Shown: one piece after another, positions 1-32,000 of the stretch
Numbering within the stretch: the stretch's first letter is position 1
Layout: every line of letters begins with the position of its first letter
DNA from: Nostoc punctiforme PCC 73102
GTDB taxonomy: Bacteria; Cyanobacteriota; Cyanobacteriia; Cyanobacteriales; Nostocaceae
DNA: 32,000 nucleotides
Assembly (NCBI RefSeq): GCF_000020025.1
Contig: NC_010628.1
Location: 7,290,001-7,322,000, forward strand
Direction of reading: 5' to 3'
Position numbers and translations under genes: made by a program
Notes under the pieces: model-generated
Databases searched by the model: none
The model's input: the letters and a program-made list of their open reading frames with translations, nothing else
Told to the model about the DNA's origin: nothing

Positions 1-1650
1 ATTATTTTCATCAACGACTAAAATTCCATCAATTGAAGCTTCTTGTTGGGCTTTGAGTATGGCATTACTGCGGTGTAAATCTGCCTCTACTTGCTTGCGA
101 TCGTTAATGTCAGCAACCACGGCTTCAAGACAATTATCTTCCACATTTAAACGTAAGGAAAATAAGCCCCAATGAGCCTTACCGTTGCATTGATAAAACT
201 GTAGCTCAAAATTTTTGAGCGAACCTTTTTCACGCAGTTCGGTTATTATACGCTGGCGATCGCTTGGGTTTGCATAAAAATCTGTGGTAAATTTTGTGCC
301 ACCAATTAAGTCTGCTACACAACTGTAGCCTAATAGCTCGGCAAGGCGTTGATTGGCATCTAAAATCAGTCCATCATCAATTCGGCTGCGAAGGATGCCA
401 AATTGAGAGTTTTCAAACAGATTGCGAAACTTTTGCTCACTCTTGAGCAAAGCTTGTTCAGCTTGTTTACGCTCTGTAATCACACGCGCAACGCTGATCA
501 ATACCAAGTTACCATTTAGATCATTTGTTGTAGCTAAGTTAGAAGCTTGCCATTGCCAACTACCATCCTTGAGCCTAGCTCTATACTCAATTTCTAACCT
601 TTCCCCTGTTGTTACTACCCTGTTGACTGCATCTAGACAACTTGGTAAGTCATCAGGATGAATAAAATCTGCAAATGGGATACCTTCTAACTCAGTAGTC
701 TCATAGCCTGTAAGCTTGGCTAAATTGGGCGAAATATAGCTGATTCGTCCTTCTAAGTCAATCAGAGAAATAATATCATTAGAATTTTCCACAATGCGCC
801 GGAACTTAATTTCGCTTTCGCTCAAAGCTTTTTCTACTTGCTGGCGTGCAGTAATATCCCGAAAGCTCCAAACACGTCCAATAATTTTATTGCCCTGCCA
901 TTGAGGTTGAGAGTAACGCTCAAAAACACGTCCATCTTTCATTTCTATCAAATCAAAAGCTTCCTGTTCTGGGAACTTATAAAACAGTTCCTTGACTCTG
1001 GCAATAAACGCTTCAGGATCTCGCGTTTGTTCAGACATAAATTTGAATCGTTCATTATTTTGAGAAGGTAGCAACAACGATTCTGGTATTGACCACATCT
1101 GAAGAAACTTTTGATTAAAGACTGCTACATTAAAGTCCTGATTTACAACTATAATTCCATCAGCTGTAGATTCAACTGTCGCTTGCAAAAGAGATAGAGT
1201 TTCTGCTTGTTTTTGTTGTGCTAAGTAGCCTTCCCTTTCCCAATGTTTTGCTTGAGTGACATCTCGAATTACTAATATAGATGACCTATCACCTCCTGTA
1301 AGTTGGACGCAGTTGCCTGATATTTCTAAAATTAAGGAGCGATGTTTGCCGTCACGACATTCATATTCTTCTGTGATTTCATACTCTCCCCCTAACACCC
1401 TCATATTTGGATAAGACTCTGGTGCAACTTCTTCACCAGCTAGGCTTAAAAATAACAAGTCACTCAGCTTGGCATTAAGAACGAGAATATGCGATCGGTT
1501 AACCAGTTTGTCAAAAGCAGTATTGCACCATTGTATTTTGCCATCACTACCAGTCCAGACAATAGCATCAGCGATCGCCCCCAGCGCCACCTCCATCTTG
1601 CCCAAAATTGCCCGTAATTGGTTGACCAAACTAGTCAAATGTATGCTCAT
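1..1650 (-). CDS. multi-PAS/PAC sensory protein, N-terminal 550 codons (3' end runs off the window)
   Basis: My own translation of the minus strand gives a stop-free frame from ATG (complement of 1648-1650) to position 1, exactly 550 codons. A GGAGGGGAG Shine-Dalgarno-like motif lies 7-11 nt upstream. The protein has repeated PAS/PAC-like blocks, e.g. FRRIVENSNDIISLIDLEGRISYISPNLAKLTGYE, WSFRDITARQQVEKAL and VVADINDRKQVEADLHRSNAILKAQQEASIDGILVVDENN. It is missing from the ORF track, probably because it is open at the window edge. Confidence 0.85.
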   Translation of the reverse strand, partial: MSIHLTSLVNQLRAILGKMEVALGAIADAIVWTGSDGKIQWCNTAFDKLVNRSHILVLNAKLSDLLFLSLAGEEVAPESYPNMRVLGGEYEITEEYECRDGKHRSLILEISGNCVQLTGGDRSSILVIRDVTQAKHWEREGYLAQQKQAETLSLLQATVESTADGIIVVNQDFNVAVFNQKFLQMWSIPESLLLPSQNNERFKFMSEQTRDPEAFIARVKELFYKFPEQEAFDLIEMKDGRVFERYSQPQWQGNKIIGRVWSFRDITARQQVEKALSESEIKFRRIVENSNDIISLIDLEGRISYISPNLAKLTGYETTELEGIPFADFIHPDDLPSCLDAVNRVVTTGERLEIEYRARLKDGSWQWQASNLATTNDLNGNLVLISVARVITERKQAEQALLKSEQKFRNLFENSQFGILRSRIDDGLILDANQRLAELLGYSCVADLIGGTKFTTDFYANPSDRQRIITELREKGSLKNFELQFYQCNGKAHWGLFSLRLNVEDNCLEAVVADINDRKQVEADLHRSNAILKAQQEASIDGILVVDENN

Positions 1651-1806
1651 CGGCAGACTCCCCTCCGGGGAATTAAAAATGAAAAATTAAGAATTAAAAA
1701 TTGTAACTATTGGGTACAAGTCCCCAATATTAATTAAAATTTACTATTTTTAATGAAAAAAAAGGTCAATTTGTGATTTTTTTGGCGATCTATCTTCTCA
1801 TTTATT

Positions 1807-2169
1807 TTAAAGAGGACGCAACATAGCCATAAACACCCATTCTCCCTGATGTTTCTCTGCCATAATCAAATGCTCGGCTTGAATTTCTAGACCATCTTTG
1901 GTGATTCCGACTAGATGCAGTGGGTGATTGAGAATAGTAGAATTTTCTGTTGAAAGAAAGCGGGAAAAACCAAGATGGTGCGGGGCATGAAAACCTTCTG
2001 GAATAACTACTGTAATAATTTGACCATTAATTTCAGCCATGCTCCAGCCAAAAACAGAGGTAAAGCGATCGTTTACATAAGTGACAAACCCTTGTTCATC
2101 TGTAATTACAACTGGCACGTCTGTTTCTTGCTTCATGTCACTGAGGGTTTTCATCGCTGCTTTAGTCAT
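1807..2169 (-). CDS. stand-alone single PAS-domain protein (120 aa)
   Basis: ORF track 120 aa. The segment VVITDEQGFVTYVNDRFTSVFGWSMAEINGQ...GITKDGLEIQAEHLIM has the typical PAS fold signature. It is co-directional with, and 156 nt upstream of, the multi-PAS gene. Confidence 0.8.
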   Translation of the reverse strand: MTKAAMKTLSDMKQETDVPVVITDEQGFVTYVNDRFTSVFGWSMAEINGQIITVVIPEGFHAPHHLGFSRFLSTENSTILNHPLHLVGITKDGLEIQAEHLIMAEKHQGEWVFMAMLRPL

Positions 2170-2300
2170 AAAATTTTGTTATAGTTGTCCCAAAAATAGA
2201 TCGCTTTTATTAGACCTGCCTTGCAAAATTATTTTATGGTATGAGAGTAAGTTTTGTAGTTCGCACGCTCCATATTTTTAGGATTAGTGTGTAAATTATA

Positions 2301-2430
2301 GTAATCCGATTTGATTTCTGTTCGTGCAGCGTGGCTGCATGGTGCGCGTTGGCGTAGCCTCTCGTAGAGAAGCGTCTCGCAGAGAAGAGCTATACTGAAT
2401 TTTTTCAAGAATCAAATATGAGTCCTATAG
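2301..2430. repeat. dispersed repeat/MITE-like element with GC-rich core GCGTAGCNTCTCGTAGAGAAG
   Basis: Imperfect terminal inverted repeats: gtaatccgatttgatttctg at 2301-2320 and caagaatcaaatatgagtcctatag at 2406-2430. The core ggcgtagcctctcgtagagaag recurs at about 5037-5058 and about 23601-23620. Confidence 0.5.
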
Positions 2431-2570
2431 CATCTACTATTTATTCTTAAAATAATGCGATTACAGCTATTTTCAATTAATTGAACCATAAATTTTACTA
2501 GGGGCAAGGCAAGGTTCCTTACCCAAATGGCACGCGAGAGAGCGCAAACCCTTAATCTTGCTTGTCTCTT

Positions 2571-2667
2571 AATACTTGTCGGGTTTTGGGGGAAAGGGAA
2601 AAGGTTAAAGGGGAAAAACCTTATATATCAAGCCTTCCGCTCCTTTTCCCTTTAACCGAGCAGTGTT
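2571..2667. mobile_element. hairpin MITE-like repeat (GGGGAAAGGG / CCCTTT arms) just 3' of ilvD
   Basis: Ends are AATACTTGTCGG ... CCGAGCAGTGTT (imperfect inverted repeat). Internal arms are complementary (gggggaaagggaaaaggttaaagggg / ccttttccctttaacc). Related copies sit at 19745-19825, 22110-22218 and 26611-26722. Confidence 0.5.
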
Positions 2668-2677
2668 GGAATGTCTC

Positions 2678-4377
2678 TTAGTTCTGTTGTGGTTTGAACA
2701 AATCCAAATCTGTCACAGCACCGATGCTGCTAGAAGATACCAGTTTGGCATATTTCGCCAACACGCCTTTGGTGTAACGTGGAGCGGGAGGTTGCCAATT
2801 AGCACGACGACGAGCTAATTCTTCTTCAGATATATTCAACTGCAAAAGGCGTGCGGGTGCATCAATGGTAATACTATCGCCTTCTTCAACAAGCGCGATC
2901 GCACCACCCACTGCTGCTTCTGGAGCAACATGACCAACCACCATGCCATAAGTACCGCCAGAAAAGCGCCCATCGGTAATTAATCCCACCGCATCACCCA
3001 AGCCAGCCCCGATAATTGCCGAAGTGGGAGCCAACATTTCTCGCATTCCAGGGCCGCCTTTGGGCCCTTCGTAGCGAATAACCAAAATATCACCAGCTTG
3101 AATTTTACCCGCCAAAATTGCATCTAAAGAGGCTTCTTCCGACTCAAACACCCGTGCAGGCCCGGTAATGACTGGTTTTTTCACGCCGGTAATTTTAGCG
3201 ACAGCCCCTTCCGTTGCCAGATTACCTCTGAGGATGGCTAAATGTCCTTGAGCATACATCGGGTTATTCCAAGCCCGAATCACATCTTGATTGGCAGATG
3301 GCTCTTCGGGTATGTCTGCTAATATCTCTGCAATGGTTTGACCGCTAATGGTGAGACTATCACCATGCAATAAGCCATGTGCGAGTAGCATCTTCATGAC
3401 TTGCGGAATGCCACCAGCTTTGTGCAAATCTGTAGCGACATATTTACCGCTTGGTTTTAGATCGCACAAAACGGGAACACGGGCGCGGATTGTTTCAAAG
3501 TCATCTAGGGTTAACTCTACATTCGCAGCGCGGGCGATCGCTAAGAAATGCAATACTGCATTGGTCGAACCACCCACCGCCATAATCACAGAGATGGCAT
3601 TCTCTATAGATTTACGGGTGATAATTTGCCGGGGTAAGATTTGCTTCTTGATGGCTTCGACTAGCACAAAGGCTGATTTTTCCGTGCTGTCGGCTTTTTC
3701 GGCATCTTCGGCTGCCATTGTGGAAGAATAGGGTAAACTCATTCCCATCGCTTCAAATGCTGAAGACATGGTGTTAGCTGTGAACATTCCCCCGCAGGAA
3801 CCAGCGCCAGGACAAGCGCGACTTTCGACTTCTAATAATTCCTTGTCGTCAATTTTTCCCGCACTGTATGACCAACAGCTTCAAAAGAACTGACAACGGT
3901 TAAATCGCGTCCGTTGTAGTGACCGGGTTTAATTGTGCCACCGTAAACGAATATTGCCGGGATATTCATCCGCGCGATCGCTAGCATTGCGCCTGGCATA
4001 TTCTTATCACAGCCACCAATGGCTAGTACACCATCCATACTTTGTCCGGTACAGGCGGTTTCGATGGAATCGGCGATAACTTCCCGCGATACTAGGGAAT
4101 ATTTCATCCCTTCGGTTCCCATTGAAATCCCGTCGCTGATGGTAATTGTGCCAAATATTTGCGGCATTGCTCCGGCGGTTTTAATCCCAGCTTCTGCCCT
4201 CTGTGCCAGTTGATTTATCCCCATATTGCAGGGGGTGATCGTGCTGTAACCGTTGGCTATACCGACAATGGCTTTATTGAAATCTTCATCTTTAAAACCA
4301 ACTGCCCGCAGCATAGCTCGATTTGGCGATCGCTGCACTCCTTGCGTCACTACTTGGCTTCTCAAATTCTCCGACAT
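2678..4377 (-). pseudogene. ilvD: dihydroxy-acid dehydratase IlvD, split by a 1-nt deletion (or a sequencing error)
   Basis: Two track ORFs (3832-4377 as the N-terminal part, 2678-3787 as the C-terminal part) together make a full IlvD. The N-terminal frame reads ...[19 protein letters not shown]. Shifting one base after GGTCA (between 3868 and 3869) restores ...[39 protein letters not shown]..., which joins the second ORF. The total span is 1700 nt, one short of a multiple of 3. Confidence 0.9.
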
Positions 4378-4482
4378 AGTTACACCATCCTATGACTTTC
4401 ACGTATGAGTATCATAGGTAGCAATTTTTGACATGTCCAATATATATTTATGAATATTTGAGACTTATAAAATATCAAAACT

Positions 4483-4886
4483 ATGGAACTGCGACACCTG
4501 CGCTACTTCATTGCTGTAGCTGAGGAACTACACTTTATTAAAGCCGCAGAGCAACTTCACATCGCTCAACCGCCCTAAGAGGATGTTTGAAAAGTTCTTT
4601 TCTTGGTAGAAAAACGTTTTAGATCCCCCTAAATCCCCCTTAAAAAGGGGGACTTTGATTCCGGTTCCCCCCTTTTTAAGGGGGGTTAGGGGGGATCAAT
4701 AAGTGCCTAAAATCACAGCCAACCACTTTTCAAACAACCTCTAAGAGGAGCAAATTCAGCAGCTAGAAGCATCCCTTGGGGTAGTTAGTAGAAACGGCTG
4801 TAGTGTGGCGACAAGAGGATATGACACCTGTTTTACGGGAGTTTCTACAAATTGTCAGAAGTGTCTGTGGTGAATTAATCAGTTAA
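4483..4886 (+). pseudogene. LysR-family regulator relic (HTH start, MITE insertion, large internal deletion, C-terminal tail)
   Basis: The sequence from ATG 4483 gives [31 protein letters not shown], a classic LysR HTH. It is then interrupted at 4576-4748 and resumes as EQIQQLEASLGV. After about 4790 a different frame gives VVWRQEDMTPVLREFLQIVRSVCGELIS* (LysR C-terminus-like). Roughly 230 codons of the effector domain are missing. It is divergent from ilvD. Confidence 0.75.
4576..4748. mobile_element. MITE inserted in the LysR relic
   Basis: Terminal inverted repeats GAGGATGTTTGAAAAGT (left) and ACTTTTCAAACAACCTC (right) differ by one mismatch. They are flanked by a repeated CTAA(GAGG). The centre is a long G/C-run palindrome, GATCCCCCTAAATCCCCCTTAAAAAGGGGGA ... 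CCCCCCTTTTTAAGGGGGGTTAGGGGGGATC. Confidence 0.7.
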
Positions 4887-4993
4887 AAAGGCGATCGAGT
4901 TAGGGTAACAATTCATCCCCAAGTACGAAATTGATTGGTATGTTTTCTACGGCTTTTATTACTCGTCTATCAAGCATCAAAGCTGAAAACAAC

Positions 4994-5145
4994 CTCTCAG
5001 GACTTACACACGGGTAACGGAAAACGTAGACACGTTCGCGTAGCGTCTCGTAGAGAAGTGGCTTGCCGCAGGCTACCACAGAGGGCGCAGAGGTCACGGA
5101 GTAATGAGAGTTTTAGAGGTTTTTTGCGTAAATCCTATTTCTAAA
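4994..5145. repeat. second copy of the GC-rich-core dispersed repeat
   Basis: It contains cgcgtagcgtctcgtagagaag. The ends ctctcaggacttac ... gcgtaaatcctatttc are roughly inverted. The track ORFs here (4900-5097, 4935-5144) are repeat-derived. Confidence 0.45.
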
Positions 5146-5448
5146 GCTGTATCAAATCCTATTTATACCAACAGAATTGGTAATTTTTTGCTAGACAAAT
5201 GCTCTGTTTATTGGAATTTGAGGCTTTTGAGCGATAATAGCAGCTAAAAAACAACCAATTGCAAAAATAATTTGCGCTTTGCAAGCAAACTTGCAATTTC
5301 TGTGATAGTCTTTTTGTATGGGGAATCAAGATAGCGAAAGCACAAAAAGTCGTCAGAGAGAAATGATATAAACTCAAAGACCATACTTTCGCCTTGGCAG
5401 ATATAAATTAAATCCGCTACGGCTTTTTGAAACTAAGAGACAAAGCCA

Positions 5449-6582
5449 ATGAAGCAGGATAGTGACCTCCGTAATAACTTGAAGTCCATTAGAACTCGCT
5501 TAGGTATGAGCCAACAAGATTTGGCTAACATCGCTAGTGTAACTCGTCAGACTATTAGTGGTGTAGAGTCGGGATTATATGCTCCCTCTGTTGCCATAAC
5601 ACTTCGCTTGGCCAAAGCGCTTGGCTGTCAAGTTGAGGATCTATTCTGGTTAGAGCGGGATTTACCTGAAATCGAAGCCGTCCTTGCCAAACCTGTTCCT
5701 AACGATCAGCAACTACGAGTTAGCGTGGCTCGTGTAGGAGGACAATGGATAGCTTATCCCTTGATTGGTAAGGATGCTTTTCGCCAAGATATGATTCCGG
5801 CTGATGGAGAAGGTACTAGCCAAATAGGTACAAATAAAGTTCGAGTCAGGCTACTAGATGATAATCTCGACACACTTCACAACACCATTGTGATAGCTGG
5901 TTGTGCCCCTGTGATTTCACTATGGGCAAGAGCCACCGAACGCTGGCATCCCCAACTGCGAGTTCAATATAACTTCGCCAATAGCATGGCTGCATTGCAC
6001 AGTCTATGCAGAGGTGAGGCGCACATCGCTGGGATGCATTTGTACGATCCTGAAACTGGTGAGTATAATACTCCCTTTGTTCGAGATGTTCTCGCTGGGA
6101 GAGAAGCAGTTCTGATTACCCTTGGTGTTTGGGAAGAGGGACTTTTGTTGAAGCCTGGCAACCCGATGGGAATTAGAACAGTTACTGACTTAGTTGCTGG
6201 GGGAGCGACTATTGTTAACCGCGAAATAGGTTCTGGTAGTCGGATGCTTTTGGAACAAACACTCCAAAAGGAGCAGATACCGTTCGATGCTGTTCAGGGC
6301 TTTGACAATGTACTCAAAAGTCACCAGGACGTTGCCCAAGCTGTAGGATTAGGAATTGCTGATGCTGGTATGAGTACGGCATCTGTAGCTACGGCTTTTG
6401 GGCTGGGATTTATCCCTTTACATCAGTCACGATATGATTTGGTGATTCTCAAGGAATATCTAGAAGAAGCACCTGTACAGCAGTTGCTTAGTACTTTGGG
6501 ACATCGGATGGTTCACTCACAATTTGAAATTCTTGGTGGTTACGATATCAGCAAAATTGGAGAAGTTGTAGCGGCTGTTTAG
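5449..6582 (+). CDS. XRE-type HTH regulator fused to a periplasmic-binding-protein-like (ModE/oxyanion-binding-like) domain; VnfR-like
   Basis: 377 aa. The N-terminus LKSIRTRLGMSQQDLANIASVTRQTISGVESGLYAPSVAITLRLAKALGCQVEDLF is an HTH_3/XRE motif. The remaining roughly 290 aa (IVIAGCAPVISLW...HIAGMHL...IVNREIGSGSR...ADAGMSTASVA) resembles the PBP-like domain found in molybdate-responsive regulators. It is co-directional with the nifH-like gene 494 nt downstream. Confidence 0.8.
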   Translation: MKQDSDLRNNLKSIRTRLGMSQQDLANIASVTRQTISGVESGLYAPSVAITLRLAKALGCQVEDLFWLERDLPEIEAVLAKPVPNDQQLRVSVARVGGQWIAYPLIGKDAFRQDMIPADGEGTSQIGTNKVRVRLLDDNLDTLHNTIVIAGCAPVISLWARATERWHPQLRVQYNFANSMAALHSLCRGEAHIAGMHLYDPETGEYNTPFVRDVLAGREAVLITLGVWEEGLLLKPGNPMGIRTVTDLVAGGATIVNREIGSGSRMLLEQTLQKEQIPFDAVQGFDNVLKSHQDVAQAVGLGIADAGMSTASVATAFGLGFIPLHQSRYDLVILKEYLEEAPVQQLLSTLGHRMVHSQFEILGGYDISKIGEVVAAV

Positions 6583-6921
6583 AGTGGATTGCAATGGTTG
6601 GTTGTGTGCTTAAAGGAATACTTGGCGTAAATTGAAATTCCTGCTGCAACCACTCTTGAGGTATGAGCAACCTTTAGAGAATTACAACAACTGATAATGC
6701 TGAGTTCGTAATTTTTCCAGCTTGGAATATGTAGCTTTCCTTTTTCCAATTAGTATTACTACCGTTAGAGAAATCATTTGAGTGAGCGGATGGTAATACT
6801 TGCAATATTCCTTGAGTGATGTCTTATTGCTCTAGCCATTTTAGTCAGAAAAAAACAATGACTAATGGCCAACGGAAACTTACCAAAACTTGAATATGTT
6901 CTGGATTCGGACTCTTTTTGC

Positions 6922-6979
6922 TGTAGAACGAGCGCCTCCAACAACGTTCTACATAAGGCCAGTGCTGTAATTTTACAAT
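6922..6979 (+). promoter_or_regulatory. candidate operator/promoter upstream of the nifH-like gene
   Basis: Perfect 9-bp inverted repeat TGTAGAACG (6922-6930) / CGTTCTACA (6945-6953) with a 14-nt spacer. It is followed by the 12-bp palindrome TGTAATTTTACA (6966-6977), which overlaps a TACAAT -10-like hexamer (6974-6979). This lies about 100-155 nt upstream of ATG 7077. Confidence 0.3.
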
Positions 6980-7070
6980 GCGAGTACCTCCGGCACAAAG
7001 TGCGTAGTTTACCGCCGTAGGCATCGCTTCATGAATCGACAGACCCACCAAACAAACAATTGCAGGATAA

Positions 7071-8042
<972 letters not shown>

Positions 8043-8085
8043 GCTTATTCTTCAGAATCAGGTGCTAAATACAAAGTAAATATTA

Positions 8086-8106
8086 GGTGGGCTATTCTCG
8101 CCCACC
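8086..8106 (+). terminator. GC-rich stem-loop 44 nt after the nifH-like stop
   Basis: GGTGGGC-tattctc-GCCCACC (7-bp stem, 7-nt loop). The downstream sequence ttctcacc is not a clean U-tract, so this could be an RNA-stabilising or processing hairpin rather than a terminator. Confidence 0.3.
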
Positions 8107-8413
8107 TTCTCACCAATCATTTAAAATGGAGGTAGTCGAATAGCTAATCTTAACTCTGCGCGTTTCTTTTTCACCGTGCTAATACTAATCAACTAACGTG
8201 TACAGGACAACATTAATAATTTAATAGTCTAGTTCATGTTTTTGTTTTCTCCTTCTCTAACCTAGATGATGTTTATGTTTTAGGGGATGGGAAATTCTCT
8301 TTCTCATTCCCTTTTCTGCATCTTTAGATACCACGGTGAATAAATGAAAATCCTCTTCAGCCTTTGGGAATTCAGCTAATATCTAAAAATTTTTACCTAT
8401 TGTCACCAAACAA

Positions 8414-9808
8414 ATGAATCCCACGCCAGGAAAAACCAACGATTCACTCAGTGACTCTAATTCTGAAGATGCTTGTCAGCAGCAGATACAAAAGAAAAAA
8501 AAGTCTTCCACACAATTACCCCAACCTGGAACTACTCAAGGGAGTTGCGCTTTTGATAGTGCAATGATGACTCTTGTACCAATCACTGATGCTGCTCATG
8601 TAGTTCACGGGCCAAGTGGCTGTGCTGCCAGTATTTGGGGAAGTTACAGCAGTCTCTCATCTGGTTCGATGCTGTACAAGATACGCTTTAGCAGCGACAT
8701 CGATGAGAACGATATCATCTTCGGTGGAGCCAAAAAGCTGTATAAAGGCATTTTAGAATTACAAAGACGCTACAAACCTGCGGCGGTATTTGTTTATTCC
8801 ACTTGCATCACCGCTTTGATTGGGGATGACATCGAGGGAGTTTGCAAAGATGCCACAGAGAAAACAGGAATACCCACTATCCCTGTACATTGCCCTGGAT
8901 TCATTGGGAACCAAAATTTGGGCAACCGTGTCGCTGGTGAAGCAATGCTTTCACACGTTATTGGAACAGCAGAACCAGATACAACTACACCTTATGATAT
9001 CAATCTAATTGGTGAATACAATATTGCAGGTGCAATATGGAATGTTCTACCGTTGTTGGAGAAATTAGGTATTAGAGTTTTGGCAAAAATTACAGGCGAT
9101 GCTGTCTACAAAGAAGTTTGCTATGCCCATCGTGCCAAACTTAATGTGATCCTCTCCTCCAAAGCACTAATCAATATGGCTAAAAGGATGGAAAAACAAT
9201 ATGGCATTCCTTATATTGAAGAGTCTATGTATGGGATAGAGCAAATCAATCAATGTCTAAGAAATATTGCTGTCAAGTTGGGTAATTCTAGTTTACAAGA
9301 ACGTACAGAAAAGCTAATTGCAGAAGAGACTGCTGCAATAGACGAAAAACTCGCTCTTTATATCACCCAATTACAAGGTAAGCGGGTTCTCCTTTCTATT
9401 GGAAGTTTCAAGAGCTGGTTGATTATCTTTGCTGCTAAGAAATTGGGGATGGAAGTTATTGCTATTAGTACTAATAATAATACTGAGGAGGATAGAATTA
9501 GAGTCAAAACTTTGCTGGGTCAAGATGGCATAATTCTAGAACAAAATAGTCCTCAAGAAATTTTACAGATAATTAACGCAAATCAAGCTGATATGTTAAT
9601 TGCTGATAAACACCATCAAGACACTTCTCTTACTGCTAGGATTCCATTCCTAGACGTTAATCAAGAACGCAACCATGCCTATGCAGGCTATATGGGAATT
9701 TTAGAGGTAGCACGAGAACTCTATGCTGCTTTTTACACCCCTGTGTGGGAGCAAGTATCTCAACCAGCCCCGTGGGAAACAGGAAATTCTCCAGAGGAGA
9801 ACATCTAA
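8414..9808 (+). CDS. nifE: NifE/VnfE-like nitrogenase cofactor scaffold subunit (divergent)
   Basis: 464 aa. Matches include QGSCAFDSAMMTLVPITDAAHVVHGPSGCA, VFVYSTCITALIGDDIEGVC, TTPYDINLIGEYNIAG, LEKLGIRVLAKITGDAVYKEVCYAHRAKLNV, and IPFLDVNQERNHAYAGYMGILEVAREL...PVWEQVSQPAPWE. These fit the NifE pattern as I remember it from Anabaena/Nostoc. Confidence 0.9.
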   Translation: MNPTPGKTNDSLSDSNSEDACQQQIQKKKKSSTQLPQPGTTQGSCAFDSAMMTLVPITDAAHVVHGPSGCAASIWGSYSSLSSGSMLYKIRFSSDIDENDIIFGGAKKLYKGILELQRRYKPAAVFVYSTCITALIGDDIEGVCKDATEKTGIPTIPVHCPGFIGNQNLGNRVAGEAMLSHVIGTAEPDTTTPYDINLIGEYNIAGAIWNVLPLLEKLGIRVLAKITGDAVYKEVCYAHRAKLNVILSSKALINMAKRMEKQYGIPYIEESMYGIEQINQCLRNIAVKLGNSSLQERTEKLIAEETAAIDEKLALYITQLQGKRVLLSIGSFKSWLIIFAAKKLGMEVIAISTNNNTEEDRIRVKTLLGQDGIILEQNSPQEILQIINANQADMLIADKHHQDTSLTARIPFLDVNQERNHAYAGYMGILEVARELYAAFYTPVWEQVSQPAPWETGNSPEENI

Positions 9809-11118
9809 TGGCGATTATTAGCGTTACGAGTACATCTGTTGCAGTTAATCCCCTCAAGCAAAGCCAGACTGTAGGTGCAGTTTTAGCCTTTTTGGGGTTG
9901 AAGGGAATAATGCCTTTGTTACACGGTTCTCAAGGCTGTACTGCTTTGACGAAGGCAGTATTAGTGCAGCATTTCCGTCAGACGATTCCCCTTTCTAGTA
10001 CGGCGATGACAGAAGTTGCAACCATCTTGGGTGGTGAGGAAAGGGTTGAACAAGCAATCTTGACTTTGGTGCAGAGATCCAAGCCAGAAATTATCGGTCT
10101 TTGTAGCACTGGACTGGTGGAAACCAGAGGCGATGATATGGGGCGCTTTGTTAAAGAGATTCGCCACCGTCACCCAGAACTAGATTATTTACCAATTGTG
10201 CTTGTCTCTACACCTGATTTCAAAGGTACATTACAGGATGGCTTTGCTGGTGCAGTCGAGAGTATAGTCAGGGAAATTCCTCAAAAAAGCTCCAAGCAAG
10301 ATGCTTGTCCTACACAAATCACTATTTTAGCGAGTTCTGCTTTCACACCAGGCGATGTACAGGAAATCAAAGAGATTGTCACTTCCTTTGGACTTGTACC
10401 TATTGTTGTACCTGACCTTTCTGGCGTACTAGATAGTCATATAGAAGATTCCTCTAGTGCCATTACAGCTAATGGCACTACATTGGCACAATTGCGTTCA
10501 ATTGGCACTTCTGTATTCACTTTGGCACTAGGTGAGAGTATGCGAGGTGCAGCGCAAATTTTGGATCGGAGATTCAATATACCCTATGAAGTATTTAGTG
10601 AACTGACGGGACTACTAGCAGTAGATAAATTCTTGCAAGCATTGGCAGATATCAGTGGTGTCAGCGTACCGGAGAAATACCGCCGTCAACGCCGTCAGCT
10701 AAAACATGTGATGTTAGAGAATCACTTTTACTTTGGTTGCAAGCGAGTTGCTTTGGCGCTGGAACCCGATTTACTTTGGTCAACAGTTTCTTTTTTGCGA
10801 TCGCTTGGAGTTGAAATTCACGCAGCAGTGACAACAACACGCTTTCCTCTGTTAGAAAAACTTCCGATTCTTAGCGTCACTATCGGCGATTTGGAAGACT
10901 TTGAGCAACTGGCGGTTGGATCTGATTTGCTGATTACCAACTCTCATGGGGTAGCGATCGCTCAACGCTTAAAAATTCCTCTCTATCGTCAAGGGATTCC
11001 CATTTTTGACCGCTTAGATCACAATCAATTTACCAAAGTTGGCTATCGAGGTACTATGCAGTTTTTGTTTGATATTGGCAATCTGTTTTTAGAGGCTGAA
11101 GCAAAGATTAAGCATTAA
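9808..11118 (+). CDS. nifN: NifN/VnfN-like nitrogenase cofactor scaffold subunit
   Basis: I prefer the ATG at 9808, which overlaps the nifE-like stop as TAATG. It gives MAIISVTSTSVAVNPLKQSQTVGAVLAFLGLKGIMPLLHGSQGCTALTKAVLVQHFRQTIPLSSTAMTE..., a typical NifN N-terminus. The C-terminus LLITNSHGVAIAQRLKIPLYRQGIPIFDRL..VGYRGT also fits. The track start at 9745 would add 21 non-homologous residues inside nifE. Confidence 0.9.
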   Translation: MAIISVTSTSVAVNPLKQSQTVGAVLAFLGLKGIMPLLHGSQGCTALTKAVLVQHFRQTIPLSSTAMTEVATILGGEERVEQAILTLVQRSKPEIIGLCSTGLVETRGDDMGRFVKEIRHRHPELDYLPIVLVSTPDFKGTLQDGFAGAVESIVREIPQKSSKQDACPTQITILASSAFTPGDVQEIKEIVTSFGLVPIVVPDLSGVLDSHIEDSSSAITANGTTLAQLRSIGTSVFTLALGESMRGAAQILDRRFNIPYEVFSELTGLLAVDKFLQALADISGVSVPEKYRRQRRQLKHVMLENHFYFGCKRVALALEPDLLWSTVSFLRSLGVEIHAAVTTTRFPLLEKLPILSVTIGDLEDFEQLAVGSDLLITNSHGVAIAQRLKIPLYRQGIPIFDRLDHNQFTKVGYRGTMQFLFDIGNLFLEAEAKIKH

Positions 11119-11512
11119 ACAGATTAGCAGTTATTGTTCGATTCATCTAAGCAACGAACTAGCCACATTCCAAGCAGGTTATCGGCGAATCCAGTATTAC
11201 TCTCAACAAAGAATGAAGCTTTTTTACACTACAGCCCTAATTATTGCTTACCAAAATCAGGCATAAGTCCGTATATTAACCTTGGACTGGCAAGAGTTTT
11301 TACCCTGGCACATAATCAATCGTGAGGATTTTCCTACCAAGGGCGCAACTGGACTAGAGGTGCTGATTCAGGGAATTTTTGACAAAAAATTGCTTCGCCG
11401 ACTTTTTTACTACACAATACTCCAAAAATATTTGTGCTAAGGCTGGTAAATCCTGAGTTATCAGTGATTAATAGAAAAAATAATTCCAATTCACAATGCC
11501 TAATTTTGTGTT

Positions 11513-11869
11513 ATGAATAAATCCCTTCTGCCCGCAGATGATCTGCCTCCAACTGGAGCAACTATACTTAATGAGTTATTTTACAGGCAACTAGAAGAAG
11601 CTACGTGTAGGCGATTTTATCAAGCCTGCCCCACACTTATGCGAGTTTTACTATCAAATTGTCACTGGTATTTCAAAATAAATGCTAGTCCTCTGATGTT
11701 AATCATTATCTGCTATGACATAGAAAGCTATCTGCATATTGTTGATGCTATTCCACAGTTCATCAAACAGTTGAAGCAATTTTCTAACAAGTCAAAAATT
11801 CAGCTTTTTCCACCAGATAATAAAGGAGAACCTTGGGAAATAGAGATTGAAGAAACATCAGATGAATAA
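11513..11869 (+). CDS. hypothetical protein (118 aa), no family recognised
   Basis: Clean ORF with non-repetitive composition, co-directional with the nif-like genes and 395 nt downstream of them. I recognise no motif. Confidence 0.45.
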
Positions 11870-12428
11870 GCGATCGCATCATGGAATTTGATGAATTCAC
11901 AGTTTGGGGACAATATCAACTAGCTATTAGTACTACCTTCGGCTGACTGTTGAGCCGTGCAATTAATGGCTCGGCATCAATTTGGGGAACCATAGGTGTA
12001 AGTTTTGCGCTGGTAGGTATTTTGCTTTGATTAGCGATCGCTCCCACAGTTTCCGCTCACGAACCATAGGTAATAGAGGTGAAAGTGGAAGAGGGAGTGC
12101 AGACGGTGCAGGTGAGGCTAGATTACCCAGAGCAGGGAGAAAGGTACTGAGAAACTTCGAGCGATCGCACCCAATTCAATTCTCAATTCTTTCCTTTAAA
12201 TCATTGAATGTATAAATCACAACATTAATGCCAGAAATAATTATATATGCTGGATACTTTTTTGTCTTTCTATCGGTTGATGCACAGAAAATTTCTGAAT
12301 AGTTTCCTTAAAGAAGAACAAGACAATCTGTCGGAGAACTATTAGTTACAAGTTGAGCTTTTAATACTACTGAAGTTTCTTAGAACTACAATCAGCAGCT
12401 CAAAATCTGATGAAAGGAATCGAAAGTT

Positions 12429-14315
12429 ATGGCAAAAGTTGTTGGAATTGATTTAGGGACAACTAACTCTTGTATTGCAGTCATCGAAGGCGGACAACCA
12501 CTCGTGATTGCGAATGCAGAAGGACAACGCATCACTCCCTCTGTAGTTGCATATACAAAAACAGGCGAACGTTTGGTTGGTCAAATTGCTCGACGACAGG
12601 CGGTAATGAATCCAGAGAATACGTTCTACTCAGTCAAACGGTTTATCGGACGCAAACACGATGAAATCACCCACGAAGCGAGTGAAGTTTCTTACAAAGT
12701 CGTTCGCGATCGCAACGGTAACGTCAAACTCGATTGTCCGGCGCTCAAAAAACAATTCGCGCCTGAAGAAATTTCCGCTCAAGTTTTGCGAAAACTTACA
12801 GATGATGCCAGCAAATATCTAGGAGAACCCATTACGCAAGCAGTCATTACTGTGCCTGCTTACTTCAATGATTCGCAACGACAAGCGACCAAAGATGCAG
12901 GCAAAATTGCAGGGCTAGAAGTACTCCGCATCATTAACGAACCTACGGCTGCGGCACTTGCTTATGGTTTAGACAAAAAGGGCAACGAAACAATCTTAGT
13001 CTTTGACTTAGGAGGCGGCACGTTCGACGTTTCAATTCTAGAAGTTGGAGAAGGTGTGTTTGAAGTCAAAGCCACGAGTGGGGATACGCATTTAGGCGGC
13101 GATGACTTTGATAAAAAGATTGTCGATTATGTTGCAAATGATTTTCAGCGCCACGAAGGTATTGATTTACGCAAAGATAAGCAAGCCCTGCAACGGTTAA
13201 CTGAAGCCGCAGAAAAAGCCAAAATTGAACTCTCTAGCGCTACCCAAACAACGATTAATCTCCCCTTCATCACGGCAACTCAAGAGGGACCAAAGCACCT
13301 CGATATAACTTTAACTAGGGCGGAGTTTGAGAAACTCTGCGCTGACTTGCTCGATCGCTGCCGCATTCCAGTTGAGCAAGCTCTCAACGATGCCAATCTG
13401 AACAATGCCAATCTCGATGAAGTTGTTCTAGTAGGCGGTTCCACCCGAATTCCCGCCGTGCAACAACTCGTCAAACGCATCACAGGCAAAGATCCAAATC
13501 AGGGAGTGAACCCGGATGAAGTAGTTGCTGTGGGTGCAGCAATTCAGGGTGGAGTACTGGCGGGAGAAGTGAAAGATGTGCTGCTGCTAGATGTAACACC
13601 GCTTTCTTTAGGGGTGGAAACAATGGGCGGGGTAATGACAAAAATTATTCCCCGCAACACGACGATTCCGGTGAAGAAATCCGAGACGTTTTCAACCGCC
13701 GCTGATGGCCAGTCGAATGTCGAAATTCATGTTCTGCAAGGAGAACGGGAACTTGTGGCAGACAATAAGAGTTTAGGTACGTTTCGGCTCGATGGCATTC
13801 CTCCGGCTCCGCGTGGAGTACCTCAAATTGAAGTGACGTTCGACCTCGATGCAAATGGGTTACTATCGGTAACTGCTAAAGATCGCGCCACTGGTAAAGA
13901 ACAATCGATTACAATCTCAGGCGCTTCGACGCTGGATAAACGCGATGTGGAACGCATGGTACGAGATGCAGAAACTCATGCCCAAGAAGATCGCCAACGC
14001 CGCGAGCAAATCGACACCAAAAATAATGCGGACTCGCTGGTTTATCAGGCAGAAAAACAACTGCAAGACTTGAATGGTCGAGTTTCTCAAGCAGATAAAA
14101 GTAGGGCGCAACAATTGATTGACGAGTTGCGATCGGCAATTGAGCGAGAAAACTACGAGCAAATGCGATCGCTCACTACCAATCTTCAACAAGCGCTCAT
14201 GCAAATCGGTAGCGCCGTTTACGCCCAAGCTAGCACAGCTACTAACAATCCTAATCCCACAAATCAGCCAACCGGACAAAACGACGATGTGATTGATGCT
14301 GATTTTGTTGGCTAA
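12429..14315 (+). CDS. dnaK: Hsp70 chaperone DnaK
   Basis: 628 aa with [38 protein letters not shown] and the C-terminal DDVIDADF motif. Confidence 0.97.
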
Positions 14316-14424
14316 AACGCGCAAGGTAAACCGTAGTTTTTGAACTAACGTCAACGACGAAGGAGGCTTATCACTGACAAAAGATGTTCCGAGTGCAGAA
14401 TAGTCGGATTATAAGTATCGAATC

Positions 14425-15390
14425 ATGCCAACTGCAAATGATTTCAAAGATTATTACAACATTTTGGGAGTTAGCAAAACTGCAACTTCCGACGAAATTA
14501 AGCGAGCTTACCGCAAACTTGCCCGCAAATATCATCCTGACGTGAATCCTGGCAATCCAGAAGCCGAGGAAAAATTCAAAGACATCAATGAAGCCAACGA
14601 AGTTTTATCAAACCCAGAAAAGCGCGAAAAATATGACTCTTTTGGGCAGTACTGGAAGCAAGCGGAGGCTAGCGGTACTCCTCCTGGAGGAACTAGCACG
14701 TATGCAGAGAATTTTGACCAATATAGCAACTTTGATGACTTTATCAATGATTTGCTAGGTGGTTTAGGGGGCAGGACAAGAGCAGGACGGACTTATTACC
14801 GTACCTCGGCTAGGCAGCCTGATGACTTTGGCTCATTTGGCAGCCAAGCACCAGCACCCGATAGTGAAGCTGCGATCGCACTCTCCTTCTCGGAAGCGTT
14901 TCATGGCGTTCAAAAGCGGTTGCAGTTGGATGATGAAACTATCAACGTTCGTATTCCCGCAGGTGCTAAACCGGGTAGTCGAATTCGCATTAAAGGCAAA
15001 GGTCGCCCCAGCCCTTTTTCTCAACAGCGAGGCGATTTGTATCTCACAATTGAGCTGCTTCCTCATCCGTTTTTTCAATTTTCGGATGACAATTTAACTT
15101 GCGAAGTTCCCATTCGTCCAGATGAAGCAGTCTTAGGCGCTCAAATTCAAGTACCAACACCAGAGGGCCGCGTCACATTGAGCGTTCCTAAAGGTGTGCG
15201 TTCCGGTCAATCGCTGCGGCTACGAGGAAAAGGCTGGACGCAACCAAAAGGCGGGCGAACTGACCTAATTGTGAAACTTCAGATCGTGTCTCCGAAAGAG
15301 TTAAGCGAAATTGAGCGGGATTGCTATGAAAAGATTCAGGCCAATAGCAGCTTTAACCCGCGTACTGCATTAGAAGGAGTGACGTTATGA
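14425..15390 (+). CDS. cbpA: J-domain co-chaperone without a Zn finger (CbpA-like class II DnaJ)
   Basis: DYYNILGV...[16 protein letters not shown] (HPD J-domain) and a G/F-like linker. There are no CxxCxGxG repeats. The C-terminal beta-domains are DnaJ-like ([17 protein letters not shown]..., LRLRGKG). Confidence 0.85.
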
Positions 15391-15686
15391 GTGAGTTTAG
15401 CCTTTCCAGTACAGTTGTTTCTCATGAAGGCGATCGCCTTTATACATTTGAGTATGCAGCCTCTATTACCCAAACTTCAACGGTTGTAATTGAGCGATTT
15501 GTACAACTCGGATTGATCGAACCGAAAGGCTCAATGCTACACTCACGAGAAATTGCGCGAATTGCTCAAATCCAACGCTTACGTCAGGATTTGGGGCTAA
15601 ATCTCGTAGGCGCAGCAATGGTTGTGGATATGGCTCAAGAAATTGCCCAGTTACGGGCACAGCTAAAAGCGTTGCAGCCTTCTTGA
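15387..15686 (+). CDS. cbpM: MerR-like chaperone modulator (CbpM-like)
   Basis: 99 aa. Its start overlaps the cbpA-like stop as ATGA. The small MerR-type HTH ([28 protein letters not shown]) plus a coiled C-terminus, sitting directly after a CbpA-type J-protein, is the classic cbpA-cbpM arrangement. Confidence 0.75.
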
Positions 15687-15805
15687 AAAACATCACCCAA
15701 TACTCAGAGGTGAAAAAGTTGGCGCGATCAAAATTTTAACAAGTTACTCACCATTGGCTCATTTTTGAGAGAGGAGCGCGATCTGCGAGGATGGGTGCCT
15801 GAATC

Positions 15806-17011
15806 CTACTTGATGACAAAGTTAGACGGGTCTTGATCTCGTCGATGTTTAGTGGGAATGGGGTCTGGCTGTCCATCACCCGCAAGGGCTGCGGTTTTTT
15901 CCAGGGATTCCCTCAATCGCTTGGCTGCATAGATGGACATATCTCGCGGTACATTAATGCGATCGCGCAAATATCGGAGAGCGACATCAGCTCCCGATGG
16001 AGGTACATAGTCTTCACCTGTCATCATGTGTGTTAAAGCACAACGTAGCGCTTGGTCAAACAATTTATCATCTAAGGGGTTGACTCGGATAATATTGATG
16101 CGATGCTCGATGGTTCGCTTAAGAGCTTCCATGCGGGAGTTTTCGGGTTCTGGATAAGCAACATCTGGTAGCCCAAACCAGGGGCCATTATCCACCCGCG
16201 CTTTATTGAGAAGCATCTGGGTTTCGCCGTTTTCCCAACAGCCCCCCATCTGGGGCGGCAAATCATGTGCGTGGGTGTGAAAGTCGCTCTGGGTACCGCA
16301 GTAGGTTGGTCGGCTTTCCATTGCCGCAAACCATGCGCTCAAACGAGGGTTTTCCTCCCGCAGTGAGTAGCCCTTGTAGTAGTAAAGGCTCGCATTCATC
16401 CGTTCGAGATATGGGGTAAAAATGACATCGACGATGCCGAAGCTATCTAGAAAATAAGGGCTAGGGGTGCGGCCCAGAGCCTCCTCGATCCTAGCCACCA
16501 TTTCGATAAATTGTTCTCGGTTGCGTTGTTCTTGTTGAGAGGAACCTGCTCTAGAACACAGCCAAACGCACCAGGCTCTGAATAACAGTCGTTCTAATTG
16601 ACGTAGAGGAAGCACCATGCGGTCTTCCATCCCTTGGTTCAATGGAGCAAATACCTTTTCCAAAGCGATCAAAATGTCATCGCTTTCCTTAATAATCCGT
16701 CCATCTAGCTCGATCGCAGGGAGCATTCCTGACGGTACCTTACGTTTGTACCAACTTTCTTTCTCCCCATAGCAGAACATTGTCACTTTTTCGATGCGGT
16801 AGGGGATCTGTTTTTCCTCTAGCCATAACCAAACTTTTTGACAGTAAGGACACCAGGCGTGGTTATCGCGGTACAGCGTTACCCGCACATCAGATTCTGG
16901 CTGACCAAACAAGCGCAACCGGGCTTTAGCATTGGTAAGACCATTAACGGTATCTATTTGATAGTCCGTGAGGGTTTCTAGTTCTTCCCAGCTTAAGGGT
17001 GCGGTAGTCAT
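15806..17011 (-). CDS. glutathione S-transferase-family protein with glutaredoxin-like CPYC site (401 aa)
   Basis: [33 protein letters not shown]...[23 protein letters not shown] is a thioredoxin-fold GST N-domain. A long helical C-domain follows. Confidence 0.8.
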
Positions 17012-17085
17012 AGGGTGAGTTGCGTAGGAAAATACTTAGGACAATTCTATACTCTACAATATTTTCAATTGCACCAAGGCTTAAT

Positions 17086-17334
17086 TTAACTGATAGGTTC
17101 GCCCATCAATTCTTTAGACCTCATCAAGCAATGGACTGAATTTAGCAATGTCGGCATTGACAAAACCTCTGTACCGAGGGTTTTAGAAGCCCGCTCCAGT
17201 CGCTCTTGATTTTGACCTGCGATCGCACGCATCGCAACTTTAGCCCCTGATTGCACAAAAAGTTGGGCAGTTGCAAAACCAATTCCACTTGTACCGCCTG
17301 TAATCAGGGCGACTTTTCCATTCAGCCGAGACAT
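17086..17334 (-). pseudogene. short-chain dehydrogenase/reductase N-terminal fragment
   Basis: MSRLNGKVALITGGTSGIGFATAQLFVQSGAKVA... has the Rossmann TGxxxGxG motif. The frame then degenerates; an alternative frame gives VNADIAKFSPLLDEV*. Only about 80 of the expected roughly 250 codons remain. Confidence 0.7.
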
Positions 17335-17360
17335 ACAGTTAACAAAATGAAAATAAATGA

Positions 17361-17585
17361 CTAATTTTTCCAAAAAGGAACAGATTGTTGCTGGCGCTTG
17401 AGTCGATAAATCCTCGCTGGATAATTATCATTACTCCATCCGGCTTCAATTTCGTGTGTGTCAATCAGCTCCTGTAATGCTTTATCAAGGACGCTATAAC
17501 TGCAATCAAATATGTCCTTTAATTCTCCAGCAGTTTTATCACCAGCACGTAAGGATTCTAAAATAGCCTGATTAATAGGATTCAT
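17361..17585 (-). CDS. small hypothetical protein, possibly winged-helix DNA-binding (74 aa)
   Basis: Clean ORF. ILESLRAGDKTAGELKDIFDCSYSVLDKALQELIDTHEIE....ARIYRL resembles an ArsR/MarR-style wHTH layout. It sits directly upstream of the SDR fragment. Confidence 0.5.
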   Translation of the reverse strand: MNPINQAILESLRAGDKTAGELKDIFDCSYSVLDKALQELIDTHEIEAGWSNDNYPARIYRLKRQQQSVPFWKN

Positions 17586-18284
17586 AATTCTTTTACTATA
17601 ATTTATTCAGATATTAACTATAAAAATTCATCTATTTTGAATACATCTGTCTGAATAGTTAGAAAATTAACAAAAATTTCAATAAAAAAATTTACCAATC
17701 ATATTAAATTCTTTCTAAATTATAACTTCTGAGTGATGAATTCTTATTATGAACTCTATCCTATGGATCTGATTAGTGAGACTCGTCACCAAAAGAAGCA
17801 CTCGCAACAAAGCTAGAAAATTTTTCTAGCTTCCAACCGAAACAAATATGTTTTTGGGTTTACCAATCGTATCTGTCTAATTAATAGAAACATACTTAAC
17901 TAAATCAGTTATAGATGGTGTTGGCTGCGATATGTGACGAGCAGCGGCTCTGCATTTATGCTCATAGAAACTTAGGATATTAGCTTTCTTTTTCCAACCA
18001 TGCGCTCGCATTATAGCCAGGAACCTCTTCAAGCGATCGCTTACAGTCACAGACCTTACTTAAAGTTTTAACATTTATCTTTGCTTTCTATATATCGAAG
18101 CAAGCATTTTTATAACTAGCAACTTGAGTTATGTATATCTGTCTTATGTGGTAAGTCTTATACCTATCCTAAGTGGGGTTATCTATCTGCATTTGTTAGT
18201 TAAGTTGTATGAAGTACTGGAAGCAAATTTCCTCGGTTACTTACTGAGGAAATTATAACACCCTTAACTCAGTTGGAGTTTTTT

Positions 18285-18734
18285 ATGACTTACACAGTTG
18301 ATGAAGCAACAAGACCAGCTTTAGAAACTTTTCAACGCTTTGATGTAGATACTCAGCTAGCCTTACTTTGGTTCGGTTATCTCGATCTTAAAGAGCAGCT
18401 AAAACCAGCACCTCCTCTAAGCGTTGAAACTCCTGCCAAAGCAGTGTTTGACCAATTCTTGGACTTGTCTCAAGAAGAGCAACTGAAAGCACAACGCGAC
18501 ATTATTAATGGTGCAGCTAACAATATCAGCCAAACCTATAATAGTCTAAGTCCCAATGCCAAATTAGACGTTTGGTTTCTGCTGGCGCAAGGAATGGAAG
18601 ATGGAAGCATAATTCAAGTGCCCTCCGACTATCAACTTCCTGGTGAAACGGATGAATTTGTCGCATTGATCAAAAATCTAGAGTTTGAGCAGCGGATTAA
18701 TTTCATGCTAAGTGCCGTGGAAGCGATGGGTTAG
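18285..18734 (+). CDS. helical carotenoid protein (HCP; homologue of the orange carotenoid protein N-terminal domain)
   Basis: From ATG 18285: [39 protein letters not shown]...[65 protein letters not shown]. This aligns by eye with the OCP N-terminal domain (FSQLNAEDQLALIWFAYLEMG...SPNIKLGFWYRLGELMEQGFVAPIPAGYQLS...LRNAVVDMG). The track start at 18273 is a TTG. Confidence 0.9.
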
Positions 18735-18837
18735 CTAAGTCTAAGAACTCTATTTTCTAGAATTGGGGATAATTGAAGGTAGCAAATTAAGCTAGACCTG
18801 GCTGCTTTTGATTTACTTTAATAGTCTTTAACTTAGA

Positions 18838-18869
18838 ACTACCGCAGAGATGGTCATCTTTGCGGTAGT
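18838..18869 (+). terminator. strong hairpin 104 nt downstream of the HCP gene
   Basis: ACTACCGCA-gagatggtcatctt-TGCGGTAGT is a 9-bp stem, and the loop itself pairs further (AGATG/CATCT). No U-tract follows. Confidence 0.3.
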
Positions 18870-18873
18870 CTTG

Positions 18874-19398
18874 ATGCAAGTTAATATCTGTCGGTTCACT
18901 CTTTTTACAACAGTTTTCATGTATTTTAACCACATCCGTCGTAGGGGCACAAGGTCATGCTTTGCGACAATCAAAGTTGTTTTATGAGGCACAGGTAAAA
19001 TCGGATGTGGTTGCTTGATTTTGCGATCGCACTTCAATTGTCTTCTTTCCACAAGCGCCAGGGCCAATACGCGTAGATGAGCCACGAGGAGCTTCACAAC
19101 TGACTTATCAAGGTCCAGAAGGTGAATTTACTTTTCGAGGTAAGGCAATTAGGAAACAAAAAAGCCCTCTGAGTTTACTAGTTACTGTAACCTTAGAGCC
19201 AAACTTCGATCAAGGTCAGTTGGAGTTAACGTTGGTGCTACCAACTGTAAACCTTCAAAATGGGCAAAAACAAGACTTTGATACTGTCGCGATTAAGTCC
19301 AGAGGCTTAGGGCGTGTCATCAACCGAGCCGGAGCAGAACAAAAATATTTAACCTTACCACTTAAGGGGGTAGCAGAAAGCGTTATTCTTCCTCTGTA
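18874..19398 (+). pseudogene. decayed or unconventional ORF (stop-free 126-codon frame with no start codon; signal-peptide-like upstream segment)
   Basis: Frame 19019-19398 is open for 126 codons (..PQAPGPIRVDEPRGASQLTYQGPEGEFTFRGKAIRKQKSPLSLLVTVTLEPNFDQGQLELTLVLPTVNLQNGQKQDFDTVAIKSRGLGRVINRAGAEQKYLTLPLKGVAESVILPL*) but has no ATG/GTG/TTG near its 5' end. The same frame upstream of an in-frame TGA (19016-19018) reads ..LISVGSLFLQQFSCILTTSVVGAQGHALRQSKLFYEAQVKSDVVA. The only nearby ATG (18874) is one frame off. Confidence 0.3.
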
Positions 19399-19744
19399 AT
19401 CTTTAAATTGAATATTAGAGCAAGCGATCGTGAAAAACTGTTCCTAAAACTAGCACCATATACTTTTGGTTTTGACCTATATTTATGTCTTCTATGCAAG
19501 TTTTGCTCGTTTATGGTGATACTTTTTTGGAAAACTGTACTTATATAGGACTTATATTTGATTTTTGAAAACATTCAGTACAACTTAAAGAGGCTTCTCG
19601 CCTATTGCCTCTTGCCTCCTACACAAATAATTTCATAAATAAAAGCGGATTGCTATAGATTTTAACTGCTAAGAAGTTTAACGAAAATTAGGAGTTTTTT
19701 AAGATTTAGTAATAACAGACAATATGTTCGGATAAACATTCTTC

Positions 19745-19825
19745 GCTTAAGAGGATGGTTTGGCAAAAGGAAAAAGATTTAAATTTCCTCTTTCACCCTT
19801 AGCCAAGCCATATTTCATCTCAAGC
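19745..19825. repeat. hairpin repeat just 3' of the DyP gene
   Basis: GCTTAAGAGGATGGTTTGGCaaaaggaaaaag...cctctttcacccttaGCCAAGCCATATTTCATCTCAAGC is an imperfect long inverted repeat with the same aagg/cctt flavour as the 2571, 22110 and 26611 elements. Confidence 0.4.
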
Positions 19826-19841
19826 TTGTTACTTCAACTGC

Positions 19842-21569
19842 TTATGTCAATACATTTTTTAAAGCAGAAATTGATGGTGCGAAGAAGTAGCCGCCACCAG
19901 TAGGAATTACCCAGTCTTCAGGAGCAGTTAACTCTTTAGTTAAAGGTTGAGAATTATTATCCTCAAGGTGGATAAAGAACTTGCGTGTGCGATCCCCATT
20001 TTGTCCTTTATTTTGACCAATAATTGGATCGTGACCAAGAGTTAGTTGACCTTCAAACTCATGATCAGTAGCAGCTTCTGTACTGAAGTCTGGATTATTA
20101 GACCAGAATTTAGTTACGAACTCAAACTGATCTACAATCGAGGTTTGATACGCCAAAAAGTGTAAACCACGGTCAACAAAGTTCGGGTCTTGTAGCGGTT
20201 CGTCTGGAGTTGAAGCAGACACTGGCCCATAAGGAATACCACGACGCAGCAGACGGTGTGTTTGAGTGGTTACTTCGCTGCGATCAATTTCTTTGGGTCC
20301 TGGGCCTTCTCCTCCTGGTGTTTTATCGTTGCGTGGATAGGTTTTGCGAGTATGAGCAATAAATGGACATCGTAGACCCGTTGCATCTTTGGAGGGCGGA
20401 ACTACATCATTTTTAAAGAATCCATTAACGGCTGGGTCATCACCATTGAATTCAAAATCGTTGTTAGCATTGTCATCATTCCCCAAGTTTGGAGAATCTG
20501 CTTCTGGTGTGCGGACGGTGGGAGCGCCACTAGGCCAACGACCGATTAACTTCGCACTTACCTTTCTAGGGTCAGCGTTTAAATTAGCAGCAGTATCATT
20601 CAAAAACTTATGGAACTTGAACACATCCTGACGTAAGCGACGGAACACAAGGTATGAGCCATCATCTGCCCATTTGGGACCAGCTGAAGTGATCGCACCT
20701 CTGCTATTTTCCAATTGTTGAGCATCCGCATTCTGCCCTTCATAACCGAAAACAAACTCTCCTGGCCAGAGAACATCCTGTCCAGGTTTGCCCTGGTTTG
20801 GATTTTTTGGATCTTGCCGGGGAGTGAGTAAGTCTTTGGGATTATCAGAAACCCTGCCACGAATACCTGGTTGTGAAATTCCATCCAGATTGCCAAAGTG
20901 TTCATGTCCAGTAAGAGGCGGAGGTAGATTAGCTCCTTCTTCAATAAATGTGATTTTAGCCCCGCTACTTTTAGCATGACCTTTTTCATCTGTGAAGATG
21001 ACGATGCTTTTTAAAATCCGTGAAACCTCTTCTAGTAAATCTGTATGCTCGTCGCTAGCAACGATCAAAACTACATCTACTTTGCCATTATCTGGCCCAC
21101 CTACAACCCAGCCTGTAGGCTTGCCTTCGCTATCGACAGGATCGTTGAGTTCAGCCGCGCGTGCTGCCAACCCAGCTTTAAATGCTTCATCTGTAAAATT
21201 GTTGGCATCCTGGGTGAGTTTTTTTAGCCCCTGAAAAGAAAAGGCTATGTTCACCCAGGTTGCTTTGACAGTACCTTCGCGCCCTCGTCGTTCTCTTGCA
21301 GACTTAAATATACGGTTGAAGGCAATCACTTCTGAGGCAGTGGCAATAAATTTAATCTGAGTTTTGAGCCACTCTTTAAAGGCATTTGAATTTTCAATTT
21401 CTAGGAAAAGGAGGGTTTGGTAGTCTTTATTAAATCCTCCGAGAATATTGCCTTGAATATTGTTTACACGAAGAATTGGCTCACCAAGTGCAGGTATATA
21501 AAGTACACTTTCTTCCGGGCCCGCTAAAGGATTAGGTGCAGGTACTTCACGAATTATTTGCTCGGTCAT
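19842..21569 (-). CDS. DyP-type (dye-decolorizing) haem peroxidase, long form (about 575 aa)
   Basis: NIQGNILGGFNKDYQ, the HFGNLDGISQPGIRG GXXDG motif, CPFIAHTRKTYPR (proximal His region), and LLRRGIPYGP...FLAYQTSIVDQFEF. I prefer the ATG at 21569 (MTEQIIRE...) over the TTG at 21620 used by the track. Confidence 0.88.
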   Translation of the reverse strand: MTEQIIREVPAPNPLAGPEESVLYIPALGEPILRVNNIQGNILGGFNKDYQTLLFLEIENSNAFKEWLKTQIKFIATASEVIAFNRIFKSARERRGREGTVKATWVNIAFSFQGLKKLTQDANNFTDEAFKAGLAARAAELNDPVDSEGKPTGWVVGGPDNGKVDVVLIVASDEHTDLLEEVSRILKSIVIFTDEKGHAKSSGAKITFIEEGANLPPPLTGHEHFGNLDGISQPGIRGRVSDNPKDLLTPRQDPKNPNQGKPGQDVLWPGEFVFGYEGQNADAQQLENSRGAITSAGPKWADDGSYLVFRRLRQDVFKFHKFLNDTAANLNADPRKVSAKLIGRWPSGAPTVRTPEADSPNLGNDDNANNDFEFNGDDPAVNGFFKNDVVPPSKDATGLRCPFIAHTRKTYPRNDKTPGGEGPGPKEIDRSEVTTQTHRLLRRGIPYGPVSASTPDEPLQDPNFVDRGLHFLAYQTSIVDQFEFVTKFWSNNPDFSTEAATDHEFEGQLTLGHDPIIGQNKGQNGDRTRKFFIHLEDNNSQPLTKELTAPEDWVIPTGGGYFFAPSISALKNVLT

Positions 21570-22097
21570 AATGAAAGTCGTGTCTATAGTAAAGTTTTTT
21601 TGAAGAGCTTTCCTTGCCAACTAGATATACGAAAAGTCCCTTGTCCGCAAGCAATATAGCAGCTGATTTTTACTCAACAACCAATTGTTGATTTATGAGT
21701 AATTGGATATCAATGCCATGTTTTGAGTTTTGACAGACAACAGAGTTTTCTTTCGTTGACTGTAGCCTTTACGCAGGATCTCAGTTCTTAATAACAGTCA
21801 AGTGAATAGACGTTAGACAAGAACTTTGTCAAAAGGAATACACTGTTAGGATTGTATGTAATTATTAGCCTAGTAATATGATGTTTCTATCCATCTATTG
21901 GTAGAGATTATTATTTAAAAATGTAAACTTTAATTAACAAAATTTATTTATAAAAAAATAAGAGTTGAAGCGAGCGATAGTACTTTTATCGCCAGTAAGA
22001 AAATTCTTCAAAATTTACCTAATGCACAGCAGTGCCAAAAAAGTACACTGGCCTCTCTAGGGCTAGCCACAAAACACTTAGAAATTTTTTGGCACAC

Positions 22098-22229
22098 CCA
22101 CCAGTTATCAATACTTCTCGGTTAAGGGGAAAAGGGGAAAGGGAAAGAAAAAACCTTTAACCCTTACCCTTTACCCAAACCCGATTCCGAATTAAAAATG
22201 CACAAAGCGAGAAGTATTCCACCAGTTAT
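22098..22229. mobile_element. MITE with perfect 11-bp terminal inverted repeats and 11-bp direct-repeat flanks
   Basis: CCACCAGTTAT (22098-22108), c, AATACTTCTCG (22110-22120) ... CGAGAAGTATT (22208-22218), CCACCAGTTAT (22219-22229). The interior has complementary arms ggttaaggggaaaaggggaaaggg / cccttaccctttaccc. Confidence 0.75.
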
Positions 22230-22236
22230 AAGTTAA

Positions 22237-23373
22237 TTAAGAATTAGTCTGATTTAGTATAGCTGCCATTCTTTGCAGCTTTCTCCCTACTTCTTCTATG
22301 GTGTAAAAGAAGGTGAAAAACCGCAGTAATTCATCCATTGAATAATCTGCTTGCTGAATTTCTTTGAGTCGGTTCAATTCTTTCGTTGCATTAGCGATCG
22401 CCACTTCCATATCTGGCAAAGCTAGATGAGATTGGCGGGATTGAACTGCTGTCGCCAAAGCCAGCATTGCGTTTTGAGTTTCTATTGCCAGTTGAGTAAT
22501 TTGGGGCGAGAAAATTTGCCAAAAAGTATCTTGCTGTCTAGCAAGTACGGTATGTTCCATAGTTAAGATATGTTCCCAAATTCTCCGAATCAGGAACTCC
22601 CAAGCTTCATTCATCCGCTTTTCTATTGGTTCGTTTGTTTGCCCTTTTCTGACTTCCTGCCATAAATCTCTTTCTGCTACCAATGAATTAATAATATTTA
22701 GTTTCAATACGTCTATTCGAGGGCGATCGTAGTTACCTGTAAACGCGCAGTCTACGACTAACCTGTAAAATTCCTCTAAATAAATCAGCGTTTGAGATAG
22801 GTAACGCCTCAGTTCTGTGCCAGCGCGAGCCGGAAAAATAAAGTTGTTCACCAATAAGGCTACACTAATACCCAAAAAGGTTTCCAAATATCTATGCCAA
22901 GCATAGATCCAAGGAGACTGGCTGTGGCTTAAAATTACGATCGCTGCAATATACCCCGCTAGTTTAGCTGCTTCATTGAATTTCCAGTAGGAAGCAAAAA
23001 AGATGGTCACGAAAACACACAGTGCTAGTGACAACGAATTGCTACCCAATGCGATCGCAAATATTGCTCCAGCTATAGCACCAATAGTTGTCCCAATTAA
23101 TCGCTGAATACCTAGCTTGAGTGTACTGCCGTGGGTAGATGACATTACAATGATTGCTGCTATGACTGCATAGAACGGATATTCCCACTGCAACCCCTGA
23201 GCAATAATCAAAGAGATGGCTGATGCGATCGCGATTTTAAGTGCCATCTTGCCTAGCAGAATCGTTGACATTCCTTTAGGCGTAGCAGCCCTGATTAATT
23301 TTGAGATAATTGGGCTTCTGACTGGTCTAGCTTTAGAGCGGAGTCTATTAGAGGACTTTGCCATGAATATCAC
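22237..23373 (-). CDS. FUSC / aromatic-acid-exporter (ArAE)-family integral membrane protein
   Basis: 378 aa. The N-terminal half has about 5-6 hydrophobic helices (ALKIAIASAISLIIAQGLQWEYPFYAVIAAIIVMSSTHGSTLKLGIQRLIGTTIGAIAG...), followed by a soluble helical C-terminal half. That layout is typical of the FUSC/UPF0421 family. The start could instead be the second Met (MAKSS). Confidence 0.75.
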   Translation of the reverse strand: MIFMAKSSNRLRSKARPVRSPIISKLIRAATPKGMSTILLGKMALKIAIASAISLIIAQGLQWEYPFYAVIAAIIVMSSTHGSTLKLGIQRLIGTTIGAIAGAIFAIALGSNSLSLALCVFVTIFFASYWKFNEAAKLAGYIAAIVILSHSQSPWIYAWHRYLETFLGISVALLVNNFIFPARAGTELRRYLSQTLIYLEEFYRLVVDCAFTGNYDRPRIDVLKLNIINSLVAERDLWQEVRKGQTNEPIEKRMNEAWEFLIRRIWEHILTMEHTVLARQQDTFWQIFSPQITQLAIETQNAMLALATAVQSRQSHLALPDMEVAIANATKELNRLKEIQQADYSMDELLRFFTFFYTIEEVGRKLQRMAAILNQTNS

Positions 23374-23473
23374 GGTTCAACTAGCTGATTGCTCATAAAA
23401 TTTAGCTTATACCAATTTAAAAGCTGCTTCCGTGACTAGTTATGATTTCACAAATAATTGGCTTTTTTATCAA

Positions 23474-23666
23474 AACAGAATTCAGGAGTCAGGAGTCAGA
23501 ATACAGGAAAGGTATTCTGTACGAAAAAGCGGATAGCGCCAGCGGCAAGCGAGTCTGCGATAGCGTCGCGTTCGCGTACTCCTACGGTGAAGCGAGCTAC
23601 GCGCAGCGTCTCGTAGAGAGGAACGAGCGTCGCGTCAAGATTGCTGAATTCTGAATTCTGTATTCT
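23474..23666. repeat. third copy of the GC-rich-core dispersed repeat, with heptamer-repeat inverted ends
   Basis: Left end acagaattcaggagtcaggagtcagaatacagg; right end gctgaattctgaattctgtattc. The core is gcgcagcgtctcgtagagagg. Track ORF 23442-23654 is this repeat read as protein. Confidence 0.5.
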
Positions 23667-23818
23667 TCTTCAAGTCTAAATATTCAACCTGGCAATTATG
23701 CTTAACCTTTTTTTATATCAAGGAAAAGAACAATATAATTTCTGACAACAATACCGGAACTAATTCACGGCTAGCATTCTTTTGTTGACCCCGCCAAACC
23801 TCGCAATTGTCTTCAACT

Positions 23819-24682
23819 TCAGCTATTCGCCATAACACCAACACGGAGAGCAATCCGCTTATATTTGTTTGCATTGTAGGGCATACCTGTATGCATAACT
23901 TGGGAGTTATCCCAAAATACAATATCTCCAGGTTGCCAAATATGGGCATAAACTGGCGTACAGTCCAGAATATCCTCAAACAATTCTTGCCAATACTGTT
24001 TGGCAACTTCTGGTTGGTTTTCTAACCCCTTGAGAATCGAAGTGTCTGAACCCAGATATAAACAATAGCGCCCAGTTACTTTGTGAGTTGAGACAATTGG
24101 ATGTAATTTCCGAGGAATCTCTACCCCTGGCTGTGGGGAGATAGGTGACAGGTGATACATCGACAGTAGCTCTAATTGCTGCCGATGTTGGGGATCGAGA
24201 TTATGGTAGGCTTCCACCATATCGAGAAATTCAGTGGTGTGGGGTTGTCCATCCGTTCCTTCCTCCGGGATGGACACACCATAAAGCATCACGACATAGA
24301 GGGCATTCATATCCAGTCCCTCTGTTTTAGGGAGATGGTCTTTATCATGATGCCATTGCCAAGCAATTTTGCCGGCCACCTCACCAGAAAGCCCCTTGGG
24401 ATTACCTAAAATGGAGACTCCAGGACTTTGTAAGTCTGGAGCGATTTCGGGATCTAGAGGCTTGGGGCGACGACCTATGGTTGAGTCACCAAATGTCTTG
24501 ATGGCAAAGTCTTTCAACTGGGATGCCGTCAGTTTTTGCTTTCTGACAACAATAACCCCGTGTTCCCAAAGAGATTGCTTCAATTCCTCAACTTGTTGGT
24601 CTGTTATAGATGCAAGATTACAATCTCGTAGAACTTCTTTGCCTAGTCTTGAATGCTGCTGTACGGTCAACAATTTATTCAT
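23819..24682 (-). CDS. TauD/TfdA-family Fe(II)/2-oxoglutarate-dependent dioxygenase
   Basis: 287 aa. WQWHHDKD (HxD iron ligands), GDIVFWDNSQVMHTG (distal His) and the C-terminal RIALRV (2OG-binding Arg context). Confidence 0.85.
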   Translation of the reverse strand: MNKLLTVQQHSRLGKEVLRDCNLASITDQQVEELKQSLWEHGVIVVRKQKLTASQLKDFAIKTFGDSTIGRRPKPLDPEIAPDLQSPGVSILGNPKGLSGEVAGKIAWQWHHDKDHLPKTEGLDMNALYVVMLYGVSIPEEGTDGQPHTTEFLDMVEAYHNLDPQHRQQLELLSMYHLSPISPQPGVEIPRKLHPIVSTHKVTGRYCLYLGSDTSILKGLENQPEVAKQYWQELFEDILDCTPVYAHIWQPGDIVFWDNSQVMHTGMPYNANKYKRIALRVGVMANS

Positions 24683-25170
24683 CCTAGAATAATTCTTTAC
24701 TACTATTTTCCCAGTATAAGATTAAGTTGTGTTTAAGGTGCTAACCCAAATTAAATTAACTTATTACCTTTTCTTGATTTAAACACCTATATTTTAGTAT
24801 TAAGTATTCAGATAGATTTCATATTTATTCGCGGATTTCCCACCTAAAATAGACAAAATCAATCTTTTTTAAAATTCAGCTATTAACCAAATACCTCTGA
24901 CGATTAACTATTGAGTGCAGTTGTGAATCTGGCTTCTATCGTAAGATAGAAAACTGTTCTAACTTTGGCCTATAGCAGTTTTTGATATAAATAAATCATA
25001 TAATAGGAGACTTTTATTGTTGTCCCCAGTTTATGTATAGTAAATACCGTTACATAATACTATTCACCTTAAGTTTCGTGCTTTACGCAAAAAACGAATA
25101 ATTTTAAAGTTGGCATTACAAAATTTAGACGATGTTTTTCTACCAAGTGAGGCTGGGAAATAACTCGTGC

Positions 25171-25333
25171 CCTATGCAATCGAGCGATCGCCAAGTTTGG
25201 CTACAAGAGTTTTTATTACAAGTACACCTATTGATGGCTAGATTCTCTTCCTGATGAAAGAGAATCTAGCCATCAACGTTTTCTAAAGTGGGTTTAAAGA
25301 ATTAATCAGGGTGCGATCGCTCGATTGCATCCT
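25171..25333. mobile_element. nested perfect inverted-repeat element (MITE-like or structured RNA)
   Basis: Outer arms ATGCAATCGAGCGATCGC (25174-25191) and GCGATCGCTCGATTGCAT (25313-25330) are perfect 18-mers, each flanked by CCT. The inner hairpin TTGATGGCTAGATTCTCTT (25231-25249) / AAGAGAATCTAGCCATCAA (25258-25276) is a perfect 19-bp stem with an 8-nt loop. Confidence 0.6.
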
Positions 25334-25410
25334 GTTTGAAGTGCGAATTTTAGCATTGGTTTTGACAGCAGAAGGGAGTCAATGAAGGTTTCGCAAAAAG
25401 GAGATGACTA

Positions 25411-26394
25411 ATGGAATATCGGCAGTTAGGTAAACACGGCATTCGTGTCTCAGAAATTTGTTTAGGATCATGGCTTACCTATGGTGGCGCAACGTCAGAA
25501 GACATCGCCCGCCAATGTATTGAGCAAGCATATAATTTGGGAATCAATTTTTTTGACACGGCAAATGTCTATGCTGGGGGAGAAGCTGAAAAAATTGTGG
25601 GTAAGGTGCTGCGGCAGTACCCGCGTGAATCATATATTCTGGCAACTAAAGTTTATTTCCCAATGGGCAATGGTCCTAACGATCGCGGACTATCACGCAA
25701 ACATATTTTGGAGCAATGTGATGCCAGTCTGAAGCGATTGGGGCTGGACTACATCGACCTCTACCAGGCACATCGTTATGACCAGACCGTACCCCTGGCT
25801 GAAACTTTGATGGCATTTGATCAGCTGGTGAAACAGGGGAAAATTCTTTATTACGGGGTTTCTGAATGGAGTGCCGGACAACTCGCCCATGCAACCGACC
25901 TGACCCGGTTAGCAAATCTTGCGCCGATCGCATCCGATCAACCTCGCTACAACATGCTCGATCGCACGATCGAAAAAGAAGTGTTACCCCTGTGCCGTCG
26001 AGAAGGGATTGGCATAATCAATTACTCGCCCTTAGCGCAAGGGCTGCTGACTGGTAAATACAAACCCGGTCAATCCTTACCCCAAGGTTCACGCGCAAGT
26101 GACCCGAAACAAAATATATTTTTAAACAATGGGAAACTGGATCAGCAGGAGTTGCTCAAGGTGCAGCGACTGTTGCCCATCGCCGAGGAAGAAGGTTTGA
26201 GCCTGAGCCAATTGGCGCTTACCTGGTGCTTACGCAATCCCGAAATTAGTAGCGTCATCATCGGTGCAAGCAAACCAGCACAGGTACAAGAAAACGTTAG
26301 TGCATCGGGTAAGCAACTGTCTTGGGCAACAATTCAACGCATTGAAGAAGTTCTGAAAATGGAAATCAGCGATCGCGTCACTGTTGGTGTTTGA
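25411..26394 (+). CDS. aldo/keto reductase (Kv-beta/YakC-like subfamily)
   Basis: 327 aa with LGKHGIRVSEICLGSWLTYG, FFDTANVYAGGEAE, LDYIDLYQAHRYD and GIGIINYSPLAQGLLTGKY. Confidence 0.93.
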   Translation: MEYRQLGKHGIRVSEICLGSWLTYGGATSEDIARQCIEQAYNLGINFFDTANVYAGGEAEKIVGKVLRQYPRESYILATKVYFPMGNGPNDRGLSRKHILEQCDASLKRLGLDYIDLYQAHRYDQTVPLAETLMAFDQLVKQGKILYYGVSEWSAGQLAHATDLTRLANLAPIASDQPRYNMLDRTIEKEVLPLCRREGIGIINYSPLAQGLLTGKYKPGQSLPQGSRASDPKQNIFLNNGKLDQQELLKVQRLLPIAEEEGLSLSQLALTWCLRNPEISSVIIGASKPAQVQENVSASGKQLSWATIQRIEEVLKMEISDRVTVGV

Positions 26395-26610
26395 GTTTAA
26401 GCCTAGACAATTTCGAAGATTTCCAGCAAATTCAACAGATATTATGCCGGAACTGATTCTTCAGAATGCTCTATTTTATCTGGGTTTGGCAGGCGTTAAG
26501 CTAACTATCGCTCAATTGCCGATGATGTCTGAGTATCAGGATAAATAATATTTTTCTCTCGCCAAGGTGACAAAGGAGGGATTAAAGCCATAACAAACCT
26601 CAAATACTAG

Positions 26611-26722
26611 CTAGTAGTTCGCCAAGTGAACTTGGCGGGGTAAGGGGGAAGGGGGAAAGGGTTTAAATTCCTTACCCTTTACCCAGCCCTCGCCCAGCAT
26701 TTTTGGGTTGGCAGACTACTAG
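26611..26722. repeat. hairpin MITE-like repeat (GGGGAAGGGGGAAAGGG / CCCTTTACCC arms)
   Basis: Ends CTAGTAGTTCGCC ... GGCAGACTACTAG are inverted with 2 mismatches. The interior ggggtaagggggaagggggaaagggtttaaattccttaccctttaccc is related to the 22110-22218 element. Confidence 0.5.
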
Positions 26723-26749
26723 TTGCTGCACGATCGTCCGTATGGCCTC

Positions 26750-26796
26750 GGCGGGTTCCAAAAAGAACCCGCCCCCTGCCCTGAAGGAACAGGGCA
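26750..26796 (+). other. two adjacent GC-rich stem-loops
   Basis: GGCGGGTTC-caaaaa-GAACCCGCC (26750-26773) and TGCCCTG-aaggaa-CAGGGCA (26777-26796), immediately 5' of the SDR fragment. Confidence 0.3.
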
Positions 26797-26999
26797 ATGG
26801 AGGCTAGGACGTGCTACGCGAACGTTGTTTTGATCGCAGAGGCAAGTCGCGGCATTGGTGCAGCAACCGCCAAACTGCTAGGACAACATGGTGCGGTTGG
26901 CGTAAATACTAATACTATGGCAGTGAAACTGCGACTCAGGAAGTAGTTGAATTGATTACATCCGATGTTAGTCGGGCAATGGCATCAGAGACGGCATGA
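26797..26999 (+). pseudogene. second SDR (FabG-like) N-terminal fragment, frameshifted and truncated
   Basis: ..NVVLIAEASRGIGAATAKLLGQHGAVGVN.. carries a corrupted TGASRGIG motif. A frame change then gives SETATQEVVELITSDVSRAMASETA*. Nothing resembling the catalytic YxxxK region follows. Confidence 0.6.
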
Positions 27000-27301
27000 T
27001 TAAGTTGGATTTGTCAATATTTTGTAGTCTACATTACCTATTTATAAATTTTTTACACATAATTTAGGTTTGTCAAATATAAATTGTTAGCTGATTTACC
27101 TTACTTTATTACTGTATTTATCTTAAGGTTAGAAAGAGTGTATCTTGCTTTTGCACCTAAAGATAGAAACCAGACAAAATAGACATAGATAAAATAATAA
27201 CATAAAAATAGATATTAATTAAAGTAGCTTTGCTGCCACGAGAATGATAGCTAATATCTAATTGATTTTCTAATCCTAGATTAAAAAAAAGAGGTATCGT
27301 T

Positions 27302-28090
27302 TTGAATTTTTGTGATAAACCAGTTAGCTATTATGTTGCAATAGAGCAATTAAGTGCTAAAGAAGATACTGTTTGGGGGCTGGTGATTGTCATAGTAATT
27401 ATTAGTCTTTGGGTAGCTAGTTTGGCTTTTTTACTAGCTATTAATTATGCCAAAGTCCCAATTTGGTTGATACCTATTGCAATAGTTTGGCAAATGTTCC
27501 TTTATACAGGGCTATTTATTACTGCACATGATGCTATGCATGGGTCAGTTTATCGTAAAAATCCCAAAATTAATAATTTTATCGGTTCACTAGCTGTAGC
27601 GCTTTACGCTGTGTTTCCATATCAACAGATGTTAAAGAATCATTGCTTACATCATCGTCATCCTGCTAGCGAAGTTGACCCAGATTTTCATGATGGTAAG
27701 AGAACAAACGCTATTTTCTGGTATCTCCATTTCATGATAGAATACTCCAGTTGGCAACAGTTAATAGTACTAACTATCCTATTTAATTTAGCTAAATACG
27801 TTTTGCACATCCATCAAATAAATCTCATCTTATTTTGGAGTATTCCTCCAATTTTAAGTTCCATTCAACTGTTTTATTTCGGAACATTTTTGCCTCATCG
27901 AGAACCCAAGAAAGGATATGTTTATCCCCATTGCAGCCAAACAATAAAATTGCCAACTTTTTTGTCATTTATCGCTTGCTACCACTTTGGTTATCATGAA
28001 GAACATCATGAGTATCCCCATGTACCTTGGTGGCAACTTCCATCTGTATATAAGCAGAGAGTATTCAACAATTCAGTAACCAATTCGTAA
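27302..28090 (+). CDS. crtW: beta-carotene 4,4'-ketolase CrtW
   Basis: 262 aa with the histidine boxes AHDAMHG, HCLHHRHP and HFGYHEEHHEYPH plus four hydrophobic segments. From memory it closely resembles the Nostoc punctiforme CrtW-type ketolase. The start is a TTG, as in the track. Confidence 0.9.
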   Translation: MNFCDKPVSYYVAIEQLSAKEDTVWGLVIVIVIISLWVASLAFLLAINYAKVPIWLIPIAIVWQMFLYTGLFITAHDAMHGSVYRKNPKINNFIGSLAVALYAVFPYQQMLKNHCLHHRHPASEVDPDFHDGKRTNAIFWYLHFMIEYSSWQQLIVLTILFNLAKYVLHIHQINLILFWSIPPILSSIQLFYFGTFLPHREPKKGYVYPHCSQTIKLPTFLSFIACYHFGYHEEHHEYPHVPWWQLPSVYKQRVFNNSVTNS

Positions 28091-28243
28091 TTCGCAATAC
28101 TCACCAAGGCACAAGAAGCAAGTACGTAATTATGAAAGTCTTACAGAATGTAGGTTATGGAGTTTGAATTGGTTGCCGAATTTTAGAAATTGGTATTAGT
28201 CCGCTTAATTTCGAGTTAGGGAAAATCGAAATTCTCAAATGCA

Positions 28244-28577
28244 ATGACTCACTTTGGCATTATTTGCCCACCATATCCCGGACACATAAATCCCCAAGCA
28301 GCTTTGGAGCGGAATTGCAATCGCGCGATCCTCGGGTGACTTTTCTGCAAATTCCCGATTTGGAATTAAAGGTGCAATCGGAAGAAGTGAACCTCTATCC
28401 GATTGGCAAAGCCATCTATAAACCTGGCTCAATGGCTAAAATCTTTGCTCAACAGGGAAAATTAAGTGTCGTGGAGGCGCTGCGTTACTCCTCAACTTTT
28501 GCCAGCAAATGGTAGAAATCATCTGTCAAGATGCACCAAAAGCGATCGCAGCGACGACTATTAGCCAGTCAACTTAA
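28244..28577 (+). pseudogene. GT1/MGT-family (UDP-glycosyltransferase, CrtX-like class) N-terminal relic
   Basis: ATG 28244 gives MTHFGIICPPYPGHINPQAAL. A frameshift near 28305 (TTGGAG) leads into ..GAELQSRDPRVTFLQIPDLELKVQSEEVNLYPIGKAIYKPGSMAKIFAQQGKLSVVEALRYSSTFASK. A second frameshift gives MVEIICQDAPKAIAATTISQST*. Only about 110 of the expected roughly 420 codons are present. Confidence 0.65.
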
Positions 28578-28749
28578 TCACACCTTGGCTGACTAAATGT
28601 TCAAGCTGAGAATGATGCTGTGTTTGCTCTCGTAGCAACTTGAGTTGCTCGTAAGTGAGAATGTGTAATCCGGGGCGGACAATATAACCTTGAATGGTAA
28701 TGCTTTGTGGCTGTTGGCTATTGGTGCGGTTGTAGGAAATTGAAGGCAT
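28561..28749 (-). CDS. small hypothetical ORF (62 aa), doubtful
   Basis: Track ORF with non-repetitive sequence, but no SD and no recognisable family. It abuts the GT relic. Confidence 0.25.
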   Translation of the reverse strand: MPSISYNRTNSQQPQSITIQGYIVRPGLHILTYEQLKLLREQTQHHSQLEHLVSQGVIKLTG

Positions 28750-29023
28750 ATTTACAATTATGTAAGTTAGAACTGATTAAGTAGAAGAAAGTTTAATTCC
28801 TCATTCTCTTACAGCTTCACACAAGTTCCTCTTAAAAGGTGACTATATAATCAGCCAATGCCAAAGCATATAGGAGATGTCTAATAGAAGCGCTCCATGC
28901 TGTGTAGGTTCTGTAAATAAAAAGGAGCAAAGGATTGCGTTACGATAGATTTATATAATAAAGCTGTCAACAGTCGGCATGACTGACACTCTATAGATTT
29001 GGAATACATGGGAGGCAAAGGTT

Positions 29024-29512
29024 ATCGCAATTCAAAAACAGCTAATTAACTCGCAAATCAAGTCACCCCAAGTTTTCTTGATTGACCATGAGAATAACAA
29101 TCGTGGTTTGACCAATACCAATGAAGCGTTAGAGCTAGCCGAAAGCCTAGAGTTAGACCTAGTTTTAGTGTCTGAAGGAAAAGACGTTCCAGTTGCAAAG
29201 ATTCTGAATTATGGCAAGCTTCAGTATCAAAAGAAAAAGCGTCAGGCACAGAGTGCTAGGCCAGTAGTGAAGGAAGTTCGGTTCGGTTTAAATATAGGTG
29301 TAGCTGATTACAAGTTACGCATTGATCAAGCAATTAGCTGGTTGGGTAAAGGTGATTCAGTAAAGTTTGCTGTTCGTTTACGAGGTCGAGAACATCAATA
29401 TCGTGAGCAAGCTGGAGAACTATTAGACCGGGTTGTAACCGATCTGAAGTCTGTAGGTAAAGTTCAATCACTTGATAAGCGTTCACTAATTGCTTTAATT
29501 ATTCCTGCGTAG
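29024..29512 (+). CDS. infC: divergent translation initiation factor IF-3 paralogue; non-AUG start (ATC 29024 or ATT 29030)
   Basis: LINSQIKSPQVFLIDHENNNRGLTNTNEALELAESLELDLVLVSEGKDVPVAKILNYGKLQYQKKK and VKEVRFGLNIGVADYKLRIDQAISWLGKGDSVKFAVRLRGREHQY match the two IF-3 domains. The frame is open from 28997 and contains no ATG. The track TTG at 29078 would cut off conserved N-domain residues. GGGAGG at 29010-29015 lies 8 nt before ATC 29024. Confidence 0.8.
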   Translation: MAIQKQLINSQIKSPQVFLIDHENNNRGLTNTNEALELAESLELDLVLVSEGKDVPVAKILNYGKLQYQKKKRQAQSARPVVKEVRFGLNIGVADYKLRIDQAISWLGKGDSVKFAVRLRGREHQYREQAGELLDRVVTDLKSVGKVQSLDKRSLIALIIPA

Positions 29513-29735
29513 TTTAGTTTTTAAATATACCTTTGAAACCTAAACTTAATAATGCCCGAACTCTGAGCTAGCAATGACACATTGCTGTGTGTTGTAGGCA
29601 ATGGCAAAAAGTTTTAGTTGCAATTGTTAAGATAAGTCAACGGCGGGTTTTTGGGAAAAACAATATCACCAAACCTGAAAAGTAAAAAGTGATGAATTAT
29701 GATTTATCCATAAATTACGAGGACAAGAAAAATTT

Positions 29736-30968
29736 ATGGTCAATTCATATAAAGTTCCGAAATTACCACTGCCAGCATCACTTTTAGGTTCAGAAGTCGG
29801 TTCTTTTGCTGAGTTCACAGTCACTCAAAGAATGCCTGCAATTGCCCGTCGAGTTATCGTTGAAAATAATTTTTCACCAGAAATTAATACAAGATTAGAA
29901 AGGCTTGCTACAGAACTGCCGACAGGATATTTACAACCTCTGTTGAATGATACTGTTGCAGATTTTCCCGCTTGGAATAAATATCTAGAAGCTTACAAGG
30001 ATCAGCGTTGGATAGACGTTCCCTGGTTTTTTGCAGAAACTTATTTTTATCGGTTAATTCTAGAAATTACTGATTACTTCCGCTCTAGTATATGGCAACC
30101 TATCGATCCATTTCAATTGCAAAAATCTCAGGGTTTAGAAGCGTCTCTTGACTCGACTATTCTTCTATGTACTCAGCTGAATAAATGGTTGGAAGATTCT
30201 GAAGTTGATGTTCCATCAAACTATAGAGCTTTAATTGCACTCTTATATTTTGCTTTGTGGGGAAATCGAGTTGACTTGAGTTTATGGTCAGCATTTGAGG
30301 ACGACCGGAGCCGTTTTGATATTCAAAATCAACTAGCTCATATCTTAGTAAATGATGCCTTCCAAATTAATGAATTATTAACTCTTTCTCAAGGAGATCG
30401 CATTGATTTTGTTTTAGACAATGCTGGTTTTGAACTTGTCTGTGACTTATGCTTAGTAGATTTATTATTAAGTAGCAACTTAGTTAATCAAGTTTACCTG
30501 CACCTGAAACCCCATCCTACTTTCGTTTCTGATGCCATGATTAAGGATGTACATGAGACAACAAGTTTTTTAGCCGCTACTAGTCATGAACAAGTAACAT
30601 CTTTTGCTCAAAGGTTGGAGGAGCATATTGCATCAAGGCATTTAGTGTTGTCTGAAGATTACTTTTGGACATCACCTTTAGCATTTTGGGAAATACCCAA
30701 CTCCCTCAATAATGAGTTAACTAATGCCAGTTTAATTATAGTCAAAGGAGATGCAAATTATCGTCGGTTATTAGGCGATCGCCATTGGGATATTACTACT
30801 AGCTTTGCAGATATAGTCTGCTATTTTCCTGCACCAATAGTAGCATTACGCACCCTGAAGTCGGAAGTAGCAGTAGGTTTAAAATCTGAGGTTGTTGAGA
30901 AAGTAGCAAAATCTGACCATTCTTGGTTGACCAATGGACAATGGGGTGTCATTCAGTTCGTGCCTTAG
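29736..30968 (+). CDS. DUF89 / ARMT1-like damage-control phosphatase family protein
   Basis: 410 aa with LWGNRVDLSLW, FVLDNAGFELVCDL and IIVKGDANYRRLLGDRHW, the DUF89 metal-binding motifs as I remember them. Confidence 0.8.
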   Translation: MVNSYKVPKLPLPASLLGSEVGSFAEFTVTQRMPAIARRVIVENNFSPEINTRLERLATELPTGYLQPLLNDTVADFPAWNKYLEAYKDQRWIDVPWFFAETYFYRLILEITDYFRSSIWQPIDPFQLQKSQGLEASLDSTILLCTQLNKWLEDSEVDVPSNYRALIALLYFALWGNRVDLSLWSAFEDDRSRFDIQNQLAHILVNDAFQINELLTLSQGDRIDFVLDNAGFELVCDLCLVDLLLSSNLVNQVYLHLKPHPTFVSDAMIKDVHETTSFLAATSHEQVTSFAQRLEEHIASRHLVLSEDYFWTSPLAFWEIPNSLNNELTNASLIIVKGDANYRRLLGDRHWDITTSFADIVCYFPAPIVALRTLKSEVAVGLKSEVVEKVAKSDHSWLTNGQWGVIQFVP

Positions 30969-30981
30969 TAATACAACATAT

Positions 30982-31000
30982 AAAAAAAGCCCTGGCTTTT
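30982..31000. terminator. small bidirectional intrinsic-terminator-like hairpin between convergent genes
   Basis: aaaaAAAGCcctgGCTTTtga has a 5-6-bp stem flanked by an A-run and a T-run, between the DUF89 stop (30968) and the ACAD stop (31084). Confidence 0.3.
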
Positions 31001-31083
31001 GAGTAACTGTTAAAGGAAGAGGGGCGAGACAAAGGAGAGACTTGTTGAATAATCCCCTCCTTGACCCCTTCTCCACTTCACCA

Positions 31084-32000
31084 TTACTTGACTTTCAGTG
31101 CCGACTTACCTAATGACTGACAAATAACGTCATTTTGTGGTGTATGGATACGGCTGCACAGAACGTCACGGTAGTGTCGCTCTAAAGGATTCCTTTTTAA
31201 CATACCAGGATTACCAGTTAGTTCTAAGGCAATCTCCACAGCACGAATCGAGTTAGTTGTAGTAAGGTATTTAACAGCTTGTGCCTGTAATCCTACGTTA
31301 GGATCGTACTCGCCCCGATCGATATCTTCAGCCAAACTATAAATTAATCTATTGTTAGCAAATAGCAGTACTTCTATTTCACCCACGGCAGTTTGGAAGC
31401 GTGGCAGAGTTGCCAGTGGTTCTTTGAGATTAGAAGGCGATCGCTCCCAAAGATATTTAACCAGCCAGTCTCGCGCACTGGTAGCCACACCGAGATATAA
31501 AGCACTCACTGTCAAACTGCCCCAAGTGGAAATCAGTGGATCAAGTGATGGTGCAGCAGATATGGGACTGAGATTCAGGGCGTACTCTAAGGGAATTAAT
31601 ACATTCTCCAAAATCAAATCGTGGCTACCTGTAGCTCTCATCCCCAAGTGATCCCAGGTTTCGACAATTTGCAAACCGGGCAAATCGCGCGGAACCAAAA
31701 AATTGCCAACTTGCGGTTCATCTTCAGTTGTCCGTGCCCAAACAACAAAGTAACTGAGGATGGGACTACCCGTAGTGTATTGCTTGTGGCCTGTTAAACG
31801 CCAACCCTCTGTTGTATGTTCGGCAATTGTGGCAGGTAATCCGCCTCTAGCTGGCGTTCCTAACTCTGGTTCAACACGGGCCGCATTGATCAGGGCAATA
31901 CCTTCAATGGATTCACGACACAACCGTTTATATACTTCTGGATGCCAGCGACGGCTACGGGCCGCATTGGCATGTTGAAGATAGTGCATCGTCAGTACTA
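31084..32000 (-). CDS. acyl-CoA dehydrogenase-family protein, C-terminal about 305 codons (5' end off the window)
   Basis: WDHLGMRATGSHDLILENVLIP, a helical C-domain, and ERHYRDVLCSRIHTPQNDV. The frame stays open upstream of the Met at 31989 to the window edge, so the true start lies outside. Confidence 0.85.
   Translation of the reverse strand, partial: VLTMHYLQHANAARSRRWHPEVYKRLCRESIEGIALINAARVEPELGTPARGGLPATIAEHTTEGWRLTGHKQYTTGSPILSYFVVWARTTEDEPQVGNFLVPRDLPGLQIVETWDHLGMRATGSHDLILENVLIPLEYALNLSPISAAPSLDPLISTWGSLTVSALYLGVATSARDWLVKYLWERSPSNLKEPLATLPRFQTAVGEIEVLLFANNRLIYSLAEDIDRGEYDPNVGLQAQAVKYLTTTNSIRAVEIALELTGNPGMLKRNPLERHYRDVLCSRIHTPQNDVICQSLGKSALKVK

Follow-up and report, generated by a model that had tools for sequence, protein, structure and literature searches.

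A recurrent vnfR2-type regulator-nifH-nifE-nifN module in Nostocales whose NifE paralog has lost the precursor-binding residues

Organization of the locus

The window, a stretch of 32,000 nucleotides (32 kb) from Nostoc punctiforme PCC 73102, contains four intact co-directional ORFs on the forward strand from 5449 to 11118, here called R, H, E and N (Table 1). They had been called in an initial annotation of the sequence and were confirmed. R had been read as an XRE-HTH protein fused to a PBP-like domain, and both parts match Pfam models (HTH_3, E 2.6e-12; PF12727 PBP_like, E 2.4e-66). The other three exceed the NCBIfam cut-offs for TIGR01287 nifH (462 bits, cut-off 394), TIGR01283 nifE (566 bits, cut-off 505) and TIGR01285 nifN (567 bits, cut-off 327), and the E protein is an exact match to ACC84197.1 of N. 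punctiforme. The P-loop (GKGGIGKS) and both cluster-cysteine motifs (CAGRG and VCGGF) ascribed to the iron protein are readable in H, which is 90% identical to Nodularia NifH1 and carries a C-terminal tail of about 35 residues conserved across loci. H is, to judge from its sequence, a complete ATP-dependent iron protein. The TAATG overlap reported for the NifE-like and NifN-like genes is formed by the stop codon of E and the ATG of N at 9808, which gives a product of 436 aa; a longer ORF starting with GTG at 9745 was rejected as the N gene.

Table 1. Features of the module and its surroundings (positions in the window)
Feature	Position	Strand	Description
Conserved non-coding block	5255..5448	+	Precedes R; putative promoter, operator and 5' leader
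R	5449..6582	+	VnfR2-type regulator: XRE/Cro-type HTH and PF12727 PBP-like (molybdate-binding type) domain
Conserved block	6583..6650	+	Directly 3' of the R stop codon; at least 95% at most columns, 63 loci
Inverted repeat IR1	6835..6869	+	GCCATT(TT)AGTCA-N10/11-TGACTAATGGC
Inverted repeat IR2	6922..6953	+	TGTAGAACG-N14-CGTTCTACA; candidate mRNA 5' stem-loop or operator
H	7077..8042	+	VnfH-type nitrogenase iron protein; TIGR01287
Stem-loop	8085..8107	+	43 nt 3' of the H stop codon
Second stem-loop	8282..8312	+	Within the 371-nt H-E spacer; -19.1 kcal/mol, z -3.7
E	8414..9808	+	NifE paralog: [4Fe-4S] ligands kept, precursor-binding residues lost
N	9808..11118	+	NifN paralog; S41 and C44 kept
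c6 relic (C-terminal third)	11138..11428	+	HsdR_N-like; Pfam HSDR_N
c5	11513..11869	+	Conserved 118-aa protein; invariant C50-H51-W52-Y53, conserved C67

The 32 kb were searched by tblastn with NifD, NifK, NifX, DUF269, NifW, HesA, HesB and FdxH, with VnfDG, VnfK, vnfK-linked VnfE/N, NifV and VupA, and with ModA, ModBC, Mop and ModD. This query set matched H, E and N only, in line with the annotated absence of NifD/K, VnfDGK, NifX, NifV and ferredoxin, and none of these Mo genes was found near the module in the window. With the DPOR, BchX and CfbC/D models, the scores of E and N fall far under the cut-offs.

The flanks had been described as unrelated. Upstream lie ilvD, in which comparison with Nostoc sp. 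LEGE 12447 shows a frameshift that splits the gene, and a LysR-type relic with residues 1-31 and 266-298 alone left; dnaK lies downstream together with dnaJ. The former 'orphan ORF', c5, belongs with the module: it is conserved near it in 44 loci, where it either follows N or precedes R in divergent orientation (dN/dS 0.09-0.30). The c5 protein has no Pfam or NCBIfam match, and its AF2 model (pLDDT 79.7) has no fold match in the PDB. c6 comes after N in 30 loci; its relic in the window is 48-67% identical by tblastn to residues ~180-330 of c6 proteins (~310-355 aa).

Regulator and non-coding elements

The Mo-dependent repressors VnfR1 and VnfR2 combine an HTH at the N-terminus with a molybdate-binding domain that differs from ModE (PMC4284476, PMC12327845), in agreement with the initial annotation. 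The Mo-repressed vnfR2 promoter of A. variabilis drives vnfR2 and vnfH, and the vnfH mRNA there is a processed transcript (PMC4284476). In N. punctiforme, whose genome has neither vnfDG and vnfK nor vupABC, R and H have been identified as homologues of vnfR2 (75% nucleotide identity) and vnfH (82%) (PMC8461463). The R-H pair is already known, then, from a strain lacking vnfDGK; no mention of the E-N pair was found in the literature that could be searched. As in A. variabilis ATCC 29413, a VnfR-type gene lies directly 5' of a nifH paralog; in N. punctiforme and about 70 other genomes E and N follow the pair. The genuine vnfH of N. variabilis and its group has been placed far from these copies (PMC8461463).

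Close orthologues of R make up at least 120 clusters in Nostoc. The block upstream of it contains a palindrome, GCAAA-N5-TTTGC, plus GCAA repeats, and shows at least 95% identity at most columns over 61 distinct loci. By analogy with A. variabilis, R would repress its own promoter and the downstream genes in the presence of molybdate, and the operon would be expressed under Mo shortage.

The R-H and H-E spacers hold further conserved elements. The block behind the R stop codon does not fold better than shuffled sequence (z -0.39). The arms of IR1 are 11 bp in many loci, and in loci L009 and L019 a C>T change in one arm is compensated by G>A in the other. IR2, 123 nt 5' of the H ATG, is matched exactly and in single copy per locus in 39 loci, while distant loci have another stem (GTACGGT/ACCGTAC) around a loop with a comparable core, CACCTC(C)AA. 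The H-E spacer measures 371 +/- 5 nt in most Nostoc loci, and the first of its stem-loops (-15.1 kcal/mol, z -4.9) is matched by 0 of 200 shuffles and kept in the alignment. The conserved stem-loops of both spacers may set the relative stability and amounts of the H and E-N messages.

Conservation, selection and vnf neighbourhood

The synteny survey of Nostocales for which the initial annotation had called found E in 80 loci, 54 of which have R, H, E and N at full length and in the same order. A few genomes have H, R or N lost or truncated, and five loci have E and N without a full H, so that the parts of the module are not all indispensable. In comparisons with 14 orthologues, R has a dN/dS (omega) of about 0.1, H of 0.00-0.07, E of 0.10-0.22 (but 0.31 with its closest relative, L007) and N of 0.07-0.17; the values of dnaK and dnaJ, for comparison, are 0.07-0.16. 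All four genes are under purifying selection, with omega about 0.01-0.2. The earlier argument that ORFs intact amid pseudogenes indicate selection is thereby upheld, ilvD, LysR, c4 and c6 being degraded around the module in N. punctiforme.

The module adjoins vnfDG in GCA_000315585.1, lies inside a Calothrix vnf cluster, and elsewhere shares plasmids with vnfDGK. Mop, modA, modBC, modD or vupA-like genes occur within 10 kb of it in 24 of the 80 loci (30%; contigs of varying size), and Mo-related genes are also near it on plasmid p057_H and in loci L094 and L096. The module is kin of the vnf gene set, retained in genomes without vnfDGK, and to this extent the first option of the initial annotation, a vnf relic, was right. 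The literature suggests that the R-H pair is left over from a vnf cluster since lost, its genes being without function but not yet decayed. The vnf genes missing from N. punctiforme (PMC8461463), the vnf neighbours elsewhere, the degraded genes alongside and the truncation of R, H or N in some genomes would fit such a relic. Nevertheless it is very improbable: none of the four genes has an omega anywhere near 1, even among close relatives of N. punctiforme, more than half of the loci (54/80) are intact, the block upstream of R is conserved in 61 loci, and all 122 sequences have the same [4Fe-4S] ligands.

Loss of the precursor site in E

In family and fold E and N resemble NifEN of A. vinelandii (PDB 3PDI, 9IAO), scoring 462 bits to 3pdi_A and 391 to 3pdi_B, and they are 65% and 72% identical to true NifE and NifN. 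The two systems share translational coupling, an iron protein encoded alongside, and the [4Fe-4S] ligands, of which C45, C70 and C131 of E are kept in 122/122 sequences and S41 and C44 of N in 72/72. Unlike NifEN, which lies in the main nif cluster, E and N stand behind the gene of a Mo-sensing repressor, with no nifX after them and away from nifHDK (cf. the Nodularia cluster).

The main difference is in the residues that handle the cofactor precursor. From A. vinelandii to the E protein of the window, C15 has become S17, C25 S32, R70 Y78, K160 Q167, C250 S248 and K357 N355. The Cys15 equivalent is present in none of 122 E proteins but in 56/56 conventional NifE, that of Cys25 in about 1% against 100%, and the position of Cys250, again Cys in 56/56 conventional NifE, holds Ser in 106, Phe in 13, and otherwise Asp, Trp or Ala. 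Across the clade Arg70 is replaced by Tyr, Lys357 by Asn, Ser or Asp and Lys160 by Gln, and Gln419 is variable. An alignment-free count agrees: the stretch of 44 residues that precedes the first cluster Cys is free of Cys in 109 of the 122 and contains two in all 56 conventional NifE. The pocket loop GGVKSWS reads GSFKSWL..F, and the pocket has acquired new conserved residues (H159, C160, Q167, R91, F332, L336 and F339). His159-Cys160, newly conserved in 98% of E, might have taken over as a ligand, and Ser248 could in principle ligate iron. N has changes at two basic residues (R54Q and R/K390Q) of the proposed precursor tunnel. In a neighbour-joining tree without support values, E is sister to conventional Nostocales NifE and the ligands are lost stepwise, a basal member still having all three Cys.

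In A. vinelandii NifE, C15 and C25 dock NifB-co and C250A abolishes FeMo-co formation (PMC13128457), and C250, Q419, R70, K252 and K357 lie around the L-cluster in its internal position (PMC13031127). Because the ligands of the cofactor precursor are absent, E is not the ordinary NifE-like scaffold for which it had been taken. With the docking Cys pair, Cys250, Arg70 and Lys357 gone, it would be unable to receive, hold or convert NifB-co or the L-cluster as NifEN does.

This bears on the second option of the initial annotation, a metal-regulated spare assembly line in which E, N and H would mature FeMo-co (or FeV-co) and feed NifDK at low Mo. In its favour, both E and N score above what the NifE and NifN equivalog models require, none of the [4Fe-4S] ligands is missing, H is close to NifH1, and Mo and homocitrate are inserted by just this set, NifH with NifEN. 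Control by Mo is plausible as well (PMC4284476). We consider the spare line unlikely because the equivalents of Cys15, Cys25, Cys250, Arg70 and Lys357 are lost clade-wide, and C250A is null in A. vinelandii (PMC13128457). Moreover, position 250 varies while purifying selection is unchanged, omega being 0.13-0.19 in the subclade with Phe there. Among the 13 top-scoring full-length NifE-family representatives from a library of 1.84 billion proteins, on the other hand, 12 keep C250, R70 and K357, and the 13th (P0174) keeps C250 and R70. In addition, vnf clusters own a vnfK-linked E/N pair with the Cys250 equivalent.

That cyanobacterial vnfEN, directly 3' of vnfK and annotated as 'nitrogenase component 1', is likewise a D/K/E/N-family pair linked to a Mo-independent system, and shares an 'HC' motif with residues 159-160 of E (IHCEGF versus VHCPGF). 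It differs from E in its low identity (~26%), its score with the NifE model (155-170 bits) and its retained Cys250/Cys275 equivalent. The vnfK-linked vnfEN is said, from Thiel's work of 1996, to be essential for V-nitrogenase in A. variabilis.

Possible function

An ATP-dependent iron protein paired with a D/K-family heterotetramer is also found in DPOR (ChlL/ChlNB), COR and CfbCD, where, as in E-N by sequence, the inter-subunit [4Fe-4S] is the sole conserved metal site and complex-cofactor ligands are absent. E and N are much closer to NifE and NifN, and the resemblance is architectural only. Since precursor handling appears to be lost in E, electrons from H would pass through the [4Fe-4S] cluster of E-N to a substrate other than an L-cluster at the canonical site. 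The third option of the initial annotation, a stand-alone H+EN reductase, is closest to what the sequences allow, although the link to Mo speaks against a role that has nothing to do with nitrogenase metals. A heterometal (Mo or V) step for nitrogenase cofactor synthesis at Mo scarcity is suggested by the Mo-sensing regulator and by the repeated presence of Mop, modABC and modD nearby, an idea drawn solely from regulation and gene neighbourhood. Cyanobacteria are not known to have NifQ, which would fit such a step.

E-N might instead act without substrate turnover, as a docking partner, chaperone or regulator that, for example, binds the iron protein or apo-dinitrogenase or informs the assembly machinery of the Mo status. 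E-N has kept the region around the [4Fe-4S] where the iron protein docks but not the cofactor site, the extra tail of H could mediate a special interaction, and five loci have E-N without a full H. Such a non-catalytic role seems doubtful, since the absolutely conserved cluster ligands and an ATPase-competent H suggest that electron transfer matters, and the pocket residues have been swapped for new conserved ones and have not drifted.

The initial interpretation is thus partly supported, and both a decaying relic and an ordinary spare cofactor factory are disfavoured: the module is conserved and selected, and none of the residues known to hold the precursor is left in its NifEN-like pair. What is new here is the recurrence of R-H-E-N, its selection, the ligand loss in the E clade and the Mo-gene neighbours. 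We give about an even chance to the reading that the module is a functional Mo-controlled accessory set derived from a duplicated cyanobacterial nifH-nifEN; as a Mo-repressed redox pair of iron protein and [4Fe-4S] partner, it would act on a changed substrate and might take part in the handling of heterometals.

Genes of the module and their flanks

The initial annotation proposed four co-directional genes, and these are borne out as open reading frames with family matches: a VnfR2-type regulator (R), a NifH-type iron protein (H), and NifE-like and NifN-like proteins (E and N). The TAATG coupling of E and N is also found, the ATG of N overlapping the stop codon of E. The product of E matches ACC84197.1 (WP_012412140.1) exactly, and its gene lies on the 8,234,322-bp chromosome of PCC 73102. 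H is 90% identical to NifH1 of Nodularia, and its P-loop, switch regions and two [4Fe-4S] cysteines, including DVVCGGF, are all readable, in line with the claim of an intact Fe protein. A tail at the C-terminus of H is kept in nearly all module-linked copies, the basal ones of Scytonema included.

Positions and family matches of the features in the window
Feature	Position (strand)	Content
ilvD	2678-4377 (-)	two ORFs; frameshift near 3868-3886
LysR-type relic	4483-4575 and 4785-4883 (+)	residues 1-31 and 266-298 left
Insertion	4998-5136	about 140 nt, not found in relatives
R	5449-6582 (+)	N-terminal Cro/XRE-type HTH; C-terminal PBP-like domain PF12727 (molybdate-binding type)
Inverted repeat IR1	6835-6869	R-H spacer; one compensatory change among loci
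Inverted repeat IR2	6922-6953	R-H spacer; exact in 39 loci
Loop of IR2	6931-6944	AGCGCCTCCAACAA in the window, AGCACCTCCAAYRA in most loci, CATCACCTCAA in distant loci
Variable stretch	6983-7030	sole segment of the R-H spacer that other loci do not conserve
H	7077-8042 (+)	nitrogenase iron protein, TIGR01287, 462.5 bits (cut-off 394.35)
C-terminal tail of H	7944-8039	about 35 residues, absent from Nodularia NifH1
E	8414-9808 (+)	NifE equivalog TIGR01283, 565.7 bits (cut-off 505.1)
N	from ATG at 9808 (+)	NifN profile, 567 bits (cut-off 326.8)
Companion gene c5	11513-11869	small protein without family assignment

A tblastn search of the 32-kb window gave no match to NifD, NifK, NifX, NifW, HesA, HesB, FdxH, VnfDG, VnfK, NifV, Vup or Mod, nor to the vnfEN linked to vnfK. 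The stated absence of D/K genes thus holds, since the nif, vnf and Mod queries that were run found nothing beyond H, E and N. The context nifHDK-nifENX that is typical of NifE, and that the Nodularia cluster has, is not found here, as the window is devoid of D, K and X. The ordinary nif cluster of N. punctiforme PCC 73102 is located elsewhere in the genome (PMC2821919).

Upstream of R, the LysR-type remnant that had been noticed is confirmed, with only the two ends of the 298-aa reference protein of LEGE 12450/12447 left, and ilvD turns out to be split by a frameshift when compared with its intact counterpart in Nostoc sp. LEGE 12447. The exact fragment of the truncated ilvD product is absent from the public assemblies searched, so that the frameshift is read from the window sequence only.

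Residues kept, lost and gained in the paralogs of NifE and NifN

The window E was aligned to NifE of A. vinelandii and, with MAFFT, to 56 conventional cyanobacterial NifE sequences; the clade of module-linked NifE paralogs (E paralogs) comprises 122 sequences. The ligands of the O-cluster, the [4Fe-4S] cluster between the E and N subunits, are Cys37, Cys62 and Cys124 in A. vinelandii and C45, C70 and C131 in the window, and they are invariant in 122/122 E paralogs. Likewise, Ser41 and Cys44 of NifN, which belong to the same site, are present in all 72 module-linked N paralogs.

The residues that handle the cofactor precursor follow another pattern (see the table below). In authentic NifE, Cys15 and Cys25 form the receiving site on the protein surface at which NifB-co docks, and the C250A substitution abolishes FeMo-co formation (PMC13128457, 2026), while the internal L-cluster is surrounded by C250, Q419, R70, K252 and K357 (structure of 2026, PMC13031127). 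The equivalent of Lys252 is kept in the window E. An alignment-free count over the 44 residues before the first cluster cysteine agrees with the loss of the receiving site: 109 of the 122 E paralogs have no cysteine in this stretch, whereas all 56 conventional sequences have two. Cys21 of the window E is specific to its lineage, arginine being found at the same place in close relatives. The pocket loop has changed from GGVKSWS to GSFKSWL..F. In the subclade with phenylalanine at the position of Cys250, purifying selection is unchanged (omega 0.13-0.19), so this position is no longer that of a required ligand.

Precursor-handling residues of NifE (A. vinelandii numbering) in the two groups
Residue	Role	Module-linked E paralogs	Conventional NifE
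Cys15, Cys25	receiving site	Ser17, Ser32 in window; Cys in 0% and about 1% of clade	Cys 100%
Cys250	internal ligand	Ser248 in window; S 106, F 13, D 1, W 1, A 1	Cys 56/56
Arg70	internal L-cluster contact	Tyr	Arg
Lys357	internal L-cluster contact	Asn, Ser or Asp; Asn in window	Lys
Lys160	pocket residue	Gln	Lys
Gln419	second ligand	kept in window, variable in clade	Gln

A library of 1.84 billion representative proteins was searched; of the 13 full-length members of the NifE family that scored highest, 12 keep C250, R70 and K357, and the thirteenth (P0174) keeps C250 and R70, not K357. The few distant NifE-like proteins that have no C250 all fall under the NifE cut-off. Six NifE-like proteins outside the E paralog clade (P0175, P0182, P0185, P0192, P0206 and P0228) are without an equivalent of Cys250, and NifE is their best family at 284-384 bits against the cut-off of 505.

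The E paralogs have also gained conserved residues, namely His159-Cys160 in 98% of the clade, Gln167 and Arg91. His159-Cys160 aligns with the cysteine of VnfD 'VECPGF' and of vnfK-linked VnfE 'IHCEGF'. In the N paralogs, two basic tunnel residues are neutralised (R54Q and R/K390Q) in comparison with NifN of A. vinelandii and Nodularia. As judged from the sequence, the module-linked iron protein is complete and the redox cluster site of the E-N paralog pair is kept, with the known precursor-binding residues C15, C25, C250, R70 and K357 lost. The E paralog is therefore probably not a maturase, although Ser248 or the new His159-Cys160 might still bind a cluster. The ligand losses make a spare cofactor-assembly line of the canonical kind, which was one option of the initial annotation, a disfavoured explanation of the module.

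Spread, selection and history

One genome per species was scanned for the locus, and 80 loci encode close relatives of E. R, H, E and N are full length and in unchanged order in 54 of these; of the remainder, the majority run off the end of a contig, and in a few H, R or N is missing or truncated. D/K-type genes lie within 10 kb in a single one of the 80 loci. At least 120 close Nostoc orthologues of R are present among the matches listed, the 120 top ones all being from Nostoc. Terrestrial and symbiotic Nostocales commonly carry the module, among them Nostoc of lichens, bryophytes and cycads. Two copies of the module are found in the Peltigera membranacea cyanobiont 210A (L020, L051) and in Nostoc sp. 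CCY 9925 (L027, L035), and in Nostoc sp. C057 the chromosomal and plasmid E are 97% and 89% identical to the window E.

Small companion genes travel with the module, c4 in 50 loci and c5 in 44, located either after N or, in divergent orientation, before R; neither product has any family assignment. The downstream reading frame that had been called an orphan is c5, and hence not an orphan. In 30 loci N is followed by a third companion, the HsdR_N-like gene c6. The c5 product has a conserved Cys/His motif, SNCHWYF, and a second cysteine, and that of c4 has three conserved cysteines. In the predicted model of c5, C50/H51 and C67 are placed at opposite ends of a beta-hairpin, an arrangement that would be compatible with a metal site.

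Comparison with 14 orthologues gives dN/dS values of about 0.1 (R), 0.00-0.07 (H), 0.10-0.22 (E) and 0.07-0.17 (N), in the same range as those of the adjacent genes dnaK and dnaJ. N. punctiforme has lost c4, retains c6 and the LysR-type gene only as remnants and carries a frameshift in ilvD, with R, H, E, N and c5 intact. The argument for selection from intact genes amid degraded neighbours is thus upheld, and the low dN/dS opposes the explanation of the module as a dead relic of a vnf system, which is accordingly disfavoured.

In a neighbour-joining tree rooted with NifE of A. vinelandii and bearing no support values, the E paralogs are the sister clade of conventional Nostocales NifE. In the same tree, the basal member from Scytonema PCC 10023, in an R-H-E context, still has the three cysteines, intermediates are short of one or two, and none of the three is left in any other member. 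This stepwise disappearance of the cofactor ligands amounts to a natural experiment on change of function in proteins of the D/K/E/N family. The intermediate that keeps Cys250, P0055, is on a 1.6-kb contig without gene context. In a more distant relative from metagenomes (L094/L095, protein P0092), a shortened NifH-like gene of 240 aa is followed by an E-like gene, N is absent, and the neighbours encode TOBE/Mop, an R-like regulator, an Oxidored_molyb protein and an HsdR_N-like protein.

Non-coding sequence of the module

A non-coding block of about 190 nt upstream of R is conserved at 95% or more at most columns across 61 loci, and another conserved block in the R-H spacer begins immediately after the stop codon of R. 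In distant loci, another stem encloses a similar loop core, CACCTC(C)AA, which lies at a different offset. The loop of IR2 is similar to the anti-Shine-Dalgarno end of 16S rRNA, and base pairing with a ribosome-binding site is conceivable. The H-E spacer is kept at 371 nt and contains two strong hairpins (z -4.9 and -3.7). By analogy, these repeats and hairpins would fit the processed, stabilised vnfH message of A. variabilis.

No RNA family was found by an Rfam scan of 4800-12500 at E <= 1, sigma-70 and terminator consensus matches were no more numerous than in shuffled sequence, and no NtcA site (GTAN8TAC) occurs near the module. A palindrome upstream of R, TTGCAAG-N4-CTTGCAA, was considered as a VnfR regulon motif and rejected, being absent from the other R loci and from the vnf and mod regions of C057. 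Logan short-read contigs with the exact R gene always stop at about 5072-5081 and 6834-7026, and those with H-E-N begin at 6999; the breaks at these points indicate that R is flanked on either side by dispersed repeats.

Relation to vanadium nitrogenase and molybdenum

R and H of N. punctiforme have been described as homologues of vnfR2 and vnfH in a genome devoid of vnfDG, vnfK and vupABC, with the suggestion that either the rest of a vnf cluster was lost or this copy of nifH was recruited later (Pratte and Thiel, PMC8461463). No mention of the E-N pair of this organism was found in the literature searched. R matches VnfR in the order of its HTH and PF12727 domains and in lying immediately 5' of a gene of the vnfH type. 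VnfR1 and VnfR2 of A. variabilis act as Mo-dependent repressors, and vnfR2 and vnfH are both transcribed from the vnfR2 promoter, the vnfH message being a processed transcript; Mo-dependent repression and DNA binding of VnfR are known for this species only (PMC4284476). The molybdate-binding domain of VnfR is distinct from ModE (PMC12327845), and the HTH and molybdate-binding-like domains given for VnfR in the initial annotation agree with both papers. Expression of the module would presumably be repressed by molybdenum as well.

Mo-related genes occur within 10 kb of the E paralog in 24 of the 80 loci (Mop/molbindin in 20, modA in seven, modBC in four, modD in three and a vupA-like gene in one). 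On plasmid p057_H the order is R-H-E-N-c6-c4-c5-modB-modA-porin-Mop-HesA-like-Mop...ModD. The module is conserved, under selection, tied to the gene of a Mo-sensor-type regulator and often to Mo genes. It is retained without vnfDGK in N. punctiforme, UCD121 and N. linckia NIES-25 (PMC8461463; L008, L068).

Three Nostoc plasmids carry the module and vnfDGK on one replicon, at least 43 kb apart. In Calothrix UHCC 0171 the order is vnfDG-vnfK-(divergent E/N pair)-cydAB followed by the E and N paralogs, and in GCA_000315585.1, which we take to be Fischerella sp. PCC 9339, Mop-R-H-E-N is divergent from vnfDG about 5 kb away. In L088 (21625-24889, plasmid p057_H of Nostoc sp. C057) and L083 (2186-5408), vnfK is followed by two divergent 'nitrogenase component 1' genes that score 155-170 bits on the NifE model. 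The first of the vnfK-adjacent E/N genes keeps the O-cluster cysteines and the equivalent of Cys250/Cys275. The pair directly after vnfK is presumably the vnfEN that was reportedly shown by Thiel in 1996 to be needed for V-nitrogenase. The E-N paralog pair thus counts as a further member of the Mo-independent gene set, beside this separate pair.

Possible function

The sequence pattern of the E-N paralog pair would fit that of nitrogenase-like (NFL) reductases, in which an iron protein works with a D/K-family partner holding a sole inter-subunit [4Fe-4S] cluster. The profiles of the known NFL families all score below their cut-offs, and His159-Cys160 could be a ligand. Electron transfer from the module-linked iron protein to the cluster of the paralog pair would be expected, and the pair is hypothesised to act on a new substrate, perhaps in a heterometal-handling step under Mo scarcity, because NifQ is missing from cyanobacteria (PMC4284476). 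In its full form, the proposal is that the iron protein and the paralog pair constitute a young nitrogenase-like two-component enzyme, derived from genuine NifEN in heterocystous cyanobacteria, that processes the heterometal for the cofactor when molybdenum is scarce; so specific a reading is speculative and, on balance, rather unlikely to be right in full. In such an enzyme, ATP-driven electrons would pass to the [4Fe-4S] cluster to reduce or mobilise molybdate or vanadate, and the small Cys/His proteins c4 and c5 would act as heterometal carriers. If this is true, the pair and its iron protein would take over the function of the missing NifQ, and a maturase would have been caught turning into a new enzyme.

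Public annotation labels the E and N paralogs as bona fide NifE and NifN, and both pass the NCBI equivalog cut-offs; as the E paralog is probably not a maturase, censuses of diazotrophs based on nifE and nifN may miscount. N. punctiforme ATCC 29133 is a genetically tractable model, so the locus is directly testable. Mo limitation of nitrogen fixation in terrestrial and symbiotic Nostocales is an active question, and a pair of iron protein and NifEN-derived protein that would be Mo-repressed, and that is kept whether or not V-nitrogenase is present, suggests that adaptation to scarce Mo has a further layer, so far unrecognised.
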